The notes under the pieces: generated by a model
Seen by the model: only the letters and a program-made list of their open reading frames with translations
What the model was told of the DNA's origin: nothing
Databases searched by the model: none
Made by a program: the position numbers and the translations under genes
Shown: positions 1 to 64,000 of the stretch, one piece after another
How the letters are laid out: each line of letters opens with the position of its first letter
How positions within the stretch are numbered: position 1 is the stretch's first letter
Source: Carcharhinus longimanus
Lineage: Eukaryota
Length of the DNA stretch: 64,000 nucleotides
Assembly (NCBI GenBank): GCA_030264375.1
Contig: JASCQW010000148.1
Location: 21,471,262 to 21,535,261, forward strand
Direction of reading: 5' to 3'

Positions 1-544
1 TAGGCTTTTGCAGTGTTGAAGCGTAATGAAATATTTCCTTCAAGTGGCTACATAACAGTATAAAACAGCTTTGTTTCTTGTCATATAGCTGAAACCAACC
101 AGAAATAAAGCTAGTGTTTTGGCAAAATATGATATTTTTTATCATATCTGTTACACAATATGAACACATCCACATAGGTGCTAAAGTTAATGGCATACTT
201 CCTTGCCTATATTAGTAATATAAACGCAAGCAATTTGCTTCTGTAAAGATAGTATTTAGTATAGGTGGTTTTTATACAATAGTATTCAATATCACCAATA
301 GGTACTGAGTGGTACTTGAATTAATATCTAAACAATGTGCAGTGTGAACAGTTACTTTAATACTTCGCCTGTTTATTTTACTTGGATAAGCATTTAAAAC
401 ATGCAAGTTAATATTCTGAAGCTACCGCACAAGTAGGTTTCACAAGCATATAAGGGGTTATTTTACATTTATTGTTTTGAGGGGGTTGATGATTTTTTTT
501 GGAGCTCTTTTGTACACAATGCATCTGGCATTAATATATGTAAG

Positions 545-770
545 CACAGCTTCATGCACTGGAATTACCTCTCTAAACCCCTTGGCCTCTCTATCGTGCT
601 CTTCTCTGTTAAGATCCTTAAATCCAGCACTTTGATCTAGCTTTTGGCATCTGTCCTGATGTATCCTTCTGTGGCTCGGAATCAAAGACAATTAATGGTA
701 ATGGTCTGGTTAAGTGCCTTGAGGTATTTTAGTACTTTAAAGGTAGTTTATAAATGCAAGTTGTTGTTGA
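545..770 (+). mobile_element. L2-clade LINE 3' end, degraded
   Basis: Decayed ORF2 C-terminus (ttaagatccttaaatccagcactttgatctagcttttgg, LK-T-LFD-AF type) followed by a tail ending ataaatgcaagttgttgttg. The reverse complement of the same family recurs at 2320, 6955 and 21820. Confidence 0.6.
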
Positions 771-959
771 GAGAGAGCGTGGAAGCATTCAGCTGGTACC
801 TTAGCAAGCTTAATCTACTAATCTAAGATTGTCAAGTATGTTGTATAAATGTCTACTGAGTGTTGCCCAATTGCAGCAAACTTTTCTGTGTGGCATCATG
901 ACTGTAACATGATTACCAAATGGAAAGTGGTAGGATACTGTTATCTAACAGAATCGTAG

Positions 960-1260
960 TAAAATAATGAAAAAAATGATACGTTTTGGAGGAAATGAGA
1001 ATTTATGTTCAGAGGGTTAGGACATATTTTGCTGGCTAGAATTATTTCAGTGTTTAAAAACACGATTATTATTAAGGCAACTAACTAGAGCGGGGAGTGA
1101 AGGGGAAGTTGCTGAAGTTTTGAAAGTTTGATGTATTAACAAGCTATTGATATTGATGTTAAAGGTCTTGTAAAAATGAGAAAGAATTACCAGGACAGCA
1201 CGGGAGGAGGAATTGGTAACAGTTGTACAGAAGAATCAAGCAAAGCCTAGAAAGAACATA
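960..1260 (+). mobile_element. CR1 LINE 3' remnant, highly degraded
   Basis: ggaggaaatgagaatttatgttcagagggttagg resembles the CR1 'R.NFF.QRVV' 3' region seen in better-preserved copies in this window. Confidence 0.4.
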
Positions 1261-1310
1261 ACAATATGAGCTTCCCTTAAATCTATTCAGTTGAAAATAT
1301 TGTACCTACC

Positions 1311-1535
1311 TGAAATAACTCCTCAGAGGTTGATGTTCCTTCACCAGGTTCCCTTTATTTACAAACTCTATTCCACTCCTAAGAGTGCTTCAGATACAAA
1401 GTCAGAATCCAGAGAGCCAGTATACCTGACAATTCCATTTTTATATACAGGTGAGGCTCCCTGATTGGGCAGGCAGTTATCAGGGAGCTCATACTCCAAG
1501 AAGCCAACCTCATGGGCCACACTGAAGTCATTACA
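1311..1535 (-). mobile_element. solo LTR (probably Gypsy-type)
   Basis: TG...CA ends with an imperfect terminal inverted repeat (tgaaataact vs reverse complement tgtaatgact). On the minus strand CCAAT, TATATAAAAA and AATAAA occur in canonical LTR order. Confidence 0.65.
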
Positions 1536-1559
1536 CTAATCATCCTATGGAGATTGAAT

Positions 1560-1995
1560 GGGTAATTTTAATAACATTAACTGTGGAATTACCAAAAATA
1601 GCAAAGTGTCAAGTTCAGACTGAAAACTGGTGTGTTTCTCTCCAGAGAAACAGGCCGGCTTTTTCCCAGGATCTTATGGGACTTTGTCAAAAATAAGCAG
1701 GGATTGTGTTTCTTGCCGTCATGTTGAGGTGTGGGGCCTAACATGCCGGAAAACCTGTCTGCAACGATCAAAACCAACATCCTCTCTCTCCCTTTCCCTC
1801 CCTCTACCCCCATTATGGATATGAATCTGGTTATGTCACCGGCAAGTGGTGGCAAAAGTTGGATCTTGCTGGCGAGATCTGCAATTTTGGGTTTCGCCAG
1901 ATCTTGAGCCCATGCTGCCAATCCTGCAGACAGAGGGCGCAGACTCAAGATTATCATCATCCCCCCGCCTCCCCGCCCCAGTGTTCTCACTGTGG
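1560..1995. mobile_element. putative non-autonomous DNA-transposon remnant (GC-richer block)
   Basis: Local GC/CpG enrichment against AT-rich flanks and resemblance to the GGGC-ended shark elements at 38204 and 58698. No clean TIR pair seen. Confidence 0.35.
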
Positions 1996-2319
1996 TGGAC
2001 ATTACTTGTTATCATAAAGGTATGTCTTGGTGCAGAGTTTTTAAAAGGGATATAGCAGAATCTGTAAAATACAGTCTGGGAATTCTGAAAAATCCAGTAT
2101 TTTGTTTGCTTTACCCTGCAATATTAGAAAAGTCAAAAGTTACCTTATGTTGCATATCTCTCTTTCAGAAATGTTTTAAATAGACTATATGGAATTGTGC
2201 ATAGCATGTAACAACAGTCTGTATTTACATGACACGTTTAGTTTGAAAGATGTTTCTTTGTGCTTTACAGAAGTGTAATTGGAAAAAGATTGATCTGATC
2301 CCAGGAAAAAGCTAATAAG

Positions 2320-2640
2320 AAAATGACCAAAAGCTTTGGTCAAAGAGGTGGATTTTAAGGAGAGCCTGAAAGCATCAGGACAGAGTGTCAATGTGAAGAG
2401 GCTGAGGGAGAAAATTGTAGAGCTGAGGACTTAGACAGCTGAAAACCTGGCAACCAGTGTTGGAACAAAGGGAGTGGGGAAGATATTACAGTTCAGAATT
2501 GGAGGGATGCACTGTTCTTGGTGAAGGTTTGCAGATGGTTTCAGATACATGAAAGGATAGGATGCAGATTTGACGTGCAAGGTACTGGGAGACCAAGAGT
2601 CAGTGTCGGTCAGTGAGAACAAGGTGAGAAAAACTTGTAA
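2320..2640 (-). mobile_element. L2 LINE 3' fragment
   Basis: aaagctttggtcaaagaggtggattttaagg is the reverse complement of the L2 ORF2 end (LK.HLFDQ.F). Confidence 0.55.
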
Positions 2641-2651
2641 GCAAGTACATA

Positions 2652-3310
2652 TCAATTAGGTGCGGGAGTAAGCCGGTCAGTACCTCAAACCTACTTCGCT
2701 ATTCAATAAGATTATGGCTGCTCTCGTTGTGGCCTCAAATCCGCATTTCCTACCCTGGTAACCTTTTACTCGCTTGTTAGTCAAGAATCTGTCTACCTCT
2801 GCCTTGAAAATATTCGATGACACTGCCTCCATCACATTCTGGGGAAGAGAGTTCCAAAGACTTCCAATCCTCTAAGAGAAATAAATTCTCCTCATCTCTG
2901 TCCTAAATGGACTACACCTTATTTTTAAATTGCATCCCCTACTTCTAGTTTCTCCCAGAAGGGAAGATATCCTTTCAGCATTCACCCTATCAAGTCCCCC
3001 CAGATCTTCTGTGTTTTAATAAGATCATCCCTCAATCTTCTGAACTGCAGTGAATACAAGCCCAGCCTGAATTCCCTTTTCTCAGATGATAAGCCCCCTA
3101 ATCCCAGGTATCATTTGAGTAAATGCTCTCTGAAATGCTTCTAACACACTTGTCTCCTTTTTTAAAAAAAATCCAAAACTGTGTACACCATTTCCCCACC
3201 ATTTCCCTGGCAATAAACAACAATATTCCACTTACCTTCCTAATCACTTCCTGTACATACATAGTAACCTTTTTGTGATTATGCCAAAACAGCCAGATCC
3301 CTCTGCATCT
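2652..3310 (-). mobile_element. CR1 LINE 3' portion
   Basis: Reverse-complemented CR1 3'UTR (ggagtaagcc...attcaataagattatggctg) followed by decayed ORF2 C-terminal sequence. Confidence 0.8.
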
Positions 3311-4069
3311 CAGGGTGCAAGAAAGATTATAGGCAGCAGAGTGCCAAGCACTAAAGGAAAATTGGCCATTTTATGTTGTTAACAGGAAATAAAATTTATT
3401 ATTAAAATGTACAAATGTAGAGTGGTGAGAAAGGTAATGCTATCGGCGAACTTTTTTTTTGGGGAAAACTTACCCAAAGTAATCAAAAGGATTTGAGAAA
3501 AAGTACTAAAATAGTTTATGGCAATGAAAAGAACATGCTCCTTCTTTTGTACCTCAAACCTGTGATCTTGCTATTGACCTGTAGACTGAAGGGGCTGTTG
3601 GTTTTGGTTGCATTCAATTTTCTTTACACGTTTTGTGGTCCTGAAAGTTTATTGTCATTGCATTGTGCTTATAACATTTAACTTTGAGCTATATTACATA
3701 AGTACAAGTTTAAATAATCCTATTTATTCTTATTAATTTAAAAAATTACCATTCACCTTCAAATAACTCACCAGGCAACAAACTAATATCTACTCCTCAT
3801 TCTGCAAAAATATTTCCTGTGAAGTTAAGCTGGAAATGGCAGGGTATAACTGAGACAGGTAAGGGCTTGCAAATGGTGAGAACCCATAACATTGAGTCCT
3901 TTCCCCTTTTCTGCTTGTCCAAATATTGCTTGCTGTGAGGGTTGAAGTTTTATTGTATTTTTTTCCTGTCATTTGCACCCCAGTATTGCTGCACACCAGG
4001 GTTACATCCGTTATCGCTGCAAACAAGCCTCAGAAGCAGAACTTGATTGCATCTGGGAAAGAGCTCAGT

Positions 4070-4455
4070 AGAGAACCTAGCCCTTGGTAAAATGTTTCAA
4101 ATGTGGCGTAAACCAAGTGAATAGCCAAGGACTTCTCCCCAAGATAGGGGAATCTGAAACTAGAGAACATAGATTTAAGGCGAGAGGCAAAAGATTTAAG
4201 AGAGACCTGAGGGGCAACTTTTTCGCATAGAGGTTGCTGTGCCTATGGAATGAGCTGCCAGAGGAGATGATAGAGGCAGGCACAATTACAACATTTGAAA
4301 GACATTTGGACTGCTACATGGATAGGAAGTGTTTAGAGGGATACAGGCCAAACACAGACAAATTCAGATCAGTTTAGTTCAGTTTAGGAAATTTGGTCGG
4401 CATGGATGAGATAGGCCGAAGGGCCTATTTCTGTGCTGTATATCTCTGACTCTGT
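4070..4455 (+). mobile_element. CR1 LINE 3' end
   Basis: Encodes ESETREHRFKARGKRFKRDLRGNFF...VAVPME-type CR1 C-terminus, then a 3'UTR ending ggccgaagggcctatttctgtgctgtatatctctgactct. Confidence 0.85.
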
Positions 4456-4779
4456 AAGAGAGCAGCCTAGATTATGCAGATCACAAGTTGAAATTGTAAC
4501 TTGTTTCTGTTTTCAAGAAAATTAAACTGAATAATGAATTTGGCAATTTCTTTTTAATATTAACTGCCTGAATGATATTTTTTGGGCCCTATCTTTCATA
4601 TTGACTTTATATTTCTTCCTCCCAGTTTCCCCATCTCTAAATATATGCCTGAATGGTGCTACTTAGACTCCAGAGCTTATGAAGTCTTCTTTTATTCAGC
4701 AGAATACCTCCCTTCATAGTGGCAGATGGGATCTTCAACTGCATCTATCTTATTTCCTGTGTCCCTGTTTTCTTCTAAC

Positions 4780-5200
4780 TGCCCACACTCCTCCCCGCCC
4801 CTCCCCAACTATGGTGACATTCTCCTTGCATCCTTATTCCACTGCACTAGAATCTTTATTTGCCAGATCACCTTCCACCATTGCTGCCACATCCTGCATA
4901 ATCCCATCACCTCTTTTTGCTTTGCAAAAAGATAAATTGCCCCCAAACGTTGTGGTTCATTCATTTGCAATTCTATCACCTGCTGCCTTTCAATTGCATC
5001 TTACAAGTGAGCGTAGAAGTTGCAACACCTATCTATTCACTTACCTATAAACCACTGCTCGTGACCCTAAATATTCTCGTCATACATGACTCGATGATTC
5101 ACTTTTGCTATATTCACTACTTGCAACCCGTTCTTTACTTTGGGAGACCAAGCACATATTAGCTGAACTTGGTTGAGAATATCTTTTCTGCCTGTAAATG
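4780..5200 (+). mobile_element. Penelope-like element ORF remnant (linker and GIY-YIG endonuclease region)
   Basis: Decayed Cys-rich linker (agaagttgcaacacc, R-S-C-N-T) and ctttactttgggagaccaag corresponding to the LYIGETK GIY-YIG motif. Many frameshifts. Confidence 0.55.
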
Positions 5201-5469
5201 CTCAGGTTTGCATTTGTATCCCAAGGCTTCATAGCCAAGTGTAGTCACATATTATTTAAGCAACAACGCAGCAGCCAGTATGCACACTACATGTAGAAGA
5301 CTTGAGTGCTGACTCCTTTTATAGAAGGAGTTAACACAAGCAAACGAGTTTTTCATTAGTTAGATGTAAGTGAGAATTGACGGATAAGACTGAGCATTAC
5401 TTTAAAGAGCAAAAGGACATGAATATAGTAAAAAACAAAAGTGCAGAAAGGGAGTGAATGAAGTTTAAA

Positions 5470-5945
5470 GAGAAATGGAAATTTTACAGAAATGAAGAAA
5501 AGCCAGAAAATGCTGGAAGCACACAACAGATCACAGTTTAGCATCTGAAGGAAAGGGGTGAAACAATGGTTAGTACTGCTGTCTCATAGCACCAGGGACC
5601 CAGATTCAATCATGGCTTTGGCTGACTGTGTGAACTTTGCACGTTCTCCCCCGGATCTACCTGGGTTGTCTCGGTGCTCTGGTTTCTTCCCACAATCCAA
5701 AGATGTACAGGTTAGATTNNNNNNNNNNNNNNNNNNNNNNNNNNNNNNNNNNNNNNNNNNNNNNNNNNNNNNNNNNNNNNNNNNNNNNNNNNNNNNNNNN
5801 NNNNNNNNNNNNNNAGATGCTCTGTCAGAGAGTTGGTGCAGACTTGATGGGCTGAATGGCCTCCTTCTGCAGCATACGGGTTCTATGAAAAGCAAAAGGG
5901 ACAACTGACCTGCTATTACTTCGCTCCTTCAGATACTGCCAGGCT
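5470..5945. mobile_element. Penelope-derived palindromic short element, split by a SINE
   Basis: Left arm cagaaaatgctggaagcacacaacag...agcatctgaagga and inverted right arm tccttcagatactgcc flank the SINE at 5555-5888. Confidence 0.5.
5555..5888 (+). mobile_element. V-SINE, HE1-like with CR1-derived tail (contains N gap)
   Basis: tRNA-like head (tggttagtactgctgtctcatagcaccagggacccagattcaatc), V-domain (tgcacgttctcccc...ggtgctctggtttcttcccaca) and CR1-type tail (gatgggctgaatggcctccttctg...ttctatga). Confidence 0.85.
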
Positions 5946-5950
5946 AGTTC

Positions 5951-6320
5951 AGGAGGATGTAGTGGCATTGTGATCTTTCACTGGATTAGTAATCAAAAGA
6001 CTCAGGATAATTCCCTGGGAACCTATGTTTGAATCCCATTGCAGATGAATTCAATAATTAATATCTGGATTTAAAAGTCTAATGATGACCAAGAACCCTT
6101 ATTGATTGTTGTAAAAACCCATCTGGTTTACCAATGTCTTTCAGGAAAGGAAATCTGCCATCCTTACCTGCTCTGGCCTTACTTGTGACTTCAGATCCAT
6201 AGCAATGTTGTTGACTCTTAATTGTCTTCTGAATTGACTGAGTAAGCCAGTCAGTTCAAGGGCAATTAATGATGGACAATAAATGCTGGCCTAGCCAGAG
6301 ATGCCCTGATGAATAAAAAA
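5951..6320 (+). mobile_element. tRNA-derived SINE sharing its 3' tail with a CR1/L2-superfamily LINE
   Basis: A-box/B-box-like head (agtggcattgtg...gtttgaatccca) and tail agggcaattaatgatggacaataaatgctggcctagccag...gaataaaaaaa. The tail matches LINE ends at 24225, 34983, 56180 and 62100. Confidence 0.75.
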
Positions 6321-6559
6321 ATTGTGTATTTCTTGCTTTTGTAAAGGTGGCTATGGTTTGAAGTTGCTTTATTGAATGATTTGTAACACTTCCATGACAT
6401 TTTAATATTTCTCATTTTCCATTCCTCTTTCTTCTTTTCTCCTTCCACTTCATTCATTTTCACTTTTGGAGTATTTGTTTCTCTCTCTGTATCATGCAGT
6501 AGGCAAGGCCTGTCAGCCATCTTCATGGCCTCTTCTTTTAATGACTTGTTTTATAATGT

Positions 6560-6835
6560 CAATTTCAATAACATTTTACTGTATCAGTGACTGGGTTTCA
6601 CCTCAATTCAATTTTCAGTAAATCCATTTGCTCACCCCTTATCCAACCCCATTCTGCAACAGGCTTTTACCTATTGTTTTCTCCCCCTTATTATCTGACT
6701 CAACCCTCCTATAAAACCAGCTTTTATTTTCGGTTCTGACAGTGGGTTAATCTGCAAAACATTAACCTGTCTTTTGACAGATGCTGATGGATCTGTATGT
6801 TTTCGGTATTTCAGTATTTCTTTTGTTTTTAATGT
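6560..6835 (+). mobile_element. Penelope-derived terminal-repeat remnant
   Basis: Pyrimidine-rich stretch, then ttctgacag...aaaacattaacctgtc...acagatgctga, a decayed version of the hammerhead-bearing element. Confidence 0.45.
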
Positions 6836-6954
6836 CTTATCAGAGTAAGTTAACAAAATACATTTCATACATTATTTGAAGATTTCAATGCAGTGTTTAA
6901 ACAGAAAGACAAACTAATCCCTTCAAATCTTGCAGCAACCCTTTGAAGGCAGGA

Positions 6955-8340
6955 GCAACAGCTTGCAACTGCATAGCATCTTTAACTTAGGAAAACCAAG
7001 GCAATCAGCAAGAGTGTCATCAATTGCAATATCTTGTCATTGAGGCACAGAAGGTGATATCAAGTTGGGTAACCAAAAGCTTGGTCAAGTAAAATAGAGA
7101 AGTTGAAAAATTTAGGGATGGCATTCTGTAGCTTGGGGCCAAGATGGCCAAAGCACAGCTGCCAATAATTGATTGAAAATCCACTGGAGTATAAATAATG
7201 GATAAGTTATACTATGTTTGAATCTTGGCTCAGGTTAGAAAGGGCACTAGAGCTATGCACTGTCTGATTTAGTCTCCACATTGTGGACAAGAGGTGACAT
7301 CAAGAAAGAAGCATACTGAGTTTTTGGTGGAAAGCATATTGCTTTCAAGTGCTTTCATAATGTAAAAGCATCTAACTGGGCAGAGATGTTGTGGAATCAA
7401 GGGTAATGAAGTCTAGCAGAAGAAATCAAATAACTTTAGGTACTTGCTGAGTGATGGTACAGGGAAGGAATGATCTGGTGTGTGCATTAGGGCAGGTAAG
7501 AGTGGAACCAATTAATGGAAGTGCCACCGTGGTAGACCACAGAAGAGATATAATGGATGATGCTGCAATAGAGCATGCTAGAAACAAGAGGTTAGATTGT
7601 AACTGTAGCCCCAGAAAATAGTGTTCAGGGTGTTTGTTAGTGCAGCTTCCATGCTGTGGGTAGGATGGGAATTAAAGAAATTCAAAATGGAAATGTTAGG
7701 ACAAGTAATGCGTTCAAGGAGGTTAGAATTGGGTGGTAATAGGAGAAAATTAAGAGATCAAATATGGGCTTTTGTGGAAAGCGGCAATAATAATAGTTGT
7801 GGAGGGTAGGAACAATAAATATAGTGACCCTTAGGGATAGGCATCCTGTTTGGAGGTTTGGATTTAAATTGCAGGATGAGGGAGGGAGCAGGAATAACAT
7901 CTCAGGAAATGAAGTATGGGCAAGTGTTGTGGGGCTGCTGTGGAGTGGGACAGTAAGAGTGGTAACATCCAGAACACTGGAGCAGACAGATGCAATCTTC
8001 AGGTTAGAACAAAAATGAATAGTCTTGACGCAGAAGATGAAAATTGAGGTATTCGGTCATGGGATAAAGCAGGAGAAGATTCAGCACATGACCTTAGTCT
8101 TAGTAATAATCCAGGGTAAAAGGAGAGTTTTGCCATGGCAGAGGGATGTACAGAGAAAATTCAATGCTTAAATCCAGCAAGTGCAAGGAGTAGCTCGACC
8201 AAAAGGCTGCATGAGGAGAAAAGGAAGGTGGTCACTGAAAAAGGCAATCAGCAGTGAGGAATTTGGAGAGTTATAGGTGGCTTGGAAGTGGGTGAATTGT
8301 GCAAATGAGAAGAAATATTGAAGGAATAGGAAAAAAGCCC
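6955..8340 (-). mobile_element. L2 LINE fragments, degraded
   Basis: L2 tail (caacagcttgca...catagcatctttaac, aaccaaaagcttggtcaa), then purine-rich decayed ORF sequence typical of antisense L2. Confidence 0.45.
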
Positions 8341-8356
8341 TGTTTGTAGGAGGGAG

Positions 8357-8504
8357 GGAGTCATTTTCAATCTAACCCACCTGTTATAAAATTAATGGAA
8401 TCACATGCAAATAGTTTTACATTAAAGTCAATGGAGTCTATGGTTTTGTCATTCCAGCAAAACAAGTGGGTTTTCTGCTTGGTGAGTTAGCTTAAAATAA
8501 CCTC
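8357..8504. mobile_element. MITE-like element with ~24-bp imperfect TIRs
   Basis: gagtcattttcaatctaacccacc vs reverse complement of the right end gaggttattttaagctaactcacc. Confidence 0.55.
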
Positions 8505-10237
8505 ATTGCCCATATCCAGATTTGATCAGGTCCAGGATGCTGAATAAACTCATCCCAGATGAACTTGTGGATCAGAAAAAGCGTTTGCCCAAGAATATAA
8601 ACACTTTGGAGGGTGACCAATGGAAAGCAAATCTTAAGTGGAATTTTCCTGTGGAGATAGAATTTCCTGTGGTACTAGAAAGCCCTGGACTGGGTGGCCA
8701 TTAGCCCCAGGGTAGCGCAGTAGTCATGTCATTTTGATTGAGCATTTTAATTCAGGTCCTTCACACTGTTCAGGCCCAGTAACTGTTTAGGTATTGGCAC
8801 TAATGGTGGGATTCATGAAAGGTCATCATCACAAGCACTTTCCTATTAGAACATTATAATCACCTTCCTGATGTGCCTAGTGATATCTCCCCTGTAGAGT
8901 TCACAAATTTAATTCTGCAGACTCCTGTGACATTTCTAATAAGAACCATGATATTTTGGCAATTTAATGTCAAAAAAGACTTCAAAAGTAAAAAAAAAGA
9001 AACAACATGATCCACATGGTTGACAGAAAATTACAGTAGTTTGTGAATCTTGCTCAATTTTTACATTCTAAAAAGCAAAATTTTAACTTCCACTATAATT
9101 TAGTATCATAATTTCTACAAAATGTAATCAAAACAAACTTATTTCTACTGCTTGTTTAAAGTAAATAAATACAAATACAAATTGTTGAATTTTTAAAAAT
9201 CTATAATTAGAAATTGCTGCCATCCCACATGACTGTAAAAGCAGAATTTGCCTTTGGAAATAATTTTATTGCCATTACCAGCAAAGAATTTTGCATTTTC
9301 TGAAGCAGTTGCCATGGACCTACTGCAAGCTTGGACCAGCCAATGTCCTGACAGGAAAACAGAGCATTGGAAATTAAATTCTCTATTTGACCAGTTTGAA
9401 CAGCAAGAATCAGGGCTTTGAATGAGAAAGTCCCTCTGTCTCCCATGGGGTTTTGTTTGAAGGACAACATCAGCTGTATGTTAGCTCTCAGCTTTTGCAT
9501 GTCTGACTTTATTAAAATGGCTGGCATTATTATCTCATCCAGCTGTGGGTTACAAAAAGAGAACTTCTTCTGGGTCTCAAATCAGTTCTGCCAGAAGCAG
9601 TAATTCTCTGTCATGTCCCAAAACCAACGGCTAATTATATGAATTTCAAAAAGATTATTCTTTTCTTGGGATGAAGTTGATGGGGGTGAACCTACTCTGT
9701 GAGGATGGCAATATTTCCTTATTCCTAGTTATGTTGTATGTCCCTTCAATTGGCATATATTGAACATAACTAAGATAAGGAATACCCTGTCCCATATCTT
9801 GCTCTAGTGACTCATTCCATTGTTACAGGAAATGGCTGGACAAAGGAATTTGGATCACTTTTACTGTTGCTGGCAATAAACCAGTGTACATTTAACCCAA
9901 TCTAGTTACCCTTCATAGCTTATGGGCTTGTTGAAAATGCACCTTTCAATAAAGGTATGCGTGTATAGTCAAGCGCATAAATAAGAAGGGAGGATCAAGG
10001 ATCTGTCTCAACACCCTTTTAACAATGACAAGGTTATCCACACTGTGTTGAAGATATTTCTGATAGGTACTTTGAAGGAGATATGAAAGTGGATGCCTTG
10101 AGCAGGGGCAAATACCAGTCTCTCAGTGTATTTTCCATGAGAAGTATCGCAATTGAGTATTACACCTTTGGCATCTGGGGATATGGGAAGACAGACATTC
10201 CAGCAAAGTTCTAGAAAAAGACAGAGCCAAAACTTCG

Positions 10238-10348
10238 GAAAAAAGCAAAGCTCTGACAAAGGCTTGTCTGGACTTGAAACATCAGCTCTTTTCTCTCCTT
10301 ACAGATGCTGCCAGACCTGCTTAGATTTTCCAGCACTTTCTCTTTTGA
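10238..10348 (+). mobile_element. 111-bp Penelope-derived element with hammerhead-like core and 13-bp target-site duplication
   Basis: Perfect direct repeat agccaaaacttcg at 10225-10237 and 10349-10361. Internal ctgacaa...gactt-gaaac-atc followed by acagatgctgccagacctgc. Confidence 0.8.
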
Positions 10349-11904
10349 AGCCAAAACTTCGTTAGAATTTTCAGGACTGCAGAACAGTAAATTTCACAGA
10401 CTTTGCGAATACAGAAGTGATGAGGGTTTTTATACTGCAAGTCCTAAATGTATGAAACTTCACTCAAAGACTAAAAAGGTATTATTTGAATTGGGTAATA
10501 TCAATAGGGGAAAAACCGATGTTCCACCAAGCTTGATAATAGAAATAAGTAAGCTCTTAGTGCCCTTCCAAAGGAACACAAATCAACTAAGAAGCATTTG
10601 CAGAACTGCAGTTGAAGGGAGGGAAGAGTAAATAATACAGCAAAAGAAAGCACTTCAGCATTAGAACATAGCTTCACTTTATGCTGTTATCAATACCAAA
10701 AATGTTGCTTTGAGCTCTTGAGAACTCAGTGTAAATTTCAAAGGGAAAAGGAAATATATATCAAAGTTGAAGTTCTAAAACAACATTACCTTTAATAATT
10801 GAGTCAGTGGCTGTACTTGAAGAAAACCCACATAGGTAGCTCTTGGAATTATTCTGCCTGCTCTTATTTTTGAACCAGAAATTGCTTGGAGCTTTGACGT
10901 TCAGTCATCGGTCTGTCTCATTATAAACAGCTTGGTTTCAGTATAGTGATCACTAATCAAATGGTGACTGTTACACGTGTGCTATTTCCATGCTTGACAG
11001 AAGGTGTAGCCAAAGCTTTTCTCCCTGGAATTACACACAGCAGTCACTACAAGCCCCAGTTGGTGCAAATGAGGTTATCTCTGGGCCATCTAGTTTTCAT
11101 GCTAATTAACTGCAGTTGCAGTTTTTTTCTGATTTACAACTCCTAGTGAAAAGCACCACATCCCTATTAGAGTGCCAAATGGATCAATGCAGATTATAGA
11201 AATATAATGGCATCTCAGCAGGGACATTTAGTTCTGCACCATTCAATTAAATGGCATATATTGATTGGTTTGGCTCAACAAATGAGCGATTGTTATTGGG
11301 TGTTGAATAGTTTCAGTACATAACTGGATTGCTTGTATTATTACTGAACTATCCATTGTCTCATGGGATATGTTGACTGTGTTATTTTGTTTGTTGTTGG
11401 CATGCAACGTTATGGTATTCCCATGTAAAATAATGAGACAGTTGCCATTACCTGAAATAAAGTTGAGCAATGCAAACTATTTTGTTTGCAATGCTCAACT
11501 TTGCAGTCATTCTAAGTTGGTGTTCTAAGATTTGCAATGCCATGTTTAATGGCTCTATTTGCTATTGTGACAGCAAAGCTACTTGTTTCCTAAATTATGA
11601 GTTCCAATGCAGTTTGAAATATTGGTTATTTCATATGCAGATCATGCAAAAATGTTTTATTATGTGTGCTTAGCAATGATTGGAAATCTGGCAAAAGCAC
11701 TCAGTTTTTTTTCTGTGGGAAAGCCTGGATTGCACCAGTGGCCTCATGTGGAGCAAGTGTCACCACGTAGAGCAGCTTGAGTTCTGGGTTTTGGAGCTTG
11801 AGCAGTGACTGGGGGCATTATGGAGCTTCACAAGATTGAGTTTCATGGATAGTACATTTCTGGAGATGATCACCTCGCAGTTCAAACTTGTGTAGGCAGA
11901 GAGC

Positions 11905-12100
11905 AAAAGTTATTTATTCGTGTCACAAGTAGGCTTATGTTAACACTGCAATGAAGTTATTGTGAAAATCCCCTTGTCGCCATACCCTGGCGCCTGATCA
12001 GGTACACTTAGGGAGAATTTAGCATGGTCAGCACGCCTAACCAATACATCTCTCAGACTGTGGGAGGAAATCGGAGCACCCAAAGGAAACCTACGCTGAC
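11905..12100 (-). mobile_element. V-SINE with Rex1-like tail, 5'-truncated
   Basis: Reverse complement of the 25735-26024 family (tgtcacaagtaggcttatgttaacactgcaatgaag...gactgtgggaggaaa). Confidence 0.9.
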
Positions 12101-12104
12101 GGAT

Positions 12105-12825
12105 ATTGAAAAGCAGGATCTCAAATGTAATAATTTCTGAATTATTTCTGGTGCATTGTGCTAATGAGCTCAGAAGCAAGGAGATAAAGTAATGAATATA
12201 AGGCTGTAGAGATGATGCAGGAAGGAGGGCTTTCGGTTCCTGTAGCATTGGGACTGCTTCTCAGGGAGGTGGGATCTGTACAAGGTTGTATCTCAACAGG
12301 GCTGCAACCAATATCTTTGCAGGGGATTTTGCTGATGCTTTGGTGGAGCATTTAAACTAGCTCAGCAAAGGGAATGAGAATTTACAATTAGATTCGGAAG
12401 CGAAAGAAAGGTTGGAAATAGATGGCACATTTGTAAATATATTTGAAAGGCAGAAGAAACAAACTTTAAGAAATAGGTAATAAGTGCATTTGACAGTTCT
12501 AAATGTTACACTACAATGCAAGAAATCTGAGGAACAAGGGAAATGATCTGAGAGTATCGTTTGACGTTGAGGTATGAGATAGCTAATACTGATTCATGGC
12601 TGAAAGAAGGATAGGGATGGCAACTCAACATCCCTGGTTGCAGGGTTTTCAGATGAGATGGTGGGGGGCTTAAAAAGGGTCACAGTATTGATTAAAGAAA
12701 CAATCATAGCTATAATGAAATGGCAGAAGATGGAGTGAACTGAAGAAGATTAAAAAGAGGCAGTCACACTGCTGAGATTGAACTATTGACCTCCAAACGG
12801 CCAGAGGGAGATAGAAGAGTAGATA
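12105..12825 (+). mobile_element. CR1 LINE 5' fragment (ORF1 esterase end and ORF2 endonuclease start), degraded
   Basis: Remnants CRKEGF / HW / LYK of the SGNH-esterase ORF1, then YNAR.L.NK, TDSWL and WQLNIPG of the APE endonuclease. Confidence 0.7.
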
Positions 12826-12829
12826 TGTG

Positions 12830-13125
12830 GAAATTTTGGCCATTTCATTTGCTTGGCTATCTTTTCAAATCAAACATAGAATACCTCTGTTCTTTTCCTC
12901 AAACTTTGGGAGAATTTATAGGAATTTAAACATCTCTCCACTAGGTTCTGATCTAGAAATAAACCCATCCTCACCTTCTGGTATCTCTTCTTTAATTGTT
13001 TGCCTTTTAAGCTAAAATTCTCTGTCTCCTTTTCTTTTTCCTCCTTTAGTAGCTTCTCCATTTCCAGTTCTCTTTCTTTTAGTTTTTCTTTCCACGCTCT
13101 TGCCTTTTCCTTTTCCTGCACATTA
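12830..13125 (-). mobile_element. Gypsy (Gmr1-like) gag fragment
   Basis: Minus strand reads a charged coiled-coil, then PSGEMFKFL*ILPKFEE and, after a frameshift, EVFYV*FEKIAKQMKWPK, typical of SCAN-related Gypsy capsid N-termini. Confidence 0.7.
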
Positions 13126-13859
13126 TTTACCTGTGGCCTGGGTCCCTCTGCAATCCTGGGACTCTGGTGCCTATTCTTCCTGCAGTAACCACAGCCTCTC
13201 CAGTGGTACTGCTAAGGACTGGGGCTGCCAACCTCTGGCTGGCAGTTGTAGGTAGATGGTTGATTCCAGGGGAAGGCTTGTCGCTGGTTTTGCCACAGCC
13301 TGATTGGTGTGTGGTTCAGTAGGTTTTTCTGAAAAGGGTCTCTCATCAGCTCTCTCTAGCTGGCCCTGTTTCTGAATACACTGATGCATTAGATGAAGGG
13401 TAGAATGTGGCAACAAACATAAAACTGTGGAGATTAACAAATTTAAGACAATAGAAAGGAATAACAGTATCTTAGTGCTGGTTGTGGTGGTAGTGGAAGT
13501 GCCATGACAATTCAGATACATATCCTAATTTAATATTTTGTTCTAATAGCTTTTATCATTCTTGTGAATTAGCTCCAGCAGACTTGTGCATTCCATCTTA
13601 TTCCCCATCTTCATTCTGGCCTTTTGCAACTTGATCCATGGGGTATTGTGTTAATTGACAGTATGTAACTGTGAGTTGTTAGTATTAATTGTCACTGTAA
13701 AAAACCCCCCAGTACAGGTGTTCACATGATTCCTATTGTCTGTTTGTCTAAACAATATGTTTCTTAATAGGCTGATCCTTTGTGTTAATAGACATGGTTC
13801 CACTCACTGTGTCAGGTAAATGATTAGTGTTTTAATTTAATACCCTCACAGACTTAGGA

Positions 13860-14200
13860 TCAACTTCCATAAATGTAAATGGCACCCAGGTCTACCTTTC
13901 CACCACCTCACCTGATGCAGTGTTGTCATCTTGAATGAGTTGGTGTTTCTTAGCTGAACATAACAAGATTGAAGCTATTCTGTTTGGTCATACCAAACTT
14001 TGCATCTTTGATGTTGATTTCATCTTCCCATCACCCTTAAACCAGCTGTCTTGGCCGGCTTCCTCAGCTCCATCCTACACAAACTCCAACTCATCCCTAA
14101 TAAAGCGGTTACTGTCCTATCTCATTGAAGTACTGCATCTCCACCACATTTATCACCCAGAAAAACCATCCTCCTCATTAAGATGTCAGTTTTTGCATGA
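13860..14200 (+). mobile_element. L2 LINE RT C-terminal remnant
   Basis: atgagttggtgtttcttagctgaacataacaagattgaagctattctgtttgg resembles WM...L.LN..K.EAILFG. Confidence 0.4.
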
Positions 14201-14254
14201 AGCCATGATTTTTCCAAAATGGCAGTTAGGATGGAGCTTCTAAATATTGTAGAA

Positions 14255-15275
14255 TTTGATTTGATTTATTATTGTCACAAGTATTAGTATACAGTGAAAA
14301 GTATTATTTCTTGCATGCTACACATTCAAAGCATACTGTTCATAGAGAAGGAAAAGAGAGTGCAGAATGTAGTGTTACATTCATAGCTACGCTGCAGAGA
14401 AAGATCAACTTAATATGAGGTTGTCCATTCAAAAGTCTGATGATAGCAATGAAAAAGCTGTTCTTGAGTCGATTGGCATGTGTTCTCAGACTTTTGTACC
14501 TTATTCCTAACAGAAGAAAATGGAAGAGAGTATGTCTGGGTGTGTGAGGTCCTTGATTATGCTTGCTGCTTTTCTGAGGCAGCGGAAAGTGTAGACAGAC
14601 TCAGTGGTTGGGAGGCTGGTTTGCGTGATGAACTGGGCTTCATTCACGACCCTTTGTAGTTTTATGTAGTCTTGGTCAGAGCAGGAGCCATACCAGGCTG
14701 TGCTACAACCAGAAAGAATGCTTTCTATGGTGCATCTGTAAAAGTTGGTGAGTCTTGGTGGACATGCCAGATTTCCTTAGTCTCCTGAAAAAATAGAGGT
14801 GTTGGTGGGCTTTCTTTATTATAGCGTCAGCGTGGAGGGACCAGGTGGTTGCTGATCTAAACACCTAGAAACTTGAAGCCCTCGACCATTTCCACTTTGT
14901 CCCCATTGATATAGACAGAGGCATGTCCTCCACTACGTTTCTCGAAGTCAATGACTATCTCCTTCGTTTTTCTGACATTGAGGAAGGGATTATTGTCATC
15001 GCACAAGTTCACTAGATTCTCTATTTCTACCCTGTACTCCGTCGTCTCATCGTTGTTTGAGATCCGACCCACTACAGTGGTATCATGAGCAAACTTGAAA
15101 ATGAAGTTGGAGGGCGATTTGGCCATATGGTCATAGGTGTATAAGGAGTATAGTCAAGGACTGAGGACACAGTCTTGCGGAACTTGGTATTGAGGATGAT
15201 TGTGGAGGAGGTGTTGTTGCCTATCCTTACTGATTGCAGTCTGTGGGTTAGGAAGTCTAGGATCCAACTGCAGAT
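14255..15275 (-). mobile_element. Rex1/Babar-clade LINE, 5'-truncated
   Basis: ORF 14857-15126: [43 protein letters not shown]...FKFLGV, the Rex1 RT signature. PQDCVLSP lies upstream and the 3' tail is (aaatc)n. Confidence 0.9.
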
Positions 15276-15619
15276 CTGTGAATGTTACTCCTGAAACTGC
15301 TGGAAGAGACCATTTGCAAACCATTTCTCCAATTCTCTGATCATACAATGAAAACAGAGTTGGGCTGATTCTATTTGGCCAGAAAAAAAAAATCAGGTTG
15401 TGGAATAATATTTCTCTCCTTAAATATTGCGTCTTAGCTTTAGATTGGGTATGTTACACTGTTATAATACTGGAGAGTAGCCGAAATTGAGAGTCAGATC
15501 CCACTGGCAGATTAAAGATTGCGATCATTAGCTTTTTTTAAAGAGGTGTGTGCTTTTCACCATAACGTTCAATTTATTAATTGTGACCTGGCTTTGGAAG
15601 TGAAGGGGGGAATGTTATA

Positions 15620-18021
15620 ACGTTTTGGGACTAGATGTGGTTGTGACCTGTTCAGATGGGATGGTCTTCATCTGAATCGTGCTGGGACCAGAGTCCTGGC
15701 AAATCGTATAACTAGGGCTGTAGATAGGGCTTTAAAGTAATTAGTTGGAGGAGAGGGTGCAGGGGTATGGGGAATTACAAAATCAAAAGTAAAAGAGAGG
15801 GTATGAGTGCAGGTTAATGTTGAGGACATTCCACTAGTTAAAGGAGTAGAGTGCATGGGAGAGGTTAGTAGCGTTTCAACAAATCGGGTCCAGATAAAGG
15901 CTGGCATAAAGACACTGTACCTGAATGCACAAAGCATTCGAAACAAAGTGAATGAGTTGAATCAGCACAAATGGGTTTGATCTCGTGGCCATTACAGAAA
16001 CGTGATTGCAGGGTGACCGGGGCTGGGAACTGAATATCCAGGGGTTTCGGACATTTAGGAAGGATAGACTGGAAGAAAAAGGAGGTGGGGTAGCTCTGTT
16101 GATAAAGGATAATATCAGGGCAGTAGTGAGAGACGATATAGGCTCCAAGGAGCAAAATGTGGAATAGTTGTGTGAAGGTAAGGAATAGTAAGGGGAGAAA
16201 GTCACTTGTGGGTGTGGTCTATAGGCCCCCGAATAATAACTTTTGAGGTGGGGCAGGCTATAAACAAGCAAATAATTGACGTGGAACGGCAGTAATCATG
16301 GGGGATTTTAACCTGCATATTGATTGGTTGACTCAAGTCAGACGCAGTGGACTAGAGGAAGAGTTCTTAGAATGCTGTTAGGATAGTTTCCTTGAACAGT
16401 ATGTTACAGAACCTACGAGGGAGCGAGTTATCTTAGATCTGGTACTGTATAACGAGGCAGGTAGAATTAGGGATCTTCTTGTGAGGGATCCCCTTGGGAC
16501 GAGAGATCACAATATGGTTGAATTTCTGATACAGATGGAGGGTGAGAAAGTAGGGTCCCAAACCAGTGCTTGAACAGAGGGGAGTATGATAGGATGAGGG
16601 CGGAATTGGCTAATGTAGACTGGGGGCGCAGACTGGTTGGTAGGACGGCTGAGGAACAGTGGAGGATTTTTAGGGAGATCTTTTTCAGTACTCAGCAAAA
16701 ATATATTCCAGTGATAAAGAAGGACTGCAAGAAAAGGGATAACCAGCCGTGGATAACGAAGGAAACAAAGGAGAGTATTAAATTAAAAACCGATGCGTAC
16801 AGAGTGGCTAAAAATAGTGGGGAATTAGAAGATTGGGAAAGATTTAAAAAACAACAAAGAATGACTAAGAAAGCGATAAAGAAAGGAAAGATAGAGTATG
16901 AAACTAAACTAGCTCTAAATATAAAAAATGATAGTAAAGGGTTTTACAAATATATAAAGAAGGGGACAGTGGCTCGAGTAAACGTTGGACCCTTGGAGGA
17001 CGAGAGGGGGGATTTAACAGTGGGTAACAAAGAAATGGCTGAGACTTTAAATAAGTTTTTTGTGTCGGTCTTCACAGTGGAGGACACAAATAGCTTACCG
17101 AATATTAAAGATAGAGGGTTGGTAGGAGATGACGTCCTTAAAACAATTACTGTTACTGAAGAGTAGTGCTTGGTCGACTAATGGGACTGAAGGTAGACAA
17201 GTCCCTGGGACCAGATGGAATGCATCCCAGGTACTGAAAGAAATAGCAGAAGTAATAGAGATGTGTGAACAGTTACTTATCAAAATTCGCTGGACTCTGG
17301 GGAAGTGCCGACAGATTGGTAAACAGCTACTGGTACGCTGCTGTTTAAAAAAGGTAGCAGACAAAAGGCAGGTAACTACAGGCTGATTAGCTTAACATCC
17401 GTAGTTGGGAAAATGCTAGAATCCATCATTAAAGAAGAAATAGCAGGACACCTAGAAAAGAACAGGTCGATCAAGCAGGTGCAGCATGGATTCATGAAAA
17501 GGAAGTCGTGTTTGACGAATTTACTGGATTTTTATGAAGATGTGACTGGTGCGGTCGATAGAGGGGAACTGGTGGATGTGTCGTTTTTAGATTTCCAGAA
17601 GGCGTTCGATAAGGTGCCTCACAAAAGGTTGCTGCAGAAGGTTAGGGTACATAGAGTTGGGAGTAAAGTGTTTGCGTGGATTGAGGATTGGCTATCTAAT
17701 AGGAAGTAGAGAGTTGGAATGAATGGGTGCTTTTCTTGTTGGCAGTTGGTGACTAGTGGTGTGCCGCAGAGGCTGGGGCCTCAACTGTTTACCGTATACA
17801 TAGGCGATCTGGAGGAGTGGCCTGAGTGTAGGCTAACAAAATTTGCTGATGACATGAAGATGAGTGGGAAAGTGAATTGCGTGGAGGACACGGAAAGTCT
17901 GCAGAGAGATTTGGATCAGCTGAGTGAGTGGGCGAGGACCTGGCAGATGGAGTATAATGTTGGCAAATGTGAGGTTATCCACTTTGGAAGAAATAATAGT
18001 AGGATGGAATATTATTTAAAT
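15620..18021 (+). mobile_element. CR1 (HER1-like) LINE, long copy with inactivated ORF1 end and ORF2 (APE + RT), runs into N gap
   Basis: ORF1 end LFRWDGLHLNRAGTRVLANRI. ORF2 motifs LYLNAQSIRNK, GGGVALLIKD, VGVVYRP, MGDFN, QHGF..KSCLTNL, LDFQKAFDKV, GVPQ, KFADD, WQMEYNVGKCEVIHFG. Multiple stops and frameshifts. Confidence 0.95.
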
Positions 18022-18559
18022 NNNNNNNNNNNNNNNNNNNNNNNNNNNNNNNNNNNNNNNNNNNNNNNNNNNNNNNNNNNNNNNNNNNNNNNNNNNNNNN
18101 NNNNNNNNNNNNNNNNNNNNNNNNNNNNNNNNNNNNNNNNNNNNNNNNNNNNNNNNNNNNNNNNNNNNNNNNNNNNNNNNNNNNNNNNNNNNNNNNNNNN
18201 NNNNNNNNNNNNNNNNNNNNNNNNNNNNNNNNNNNNNNNNNNNNNNNNNNNNNNNNNNNNNNNNNNNNNNNNNNNNNNNNNNNNNNNNNNNNNNNNNNNN
18301 NNNNNNNNNNNNNNNNNNNNNNNNNNNNNNNNNNNNNNNNNNNNNNNNNNTGGAGTAACTGATTGACCTAGTTTATAAAAACTGAATTTAAGGGTATACC
18401 TTCCCACCCATGCCTCAAATATTGATACAAAGCTGATGTTATGCATCTTTAGTCAAGTGTGCTCACTCACTCACCACTTACATTGCAGGAATTCATCCCA
18501 CTGCATGAAAGTGATGTACAATTCGATATACTGAGTGTGTAGCTTATTTCGTGAGGGGT

Positions 18560-18890
18560 AGCCGAAGGCATTTCCACTGATAGGTGAAACTAGAAGGAGG
18601 GGACATGGCCTCAAAATAAAGGGGAGCAGATTTAGGACTGAGTTGAGGAGGAACTTCTTCACCCAAAGGGTTGTGAATTCCCTGCCCAGTGAAGAAGTTG
18701 AGGCTACCTCATTGAATTTTTTAAGGCAAGGATAGATAAATTTTTGAACAATAAAGGAACTAAGAGTTATGATGAGTGAGCGGGTAAATGGAGCTGAGTA
18801 CAAAAAGATCAGCTGTGATCTTATTGAATAGCGGAGCAGGCTTGAAGGGCTAGATGGCCTATTCCTGCTCTTTGTCCTTATGTTCACTCT
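18560..18890 (+). mobile_element. CR1 LINE 3' end
   Basis: GETRRRGHGLKIKGSRFRTELRRNFFTQRVV, then a 3'UTR ending ggcctattcctgctctttgtccttatgttc. Confidence 0.9.
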
Positions 18891-19452
18891 TATCCGTGAG
18901 CTGAATTTCTGGTTAAGTTGTACCAAATGAATACAGGGAAGCTAAATTCCTCTTTAGAATAAGATACATAGATACATTGTGCAAAAGAGTTAACACACTA
19001 TTGCAGTTATGTTTGGCTGGTTTACAAAATGGGTTTGACAGAAGATTGGGAGTACTGCATTATATAGGAGATCATAAGAATGTAGGATAAAGTCATGTAG
19101 AAAATATGGGAAATTTATTAAATTTGCATCCTATTTCCAGACATCCATCTTTTATATATGTAATATTAAAATTATTATACCTGCCTGTGCTTCTTGTCTG
19201 CACCATCTGACTTCCTAATGTTGCATTGTTTGTGACGTATTTTCCTCATACTGAATTCTTATAAGGTCATTTATAATGTGCCTTGCCAAAGTAAAGCTTG
19301 TGTTTACACAATCTAGCTGTTCGGTGGCTTTGTGGCCAAACTGTCAACAATATGGCAGCTATAGTTTCTGAAAATTTCCAAGTATACTTTTCTGAACTAC
19401 CTCATAGACCCTCAATGTTCAAAGCGCCCTGGCTGTACCTTTTTTTTAAACC

Positions 19453-20155
19453 TGTTATAATTCAAGTCAGAAACTCCAAAGTGTTATATGAAGTCTGCCT
19501 GTATCACAAGTTTTGCAATTTGAAATTGGCTATGATTCAAATGACCATTAAGGGATCTTTTATCGTCAAAGATTTTTTAAGAATACAGTTAACATGTATA
19601 GAAAGAAAATAAGCAATAAAATCATAAACAAAAAAACCATGATATTCTATGAACCTTAACAGCTAAATACTGTTTCAACCAAACAAATCCCGTTTAAAAA
19701 AAAAACCTTGCCACCGGTTTAGCGCAGAAAATACAAATGCTCACGTGATGCTGGAACGTAGTCCTTTGGTTAGATGCTGAAGTTCTCTTGATTCATACAC
19801 AGACAAGGTTGATGTCAGAACAGCTTCCCAAAACATCAGAGAGATAGTGTGAGAGAGAGACTTAAGGTACTGGCTAGCAAAATCACCAATAGCAGAATTT
19901 AAAAATGAATCCTTGGATTCTTCTGGGGAGGGGCCACTTGACTTGACTTGTCAATCACCCTTCCTCCTCACAATGCAGGGGGGGGTCATTAAAAATAAAT
20001 CCCAGAAAGTATCTAGACTCCCAAGTAAAAATAAAATCTCATTGAAGCAGCAAGAAAAGGACTTCTAGCTGACAGCTTAGCAACAGTGAAACCAAAAGGC
20101 CTGGTTACAACTGCAGAGAACATGATTTTTTAAAAAAAATCTCAAAGGTACAGTT
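19453..20155. mobile_element. possible solo LTR
   Basis: Begins tgttataat (TG LTR-type start) and has LTR-like composition. A related motif (ctagcaaatcacc..agc) recurs at ~21560. The right end is not defined. Confidence 0.35.
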
Positions 20156-21189
20156 TTGGTTTAGAGTCAGAAGCTGTCCTGGTTGTCAAAGTACACTAAT
20201 ATCACAAACGTAGGGTTTGTTTTTTTAATTTCTTCCCTTCAGTATATTTTGATTTGTGTGATCGCACACTTTAAGTTACTTTATATATTAATTATACTGT
20301 ACATAACTACTCTATTACAGTTTACCTGGTTTCAGAATTTCCAAGTAAACATGCCATGCTGTAGCAGCACTTTCACACTAACTGAAGTGCAACAAAATCA
20401 CCAATGCTGGAACACAATTACAATGTAACAAGTTTATATGGGCAGTATCTATTCCAAAAGTGGACACAGGAATTTATTTGTTTTGGAATTCTGAAAATAA
20501 TGGCGCTGTATTACTTTAAAGAATACACTGAAGTATGTTTATATGCCACTGTGCCAGCATTTCTCATCATCTAATACTTTTCCTCCTGAAGATTATACTT
20601 GGCCTTAATTCCACAGAAGATCAGTTGGTCATGAAATGAAAGTTGCCCATTTTTTATTGCCCGTAACCATCTGTGCTGCTGCTTTGCTTTACTTTACACT
20701 GCTTGATGTTGCTTCATTAGCTCCAGAAGCTGCAGAAACCCATTCCTATCCCTAAAGCATAAATTTGAAGGTAATTTGCTATGTTTTGACTCTGGGTTGC
20801 AGAAGAGCTTAACTGATCACCACAAATAAACTAAGCTGGTCATACATTAAGACCTAAATTTTGTTTATTTATCTCCTCGTGAACTGTTACTTCCTGGAAT
20901 CTTAGTCATGGTACACTTTAAATTTTAGTTTGCTTTGAAGTAACAGAGTTTATTTAAGGACCACAGTAAGATCCAAGGTAGCTACTTTTGTTAAATATGA
21001 AACTTCTATTTATTGGATCATTTGGTAAGCATTCCCAAAGTCCTTTTCATATCAAAAATGTTTCAATTAAACTGTTAAAATATTGGTGAAGGGTTCAGAT
21101 GTCATTTACTTACAGAAATTTTACTATTAGTATGCTACTGGAAAATTGTCTAGCTGTTGTCTTCTGTAACAAAAGTTGTGAGCAACAAT

Positions 21190-21330
21190 GTCCTGAAACA
21201 AAGAGAAGGAATAAATGGGTCTTTTCCTGAATGATAGGCAATAACTAGTGGGGTACTGCAGGGATTGGTGCTAGGACCCCCAGCTAATCACAATATGTAT
21301 GAAATAATTTAGATGAGGGAACTAAAAACA
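21190..21330 (+). mobile_element. CR1 RT fragment
   Basis: ataactagtggggtactgcagggattggtgctaggaccccagcta reads TSGVLQGLVLGPQL. Confidence 0.75.
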
Positions 21331-21504
21331 ATTCCAAAAACAAAAACGTTGCCACATGTTTAACACAGAAAATGCAAATGTTCANNNNNNNNNNNNNNNN
21401 NNNNNNNNNNNNNNNNNNNNNNNNNNNNNNNNNNNNNNNNNNNNNNNNNNNNNNNNNNNNNNNNNNNNNNNNNNNNNNNNNNNNGTCGGATACTGCAATT
21501 TTGA

Positions 21505-21535
21505 CGCACACGCACACACACACACACACACACAC
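21505..21535. repeat. (CA)n microsatellite
   Basis: acgcacacgcacacacacacacacacacac seen directly. Confidence 0.95.
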
Positions 21536-21714
21536 CATAGAGAGGGGCTCTTGGTACAAACTAGCAAATCACCGACAGCAACCTTTGTATTCCAGTAAGG
21601 CAAGAAGCCTTGTTTCCAGATAGCTAGTCAAATTTCTAATACCAGGAAGCAAGAGAGAGAAACACTGATGTCCAACCGCCTTCTAACTAAATTGGCACCT
21701 AGCAGCCAAACTGA

Positions 21715-21802
21715 AAGTGAAACAAAAACAGAAAATGCTGGAAAGTCTCAGCAGCCTGACAGCATCTGTGGGGAGAGAATAGAGCCAACGTTTCGAGTCT
21801 CT
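21715..21802 (-). mobile_element. Penelope-derived short element, one arm
   Basis: aacagaaaatgctggaaagtctcagcagcctgacagcatctgtggggagagaatagagccaacgtttcgagtc, with GACTC-GAAAC-GTT on the minus strand. Confidence 0.75.
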
Positions 21803-21819
21803 TTTGCTTTTTTATTTTT

Positions 21820-22190
21820 TCATTTATATAGAACTTTCAACATAGTCAAATGCCTCAAGCCACTTCATAAGATTGTCAGAACACAACATTTGATACCGAA
21901 CTACCTAAGGGGGTATTAGGGCACAAAGCAAAGTCAAAGAGATAGATTTTAAGGAGCATCTTAAAGGAGGAAAGAAAACTAGAGAGGCAGAAATATTTAG
22001 GAAAGGAATTCCAGAGTTATGTTCTTAGCAACTGAAGTTGTGACCCAAAAGATGGAGTGAGTAAAATGGGAGATGTGCCAAAGGATAGAATTAGAAGCTG
22101 GATTTCTCAGACTTGTAGGGTTGAAAGATGGTTGAAGCCGTGGAGATATTTGAAAATGAAAATTAGAATTTTAAACAGCAGGTACTGGTA
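21820..22190 (-). mobile_element. L2 LINE 3' fragment
   Basis: catttatatagaactttcaac tail and gtcaaagagatagattttaaggagcatcttaaagg (reverse complement FKMLLKIYLFD). Confidence 0.65.
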
Positions 22191-24224
22191 GAACAACTCA
22201 TCTGATGTAGTCTAAAATTAAGATGTTAGCAATTCAGTGCATAATAATATATTGGTTTTCAGCACAAAAAAAACACAATTTTAGCTTGCAAAATTTTAAC
22301 TTGCTCAATGTAAAAATACTGTAACTTATATGAATTAATTATTTAGATGTTTTAATTTCAATTATGAGATTTTATTTGTGTAAAGAAATATAGAGCTGCT
22401 CTTGTATAAATATTTCTACACAAGTTCTATGCTAAATTCTGTTCCTCTGTTGAATTTGTGCATCTAGTTTGTTAATAAAATGAACTCCCTTCATTGGTCT
22501 CAGTATAGTGGCCCCTTGGAGGCAAAATATCTTTGATGGAATTGAAAGAGATTAATAATTACCCCTTGATGAATATTCATAATGACTAGATACTTAGGGC
22601 AAAATTTACACCAAGTGATTTTCTGTTTGTTTCCTGTGAGGTTTTGATGGGTCACTCTATATGTCACATTGCAGTTGAACAAAGGTGACCTTTACTGACA
22701 TTCAGTTTACATGTATTTTTCTTAGTTAATTTTTATGCAGTTATATGAATAGGAAAATTATATTGCATTATTTAACAAAATTCATAGACTCATGTGGGGA
22801 GATGTTGAACGAATAAAATTTTACCATACCCTGCAAGGATGAAGCTGTATTCTGTATAATTTCAAATATGTGGTGTTATATGCTTGAAATCCAATGTGAA
22901 ATAGCTATATAGAGTTTTTGGGGGGGCAGTTTTACTAAGCTAGATTGTGCTTTATTTGCTTGCTGGAGGAGCCACAATAGCATTTGATGGGAAAAAGTTC
23001 CTGCATTTTGACCCATGCAATTTGAGCTACAGTAAAGCATGTCCTTTTCACTGCATTTTACACGGACTGACGTTTTTTATGCACTTATCTGTCTGTTTTT
23101 GTGCATCTGTGTAGATATACATGTATTATAAATAATCGATCCCATCATATTACATATGAAGAATTGATTAAGATCAAATGCCTTGAAGTGAAGTAGATTA
23201 AGTGTTATTTTCTATTATTTTTAAATAATATTTTGGTTTTATATTATAACAGTTTAATAACAAAAATGCCAATTTTAGAAGTAGACTTTGTTAAAACAGA
23301 AGTTTTAAAGCAGTAATGGCTAAGGAATTGGGATGAAAAACCAGATGCTATGGCACCACTGCTTTCAATTACATATGATTGCAAAATGACAAATTTACAC
23401 AGGCAGTTTCAATTATAAATGTGTGGGTAGGAAATTCTTCAGGTAGAAATTGGCACGAATGTGTGACAATCTGTCAACAGGAACTTAAGGTTTTGTGTAT
23501 GGGAAATGTGCGCATACAAGAATTTTAATTTCTTCTCAGCGTTTAAAATATTTAAAATAGCATGATGTTTTTAGGTCATACCACACTGTCTGTGTCATGC
23601 TTCCATCATCATTCTTCATGTCATGCTTTTCTCATCAGACTCGATTGGCTCAAAATATATGCCTTGAAATAGCAACAAATCAAAACTCGGTTAGCTGTAA
23701 GAAATTTCTACCAGTGAAAACAGAAAATCAGGTCATCAAATTGCTCAATATTTTTCTAGTTTTTCTATTAACCACTATTTTTTTCTTCAGACAAACCCAT
23801 GACACACACTTCAAAATTTGTAACGTAACAAAGATGTAAACAGTGACATATTTGCAATATTCATAACTAAACTTGGCTGCAAAATTACCTTAGTTAATGC
23901 TTTACTTGAAGGATTCGGCCTCTTTCAATAACCTAAGCATCGATTTTGAGACTCATTTCAGAGAACTATCCTTCCATGAACTGAAAAGGGGCAAGTGCAA
24001 AGCTTGTACCTGTAATTCCCAAAATACTCAACCTGTCTCGTGGCCATAACAGTAATAATGCGTTTGTTTTTTAAAACCACTTGGAACACGAGTCTTAAAT
24101 TTGTCATCACAGCTATTTAAGTGTGCTTGCTTTTGCTTGGGAGAGGTCAGCAGATCGAAAGTGTAAATGGTATTGTTTCTGTCCTTCCTTTGTTCATATT
24201 GGAAATTTTAAAAGATTTTTGCTT

Positions 24225-25103
24225 TTTTTTATTTGCTCACGGAATGTGGGCATCGCTGGGTAGGCCAGCATTCATTACCCATCCTTAATTGCCCTTAATG
24301 AAGTGGTGGTAAGCCACTGCCTTTAACTGCTGCAATCCATGTGGTGTAGGTACACTCACAGTATTGTTAGGAAGGGAGTTTGATCATGTAATGGTGTAGG
24401 AACAGTGTTGTAATTCCAAGTAAAGATGGTGTGTGGGTTGGAGGGGAACCCACAGGTATTGATGTTCCCATGCATCTGATTCCCTTGTTCTTCTATGTGG
24501 TAGAGGTTGTGGGCTTGGAAGGTGCTGTTCAAGGAGCCTTGCTGAGTTGCTCCAATGCATTTTGTAGATGGTACACACTGCTGCCATTGTGTATCAGAGG
24601 TGGATGTTTAATGTGGTGGATGGGGTGCCAATCAAACAGGCTGCTTTGTCCTAGATGGTGTTGAGCTTCTTGAATGTTGTTTGAGCGGCAATCATCCATC
24701 CAAGTGGCGAATATTCCATTACATTGCTGACTTGTGCCTTGTAGCTAGCGGACAGGCTTCGGGGAGACAATTACTAGCTGTAGAATACCCAACCTCTGAC
24801 CTGTTATTAGAGCGACTGTATTTTTAAGGCTAGTCCAGTTCAGTTTCTAGTCAGTGATAACCCCCAGGATGTTGATAGTGGGGGATTCAGCAATGCTAAT
24901 GCAGTTGAAAGTCAAGGGGCGATTGTTAGATTCTCTCTCGTTGGAGATATTAATTGTCTGTCACTTGTGTGGCACGAATGTTATTTGCCATTTATTAGCC
25001 CAGTCCTGAATATTGACCAGCTCTTGCTGCTTATAGACACAGACTGCTTAAATATGTGCTGATTGGTGAATCATCAGCAAACATCCCCACGTCTGACCTT
25101 ATT
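24225..25103 (-). mobile_element. CR1/L2-superfamily LINE (second family) 3' ~0.9 kb
   Basis: Minus strand VGMFADD (near 25070-25090), MEYSPL.W, AAVCTIYKMHWSNSARLLEQHLP. The 3' tail is shared with the SINE at 5951. Confidence 0.85.
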
Positions 25104-25346
25104 GTAGTGGCACATATTTGCTTGCAGAATTTATTTGTTCATGGAGCAATGGTGTATGTTTATATATTGTTCAGTTGTATTGGGTATTAATAAATGTTTT
25201 TCAAAAAATCAATTCTAAATGCTTCACATGAGCAGAACTCCTACAAGTGTCTCCCATGTTATTTCACCTCAGTGTGCACCTTTCCCATCAGCATGATCTC
25301 AGCCCCTGTCAGAATAACATCTCTGGAAGGCTGATATTATATAAAG

Positions 25347-25635
25347 ACTGCTGCCTCTCAGCACCAGGGACTTGGGTTCAACTCCAGCCTTGGGTGACTG
25401 TCTGTGGACTTTGCCCGTTTTCCCTGTGTCTTTGTGGGTTTCCTCTGGGTGCTCTGGTTTCCTCCCATAATGCAAAAGATATGTTGGTTGTGTGCATTGG
25501 CCTTGCTAAAGTCTCCTTCAATGTACCCGAACAGGCACCAGAGTGTGGCAACGAGGGGATTTTCACAGTAACTTATTGCTGTGTCAATGCAAGCCTACTT
25601 GTGACACTAATGAATAAAATTAAACTTTAAAAAAA
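25347..25635 (+). mobile_element. V-SINE with Rex1-like tail
   Basis: B-box gggttcaactcc, V-domain and tail ttttcacagtaac...gcctacttgtgacactaatgaataaa. Confidence 0.9.
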
Positions 25636-25734
25636 GCCCCAAAATTTTAATAAGGGCCAAGATGTAATCTAGGTATTATTTGAGTTGCAGACCAGAAACT
25701 TTTGTGATGTCTAGTTCCCACAAGATTCTGTCTT

Positions 25735-26024
25735 GTGGCACAGTGGTTAGCATTGCTACCTCAGTGCTGAGGGCCCTGGTTCGATTTCCGGCTTGAGTCA
25801 GTGTGTGGAATCTGCACGTTCTCCCCGTGTCTGCATGGGTTTCCTCCGGGTGCTCCGGTTTCCTTCCACAGTCTGAAAGACGTGCTGGTTAGGTGCATTG
25901 GCCATACTAAATCCTCCAGTGTACCTGAACAGGCACCGGAGTGTGGCGACTAGGGGGTTTTCACAGTAACATTGCAGTGTTAATGTAAGCCTACTTGTGA
26001 CACTAATGAATAAACTTTAAAAAA
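25735..26024 (+). mobile_element. V-SINE with Rex1-like tail, full length
   Basis: A-box tggcacagtgg, B-box ggttcgatttcc, V-domain tgcacgttctccccgtgtctgcatgggtttcctccgggtgctccggtttcc and tail ...cttgtgacactaatgaataaactttaaa. Confidence 0.95.
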
Positions 26025-27024
26025 CTAACCTGTATTTAGCTGCAGCCATTTTCTGATGAAGGGTGGTCATGTATGCTTGTTCCACCCACTGCTTTTGTGA
26101 AAAGTCTTGTTTGACTGGGGCAAATGTAGATGATCGAAAAGGATATTGCAGGAGTCCAACTTGTAGACTTGTATGTATAATGGCACTAGTTTTAAATGCT
26201 CAGGCACATGTACTTTTTTTTGTGCTGCTGTATCAAATAACAAAATGGTTAAAGTTGAAATAGGTATTTGCATCTATTCAGAAGTTGGTTTTGACTTGCA
26301 TCTTTAATAACCAATAGGGAGGAGCACCCATACTTAGAGGATGCTAAAATGATTTGAGGACCTGACATGATACTTGAGATTGTCATAAAGTCCAGACTGA
26401 AAGATAAATGTTTCTTTTATCATTTGAACTCTGTAGTACTGCTGTTAATCTTTGAAGATCCACAATTGCTTTGTTTAAAAATACCTTTGTTGGAAGTATT
26501 TTGATGGGAAGTGGAAGTTAATTTGTGGCTTACATTTATGTTGAGTTGACATATGGTCTCCCTGATACTATTGTCCAATTAAAGTACAGTAATTCCAAGT
26601 GACAAAAAAACTTCCACGATATTAGACAGGATATTAGAGTCTACCAGAGTTTCAAACAGTGCAGGCTTGGAAGACTACAATGCTAACTTAGAAAATATAC
26701 TCCTACCCTTATTAAATATCTGCCTGCAATTCATTCTCCAAGCCTGTATTTATTAAATGTACAAGGCATTCCTTCCTTTGCCCAGATCCCTTCCTCTCTT
26801 CAATTTCAAATTAGATAGCGCCCGGCACCATTTCAGGACTGTTGGTGAAACAATTAGTATGAAACATTTGGGCGTGTAACCTCACAAATCTAAGAGAACA
26901 ATGGTCATTTAACTGAAAGGTATAAAAAATATAGATAAAGGATGGACATCATCTGAATGAAGATTTAGCTTAATATTGCAACAAAACTGCTTGTAAGGCA
27001 ATAGTAAATTGGACTGTTTCATTA

Positions 27025-27228
27025 TAAAAGCAAAATGCTGCGGATGCTGGAAACCTGAAATCAGAATAGAAAATGTTGGAGCAAAACTCAGTAGGTCTGG
27101 CAGCATCCATAGAGAGAAAACAGAGTTAATGTTTCGAGTTCACATGACATCTTCAGAGCCCTTTATTCACTCACAATAAATGCTGCCGGACCTGCTGAGT
27201 TTTTTTCAGTATTTTAAGTTTTCATTTA
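27025..27228. mobile_element. Penelope-derived palindromic element with hammerhead core
   Basis: Inverted arms (aactcagtaggtctggcagcat / atgctgccggacctgctgagtt). The minus strand carries CTGAAGA...CTC-GAAAC-ATT at about 27128-27156. Confidence 0.8.
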
Positions 27229-28612
27229 TTGGTAACTGTCTAATTAAAAAAAACCATGCCTAAAATTATCAATGCTGCTGCTTTCAAAGTAGATTGACTG
27301 TGAATTGAATAATAGTGCATGAAGCTTTTTCATTTTAATTCAGTAACATTTTCAGGTGCTAAGTCTATAATTCTGTTCATACTAAATTTAGATCCATTCT
27401 GCTGTACCTTAATGCAGTGGGATATAGCTCATGGTTGTATGCTTCCATTTCGAAAAGTATGACCTGGAGTACCTCATAGTTAGATGCACAGTCGGCCTCT
27501 GTCCTTAAGATCACCAGTAGCATTATGCATAATGATGGGATGTTTTTGAATCAAACACCGTAAATGACAGTGATTGAACAGTCAGTGCCTTGTGTGTTTT
27601 GAGGCTTGCAGGAAATGCTGTCAACTTTTACAGATGTCTGGAGAGTATACCAAATCTCTTTAGTTTCATGGTCCATCACACAAGCTCCTAGCAGTCCTCT
27701 CTCTGGAGGCAGCTGTGGGCAAATTTTGCTATTAGTTTCAAAAGTATTGTTGCACAATCATCTTTATAATAATCTCAAGTGAAACAGTAGAATTTATAAT
27801 GTTGAAATTATTGCAACCAAAATGCACATGAAAGGTACACTGATTTAACGGTTATGAAACTAAATAGGACTTTTCAGCTCTTTTTGATTTATATGCCACT
27901 GTAAAAAGAATGCTCTGGTGTGATAAACAACAATATTAATGTATTAGCAATTACTATTGTGATTTTACCATATTTATGAAGTGACAGCATCTTTTTCTGA
28001 GATGTGCATGTTTTTTTTCCAATCAGAAAGCATATATCTCCCTCTATCATGGCTGTTAAAATAGAAAATCCTTTCCCGCTTAATTCATTTGGACTTGGAG
28101 AGCAAATATTCCCTCACTAATTCTTGATAAGCCTTGAAAATTATGTTTTCAACCCAACTATCCAGTGATTTAATTTTGGCGCTGAACCCTTCTCTCTCCT
28201 CTCTGTTACAAGAAGCATTTCAAGATGTATTTGCTTGACAGCGAACTTGAGTGGTTTGAGTGTTAGATACTAAAGAGGATACAGATTGTTAAACTGAAAA
28301 GAAGATGAGAGATGTTTACATTTGCAGACAATGGCATCAGCCTGTTTCTAACAGTGGGTAGATCGAGAGTCTCCAAAATTCCGCAAAAGCATTGAGAAGG
28401 TTGAGTTGTAAATGGCTGTGCATTAAATAGCCTACTTGCTTCTCAAGGATAGTTAATCAGCATTTCTATCTGGATACAGGCCCCGTGAGATTCATGTCAT
28501 GATGGACTTGGAGATGGGAAGGCTTCAGATGGAGCCATTGTGATACTGGGTTATCACTTTTCTCAGTTTATCACCAAATATTATTGCCATGGATGGATTA
28601 GTCTGCTAGAAT

Positions 28613-28629
28613 CAGAGAGAGAGAGAGAG
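28613..28629. repeat. short (GA)n microsatellite
   Basis: cagagagagagagagagc seen directly. Confidence 0.85.
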
Positions 28630-28892
28630 CTGCTAGAGGCTGCATGTCTCTATGGTTCACTGGGCTAGAATGCAGGTGGAAACTCTCACTCAGATTGAAA
28701 AGACCACATTTGTAAAGAGTTAAAGTAAAGCTGGAAGATGCACCTAGCTTGCATTAGAGGGAGAATCTCCACTAATATTCTCACCGAGAAGGACAGTCCT
28801 GGGGCTAAATGTTACCAGACAGAGAAAGGAAAACAACAGAAGTAAATCCTCAGAAGCCAAGTATCAGTTTGGACTGATCTTGAGAATTGAAA

Positions 28893-29119
28893 TGAAACAG
28901 TAGAATTTATAATATTGCACACAATTGAAAAAAACACTACTGAAAATGTTATTTTTGTGATTTGTTGGCTTAATTTTGTTTAGAAGTTGGAGATGCTTTC
29001 ACTGATGCATGGTGAGCTGAGGTCATGTGACATAAGCATGACTTCTGGGCCTAAACATTTCACCAACCATATGATATGCTGACAGCAAGTTGGCAACAAC
29101 CACCTTTATTCAGGGAGAT
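28893..29119 (+). repeat. local direct duplication, mosaic copy
   Basis: 28893-28913 is identical to 27780-27800, 28914-29098 closely matches 29681-29864, and 29099-29119 matches 30030-30050. Confidence 0.9.
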
Positions 29120-29680
29120 GTCTACTTCAAGCACAGTGTAACATCTATCAGTAAAGTGTAATTTTTTTTGATTCAGCTAAAAATAAGAAGGGTGGGTATT
29201 CCAATCTGTAGTTTGAAGTACAGGGTGTCTACAAAGACATTATTTGCTCAATAGCCTGTTTAGTGTTCTATTATAGTAAACATGCAATTTTGTGGCATTC
29301 CTTCAAATATTAACCAGAAGTTCATTTTTTTCAAGTTATCCCTCTTGTGGAGATTGTAACCCAGTGCATTGTCTTCTCTATAGTTGTATTGAAACTGTAA
29401 CCTACTTTCTGTAATATACAAAACCAGTAATTTTGAGTCAGCTCTTATAGGATTGTTTTTGATGTCTAATTAGAAACTGTTTTCATTTAAACGGAATTAA
29501 ATGTTAGGCAAAAAGGGCAAATTATACCCGGGTTTAAAGATTGCTGTCTATTATACATGATACCTATCTGCAGAGAACAAAATAATCATTTTGTGATTGC
29601 TGAAAAATTCTGCAGGACGGATCTTCTTTTTCCTCAAACATTGCTGTGTTTCAAATTTAAAATCTGCACAAGTCAACTAC

Positions 29681-30050
29681 ATTGCACACAACTGAAAAAT
29701 AAAAACAGTTCTGAATTTCTGTGATTTGTTGGCTTAATTTTTTTTTAGAAGTTGGAGATGCTTTCACGGATGCGTGGTGAGCTGAGGTCATGTGACATAA
29801 GCATGACTTCTGGGTCCCAAATATTTCACCAACCATATGATATGCTGACAGCAAGTTGGCAACACTTGGCATATAAAATTGTTTGGCAACCTACCCTTGT
29901 ACCCCTGTTTCATATATCCTTGAAAAACACTTGAGAACTACAGCAAAGCCAGCTACAAAGCTGCGTGTCATCTTCCACCATATTACTCATTTTTAATGCC
30001 TTGCAAACAATACAGGATTTATTACAGACAACACCTTTATTCAGGGAGAT
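29681..30050 (+). repeat. local direct duplication, longer copy
   Basis: Shares tagaagttggagatgctttcac...gaggtcatgtgacataagcatgacttctggg...catatgatatgctgacagcaagttggcaaca with 28914-29098 and has 165 extra bp. Confidence 0.9.
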
Positions 30051-30891
30051 ATGGAGAATAAGCACTTGCTTGTAATTCATTTCATTGCAGTATTATGAGA
30101 AATGAAGTATGGTCATTTATTTTTACAATCCGGTGAAACTACATAAAATGCTATTACTCCTTACTATATAGCATGAAATGGTGAATCTTTCATACTGGTC
30201 ACGTGACATGTAGGTTTCAGTGGTGCTGACTGCCAAAATACATTATAGTGAATCATGGATGTACAAACTGGGTTAAGTCAGAAAGCAAAAGTTGTTTGTA
30301 ACCATGTTTCATTACAAAGGGATGGTTTTACCTGTACTGATAATATCAGAGACACTTTGTAATGAAAAGATTTGTTTATCTCAAATTTGCATTTGTCTAT
30401 TTGTTGGTTTGTACTGAAATTCCTTTGCTGTAATGCTGAGATGCCTGATCATTATCCTATTTGCTGTGCACATGTCAGTTACTTAGGCTACAGTAACTGA
30501 CCCAGAAGATTCAGTCCTGATATTGAAGATAGAGCTTAATTATCTGACAGAGACCGAATAGTGTTTTAATCAGTGTGAAGCTTCCTATTTCAGCCTAACA
30601 CATGTTGGATTATTCACTGTATTTAGGCCAGAGTGAATGATTTTTAACGTTTCTTTTGGAGATGTATGTTTTTACTGTTTATTCTAATTATTTTAATTTA
30701 TTGTTGAGTTTAATGTACCTTAATTGCTTATTCAAATTCAAAAATCACGAGATAGTAACATCAATCAGACGATTTCATTTCACATGAACTCCATAGGAAG
30801 CAATCTACTTCATTATGAGAGACAGTTTCTGCTTGGAATGTTAATTTAATGATGTTTGATTTGATGAGAATTTTTTCTTTATCTCTTCCAG

Positions 30892-30992
30892 TTAACAGCC
30901 TGCATCCACGGGTCGGCAGCTATGCTATATCCGATGTTTTGGCAACATGTTTACATTCCTGTCCTCCCTCCTCACTTATTGGACTACTGCTG
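30892..30992 (+). CDS. DENND1A: internal coding exon of DENN domain-containing protein 1 (connecdenn, Rab35 GEF), central DENN module
   Basis: 101 nt between the acceptor ttttttctttatctcttccag and the donor gtaag. Translates [33 protein letters not shown]+TG, near-identical to vertebrate DENND1 as recalled. AAML/QHVY favour 1A over 1B (AALL/QHIY). Confidence 0.93.
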
Positions 30993-31174
30993 GTAAGATG
31001 TTAAGCAAATTTAAATGACAGAAGAATTGAAAAGAATACTCACATAAATGCTACCTGCATGCTTGAGCAGAAAGACAAAAATTTTATTGCAAAGCAAATA
31101 TTGCTTTACTCTACTAGCCCCTTGGCATTTGACATTTGGGAAGATCAGCATGAAGCTATACAATGGCCCAGCCT

Positions 31175-31815
31175 TGATGGGGAATTGGAGGGGTGGGGTG
31201 GGGAGTTAGAAATTACAAAATGGGAAAATCGACCCCAACCCAGTGTGTGTCTGTGATTGTTTACAATTATACGTTGGTAGATTCATGTCATCCTTGGAAA
31301 TGTGGGACACTTCATATTTAAATCAAACTCTTACGGTGCATTTAGGAACCTGGGTTCACTTTTTTAAGAGTTGCCACGCAAGTTCCTCAGTTCATGCGAA
31401 AACCCTATAGTGAAAGGAAAGTGGAAACCATTGGCTGAAGAATGTAAGTGGATTTTGCAGCAATCCTTCCAGCCCAGGGAGAGTAAGAGTGCTCCCTCTC
31501 GACCCTTGAGCAAGTCTTCAACAACCCCTCTGCCAGTTGTGGCCTTTTTCCCTCCAACTGCCTCACCTGTCCAGTCCTGGCATCTCATTTGCTCCCTGGT
31601 GGCCAATTCCCCATTCACCTTAATCTGATCGCTCACTCCCATGATGGTCAGGACCAACCCCAAGGGTCTGCTGCAGCCTCTTGACGCAGGTTTTTCCATC
31701 TGCCAGGCAGCCAAACAGCTTGAGTTTCTGTCATGTTGGCATACAGAAGAATTATAAAGACGTCCTGCCATTAATTACAGTAGAACCTTCCTATGCCTTC
31801 CCCAACTCCCCACAG
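31175..31815. mobile_element. old GC-richer interspersed repeat remnant (possibly non-autonomous DNA transposon)
   Basis: Abrupt GC increase with G-rich left and C-rich right ends. No coding motif recognised. Confidence 0.3.
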
Positions 31816-32194
31816 GTATTGTAAAAAAAAAAGTCTATCTTAATCCATAATTTTTGTTTGAAGAAGGAAAATCTGAAAAATAGCATAAAATTTGTACTCA
31901 TACAAAAATGTTATTCTGTCTGTGGAAAAAAGGGTCCTGAGATGATCTAATAGTAGTGGTGCATACAAGCTAATCTCAGTCTGTAAATATAACCTATGAT
32001 TCATCTATTTATTTCACTTTGTGTAATGGTTTTGTCCTATTTAATAACAAAGAAATGTTGTAAGTGACCAACCACAGTTATTCATGCTTTAACACTACTA
32101 CTCAAGTGGAAGACACAGATGACAATAGAAGAAATTGCATCCTTTCTTTATAGCAAATATATTTAACATGCCTTAAAAAAACCCACCTAGGATT

Positions 32195-32295
32195 ACATAG
32201 GATATGCAGCACAGAAACAGGCCATTTGGCCCAGCCTGTCCATGCAGCGTTAATGCTCTATTTGAGGCTCCTTCTATCTTTCTTAAATCTATTAA
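32195..32295 (-). mobile_element. CR1 3'UTR fragment
   Basis: acataggatatgcagcacagaaacaggccatttggcccagc is a reverse-complemented CR1 tail. Confidence 0.6.
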
Positions 32296-32439
32296 CGTGG
32301 CTGTATAGATTTGAAATAAAAGCAGTGCAGAAACTTAATGAAATGTTGCTCCAGCCAGTGAGAAGCATACCCCTCACCCATTTAGATTTGCTTTTCTTGG
32401 CAGGTTTTTTTCTTCTGTCAAGCAGCAGCTGTTCATCAT

Positions 32440-32765
32440 TCTGCTGCTCCTCTCTAGAAATGTCCTTTGTTTCTTTACTTGTCCCATTATCGTTCACTTT
32501 GGCCTTGCACAACCATTCCATTTATCATTTAACATCTCTTGTTTTTCACCCCTTTTCAGACTATTCCTTTTGTTCTATTTCTGCTCCCCTCTTCCTTCCT
32601 TGAAATCTATTACAGTNNNNNNNNNNNNNNNNNNTGATGAAAGCTCGTTGACCTGAAGTATTAACTCTAATTCTGTCTTTGCAGATGCTGCCTGAGCTGC
32701 TGAGTATTTCCAACATTGTCTGTTTTAATTTCAGATTTACGTCATCCATAGTATTTTGGTTTTTG
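32440..32765 (+). mobile_element. Penelope-derived terminal repeat with hammerhead-like core (N gap inside)
   Basis: Pyrimidine-rich tract, then tgatga-aagctcgttgacct-gaagtatta, then gcagatgctgcctgagctgctgagtatttccaacatt. Confidence 0.7.
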
Positions 32766-32768
32766 TCC

Positions 32769-32971
32769 TGTACTGGGTGATTTACTAGGCTGCAGTTGGG
32801 ACCAAAGAACATACAAAGTCATGAATTGCTGTAGCTGAACAGGGACATTAATTCCACAGCTGTGCGCTCTGAGGCTTAATACAAGACTGAGCCTAAAGCC
32901 TACCCTTGACTGGTAACATCACCAGTGCTCACGTGACTCACCTCTTAAAGGGACATTGTCCCCACATAACA
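32769..32971 (-). mobile_element. possible solo LTR
   Basis: TGT...ACA ends about 200 bp apart. The minus strand starts tgttatgtgggg, a common Gypsy LTR start. Confidence 0.4.
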
Positions 32972-34982
32972 TACATCAACCGTAAAACATAACACTTCGG
33001 TTTTGTTAAAAGCAAAACTTGTGAGCAGAAGAGCAATTTTAATTTTCAAAGATCAGAAATTATGATAAACTGGACTGACAGAACCATTACCTTGTGGTGT
33101 CCGCTCTCGTGAGGAATTAGTAAATGTTTATTACATTGTTCCGAATCAAATAGCCTGCCTCACCGTCGCCCGTGAGATAACTTCTGTTTATTTATAATCC
33201 AGTACAAAGAATCCCTTCCCAGGCTGCATAGCACAGGAGGGTGCCTAGGCCTTTTTACACATCAGATGTAAGCCATATGAAATATTTGGATTTTATGTAA
33301 AATTATGAATGACCTCCTGTAGTATGTGCAGTCCCAAGTTGATTTGGGGCCAGAATGTCCATGTGTAGCTGTGCTGGTTAGACATATACAAGCCCAAAAC
33401 CAACAAGGAACATGATTCCACCTTTGTAGTCAATCCCCTTACCATCTGTCGTTTTGCATAATATTCGCATACTAGGTTGTTAAACTTGCTTGAATCTCTG
33501 TCATTAGAGGCTGATAACCAAGCAGAATGTGAATGTTGGAGGTGTGCAAATGCAGAAAAACAGTACGTTTTTTCCCCTCAGTACAAGCAGAGCATCAGTT
33601 TATATTCTTCAGAAAATCCAAGGGATTCAGTACTCTGCATCTATTAATGATTTGCATGTTGCATTAAAGATAAAAGATTATGCTCATGTAATAGCCCTGT
33701 CCGATAGCAAAAAAGCATAATGCACAAGTCATGTTTTCATGAGAGATGTATGGCATTTTAGATGTTGGGAATTGAGTTTGGGTTGTCATTTTAAGTGCAC
33801 AAAGAAAACAGAAGTTCATTTCTTAAAAATAACTTAAAAATAAACCCACTTTACCCAGTTTTATAAAGAGTGAAGCTGCCTGATAGCTTTTTGCTTCAAT
33901 TCAGGAATCCTCTTCATTTTTAAGGCTATGTGTTGCTTGAGGAAGGGAGAGGGGGGTCAGTTGTGATTCAAACACCTCAAAAGTAAACCAAAGGACAAAG
34001 GAATAAAAGCTATTTAATTTAACAAGTAAATACAGGACACTTGCCAGCAGCTGTTTCCATAGCTGTTTCAGTTCATTCCTTAGTACTGCTCAAGACATTT
34101 TATGCAGTGTTGTGGATTAGTGTCTGTTTGTCAATTTTATTTAATCTGCATTAGCATTGATACATAGGGCTGGAACTTTATTTAAATCTCTTGGGCATGA
34201 ATAAATGTTGGAATAACTTTTACCACAGTGTATTTGTAAATAGCAGTTCAAATGGGTTCCTTGACTTTTAAAAAAAGTCATTATAATTCTCATACAGTGG
34301 TTAAAAGATTGCTCCTTCAGTAATTAGTTAATTCTATTTTGGGCTAATTGAACTCATCATATGGACATGCAATACAATCATGTCAATTGTAATTTTAAAT
34401 CCAATTTTTCACCTTTTTGTCTTGGCTATATACTGCAGATAAAGTGACTGTTGCCATGAACAGCGTTATTTCAATATTCATGAAGTATGGAAAGGATAGT
34501 GTAATGAGAAATTGTCAGTGGAAGTCCACAGCCTTTATAACACCTGGTAGTGTTCGGATGTAACTGTTTTGCTTACTCCTTTCTGTATTATTGACTCTTA
34601 AATATTACATTTTTAATCATAATCTGAATCTCTTTAACTGAGAAAGTTAGAGAATAATGAGTAGTTCATGACAACTCCCATTAAGTAAATTATGAACGTA
34701 TGTTCTTTTGAAATTTTGGCAATAGAGGTAAAGAGTAACTGACAGATTTTCTATTTGATGATCCAACCTTGGATTTCCTCATCCCACAGGGACTAATATT
34801 TAAAAATGTTATTTAGAGCCATGCTGATGTTTTTTTTCTACTCCAAAGTGTCTCCACATCTGATACTAAAATGTAATTTTCGAAATTCATGATGAATTTG
34901 GAAGATTGCAAGACAGAGTACATGATGCATACGATGCCAATATTTCAAGATGATACAACAAACTGATGTAAAGCAGGCCACT

Positions 34983-35700
34983 TTTTAAAATTATTTCATG
35001 AGATGTGGGGATCACTAGCTAAAACCTGGTGTTGTCAGACTTTTTACTGTGTTTACGCCAGTCCAACGCCGGCATACCCACATCATGATCACTAGCTAGA
35101 CAGGCATTTATTGCACATCCCAAAATGCCTTTGGGAAACTGGCAAAGAGTCACATCTTCTTCAAACACTTCAGTCCGTGTGATGTAGGCATATCACAGTG
35201 CTGGGAGGAAGGGAGGTACAGGTTTTTGACCCAGCAACAGTGAAGGAATAGCTATAATTATAGGTCGAAGTGAGAATGGTGTGTGGTTTGGAGGACAACT
35301 TGCAGGTGATGGTACTCTCATATATCTGTTGCCCTTGTCCTTTCAGGTAGTAGAGCTTGTGGATTTGCAAGATGCTGCAGTGCACATTCTCAGTGATACT
35401 CACTGTTGCTATTGTGTGTTGGTGGTAGAGAGAATGAATGTTAAAGGTAGTGGATGGGGTGCCAATTAAGCAAGCTGTTTCGTCGTGGGTAGTGTCAAGC
35501 TTCGTGAGTGTTGTTGGAGCTGCATTTATCCAGGCAAGTGGGCAGTATTCCATCACACTCCTGATGTACCTTGTAGATTGTGGACAGGACAGGCTTTGGG
35601 AGGTCAGTTGTTTGCTGCAGAGTTCCCAGTCTCTGACCTACTCTTGTAGCCACAGTATTTATATGCTGGTCTAGTTCAGTTTCTGGTCAATGATAACTCT
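34983..35700 (-). mobile_element. CR1/L2-superfamily LINE (second family) 3' part
   Basis: ORF 35170-35556 MMEYCPLAWINAAPTTLTKLDTTHDETACLIGTPSTTFNIHSLYHQ. Same family as 24225-25103. Confidence 0.85.
35022..35086 (+). mobile_element. 65-bp 5'-truncated retroelement end (probably Penelope-type) with 12-bp TSD
   Basis: gatcactagcta at 35010-35021 and 35087-35098 flanks aaacctggtgttgtcagac...ccagtccaacgccggcatacccacatcat. Confidence 0.75.
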
Positions 35701-37591
35701 TGATAATCAGAACTAATTTCTCTTTGAATGACCCAAACATGATGTGGAGTTGAAAATGGCCACTTCTTAAGAAATTCTCCAAATTGATCCTAACAAACCT
35801 TTTTTTGAGAGCTATGACAGTGATTAGGATAGCCTTTCAGAGAAGCCTATGCCTGAACCACAATCTGAATAGGGAGCTTTTAACCAGTTTAATATTTAAA
35901 TTACTTGAATATAATGCTGAGGTAGCCAATTCAGTTCTTTCAGTTGTCTTAAAGAAAAAACATTTCCACGAATCTTTTATTTTCTTCGAGAGTTTTGTGG
36001 TCTGCCAAGTCAGTTTGTTTTCCCCAGCATCCCAAAGTGGATTGCTTTACATTGGCTGGTCACATTATGCTTAAAAGCCTGCATTTTATGTATTTTGTAC
36101 TCATTCATTATCAATTTGGAAAATTATTTCTCCAAGATATCCAATTAGTTCTAAGACTTCTTGCAAAGATACTCCAGTTGGAAGCGCCTTCCTTTCTGGA
36201 GACAGGAACCCCAGAGGTTCATCAATTACATTTCTTTTCACCTCTTTGCCGCCTTATTATGAATCTGACAGAAATTAGGGATAGAAAGGTTCTAAATAAT
36301 TCTCTTTGTTCCCCTACTCATTAAATGAAGTATCTTTATCTGGCATCATCCAGATGATTATCCAGATCACTGAGCTGATTTTGTTTGCATGGCAAAAGTA
36401 TCTTATGTCTCAGCCTTGTTTGCATTTGATATCCTATTTTTTGAGTTTTAGGCCCAAGTTTTTGGAGCAAATTTTTCCATTACTGGTAGTAATTATTCTT
36501 ATGACTGTTAAGAAAGCTTCTACCAGTCACATATGCAGCACTAAACCTGTCTGTTGTTGTCAGCAACAAATTTTCAGATAGTTTGTAAGTCTCATTTAGC
36601 TTCTTCATTGTAACGTGTGTATACAGAAAAAGTTTTAGATTGTATGACTTCTTGATGCTATCACAATAAAATTATAGCCCATTTAAAAGCGCATCAGTCA
36701 ATCTCCATCTTTTCTTCTTCAGATCTTGTTGCTCGTGCACTTACCTTGCTTTGTTTCTTAGTCCAGTTTTTTTTTTCAGGAAGAGCTTCAGAAAATGCTT
36801 CAAAACAAATAATGTTTTTAAAAGTGTGCTCAAATGAAACTTTGCCATCCAACTTCACACTCACTGATTGAATATTGCAATTCTTTTGTACTTAGTTTGT
36901 GGTTATGTTTCATTGATTGATTCTTGTTACATTGAACTCTTACTTGCTGAATTATTTCATGGGGATATTTCGTAAAAGAAGGACAGTTTGAACCTGCTAT
37001 TGCCACTTCCTTCTCTTCATAGACTGACTTGTGTTTATCTTGAGGCACTGAGAGAATATTGCTCTGAATTATTTCCTCTCAGCAGGTCGTAACTGAATTG
37101 CTATAGGCATCACTTTTGATTTGATATTAGCTTGACTCTTTTGTAAAATAAGTTGCCATAAAGAAATATAAAGTGTGGTCTGCGTTGCTTCCTGTTGTGA
37201 ACAAACAAGTTGCAACACCATGATGGCTTGCTAAGAATATGGATGGAAGGATACTTTAAAAATAACATTTTGAAGGTATCCAGAGTTTGTGGTGTACACA
37301 ATCTTGCACTATTGCTTGTCTTTTAGCTTCATTTCTATATACTAACAGATCTCCCATTGATACACAATAACATTTAAAGACTGCCTGTGGCTTCATGTAA
37401 CTCTGTTTCTGCTGCCTCCTTGAATTCTTTGCTCCCCTGTCTTTTTCTTTCTCTCTTTCCCTTAAGGATTTCCTTTGATATCCCTATGTTGCTATCATCT
37501 AAGGCTGCCTTCTCTATTTGCTGCGTTTTCTTGCACTTTATGTCTTAAGTGCTGGAAAAACTCAACAGGTCTGACAGTATCTGTGGAGAAA

Positions 37592-37903
37592 GAACATAAG
37601 AAATAGGAGCAGGAGTAGGCCATCTAGCCCCTCGAGCCTGCCCCGCCAGTCAGTAAGATCATGGCTGATCTGTCGTGGCTCAGTTCCACATTCCCGCCCT
37701 CTCCCCATAACCCTTAATCCCCTCTCNNNNNNNNNNNNNNNNNNNNNNNNNNNNNNNNNNNNNNNNNNNNNNNNNNNNNNNNNNNNNNNNNNNNNNNNNN
37801 NNNNNNNNNNNNNNNNNNNNNNNNNNGCCTCCACCACTTCAACGGGCAGAGAATTCCAGAGATTCACCACCCTTTGAATGAAGAAGTTCCTCCTCAACTC
37901 CGT
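37592..37903 (-). mobile_element. CR1 LINE 3' end (N gap inside)
   Basis: gaacataagaaataggagcaggagtaggccatc tail. Minus strand TELRRNFFIQRVVNLWNSLPVEVVE. Confidence 0.9.
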
Positions 37904-37967
37904 AGAAACAGAGCTAATGTTTTGAGTCCAATATGACCCTTTTTCAGAACCAGTTCTGAAGAGTTCC

Positions 37968-38421
37968 AAAGAATCATCGAACTCTAGAATCCCTACAGTG
38001 CAGAAGGATGCCACTCTGACCATCTATTCTGCACTGATTGTACAACAGAGCATCTTACCCAGGTTTATCCATCAGCCTTTTCCAGGTATTTACCCTATTA
38101 ATACCCCTAACTTAAAATCTTGGTATACTAAGGGACAATTTAACATGGCTAGTCTATCAAATCTGCACATTGTTGGACTGTGGGAGGAAACCCACGCAAA
38201 CACCAGGGATGGAATTTTCCCATCCTGCCCACCACAGGAATTGTAGCAGGCCAGGACACAGACTATGCACAGGTCCATTGACCTTGGGCAGGTTTTCCAG
38301 CCTTGGGGTGAGCCAAGCCAGAAAATTCTGCCCTGGGAGAAAGTGCAAGCTCCACACAGACTGGAATTGAACCTGGGTCCCTGACACTGTGAGGCGGCAG
38401 TGCTAGCCACCATGCCACCCC
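37968..38421 (-). mobile_element. V-SINE, HE1-like with CR1-derived tail
   Basis: tagaatccctacagtgcagaagg tail, ggactgtgggaggaaacccacgc V-domain and gaattgaacctgggtccctg...gtgctagccaccatgccacc tRNA head. Confidence 0.85.
38204..38335. mobile_element. MITE nested inside the SINE V-domain
   Basis: TIRs cagggatggaattttc / gaaaattctgccctg interrupt the SINE motif cacgcaaacac|ggagaaagtgc. Confidence 0.75.
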
Positions 38422-38599
38422 TGTCATATTGGACTTGAAACGTAATGCTGCGTCTCATTCCACAGATGCCCTGAGAACTGCTGAGTTTTTCCAGCACTTT
38501 GTCTCATTTTGTGTTTGTCTCTCACTTTTGGCTCTCTTGCTTCCTTTCTTCCGTTTTTTTTTGTAAGCCCAATTTTCTAATAGCCGCTGCTACAAAGAG

Positions 38600-39100
38600 A
38601 GAGCAAGGCATGGATTTAGGAGGAAATGCAGGTTAAATGGGGGAAACAGGATAATAAGCTGTGGCTGGTAAGAGCCTCTACTTTCAGTTGACTTAGACCA
38701 ACACTTATACCAAATTTTGTGTCCAAAAATGGCATGATTTGGAGAGAGAGCAAGAGATGGGCTAGTATGCAACAATGGGCTGGGGTAGCCCAAGTAGAAA
38801 TGGGTGACTCAGCCAGACATGCAGTTGGGCTTTTGGAATTTGGACTCAGATGTAACCAACTTAAGGCAGAGGAATAGTGATAGGAGCATCAGAGACAGAT
38901 AAGATTGGACTTGGAAGGAGTAGAAAGACCAGTGTTTTAAGATGAGATTGGGGTTTGGAACAAGTGAGATCACTGAGGTTTGGTTACAAAGGAGCTGAGA
39001 TAGTTGGAATTTAGGCTTGGAGGTGAAAGACAATATAAAGAGGCACTTGAGAATTGCGTGGTGAGTTACAGGAGTTCATTCCTGATAATGAAATGACAAA
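38600..39100 (-). mobile_element. L2-like LINE remnant
   Basis: Purine-rich decayed antisense LINE-like sequence. No clean motif. Confidence 0.3.
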
Positions 39101-39749
39101 TTAACCAGTTTTCTGGGTAGAGTATTACAATGTATATTCACAATGTATCTGCTAATCTTTGCCTGGGATACCCTCAGTTGATCAGATATACAAATGGAGT
39201 GGTTTTTTTTGTTTTGCAGCGATTAGAGAGTTAATTCGTACAGAAGGACAGTTTTAATTTCAAATAGTTTGTATTTGTGGTTGTGATCCTAGAACAGACC
39301 CCTAAAGTTTGGTAAGATCTGGTTGGGGACTTTAGAGAATAAAGCCACAAAATTAGCAAAGCAAAAATGAACATTAAACAAGGTCAGAAAGATAAATCAA
39401 GTTGCAATATCCATCTTATACTCTAATATTCAGAGTGAATATAAGGTGCATGTGAATTAACAGGCAAATTAGCTGAACACACCACACTGCACGATAGATG
39501 ATAGCTATGAGGAATAGGATCCATAGATTTCTCACCAACCCAACCAGATGTCAGTAAACTCCGAGGGTCTACCTATTTCCCTGAAATTCTGTCTCTTTCG
39601 CGAGGAATTCCTGTCTCCATCTTTGAAGATCTCGCCTTGGAATTCTCTGCACAAGTTGTTCTATCTCCCCAACAATGGTCTAACTTATAGCTTTTCAATG
39701 TCATCTCTTGACATTCCATTCCATTTGTGGTAGCAAGTTCCATATTTTT

Positions 39750-39971
39750 TGCACATTCTTCCCCCGTCTGCATGGATTTGTCCCGAGTGCTCTGGTTTCC
39801 CTTCACAGTTCAAAGATGTGCAGATTAGGTGAATTGGCCATGATAAACTCTCCCTCAGGGTACTCAGTGTACTCAGCTGCTGAAGTGTGGCGACTAGGGG
39901 GTTTTCACAGTAGCTTCATTGCAGTGTGAATGTAAGCCTACTTGTGACTAATAAATAAACTTTAAACTTTT
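39750..39971 (+). mobile_element. V-SINE with Rex1-like tail, 5'-truncated
   Basis: V-domain plus gtgtggcgactagggggttttcacagtagcttcattgcagtgtgaatgtaagcctacttgtgactaataaataaac. Confidence 0.9.
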
Positions 39972-40230
39972 AAACCGAGGCCCTGTCTACCCTTGCGAGT
40001 GACACAAAAGGTTCTATGGCATATTTCTTCGTGCCAATACATATCCCACAATCAACATCACAAAAACAGACTATTCAGCCTTTATCATATTGTATTTTGT
40101 GGAAACGTATTGCATGTAAATTAGCTGCTGTGTTTCCTACCTTAAAATAATGACTACACTTCAAATTCATTTCCTTGGCTGTAAAACACTTTGAGACATT
40201 TAATCATCATGAAAAATGCAATATAAATTA
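39972..40230 (+). mobile_element. DeuSINE (SacSINE1/AmnSINE1-type) central domain and L2-type tail
   Basis: aaaccgaggccctgtctaccc...caacatcacaaaaacaga...aaattagctgctgtgtttcctac...gactacacttcaaa...ttggctgtaaaacactttg follows the recalled Deu-domain consensus order. Confidence 0.75.
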
Positions 40231-40989
40231 TTAAAATCCTATTAGGGACCATTAACATTTAAATAGGAGTTTGAACACCCAGCAATCGATTGACAGAATG
40301 ACACCAGACAATTTCTTATTTTTACAATAAGAATTCAGCAAAGCAAGCGCTAACATGATAGTTTGTCGCTATTTAATGCAGGAACTCTGTTCTACTTTTC
40401 AATTCTCCCCAAGAGAAGTCTTATACGTTGAAAAAAATCTTGAAGGTTCTTCCTTCTTGGGACAAACCCAAGGCATGCTACAGCCGCTTTCCTTGATTCC
40501 TCCTCAGTGTTCTAAATATTCTCTGAGGTATGAAATTTCATGGGGATCCTTTCATTAGCTTGGTTAAACAGTCCTCCACATTCTCTTCAAAACCTCACGC
40601 CTGTGGACTTCTCAGTGCAATCTTAGGCTTCACTGAGTTCTTGTTTAGAGATTTATATATTAGCTCCTAATGGCCCTCTTATGCTCCCACAACTTCTGTA
40701 CAATTGCTGGTCCCACAGCTGATTCCCATCTGTTGGTTGATATTTGTTCCAGGCTGACTGCTTCTAAGCTAATTGCAAACTACCTTCTGCCACAAGGCTC
40801 TGTGAGAACCACTGTAGGTTTCTTCCTCTATCTTTGAGGTAGACAAATCTTCTAGATTCATTTATCCTTATGAAATCCAAACTCAATCCAGCCTCGCCCA
40901 TGTTCCATTCAGTGAACTATTAAGGTAATAGTTTCTCAGCTTAAGATGTAGACCTGACTAATTATTTCATTTAGCTTTCCCAACTCAGT

Positions 40990-41235
40990 GACCTGAAGTC
41001 TACACCAAAACTATCAACTTTGATTTGAGCATATTGAACCATTGAGCATCCACAGCTTTTCGGGGTATCAAATTCCAGCGGCCCACAATCCTTTGCACAA
41101 AGAATTGTTTTTCTGCTCTTGGTTCTGTCTAGCCATCCCCTTATTCTGTGATTGTGACTCCTAGATCTGGACTCTCCAGCCAGGGGCATCATCCTCTGAG
41201 TATTTATTCCTGCTAAGCACCTTAAGGTTGTTTCA
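40990..41235 (-). mobile_element. CR1 3' remnant
   Basis: Minus strand MPLAGESRSRSHNHRIRG (CR1 GESRTRGH motif). Confidence 0.7.
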
Positions 41236-42154
41236 ATGATAAGAACAAACTCAGTGCATTGATCTCTTCAGCATTGAACAAAAACAAAATGAGATGCAAA
41301 GAGCTAAGCATCATCAACATTTTCTGCCAGACTCCCCCTCCCAAAGAATGATTAAACACAAGAGGAAAATTGCAACAAATATCAATTGTTGCGATGGCTT
41401 CCCACATTACTTGAAAGCAAAAGCTGGAGAACCCACAGGGGGTTAAAAAAACGAAACTCACTGGGTAATCATAAAATGTTTGTCAGGGAAAAATAAATTC
41501 AGGAACTCTGAGAAATACAAAGAATTGGAATCATTCCCCCAAATTCCAGAAAAGGCAGTCAGAAGAATTGAAAGATTTTAGAGATGAACAGTTTTTAAGT
41601 ATGCTCAGGATCAGAGGCATGGAGAGAACACGAGGGCATATGATGGGATGGAGTTCAGGAGCTTACAAAAAAGGGATAGAGCAAGGTAAAATTAGGTGAT
41701 AATGGGACAAAAACAAAGGATCAGTCCCAAAGAGATGCAGATGGGATAGAGGGATAAAGTGGCTGTCAATGAGAAGTGCAGGATTTTTAATTAATATGGA
41801 GTAACTGGGAAAATGAAACAGGTTCTTACAGCAAGTGTGTTGGTTAGAAGTATAAACAAGGTAGCTGTGGGAGGATTATTGAAATTGTTACAGCAAAATA
41901 TCAGAGGAGGATGGGAGCATGGAAAATCTGGCAAAGCAGGGAGGGTTGCAGTGGCTTGAGAATAAGTAGAAGCAAGGTAGGAGCCCCAGCTATCTTGCTA
42001 ACTAAGCACCAATGGAAGATCCCATCCCAAGTAGCAGTCAATGCCTCCTTTATTCCCAGTGACTCTAGTGTAACCATGCTCCCATTAGTAATGCCTGTTG
42101 TCTGAAAGAAAATGAGAGTGGTGGTTCGGGTCTAAAGTTATTGATTGCAGTATT

Positions 42155-42470
42155 AAAGCCCCTGGAGTCGATGGAATCCCTGCTGAAATCCTGAAACACA
42201 ATGGAGATACACTCCTGACAAGGCTGCACAACGTCATATCCCTCATCTGGGAAGAAGAACACGTGCCACTTCCTGCCAGCAGGGATGCTGTGATTGTGAA
42301 TAATTTCAAAAAGAGAGCTAATTGCAGGAACAGTTGCAAAGCCTTNNNNNNNNNNTGACAGGGAAGTTCATTGTAAAGATCTTTTTAACCATGTCCCACT
42401 GGCTGTGGAACTATTTCCAGAGTTGAGATGCACCACAAACATGACCTTCACTGCGTGGCAAATTCAACAT
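42155..42470 (+). mobile_element. RTE-clade LINE fragment (RT N-terminal)
   Basis: KAPGVDGIPAEILKHNGDTLLTRLHNVISLIWEEEHVP...RDAVIV and MTFTAWQIQ. Confidence 0.8.
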
Positions 42471-42799
42471 TCCCAAAAGAGTCTCGATGTGTTTTGGTAA
42501 CTTCCTGAATGAGCCTTCCCCATTTTGGTTGGCCAAGAACCAATGTCTCACATGAGGCAGTGGGTATATTTGACTTCTTCAGAAATGCATCCTCTGGGAG
42601 TCTAATTTCTGCCAAGACTAATTTCTGAGCAGAGCAGTTGTTATGATCCTGTTAAGACCGATAACTTTTAAAAAGAGATGAATTTCCTAACCAACTAGAG
42701 AACAGGTTATTTTAGATCTAGTATTATAGAACGAAAAATTAAAAATCTTGTCAATTTCCTAGTGTATTGTTGATGGAAAACTTAGTAGTAATATATATT

Positions 42800-43612
42800 G
42801 TAAGGAAGATGCAAATCAGCTTCAAGAGAATTTGGACAGCAAGAAGATGGCAAATGTGCAGAGTATTAAGTGGAATGAGATTAGAAATTATAGATGTACA
42901 AAAGAACCTGGGTGCCATCGTAAGTAAGTCCCTGAAGACTAATATGGAGACGCAGCATGCAATTACAAAAGCTAATGTTATGTTGGCCTTTATTGCAAGA
43001 GGGTTTGAGTACAAGAGTAGTGAAGTCTTACTTCAATTGTATGGAAGTTTGGTTAGACGGCACCTAGAGTACGGTGTGCAGTTTTGATCCCCATACCTGA
43101 GGGAGGATATTATTGCCTTGGAGGGAGTGTAACAAAGATTCACCACACTTGTTCTTCGATGACAGGACTATCCTGTAAAGGGAGATTGGGGGAAACTGGA
43201 ACTACATTCTCTAGAGTTACAGAATAATGAGAGGTGACCTAATTGAAACCTACAAAAGACTTCGAAGGATAGGTGCAAGTAGGATGTATCCCCTGTGAGT
43301 CTAGAACCAGGGGACACAATTTTCAAAATAAGGGAGAAGGCATTTAAGACAGAAGATATTTTCTTTCCTCACAAGTTTGCAAATCTTTCAAATTCTCTAG
43401 CCAAAGGTCTGTGGAAGCTCAGTCATTGAGTTGATTTAAAGCAGGGATTGACAGATTGCTAAATGCCAATGACTTAAAGGGATAATAGGGAGAGTGTGTG
43501 GAAAAATGCATTGAAGTAGATGATTAGCCCTGATCGTATTGAATGCAAAGCAGGCTTGATGAACTGAATGGTCTACTCCGGTCTACTCCAGTCTACTCCT
43601 GCCCCTATGTTC
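42800..43612 (+). mobile_element. CR1 LINE 3' ~0.8 kb
   Basis: QKNLGAIVSKSLK...KANVMLAFIARGFEYKSSEVLLQLYGSLVRRHLEYGVQF, then the 3'UTR with a 3x10-bp tandem gtctactcc(g/a/t). Confidence 0.9.
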
Positions 43613-46600
43613 TGCTCATTTTCGTATGAGCTCTCACCAGCATCCTGGTTGGCTGCTAACACAAGCACAGTCATGCCATTCTTAGCAGCAGTCTCAGAGT
43701 CTCATTCAGTTTCTCTGTATCCAGAATGAAAACATATCACTTGATTTTTAATAGGTTTTGGTTTTTCCTATCGCAATCAAATCAGATGGGCATGTTCTCA
43801 GACAGAGGTTTAATATAGCTACCATCTCCCCAATCAGGGGAAATTGTTTCACCTCAAATTAAAGGAGACATTTTAAAACCTAATCATCTTGTAAAGTCTT
43901 GCATGCACATAAATAGGCCTGAAACACAGAATGTTCTGCGTATGCCACAAAAAGGCAAGCATAGATAAGACCCATGTGGGTTCCCATTGTAACATTCCTT
44001 ATTTGGAGAAAGTGAATAGAAATGGGGCATTTTCTGAACTGCCTTGCATTATGACAATTATTGATTCCCCCATTTGCTATCCTTGGTGGTGATGTGCCGT
44101 TGAAAATTTTGGGATTTGAACGATCAGATCTTAGCTTTGCAGATATGCATGTTGGATTTCCAGATTTTCAATATAAATATGTGAATTTCTGACAGAATGA
44201 CCATTACAGTTTTAAAATTAGTGATCTTCACAGGTCAGAGACAAGGTGGTGAAGATGATTCCACTAGGGTGCTGGACTGAGGGCTGTGTTTTTCAAATTT
44301 ATGATCCTCTGATGGCACTTATCACACTTGGATTCTCATTACAAAGGTAAAATAACACGGTGTACAGCCTCCTATTTACTCTGGCAACATCAAAAAGTCA
44401 TTAAACCAGTTGCCAGCAGGGATAACTAGAGTTTAAACTGAAGTGATAGGGGCTTGAAACATTTAAATGGAAGGAGACTGTTCCCTGTGGATGATTTAAA
44501 TGTTAAATACACAGCCGTCTCAGGATTACATGGAATGTAATCTGAAAATTATTATCTCCTGTTGAAATGAACCTTCAATTTACTCATTGCACAGGAAGGG
44601 CAGGTTCTATTCATTTGCACTGCCAGCAGGTGCCCTTTCTTTGCATAATAAGCTTCATATGTGTAATTAACACATAAGGGTTGTGGCTGCCAGTTTTCTT
44701 TCAGGTGCATGCTGGTAGGAGTTCCAGGGACACTGGTACAAGCCACAAGAGCATTTGCTTTGGAGCCATAGCTTATATGCATTCAGAGACTTTTTGATGA
44801 AGGAATTCTAAGGGGTAAAACATTAAACCCTGCTGCTAAGAGCACAAGTCTGGATGGACAAAACAAAACTATTGATTCTTCCCTCAAAACTAAATTCATT
44901 TGATAGAATGGATTGAAGTGATTTTTTTTAAAGAAAATATACCAAATAAATTACTTGTCAATGTCCTTTTGAGTAACTGGCCATATGACTAGTAATTTTT
45001 AAGAATACACTTATTCCAGATTAATAAACACTGACTGATTTATTCAGTTTGACATGACCCCGTTTAGAATTTATAAGGCACAGACTATGTTTGTCTGAAT
45101 AAATTAATTTAGCTGAAATTTTATCACCTATGTAGTTTCTAAAAATAAACCACAGCTGCTTTGCTGTTTTTACATAAACAAAATTCTGCATTTTTGCACT
45201 TTTATAAACTAACAGAGCAGATTTTACCCCTAAGCCCAATGCCCTGCTACTGTTTTTAATTAGATTTATTTAATAAGGTAATCTGTTCAAATGTGAATTT
45301 ATATTTTTACCACCCACTAGCATGTAGACTGAGAGCAAAAAATGTGACCTTTAAAGAACTGACTTTCAAAAACATCCCAGGGAAGCCTCCCTTTGTACAA
45401 GTGTGGCTTTAATTAACATTCAATTGCAACAAATTCTTGTGCAAAGAATGAAACATGCTCATTTAAATTAAGGAAAATTTTATATGCTTGATATCTGATC
45501 AATCACAATTATAATCTGGTTATAAATGGTTATCTGAACAGAATTTGGGCTAATTGTTAACTGGGTAGGACTAGATGGATTTTTATCACTCTGGAACTTG
45601 AGTAGTTGCCAGCTAATAGCAAAGCTTTGACCTGCATGAATATTTAATGCATGAGAAAGGTACTAAATTGTTTTGATGTCACTTGTCATTCTAGTTTAGA
45701 TTTGCAGTGTCCAAGCCATATTCAGAATGATCTGAGTGTAATTTGGTCATGCAAGAAAGTATTCTGACCCCACTTAAAGGGGAGATGTGATGGGTCATTC
45801 CTATACTGTTACAAATGATACCTCTTCCCTGGAGCTGTACTTTATTTTCAGACTCTTCTGGTTGACTGGAGTGGGGTGATGGTCAGTTGTTTTGTGTGGG
45901 ACTCCTACTAATGCATTACTTTGAAGCTTTGCGCCATTTCATAAACCATAGTGTGCGCTACGGTCCACTGTAGCCATTCCTGATGCAATTTGAATAGAAC
46001 TTGATGCCACTGAAGTGAATGTCTCCAGGTTGCTTCTAACCAGCAGGTAACATGATATGGCTAAGGAACATGTGAGTGGCTTCATGTTTTTTATTCAGTA
46101 ATTATGGATAAATTCAAATAAGTTCAGACAGCTTTTAGCAATTGTAGTCCCATGGGTGCTACAGTCATCTGGGAGCAATTTCTGAGTATGATGTATAGGG
46201 GAGCATCATAATGTGGCAACTGGCCCATATCTACCAACATCCTCATCCTACTTTACTCTGGACGGATTGTGAGGATGGAACTTAATCTCTACAAACTCAT
46301 CGTGCCGATGTTATGTTCATGAGCAAATTTCATCCCTTTTTGTTTTGCTATCGTGGGGTAAATTCCAAATAAAAGTCAAGTAGATTAATTGGATAATGAG
46401 GTGGAAATATACTGTGCTTAATGTTTATGTTGTAATTAAATGTGATTAGTTTCTTCTGGGTGTTACACAGAAAGTGAGGAATCTGACCTGGGGCTTATTG
46501 AATTGCACATATTTTGCAGAGCCAGGAAGGAATATACCAAAAACGTTCGATTTTTTTCTGTTTGAATTTCTGTACTTTTATCTTTGTGTAATGTTTTAGT

Positions 46601-46734
46601 GAGCATGGTTATTGCTAAGTCACAAAGGACATGAAAGCTCCAAGATAAACACGAATTCCTTTCATCCCATGTACACAGCACCCACTGGATGGCTGTATTT
46701 TTGCAGCTGATTATATTTTGCAAGGTCAAGAAAT

Positions 46735-47100
46735 AATTACAGATAAAGATAACAGTTTGGCCAGGTTTATTTCACCCATCCAGAGAGATCTTAATGTCTC
46801 CACATTGTGTCACGCAAGTCAAATTTTGCCTTCACTGTTCTAACCAGTTGTGTATTCCATATGTCATTCACTCTGTGTGTGAAGAATTTCCATATCTCCT
46901 ATGATTACCTTTTCTTCATCAGAACCTGTATTCCTAGTTCTACTCCCACTAATTTATAGCAGTATGTAGGATTAATTTTTCCTATTTTTTAACGACCTTG
47001 TATATCTTTAAGATTACCTCAAATACCTGTATTCTACAGTGGAAAAAATTGTTAGTCCAGTTTTAATTGTAACCGTGGCTCTTTTCTGCAATGCCTTTAG
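46735..47100 (-). mobile_element. old CR1 3' remnant
   Basis: ttccatatgtcattcactctgtgtgtgaagaa is the reverse complement of the FF..RV...WN region. Confidence 0.4.
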
Positions 47101-47189
47101 AACTAAAATGACTCTAGATTCTTAGACACAAAAGCCTTTGACCCATGTCAGTCATAGAGACTTGTGAAGTAGCGGCTTCAAATTTAGTT

Positions 47190-47372
47190 GCCGTCAGAAA
47201 TTTGTCGCCATCCTCCGCTTCCATGATGCCATGCAAGCTGTGATCCTCATCAATGGAACCATGGCAAAGTCTTTCACAATGAAATTTGGGGTCAAACAAG
47301 GCTGTGTCATTGCATCGCACCAATCCTCTTCTGCACTCCTTTTTGCAGTACTGCACCTCATCTTTAGCAATT
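47190..47372 (+). mobile_element. RTE-clade LINE fragment (RT core)
   Basis: KFVAILR, HDAMQAVILING, FGVKQGCVIA. Confidence 0.75.
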
Positions 47373-47404
47373 ATCCGTAAGCATGGAGATAATCGAGAGA
47401 GCAG

Positions 47405-47482
47405 ATTTTTTTTTGTACTTTGTGGGACATGGGTACCACTGGCTGGCCAGCATTTATTACCCATCCCTAGTTGCCCAAGAGC
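47405..47482 (-). mobile_element. 3' tail of the second LINE family or its SINE
   Basis: tgggacatgggtaccactggctggccagcatttattacccatccctagttgccc. Confidence 0.7.
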
Positions 47483-47489
47483 ATTTCAT

Positions 47490-48340
47490 GTGCATATCTA
47501 AATACTTTTTAAATGTGGTGACAATTTCTGCCTCCATTGTACTTTCAAAAGTTCCAGACCCCCCCACTACTCTCAGTGAAAAAAATTCTCCTCAGCTCTC
47601 TTTTAATCCATTAATCAATTTGTTTAAATCTATAGCCTGGTTAATGAACTCTGCTAAGGAAAATAATCATTCCTATTCACTCTATCTAAGTCCCTCTTAA
47701 TTTTATGCACCTTAAATAAATATTCCACTCAGCCTTTCCAGTTTCAAAGAAAATAGCTCTACCTGTCCAATCTTTACTCATAGCTAAAAGACTCCAGCCC
47801 TGGCAAAATACTTGGAAATATCCTCTGTATCCTTTACAGTACAATCACATTCTTCCTGTAGTGCAGTGATCGGAAGTGTACCCAATACTGTAGCAGTAGC
47901 CTAAGTAGTGCTGTTAAGTCTCTTCTAATGATGCCTCGGCTAATAAAGAAAAGCATCTTGTATGCCTTCTTAATCATTTTGTTTATCTGCCTTAGTACCT
48001 TCAGCGATATGTGGCCCCACACTCCAAGGTCCTTCTTTTCCTGTGCTCTTCTCAGTATCCTCTCGTGTATTCCCTTGTCTTGCTTGCCCTCTCCAAATGC
48101 TTTGAGTTTGTATTCCATATGCCATTTTTCTGCTTACAGAACCAGTCCATTAATATCTTCCTGCAGCTAATAGCTTTCTTCTTCGCTGTCAACCATATAG
48201 CAAATGTTTGTGTCGTTTATAAATTTTCTAATTGTGCTCCCTACATTTGAGTCTTAAGTCATTAATATATGCCACAAAAAGCAAAAGACCAAAATGAACC
48301 TTGCAGAATCCTGTCTAAAGCAATCTTTCAGTCACAAAAA
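47490..48340 (-). mobile_element. CR1 LINE 3' portion, degraded
   Basis: Minus strand KKDLGVWGHISLKV..Q.NKMIKKAYKML.FISRGI...LLQYWVHFRS.HYRK. Confidence 0.85.
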
Positions 48341-51300
48341 CTTGGAAAACTGGAACTCGGGCACATCCAGCTCTCAACGCTGCCTGTGCACATGTTTGTC
48401 CAAGGCATGAGAAGCATCTTGGTGTTCCCACATGGCAAAGGATGTGCATTCAATGGGAGTGATGTGCCCTGCCATGCCACCATTCATTAGACAATTTTCT
48501 AAACTTAAGAGAAATAAATTTAAGACATGATTACTTAATTCAGTTTATTTCTAGGCAGAGTTAAATTACCTGTAACTTACTCCGGCGCATCTTGTGATGT
48601 CACACGCTGTGGATTTTATGTACTCTATTGACGTGCTGTTGCTATTCTGTTAAAATTTCCGACCATTCCTCTGGTACCCCACACTCTGCTCATTGTGCTT
48701 CCATCATTTCATGTAAATCTCTGGACCCTCTGGTTGTGCCTGCCCAGTGTTTAATAGCTGAAAGTTTGTGAGATATTATCTGCTGCTACTGAATGCAACA
48801 TACCCTTTAGTGTAACTATCAAAAACTGTTTTTAGTACTGTTCAACAGTTCCAAATGGTTTTAATTGATGAAAATACTTATCTGTGCACTTCTCTTTGAT
48901 GCTTCATACCTGTTGTGCTGATCCATATGAATAATTCTATTACCAATCATAATCAATTCATTTTGTACTTCTACTCACATTTGGCTGCTCTTTACAATTC
49001 TCCTGTGCATATGGAACATTCATTTAATTTTCTCAGTTGCCTGCTAGTTTGTTCATCATGTTTAAAGTGAGTTTATCTGACATCTTAACTGGAAGTTTCA
49101 TTATTATGTCTGAGTTACCAGAGTAATTTTGAAGATTGAAAGCAAGATGTGATCCTGTTAATTAAGCTTTGCAGCTACACATTTGCAATATAAGCTGTGT
49201 GACAGTTTTTGTTCCTATCTGGCTTCTGAACATATTAAAAATTACCAGTTTTCTTGGATGGAGTGACCTTCCTGTTTCTGTACAGTTCAGTGACAAGGGT
49301 TCCAGTAGACAAGACGTTTGCAGTCTCAAGACTTCCTGCCGTGGTCAAGGCCTTGCTCTTCTGACATCGAGCTGTCATTTTCCTGAATATGCTTAATTAA
49401 AAACATGTTCGCTGTATGTCATCTGGAAAGGGTTTAGGCTGTAAGACCTTTCTCTCAGTGATGTGTGAACATTCCTGTGGATAGCAGCTAAAACACATAC
49501 ATGAAATCTTATTTATGCACCAAAGTAAACTGCTTGATGTCAAGAAACCATAATGTGACACTTCTAAGCACTTTGGTAGCGTTCTCGACCAACCAGATCT
49601 GTTGCCACTTATTATTTTACATGGCAAATGTGAAATTGTATATTGCCATAAATGAAGTGAAGGTTTATAATCTTTGGGGTTCTGTTGGGAACATGTGAAT
49701 TTTATCTCTGGTTTTGTCTTCCAAAATCAATTAAACCAGTAAACTGGACAGAAAGAGTGTAGCCTACTTTTAACCCAAAACCCCTTATTTCAAATTATTT
49801 AAAAATCATGTATTTTAAGCACTAAATTCCACTTTGTGGCATTACTTAATTTAACTGTTTAGTGCAGATTAATGGATAATTAAATTTTTTTCTAACAAAG
49901 GTAAAGAACAATCTATTTTTGGAATAAACTGCCTGTATTAAAAATGTTCCATTATTCTAGCTCCTCTGAAAATAGCTTGATGTGTTTTTAACACAAAATC
50001 TAAGTGTGGAGCATTTTTACAATCTTAATTTAAAATAGCGCAGAATTGTGAGGATACTACACTTTTCTGTAAGTTTGTTCAGTTTTCTATTTTATTTACC
50101 TTCAGTGGCATCCACACTTTCACAGCAATAACTCCAAAGAAAGAAACTGGAGTGCCTTTGTTTTTGCTTCCACTTGAAGAAATTGTCTTTTTACTTGGAA
50201 GGAATCCCAGGTATAGTCCATGCAGCACTCATCTTTTATAAAAGTCAGTCATGAACCAGTCAGAGGATATTTTCATCATCACTAATAGAAATCATCCAAG
50301 TCACTCCAGTCGGGATTATTTTATTTTTGTGTTGATTCTGTGGTATAGATGCAAAATTGCATGTGGATCTTGAAATTGTTGGCAGCAGCCGTCAGATATA
50401 ACTTGAAATGCTTGGAAATCTTTGCAGATTAATCTAATACTATAGTTACTCCACAGTTTTTATTATCCCAAACGATAAGCCATCAGTGAGGATGTTTGTA
50501 ATGACCCAAATCAGGAGACAAACATTCTTATTGGGAATAACAAATACATTTTGTGTCTCTTTCCTTCAAATGGTCACCTCCCTCACAGGATAGTGTCTGA
50601 ACTTGAAGATTATGGCGCCAACTATGCAAGTCCTTGTAGATAAACAAATGTGAACTTTGGGTAGCCTAGTTATCTTTTCAACATTTTCTTTCTTTGTAAT
50701 TAGTAGTAATGTAGTAGTCAGGTATATAAACAAACAGTAGGCAAGCTGCAAATTCAGTCTTCTCTTGGCACCATGTGAACCAGTTGCTGATTTAACAAAA
50801 CACTCAGATATTTTCATTCACCACTTTGTGGGGGTTCCTTGACAAGGGCATGTTCAAAACTCATTACTGGACTCTGCGCGCAGAAGTGTAATGATGTGAT
50901 TCTTAAATATCAGAGTGTTGTTCTTATGGGATGCTTTTCCTTGATTTTTTGTTTCTGTTTAGAGCCCAGTTCTGTCACAAAACACAGCAGCAAAGTTAAG
51001 TCTTTCTCATAATCTTTTATTGGTTAGAGAAGATTTGGTTCATTCACTTCCTGGCACACAGCGTGACTGATTCTTCTGAATTTTATTATGGGTCTGTTTT
51101 TGTCAAGCACAACCGGGAACTCGACAACTCTCAGATCTTCTAGCTGACAAGATGGTTGCTGAGAGAGCTAGCCTAGAGAGGTGCAGATCAAGTGAATAAA
51201 AATTAGATATTCTTTTATACCTCCAATACTAATGAAGTGCCTTGCTTGGTTAATTACATCAAGTAGCAGCCCAGCTGGAAACTAACAAATCTCAATTCAG

Positions 51301-51514
51301 TTGAGGCAATGGAGATCAGGTAACCAGTAGCCCTGAGACACAACTCACGCCTTGCTTATGATTCTAGTTCTTACACTTGAGAACTTCAGTTCAAAAAGGT
51401 ATATACTTTCCAGGCAAAATCCCTTCTTATACAAAAACTAAATGCTGTGGATAGTGGAAATCTGAAATGAAAACAGAAAATGCTGAAAATATTTAACTGT
51501 TCAGGCAGCATTAG

Positions 51515-52195
51515 TGAAGAGATACGGAGTTCACTGGAGTTTAGATGAGTAAGAGGTGACTTGATTGAAACCTTTAAGATTCTGAGGGGTCTTGACACGG
51601 TAGATATGGAGAGGATGTTTCATCCTGTAAGAGAATCTAGAGCTAGAGGGTCATTATGTTTAAAGTTTATTTACTTGTGTCACAAGTAGGCTTACATTTA
51701 CACTGCAGTGAAGCTACTGTGAAAATCCCCTAGTCACCACATTCCGGGTACACTGAGGGAGTACTTAGCATGGCCAATGCACCTAACCAGCACGTCTTTT
51801 AGACTGTGGGAGGAAACCAGAGCACTGGAGGAAATCCACACGGACATGTGATAGTGACCCAAGCTGGGAATTGAACCCGGGTCCCTGGCACTGTTAACCA
51901 CTGTGCTGCCATGCCACCCAATCTCAAAGTAAGAGGCTACTCATTTAAGACACAGATGAGATGAAATGTTTTTTAGGAAGGATGTTTGGAAGTAAGTGTT
52001 TGGAATTCTCGTCCTCAAAATACAGTGAAAGCAGAGTCTTTGAATATCTTAAGGCATAAGTACATGGATTCTTGATTAACAAGGGGGTGAAAGGTTATCG
52101 GGGNNNNNNNNNNNNNNNNNNNNNNNNNNNNNNGATCTTATTGAATGCTGGAGCAGATTTGAGTGGCCTAATTCTGCTCCTATTTCGTAGGTTCA
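51515..52195 (+). mobile_element. CR1 LINE 3' end interrupted by a SINE
   Basis: SLEFR*VRGDLIETFKILRGLD.VDMERMF, continuing after 51920 to the 3'UTR. Confidence 0.85.
51659..51919 (-). mobile_element. V-SINE with Rex1-like tail, nested in CR1
   Basis: aaagtttatttacttgtgtcacaagtaggcttaca...gggaattgaacccgggtccctggc...accactgtgc. Confidence 0.9.
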
Positions 52196-52382
52196 TCTGT
52201 ATGCAAGTACCACAGACCTGAAGCATTATTTCTGTTCCTCTTGCCATAGATGCTGCCTGGTCTGATGAATATTCCCAACATTTGCTTTTTTTAAAATTTT
52301 TTTTATTCAGTTCTGCAAAAGCAGCTTCTCAGACATGCACAATAAAAGGGAAGTTTGCTGTTCATGCATGGAAGGTGTTTTT

Positions 52383-52522
52383 GTTCTGGAGAATTTCCTA
52401 AGAAGTGACTCAAAACGTTAACTCGGTTTCTCTCTCCACAGATGCTGCCAGACCTGCTGAGTTTTCCAGCATTTATTATTTTTATTTCAGATTTCCAGCA
52501 TCTGTGATACTTTTGCTTTTGC
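52383..52522 (+). mobile_element. Penelope-derived short element, one arm
   Basis: gactcaaaacgttaactcggtttctctctccacagatgctgccagacctgctgagttttccagcatt...tcagatttccagcatctgtgatacttttgctttt. Confidence 0.8.
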
Positions 52523-54544
52523 TTTTGGACATGTTTTGTAACAGGTTAATTATAATATTGCACAAGAAAACTTGAGTGAACCCCAGAAATTTCAACAAGC
52601 GTTAGAATAGACAGTGGAACTCTGCTTAAATATTTGCATGAACAATCCACATCCTAATTATACTTTGTGCATGCACACATGCACACATCCATGCACGCGT
52701 GCACTCACGCACTTATCTGACCCATTAGGAGATGTACCTAATCTTACATGAGATATAAAAATGAGCTGCATCTGAAGTTTGACATAAGCCAGATGTTATG
52801 TTTATAAGAGTACAGCCAGGACTTTTAAGTGCTTCACTATTTGAGAAATCTTTAATGCTGCTAAGGGTAAGATTAGTCGCTATCAGCTAACTGTCATTCA
52901 CTGCTGAGAATCACTTGCACATCTTGCTTCTGATTTTGTCATTTGTGACTAAAAAAAACCACACTCACCAGTATGATATATGGATGACAATAGCAAAATT
53001 GTGGTGAGTGACAAGACTTTAATTCAGTTGAACAATTGCAATCATATCAAACTAAGAGGATTAATTTTGAATGGAACGTAATTGCTAGCAGGTTCAAGCG
53101 ATGACTCAAGTCATAACCTTCTATTCAAGGGCGAATGTGTATTCAGACTGTGGCATTCCCTATAATTTTGTTTGGTTACCTTGGCAGATCAAGGAGAAAA
53201 TCTGGAGTTTAAACCTTTTCATTTCCTTCAAGATATCACAAGTTAGTTTGATCTTTCATAAGAAGACAGCACTTATTTGTGGAAGCTACTGGCACAGAAG
53301 ACCAAGCAACTTTATCTCATTACGTGTTATTCTATGCTTCTAATCCCCATTAGTTAAACATTAACAAATAAAAGGCAGTGCATAATACATTAAACATCTT
53401 GCAACTAGTGTGTGCTTCCTGTTATTGTGCATTTTCTGTGTCAAGTTTGTCACAGCTTTCTTCTCATATTTCATCATCGTTTGTACTTTTCAGTTCCTCC
53501 AAAAATATCACTTTTTTAAGATGGTACTTTAGAGATCAGTTTTTCTAGCTAAGTTTACAATATTCCTTGCAAGAAAATTTATTTTGATTTAAAATGTCTT
53601 GATTAACTTTAATTTAATTTAACAGTTATTTAAATTTAATCTCTATTGCCATCACAAGCCTCAGTTGCACCCGTTACTGGCATAGTTTTGGCCACCTCGC
53701 TTACATGCTTTTGTTCCTTCCACCCTCTCTCCTGCCATCCTGCCAGATCTTCCCAGCCCAGCTGCACAGATCCCCAAAGTGGCCTTCCCACCCTCTCTCC
53801 ATCAGAATTTTCCATACCCAAAAATCGATGAACTTCTCCTTTTTCTGCCAAAGCCCTCTTCCTGACCTTAAATAGAAAACAATTTTCAATGTATGTTGAG
53901 TTGGATATTTCCCAAATAGTTTGCCATGACTTTTGCCTGTTCTATTAAAAGTGCAAATGTTTACACTTTACAGGCTCATTTATCTTTAACTCCTAACTAC
54001 CTTGCAACACTTTAAGAACCTTCTTGCCCCTGAATTATATTGCACATCTACCTATCTAAAACTGAGACCATTTTCCCACCATTGTGCAGTTTTCTAGCTT
54101 TTAAGGAGCTATTAACAAGTTAAGCAACATATGTTAATAATCAAATAAATGCATTGTTGAATTTAATTGTCAAAACACTTGTTTTCTCCTATTATGTAGC
54201 ACTCACTCGCAGTAGGATAGCTCACAATGTAAGCAGCTCAATTAGAGCAGTTTTCTGTTAATCTGGGATTGGAAAATGAGACAAGGATCTGCAGTACTCC
54301 TGGTACCTGGTGATTATTTGCCAACCTTGCCATACTCCCATAGGTTGGGATGTTTGCTAGTTGGATAAGTAGCCGGAAACCTCCAATTGCTATATGAGAG
54401 TAAGATGTGCAGTTTTTGTTAGCAAAACTCAGCTGAAATGGATTCAGTTGAGAGTAAGATTAATTCCAGTTATGCAAATTTAAAAGATGCTATATTTGGA
54501 GTTGTTGGTTCTGCAAAATTGCTCTAAGTAGTGAACAGCAGAAT

Positions 54545-54933
54545 TTTTTAAAGCTTTATTCGTGGAATGAGGGTGTCGCCGATGAGACCAGCATTTGTTG
54601 CCCATCCCCAATTGCACTTGAATTGAATGGCTGTAAGGCAATTTTAGAGGACAGTTGTGTGTACCATATCGCTATGTATCTTGGTCAGATTGGGTAAAGT
54701 TGGCAGGTTTCCTTTCCTGAATATCATTAGTGAATTAGATTGGTTTTTACAACAATCAGTAATAATTTCCTTGGTCATGATTTATAGCTTTCTATTCCAA
54801 ATTTTATTAATTCAATTTAAATTCCACCGGCTGCTGTTGTGGGATTTGCATCTACGTTCCCAGAATATTAGCCTCTGGATTACCTGGCCTCTGGATTATT
54901 TGTCCATTACATTACCACCACACCTCTATCTCC
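54545..54933 (-). mobile_element. tRNA-derived SINE (same family as 5951-6320)
   Basis: Reverse complement of the shared tail (ccagcatttgttgcccatccccaattgc) and of the body (ggcaggtttcctttcctga...gattggtttttacaacaatc). Confidence 0.75.
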
Positions 54934-55864
54934 TCCATCATAGCAAACCCGTGATTCCAGGATCTGTATTGAACTCTGATTTTTTACAACCTAAATACAT
55001 CTATCTGTATCTTGTGAAACTTTATGATGTCAAAAAATTATGTATATTTCTAAATGTGCAATCAAAAATCATATATTCAAATGTAAAGGAAGGCAAAACT
55101 CGGGCTAAAATAGGCTGGGCAGTTGGTTCTGGAAATTCTTCAACAAGCCCGCTTTATGTTGCAATGCCAAATGGAAGATCTCATTCCACTTTTGACTAAA
55201 TAGTGGAAGCATCATAAAGAAGAAAAAAAAACGCGTACTACTTTTCCAGCCGTAACTTGGATGCGTCATATCCTAGCATTTTGAAATGCCAGTTTCTTTA
55301 CAGGAAAAACTCTGGCTGATCTTTTAACTTTCAAAGACAAGTTTCATGAATGTTTTATGAACAAAGCTTCAGAATGTTTTCATCTTTGACACATGCTGTA
55401 TTGGGGATTAAGAATAAGATGTTAAAATAGAAGGATAAGATTGAAGATACACTTTCAATCGAGGCCCAGCATGAATTCTGTAATACTATATATACGGAAG
55501 TAGGGTTTTGATATATTACTATTTTACTGTATGAAAATATTTATATAGTTGTGCTTTATTCTCTTGATGGCTTAACACATTCAACCTGTTGACTTGTGTG
55601 CGTTGTTCCCATTGTGAGTAGTCATGTTGCTTTCACTGAGTCTTGTGCTATTTTTTATATATATTCATTTCTAAACAGTTCTTTTGTAAATCTATCTGTG
55701 GAGCACTTTGAGGGGAAAAAATAAAGAATATAGCTTTTAAATGGCAAAGGTTTTCTTCAAGGTGGAAATGAAAACTGGATATGTGTACATTTTATTTCTG
55801 GAAGATTTTGTGATCGCTTGTGGAATTATTATACTTCAACAGTTTACTGGTTTTAACAGCAAAA

Positions 55865-56255
55865 CAGCACCATCCAGCACAAAGCAGCCTGCCTGATTGG
55901 CACTCCTTCTACCACCTATGCCTAGTAGCAGCAGTATGTACCATTTACAAGATGCACTGCAGCAACTTGTCAAGCCTCCTTTGACAACACGTTTCAATCC
56001 TTTACCACCTTGAAGGACCAGGGCAGCAGTTTCCCTCTAAGCTGCACTTCGAAATACATTGCCTTTCCTTCACTGTTGCTAGGTCAAAATCCGGGGACTC
56101 CCTTGCTAACAGCATTGTGGGTATATCCAAACCTCATGAACTGCAGTGGTTCAAGAAGGCAGCTTACCATCGCCTTCTCAAAAGCAATTACAAATGGGCA
56201 CAAAATGGTGGCCTAGCCAGCGATGTACGCATCCCATGAAAGAATTAATGAGAAA
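55865..56255 (+). mobile_element. CR1/L2-superfamily LINE (second family) 3' end
   Basis: IQHKAACLIGTP, AAVCTIYKMHCSN and tail gcaattacaaatgggcacaaaatggtggcctagccagcgatg. Confidence 0.85.
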
Positions 56256-56865
56256 AAGCACTGACTTCTGATGGATAAAACTGAATTAGCAGCAATTAGG
56301 CTGTATTGTGTTTTGAAATGTGTTGTAAATATGACATTTTATATTCTATGACATGGAAGAAAACATCAATCTGTATGGTAGCACAAAATGAGGAATAGCA
56401 AATCGACAGCTTCTATTACATACAGCCCAATTTTCATCTCCACTAACTTTAATGAAAATTTAAACAAAATTGGCAGCATATGCAATAGGCTGTTGAATTG
56501 ATATCCCCCATTTCTCACACCAGCGGAAGTCAAATTTCATCCCCAATAACTTCACCTATAATCTGTATGATGGGATACTTGTTGAGTGATTTGTGTACAT
56601 CATGATCTTATTCGAAGTGCCCAAGTACATGTTCTGACCAGAATAATTGTAGCTCTAAAAATCTGTACCTATTTTGAGAGAGAAGTTTTTGCTTCATAAA
56701 GCTACAGACAGCCTTCTAAATGGATCTAAAATTCACATTTAAAAATACTAATTTTTAAGATTACTGATCTAACTGAAATGGAACTAGATGATTTGTCAAT
56801 CAGTCTGTTTATGAACGCCATGGATAATCGCAATGATTAACTTGGGTTCTCTTTTCTGTTCTTAG

Positions 56866-56911
56866 TGCTCCAATGCCCTACCTCATAGGAGTGCATTCAA
56901 GTTTAATGGAG
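56866..56911 (+). CDS. DENND1A: internal coding exon of DENN domain-containing protein 1, next exon after 30892-30992
   Basis: 46 nt between the acceptor ttctcttttctgttcttag and the donor gtaagt. Phase-2 start completes TG+T=Cys and reads (C)APMPYLIGVHSSLME, the exact continuation of the DENN motif LDYCCAPMPYLIG. Confidence 0.93.
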
Positions 56912-56922
56912 GTAAGTGTATT

Positions 56923-58045
56923 TTTGATTTGATTTACTATTGTCACATGTATTGGAACAAAGAACAAAGAAAATTTCAGCGCAGGAACAGGCCCTTCAGC
57001 CCTCCAAGCCTGCACCGACCATGCTGTCCAGCTTAACTAAAACCCTCTACAATTCTGGGGACCATATCCCTCTATTCCCATCTCATTCATGTACTTGTCA
57101 AGACACCCCTTAAAAGTCACTATCGTATCCGCTTCCGCTACCTCCCCCGGCAATGAGTTCCAGGCACCCACCACTCTCTCTGTGTAAAAAATCTGCCTCT
57201 TACATCTCTTTTAAAACTTGCCCCTTGCACCTTAAACCTACGCCCCTTAGTGATTGACTCTTCCACCCTGGGAAAAAGCTTATGACTATCCATTCTGTCC
57301 GTGCCTCTCATAATCTTGCAGACTTCTATCAGGTCTCCCCTCAACTTCTGTTGCTCCAGTGAGAACAAATGAAGTTTTTCCAACCTTTCCTTATAGCTAA
57401 TGTCCCCCATACCAGGCAACATCCTGGTAAATCTTTTCTATACCCTCTCCAAAGCCTCCACATCCTCCCGGTAGTGTGGTGACCAGAATTGAACACTGTT
57501 CCAAGTGCGGCCTCACTAAGATTCTATAAAGTGACAACGTGACTTGCCAATTTTTAAACTCAGTACCCCAGCGGATGAAGGCAAACATGCAGTATGCCTT
57601 CTCCACCTGTGTTGCCACTTTCAGTGACCTGTGTACCTGTACACCCAGATCCCTTTGCCTATCAATACTCTTAAGGGTTCTGCCATTTNNNNNNNNNNNN
57701 NNNNNNNNNNNNNNNNNNNNNNNNNNNNNNNNNNNNNNNNNNNNNNNNNNNNNNNNNNNNNNNNNNNNNNNNNNNNNNNNNNNNNNNNNNNNNNNNNNNN
57801 NNNNNNNNNNNNNNNNNNNNNNNNNNNNNNNNNNNNNNNNNNNNNNNNNNNNNNNNNNNNNNNNNNNNNNNNNNGAAAAAGATCAACTTAATGCGAGGTA
57901 GGTCCATTCAAAAGCCTAATGGCAGCATTGAATAAGCTGTTCTTGAGTTGGTTGGTACGTGTCCTCAGACTTTTGTATCTTTTTCTCGATAGAAGGCAAA
58001 AGAGAGTATGTCCTTGATTATGTTGGCTGCTTTTCCGAGTTTTTT
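56923..58045 (-). mobile_element. Rex1/Babar LINE 3' end, split by a CR1 copy and an N gap
   Basis: tttgatttgatttactattgtcacatgtattg (56923-56954) and aaagatcaacttaatgcgaggtaggtccattcaaaag...aagctgttcttgagt (57875-58045) both match the Rex1 copy at 14255-14580 in order. Confidence 0.8.
56955..57688 (-). mobile_element. CR1 LINE 3' portion, relatively young
   Basis: ORFs 57138-57422 (SYKERLEKLHLFSLEQQKLRGDLIEVCKIMRG) and 57397-57618 (KAYCMFAFI...LYRILVRPHLE). Tail (gaacaaa)n. Confidence 0.92.
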
Positions 58046-58697
58046 TTCCTCACTGGAAATGGATTACGTCTGCTATACCTCTTTACAGGCTTATTAGTTA
58101 TTTCTAATAATCTTATTAAAATGCAACTACAAGTCAGTTTATGTAAGATATAAGCTTTCTTCATATTTTTCTTAAAGCTGATGTTTTCAGAACAAGTATT
58201 TAAAAGTTATTAAAACTGTGATCACTCACTTCAGTCTTCTACATTGATATGTGAAAAACACGACATGATTCAAAAATCTGAACTTTGTGATCTTATCAAA
58301 TCAATAGAAAGTTCAGCATTTGTCACCCTTGGTGTTTTTACTTACGATTGGCATGAAAAACGCAAAGGATTTATTGCAATGAATGTATTATACCCTCTTG
58401 TTTTCCTTCTCTTAACATTTAAAAGCATAATTATTGTATACATTTACCAGCATTTCATTTTACCTGAAGAAATTGGTTTAAATGCTAGGTCAGAGTAATC
58501 ATGAATTGTGCTGTAGGCCTTTTTAAGAATATAAAAGATTGGCAAACGATGCTTTACAAAATCTTAATATATGCATATACTTAAAACTGCAGTTCAAACC
58601 CACGTTATGTGCATTCTTTGATAAAGTTGAGTGCCTTTTACTGCTTTCTGAAAATAAAATTCCAAAAATCTGAAATCATGGCCAGATTTTAGTTATT

Positions 58698-58903
58698 GGC
58701 TGAAAATCTCAGGCCATTCACGCCAGCGGGATTCTCTGGTCCCACCAGCAGTGCAGCCTCGCCCATGGGTTTAACAGTGTGGGGTGCCAACAATGGAAAA
58801 TCCCATTGACAGCAGCAGGAGTAGAGGATCCCATTGCTGGCGAACAGCATGCCACCTTCCACCACTGAGAAACATGCAGCTGGGAGGCTGGAAAATTTTG
58901 CCC
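58698..58903. mobile_element. MITE with nested internal inverted repeats
   Basis: Ends ggctgaaaatctc / gaaaattttgccc, flanked by att on both sides. Internal arms gccagcgggattctc / gaggatcccattgctggc and centre caatggaaaatcccattg. Confidence 0.7.
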
Positions 58904-59599
58904 ATTGTCTCAGCCTCATACTTTTTAGCTTTAGGCTATGTTTTTCTTTGTTACTGTAATAAACCAGTGTGGGGGGTAGAAAACATATTCAATCAGCCAT
59001 TTGCTGCTAAGTACAATAACATTGGTCTGGTACCTTTTTTAGATTAGGCAGATGCGTTGTTTATTTTATAATTAAGCCAATCTGTTAAGAGTGTCGTCTA
59101 AATGATTTTTACCCCAATTAGTGTTTCAGTTTTTCTGCAGGAAAACTTGAAAACTAAAACAAATGCCAGTTTTTTTTTTCAAAAGTGACTTTTTTTTGTT
59201 TGTCTTTTGGTGTTCCCATGGCAAGGCTGACAGGCAAACCATTAGATGGTCAGCCATCTCTCAGGCCTCTGCTAGTTGAATCATGGACACAAACTTCAGA
59301 AAGCTGGCTACCATGGCTAGAGCTCCATTGGTTCTTGTATGAAATCACCCAAGATCCTTGCTTCCACTTGGCATTTTGCGAAAATGATATAGCAAAGATT
59401 GTAGATGCAAATATACAGTGGGTCAATTCAACAAGAAAATTATTCAACAAGAGACACTGCTGCATTAATTTCAGCAGAACTAAATTACAAACAGTACATG
59501 TCCCTGATGAAGGTTTGTTCCTTTCTTAAGAATCAAAACCACAGAGGGAGTGCTTTCTGTGCCAGGTACCCCAAAGACATGGAAATTATTACTTTGGAT

Positions 59600-60045
59600 T
59601 ACCATAGAAAATTACAGCTCAGAAACAGGCTTTTTGGCCCTTCTTGTCTGTGCTGAACCATTTTTTGCCTAGTGCCACTGACCTGCACTTGGACCATATC
59701 CCTTCATACCCCTCTCATCCATGAACCCATTCAAGTTTTTCTTAATTGTTTAAAAGTGACCCCACATTTACCACTTTATCCGGCAGCTCATTCCACACTC
59801 CCACCATTCTCTGCGTGAAGAAGCTCCCCCCCCCCTAATATTCCCTTTAAACTTTTCTCCTTTCACCCTTAACCCATGCCCTCTGGTTTTTTTTCTCCCC
59901 TAGCCNNNNNNNNNNNNNNNNNNNNNNNNNNNNNNNNNNNNNNNNNNNNNNNNNNNNNNNNNNNNNNNACCTCTATCAAATCTCCCCTCATTCTTCTACG
60001 CTCCAGGGAATAAAGTCCTAACCTATTCAATCTCTCTCTGTAATT
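59600..60045 (-). mobile_element. CR1 LINE 3' end (N gap inside)
   Basis: accatagaaaattacagctcagaaacaggctttttggccc tail and cagctcattccacactcccaccattctctgcgtgaagaa. Confidence 0.88.
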
Positions 60046-60224
60046 GAAGACTATCCGAGACCAGAATTGGAAATTGCACTATTTTGGCCTTACTTTGTGC
60101 TTCCACAGCATTAACTTTTCTCCTGCTCTATGTAACTTCTGTACTAGCAAATATACACTTGCCAGTTTGCTTGTGTGTCAACCCGTAACCTACTTTGTCA
60201 TTGTTAATTTTCTCAGTTCCTTTC

Positions 60225-60475
60225 TTGAGAGCCGTGATTCATCCTGGGGTATGGTTTCTGGCCACCCTGAGCCCAGACAGTGAGTGTCGTTTGCAGGCTA
60301 ATTGACCACAGAATATGTCATTGTGGAGCTCCAAATTGATCCTAGCATGCATTCCCAACACCAGTTCCTTCGTAATCAGAAGTGGGAACCTTACTACTTT
60401 ATTGGATTATCTTGATTGGTAGAGGTTAGGAATTGAATTTGGGAATCTCTTGTCTATTAGACTCGACGCTACCAA
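60225..60475 (-). mobile_element. old tRNA-SINE remnant
   Basis: ggaattgaatttggga (reverse-complemented B-box-like) and gagcccagacagtgagtgtc...caggcta body. Confidence 0.35.
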
Positions 60476-61064
60476 AAGGGATACAATGAAAGATTGATCA
60501 GAGAGTGTCACCTTATGAGGAACATAAATCTATTAATTTGATAAATGAAGGTGAATGGCCTAGCATTCTAGTTTGATACAAAATTAAGATTTTCTGGGTC
60601 TAAATCTGCATGCATTATATTATAGATGCTGCTGGTGGGAGATGAATTCTGTACCAGACATTTAGCTCTATACATTACATAAATGAATGTTGTCACAAAA
60701 CTCGATGCAGCCCGTTCCCACGATTGCAGGCAGATTCCAGAAGTATCTAAACAAATATTCTACTTGAACAGTAACAGCACTTCTCAACTATTATTCATTA
60801 TTTTTAATTTTCTACATTAGACAAACAGATTTACCAGTTCTAGGAAGGTGTGGGTATGACTTCAGGAATCATTAACATTTTGCAGTCTGTTGCAGTAGTG
60901 ACCATGATTCTTCAGCTAAGATGAAAATACCATGCTCCACAAAGGAAACCAGACATAAAAGTTAACTGCTTGTTGATTCAAGTATAAGTTATAAATGTCT
61001 GGATATTATCAGTAGGGGAAATTGCCTTGATATTGTTTGAAGGGCCCTCTTCTGCTTTACGGAA

Positions 61065-61680
61065 AACAGCCCTTTCTTCGCAGCTGAAATGTTCCAGCCC
61101 AGGCAGCACCTTGGTGAATCGCCTCTGCACTCTTTTGAATGCAATCACATCCTCCCTATAGTGTGATGACCAGAACTGAACACAGTACTCTAGCTGTGGC
61201 CAAACAACTTTTTATACAGTTCCATCATAATCTCTCTGCCCTTCCTATTATCTACCTCACCTGATAAAAGCAAGTATTCCATATGTCATCTTAACCATTT
61301 TATCTAACTGACCTTTTGTGTTCAGAGACCTACGAACATGCACTCCAAGGTCTCTGTGGTCTTCTGTACTTCCTGACGTTCATTGTTTATTCCATTCCCC
61401 TGTTCGTCTTCCCGAAAAATGCATCACCTCACACTTTTCAGGGTTAAATTCCATTTACCACTGTTCTGCCCATCTGACCAGCCTGCCTGTATCATCCTGT
61501 AATCTAAGGCTTTCCTCCTTGCTATTTACCATACCAGCAATTTTTATGTCATCTGCACATTTACTGATCATATCACCCACACTTACGTCTGGATCACTAA
61601 TGTACACTACATACATAAGGGACCCAGCACCAATCCCTGAGGTACACCACTGGACACAGGCTTCCAATCACAACATATCT
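61065..61680 (-). mobile_element. CR1 LINE RT-to-C-terminal fragment
   Basis: Minus strand MISKCADDIKIAGMVNSKEESLRLQDDTGRLVRWAEQW and LEYCVQFWS. Confidence 0.88.
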
Positions 61681-62049
61681 CCAAAAAACTTCTGAATACA
61701 TTGTTAGACCAGCCATCTGAATAGTTAATGGTTTGATCGACCTTTTACAATCTGGAAAATGCATGAGAAAGATTTTTGGGCTTTTAATTCTAGTGGTTTA
61801 ATGAAAATCTTTTGAAGCTTCATTTTCAACAGAAACAAGTCTGTTCACACATGGATTCTTACTAATGCCATATTAACTTCTATAAAGGCAGTAGATTTGT
61901 GTGTGATATTCAGCTTAGTCTGTTTTCTGGTGGTTTCCCATATATTTGTTTGATGGGAAAGGATTTCATGTCTCAAACACTCATCTATTTTCAGGACTAA
62001 GAATATAGATGATCTGTTGATGAAAACTATTGGAGAAATCCTAAAATAA

Positions 62050-62165
62050 TGGATTGCAGCGATTCAAGAAGGCAGCTCACCAGCACCTTCTTAAGGGTGA
62101 CTAGGGATGGGCAATAAATGCTGGCCAGCCAGCGTTGTCCATATCCCACAAATGAATAAATAAAT
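62050..62165 (+). mobile_element. 3' tail of the second LINE family
   Basis: ggattgcagcgattcaagaaggcagctcaccagcaccttcttaaggg...ctagggatgggcaataaatgctggccagccagcg...gaataaataaa. Confidence 0.85.
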
Positions 62166-64000
62166 AGACAATGATCTAGTTTTCCAATCATCACTTATTT
62201 TGTATTTATACTGATTTGCTTAATCAAAAGCAATGTGAAAGCCTAAAGAGACCATCAGCTGTTAAAGAAATCTTACAGTATCTGCTGAGTAATGAAGTAA
62301 AATTGCAGTAGGTTAACTTAATTCATGTTAAATGAAGAGCAGAGTTTACTACAGATAACTCTACATCTCAGTAACATACATACTGCGCCTTCACGTTGGT
62401 ACATTAACCTGTTGACTTACGAATGCCTTGACTAATTTGAGTACAAGTTATATTTAGGAATAAATAGTTGAAATGTGCTAATTTAGAGATTGTACAGGTT
62501 CCTACACTTTGTTTATTTTCCTCTAAAGATGACCTCTGTTTACCTAATTTGTTCAACCTACATCAAATTAGAATTATCTTTTGTACCTCTGTCTCTTTTT
62601 AGTCTTCAGCATTATTACTATTGTAATATAAAATGAGATAAATAGACACGCTACCATTGAAACATTTGAACTATATGTTTGTGGTTTGAATATCCTATGA
62701 TTTGTACCTAGACTCAAAAGTACATCAAGTACTGGTGCCCATCTACACTGAATATATGAAATCAGCTACTGACTTTTTTGAAATATTGGGTAACTATATA
62801 AAAGTAGAATTTTCCATATTCAGAAATCAGAATAATATCCATTTTGATGGTGAAAATAGTTTCCAAACTGGTAAATATAATAGATTAATATTCAGTAAGC
62901 ATATCTGTCATGAAAATTCCCAAAATGAAGTTGACGTATTAGGGCACCAATTGGGCTGGTATGAAAGGTCTAAATTTTGATTTTACCATTGAAAATCAAA
63001 ATCAGAAATATGTCTTTGTTATAACAATGTAACATTTTACAGCATATTTAGATTCAGGCTCATTTTGTGGGTGGATGGTTCTGAGTATGCTTAATTCATA
63101 GTAACGTGGGAATTTTGGGATTCTGTCTGTTCATTGTAATTTATATGTATGATTACTTTTTCCTTTCACAACTTGCAGAATGAAACATGGCACCAAATAC
63201 TTCTTGATTTGGCAATATAAATAAAACACAGAGTTTCCTTTTATTTCCCATGGGTCTATGTATCAACGGCTTTATTTTAAAGGAAGGTAGGATTGTCACC
63301 TTGCCAATTTAATCAAGGTTTACAAAATCCAAGAATTTTTTACTGTTGGAAGGAATACTTTCAAGAAAAGGAATTCAGTGGCTGTGATGAATGAAGAGGA
63401 ATCTAAGCTAAAATACAAATAAAGAGAAAGTAAAGTTGTAATAATAATATAATAATATATACTTGTTTGTACCAGTGAAGCACAAGATCAAGGCAATGCA
63501 CAACTTAAAATGTATTGTAAACTTTCATGGTGAAGTCATGCACAGAAGGCTGATGTGGAAATGAATATTGGTTTGGCTTGGCTTTGTTTGAATCAAATGG
63601 ACTTCAAAATGTATGGTAGAAATATTAACTTCATCAGGGGTATAAAATGGGTGATTTCAAATCAACTATTCACTCTACCAATCAGATAGAGTCAATGGGG
63701 GCTTATCCTGCACCAAGCCAAGCTTGAAAATTTGGTAACTTTGTGGCATTTTGTTGTAATATCCAGTGTAACAACAGTTTCTATACTTCAAAAGTAATCC
63801 AGTGATATTGAAGAACTTCTCTAGTTATTTCCTTTCTTTCCCTCTATTTCCTCCTACCTTCTGACTTACTTCCTTAGAAAATGCAGAAGCATCCTTCCAC
63901 TTTCATATCATCAAGATGCAAGTCCTTCATGGCCAGTTTTATTCACCTTTTGTCATTGCAGCCAATTACCAGACAGCATAATCCTATTCAGGGTGCTTTT

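Follow-up and report, generated by a model that had tools for sequence, protein, structure and literature searches.

The 111-bp insert described here is, with a probability that we put at about 0.88, the 3'-terminal stub of a Neptune-type Penelope-like element (PLE), likely left by a head-to-head insertion and likely trimmed of an arm, which has since decayed and carries a hammerhead ribozyme that is predicted to be inactive. It lies in a stretch of 64,000 nucleotides (referred to as the window) from the shark Carcharhinus longimanus, whose genome of 2.68 Gb is CpG-poor. The hammerhead motif string given in the preliminary description of this DNA was found letter for letter at 10247-10289, and the perfect 13-bp target-site duplication (TSD) reported around the insert was likewise confirmed, since the direct repeats on both sides are exact. 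A search of the window for exact 13-mer pairs lying 30-300 bp apart and free of N gave this TSD pair and one low-complexity pair. The open reading frames around the insertion, inspected by eye, showed nothing gene-like. The features of the insert and of the rest of the window are collected in Table 1.

Table 1. Features of the 111-bp insert, of its hammerhead and of the remainder of the 64-kb window (positions are those of the window)
Feature	Position	Strand	Remark
Left TSD copy, 13 bp	10225-10237	+	13/13 identical to 10349-10361
Insert, 111 bp	10238-10348		flanked by exact 13-bp direct repeats
Long-tail-end stub of inverted second arm, 11 nt	10239-10249	-	exact match once 10240 = T
Decayed minimal type I hammerhead	10249-10287	+	alignment to subfamily copies; core not intact
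Helix I	10249-10252 with 10284-10287
Core positions 3-9	10253-10259		C3 opposite A8, a mismatch
Extra A	10260
Helix II	10261-10265 with 10271-10275
GAAA	10276-10279
Predicted cut	after 10283		from alignment
Remaining pseudo-LTR to short 3' end, without the ~35-nt tail	10288-10348	+	model end position 101
Right TSD copy, 13 bp	10349-10361	+	13/13 identical to 10225-10237
PLE end	21725-21799	-	has inverted long-tail stub like that of the 111-bp insert
PLE head-to-head long+short pair	27026-27160 / 27157-27226	- / +
PLE end	32634-32762	+
PLE end	37547-37596	-
PLE end	37905-37950	-
PLE end	38430-38504	+
PLE end	51434-51534	-
PLE end	52215-52291	+
PLE end	52406-52517	+
Piece matching pyrimidine-rich 3' untranslated PLE body	4191-4280	-
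Piece matching pyrimidine-rich 3' untranslated PLE body	59772-59830	+
Second repeat, copies	5575-5715; 11906-12100; 25375-25634; 25778-26024; 39750-39966; 51659-51846	both
Third repeat family	24241-24861; 35156-35697; 55865-56249; 62038-62161
Strong G skew	16001-18000		0.40, relative to the remainder of the window
N runs	5719; 18022; 21385; 37727; 57689; 59906

Besides the insert, the window holds at least 10 more ends of the same PLE family, which belong to older subfamilies. A second repeat is dispersed in copies that measure about 190-260 bp and are 74-81% identical, and is possibly a SINE; the copies of a third family align at 67-75% identity along as much as 560 bp.

The unit is the 3' end (pseudo-LTR) of a Neptune-type PLE. 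Upstream sequence is shared in 5 of the first 30 loci, and in one of these (L008) it runs into a GIY-YIG-like frame. A protein search with this frame listed at least 150 matches, from 13,560 candidates, and of the loci chosen in this way 20 were examined. In 14 of them, the query's own locus included, a sense copy of the unit follows the endonuclease ORF at a distance of 250-950 bp; the other 6 contain long stretches of N or the end of a contig. Another locus, L187, which came from a search with an RT piece, carries YIDD, YIGE and the unit in this order on one strand. Likewise, an ORF piece from L073 matched 36 proteins, longer than itself, at E<=1e-10, the best of them from Stegostoma tigrinum; PF00078 (RVT_1) was present in 24 of these proteins, and PF01541 (GIY-YIG) also in 5 of the 24. 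An RT followed by a C-terminal GIY-YIG upstream of the terminal repeat is therefore found in sister copies and is absent from the window stub, and the earlier assignment of the hammerhead to the minimal type carried by PLEs is supported. In the alignment the GIY-YIG domain is preceded by C-x4-C-xx-C, and a CX2-5CxxC motif in this place is described as the mark of Neptune and Nematis (PMC8557442). Pfam searches with the decayed ORF pieces stayed below the cut-off (best GIY-YIG E = 0.0016, best RVT_1 E = 0.16), a PDB search with the endonuclease alignment gave no match, and no intact full-length element was seen among the loci examined. Neptune was preferred to Nematis because of its host range, which we take to be the vertebrates.

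A search of the host genome with the unit returned 1306 candidates, the best 40 of which are 89-96% identical to it, the locus itself excluded. With a profile built from natural copies, 37 hits were obtained in 464,000 unselected bases (the window region and 30 stretches of 10 kb), that is about 1 per 11 kb, and the ends of this PLE family in the whole genome number roughly 2x10^5, a rough figure in view of the make-up of this sample. N accounts for 44,308 of the sampled bases, about 10%, which may bias copy counts. Most copies measure 100-135 bp and have a preferred 5' edge. Two preferred 3' ends, separated by about 35 nt, were found among 253 hits from 142 loci: 95 hits end at model positions 96-111 and 115 at 128-134; the window copy, which ends at 101, has the short end. 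These 253 hits include 56 head-to-head pairs, 8 of which were dropped because of N or contig ends, and a further 8 of the remaining 48 were ambiguous. A long end is joined to a short one in 37 of the 40 classed pairs, against 2 long+long and 1 short+short (p = 2e-8 against 0.5); L007, counted as long+long, was kept in that class although its assignment is probably wrong. Flanking repeats of at least 11 nt, with 1 mismatch allowed, surround 16 of the 48 pairs versus 4 of 500 shuffles, and TSDs of the family, where detected, are 11-17 nt long. PLE neighbours in the fetched loci are inverted and not tandem, and among 111 long-tail copies no shared continuation past the long tail was found, except for one weak pair. 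The combination seen here of an inverted 5'-truncated partner, a one-sided tail of 30-40 nt and a TSD has been described for PLEs (PMC8557442, PMC3846280). Moreover, in a PLE of the anole the tail corresponds to the segment that two RT start sites delimit, and in vitro both target strands are cut and extended (PMC11167929). At a few loci (L008/L071, L018, L075, L076 and L083) the insertions are longer and their inverted arm includes part of the endonuclease ORF, with kilobase-scale inverted repeats as the result.

The copies belong to three subfamilies, A, B and C, which are told apart by letters downstream of the hammerhead core. Over 77 columns, the window copy is 7 changes away from the majority of A, 14 from that of C and 19 from that of B. 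The pseudo-LTR also shows, at 10288-10312 and in sister copies, a textbook-looking 3' splice acceptor (a pyrimidine run and CAG) followed by an ATG; by eye, both are present in all three subfamilies, and in subfamily A the frame from this ATG stops inside the tail.

The history of the locus was read from contigs of 6 runs of 6 relatives, which cover unique sequence on the left side and run on into the insertion. The 11 nt between the left TSD and helix I of the hammerhead match the inverted long-tail end (the background for an exact 9-mer is 2.1e-5 per base), and position 10240 is T in all 6 runs, which makes the match perfect. In two relatives (X16 and X19) the contigs part from the window sequence beyond 10249, and the inverted arm is continued there by another 16 and 11 letters before the contigs end; a third (X15) has 13 extra letters at the position of the inverted stub. 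Because the orthologous sites in two relatives run on into the inverted second arm, the 111 bp is likely the deletion remnant of a usual head-to-head PLE insertion. Since the short site is where the window copy stops and the stub comes from a long end, this insertion would also have followed the long+short rule. Among 34 short solo copies without body, 4 have a long-tail stub at the 5' side. No empty site was found among the 6 runs, all of which carry at least the left junction of the insertion, and the insertion is old, since the flanks differ by up to 42 of 494 letters (X15).

At the subfamily level the copies have the core 3-9, the GAAA, the UH and the Watson-Crick 3-8 pair of a minimal hammerhead, and the majority letters add the extra nucleotide 9.1, the G10.1-C11.1 pair and the palindromic 15.2-16.2. 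A genome-wide pattern search for copies with C3 gave 120 matches versus 0 in the reversed control. An intact core was found in 9 of 23 copies of A, 2 of 19 of C and 1 of 7 of B, counts that exclude L002-L030, which were found with the full query and are biased to the letters of the window; these fractions are those expected under neutral decay. In the window copy, 6 of the 7 differences from the subfamily majority fall within the 39 nt of the hammerhead. It has lost the 3-8 pair, the G10.1-C11.1 pair (C11.1 is gone), one pair of helix II, and G16.2 and hence the helix III palindrome. Its hammerhead fold has a value of +1.0 kcal/mol versus -8.3 kcal/mol for the better-kept copy L034, whose minimum-energy fold consists of helices I and II, and free folding of the whole unit of the window copy gave no signal (z = 0.58). 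From these losses, the ribozyme of the window copy is likely dead; the minimal hammerhead of the preliminary description is upheld as a family-level layout, but in the window copy its fold is unfavoured. PLE hammerheads reportedly cleave as dimers, according to Luense and coworkers in 2017.

Two checks that had been proposed for this motif, covariation in helices I and II and a scan with hammerhead models, gave a weak signal and no hammerhead match, respectively. In 50 copies, 84.7% of the cells of the hammerhead structure are paired versus 20-48% for slid structures; however, 48 of 500 shuffles reach the same percentage, so that the covariation is not significant. Between subfamilies, helices I and II differ by wobble changes only, and helix I of B, the oldest subfamily, has a C-A mismatch. 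Rfam returned 0 matches at the gathering score for the window, and for 6 loci with better-kept copies 3 matches at E<=1, all unrelated to the hammerhead; the best was a hairpin family lying on an inverted pair.

Another aspect of these stubs is the position of their 5' ends. Among 27 subfamily A copies selected by their tail, the 5' end lies at -5 to +5 of helix I in 14, deeper inside the unit in 8, at -12 and -15 in 2, and past -140 in 3; no start was found between -16 and -139. Where the body upstream is preserved, a TATA-like hexamer stands at exactly -30 from the ribozyme in 22 copies, out of 26 that have one at -29 to -32 and 124 examined; at -30 it occurs in subfamilies A and C. From this arrangement we infer that transcription may start at the ribozyme and that the stubs would be run-off cDNAs without promoter. 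For comparison, Penelope of D. virilis has an internal TATA-less promoter (PMC2377424), and rotifer PLEs have a TATA-like box in the pseudo-LTR (PMC3846280). The clustering of 5' ends could also come from fold-back of the cDNA at the helix I palindrome, or from a splice acceptor, and not from a transcription start, a serious though less probable alternative. Helix I does open with a palindromic 4-mer, many junctions are palindromic, and self-priming at palindromes has been proposed (PMC3846280); as for splicing, a pyrimidine run and an AG lie upstream of position +2, and in D. virilis an intron ends where helix I begins on its 5' side (PMC4209133). Nevertheless, the shared upstream exon expected from splicing was not seen by eye in the copies inspected, and the exact 30-nt distance to the TATA is kept in two subfamilies with different spacers.

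The catalytic 3-8 pair differs between the subfamilies. Among 50 copies, it is U3-A8 in 21 rows and C3-G8 in 12. Of 39 copies of subfamily A chosen regardless of their core, 35 have T and 2 have C at position 3, and positions 7-8 are CA in 31, CG in 1 and TG in 1, while the true CpG sites of the same subfamily have kept CG in 24 of 52 and 24 of 46 copies. Since T3 is nearly constant and 7-8 is CA and not CG, whereas true CpG sites often survive, the master of subfamily A carried U3-A8, with the core TTGACAA. On the other hand, subfamily C has C3 in 18 of 19 copies with the mixture of CA and TG that is typical of a decayed CG, and the core of subfamily B has C3 and G8. Covariation to U3-A8 has been reported from PLEs of Schistosoma (S. 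mansoni; PMC4209133), and according to PMC3088659 this variant is active in vitro. When 30 pattern matches with C3 were classed by their downstream letters (7 A-type, 17 C-type and 6 mixed), all 7 copies of the A-type carried CA and none CG or TG, whereas those of the C-type were divided into 7 CA, 8 TG and 2 CG. Because of these 7 copies, the C3 of the window copy is most likely a T>C change.

The alternative that an early master had CTGACGA and that A8 arose by CpG decay within the window copy is unlikely. C3 and A8 are also present, unchanged, in the orthologues X7 and X15, and are therefore old, as this alternative would have it; the sister subfamily decays in just this manner, and the TG in loop II of the window copy hints at a minor lineage bearing CG. 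However, the C3 copies of the A-type uniformly have CA, C3 in 2 of 39 unselected copies is the ordinary level of T>C at neighbouring columns, and the window copy is half as far from the majority of A as from that of the sister subfamily. Of the two deviations that had been put down to CpG decay, the one at GAAACATC, GAAAC(G>A)TC, is well explained by it, for the subfamily copies have CG in 24 of 52, CA in 11 and TG in 9; the explanation is not supported for CTGACGA, which holds for the sister subfamily and not for that of the window copy.

That the stub is a non-autonomous retrozyme- or SINE-like element, transcribed and re-copied in trans by the PLE enzyme, is very improbable: the size and preferred 5' edge of most copies, the perfect TSD, the sufficiency of pseudo-LTR sequences for integration in trans (PMC3846280) and the argued descent of animal retrozymes from PLEs (10.64898/2026.07.22.740005) speak for it, but there is no tandem array at the locus, the 5' junctions vary from copy to copy, the TATA box lies outside the stub, a longer inverted arm was once present, sense Pol III boxes are missing, and the ribozyme letters are the same in stubs and ORF-linked copies, a comparison partly aligned to a single natural copy and in which some copies were lost. 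The preliminary description had taken the exact TSD to show that the unit inserted on its own; this was not supported, since the unit belongs to an RT + GIY-YIG element and the orthologous sites show the beginning of an inverted second arm, most of which this lineage has lost, and the TSD is no proof of independence because one third of the head-to-head PLE insertions (16 of 48) have such flanking repeats of at least 11 nt. Its remark that the unit has no Pol III head was correct: neither an A box nor a sense B box was found in the unit at 1 mismatch to the consensus patterns, and two overlapping 1-mismatch B-box matches lie on its minus strand. As candidate classes, a SINE was rejected for want of this internal Pol III promoter, and a non-LTR retrozyme because the unit is a single copy at the locus and not a tandem repeat.

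For the head-to-head PLE stub, the following history is proposed. The RT + GIY-YIG endonuclease of the element itself would have nicked both target strands 13 bp apart, and two cDNAs would have been primed at two internal start sites, a process with an in vitro precedent in the anole PLE (PMC11167929). Synthesis of these cDNAs would stop on or close to the base with which the ribozyme opens, which probably is also the 5' end of the transcript, 30 nt past the TATA, and the two cDNAs would then be joined; since the promoter is left behind, no further copies would be made from the stubs. Cleavage after position 17 would take place in active masters, either in the dimer or with protein assistance, and in the master of subfamily A the replacement of C3-G8 by U3-A8 would keep the core working. 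Later, most of the inverted arm would have been deleted in this lineage, and the copy would have decayed.

A more general scheme, offered tentatively and judged less likely than not, places the hammerhead at +1 of a TATA transcript and joins to this the paired long/short priming, run-off at the cap and the swap of the master from C3-G8 to U3-A8. According to this scheme, a paired enzyme would prime the nicked strands from separate fixed sites, one for each strand, which lie 35 nt apart on the 5' end of the transcript; run-off of the cDNA at the cap would yield 10^5 promoter-less ribozyme stubs; and the swap would be the loss of a CpG rescued by a second change. If true, the 3-8 swap would be genomic evidence that the ribozyme is needed in vivo, although it is dispensable in vitro for the anole element. 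The single locus has little weight, as an old, fixed and dead transposon stub, and can be used as a presence marker across related species. The family, on the other hand, offers three countable handles on PLE integration and on the need for weak ribozymes, namely the near-strict long/short pairing, the TATA 30 nt before the ribozyme and the double change of the catalytic 3-8 pair.

All the components of this unit are known traits of PLEs, and its identity is ordinary. Minimal hammerheads have been described in the pseudo-LTRs of metazoan PLEs, including the Neptune elements of fish (Cervera and De la Pena 2014, PMC4209133). The present family shares with them the type I layout, a helix I of 4 bp, one extra nucleotide between 9 and 10.1, the G10.1-C11.1 pair, the palindromic 15.2-16.2 without helix III, and the occurrence mostly as single dispersed motifs from truncated PLEs and as pairs on opposite strands. 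It differs in its helix II, of 5 bp versus 7-8 bp in the schistosome families, and the window copy is decayed; that report is not known to name a shark or ray, though its supplements may. No description of the U3-A8 core of this shark PLE family was found among the papers searched on hammerheads, shark PLEs and the 3-8 swap; supplements and Repbase may hold one.

With the Neptune and Nematis units (PMC8557442, PMC3846280) the family has in common the C-terminal GIY-YIG, the CX2-5CxxC motif, 5' truncation, an inverted truncated neighbour, a tail of 30-40 nt that is often confined to one end, short TSDs, solo pseudo-LTRs and a TATA-like box. Its TSDs are longer, 11-17 nt versus 8-10 in the rotifer examples given there, and the rule of one long and one short end, qualitative in those reports, is counted here (37/40). 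Non-LTR retrozymes (10.64898/2026.07.22.740005), the survey of which includes one chondrichthyan, are similar in their type I hammerhead, lack of protein, proposed origin from PLEs and dispersed monomers; however, they are defined by tandem units that each contain a ribozyme, and the locus has a single stub with ORF-linked sisters. Finally, in PAc Poseidon from Anolis carolinensis (PMC11167929) the tail is likewise delimited by two internal RT start sites, cleavage and extension affect both target strands, and the hammerhead lies just upstream of the start sites, but this element belongs to another PLE clade and its ORF begins within the ribozyme.
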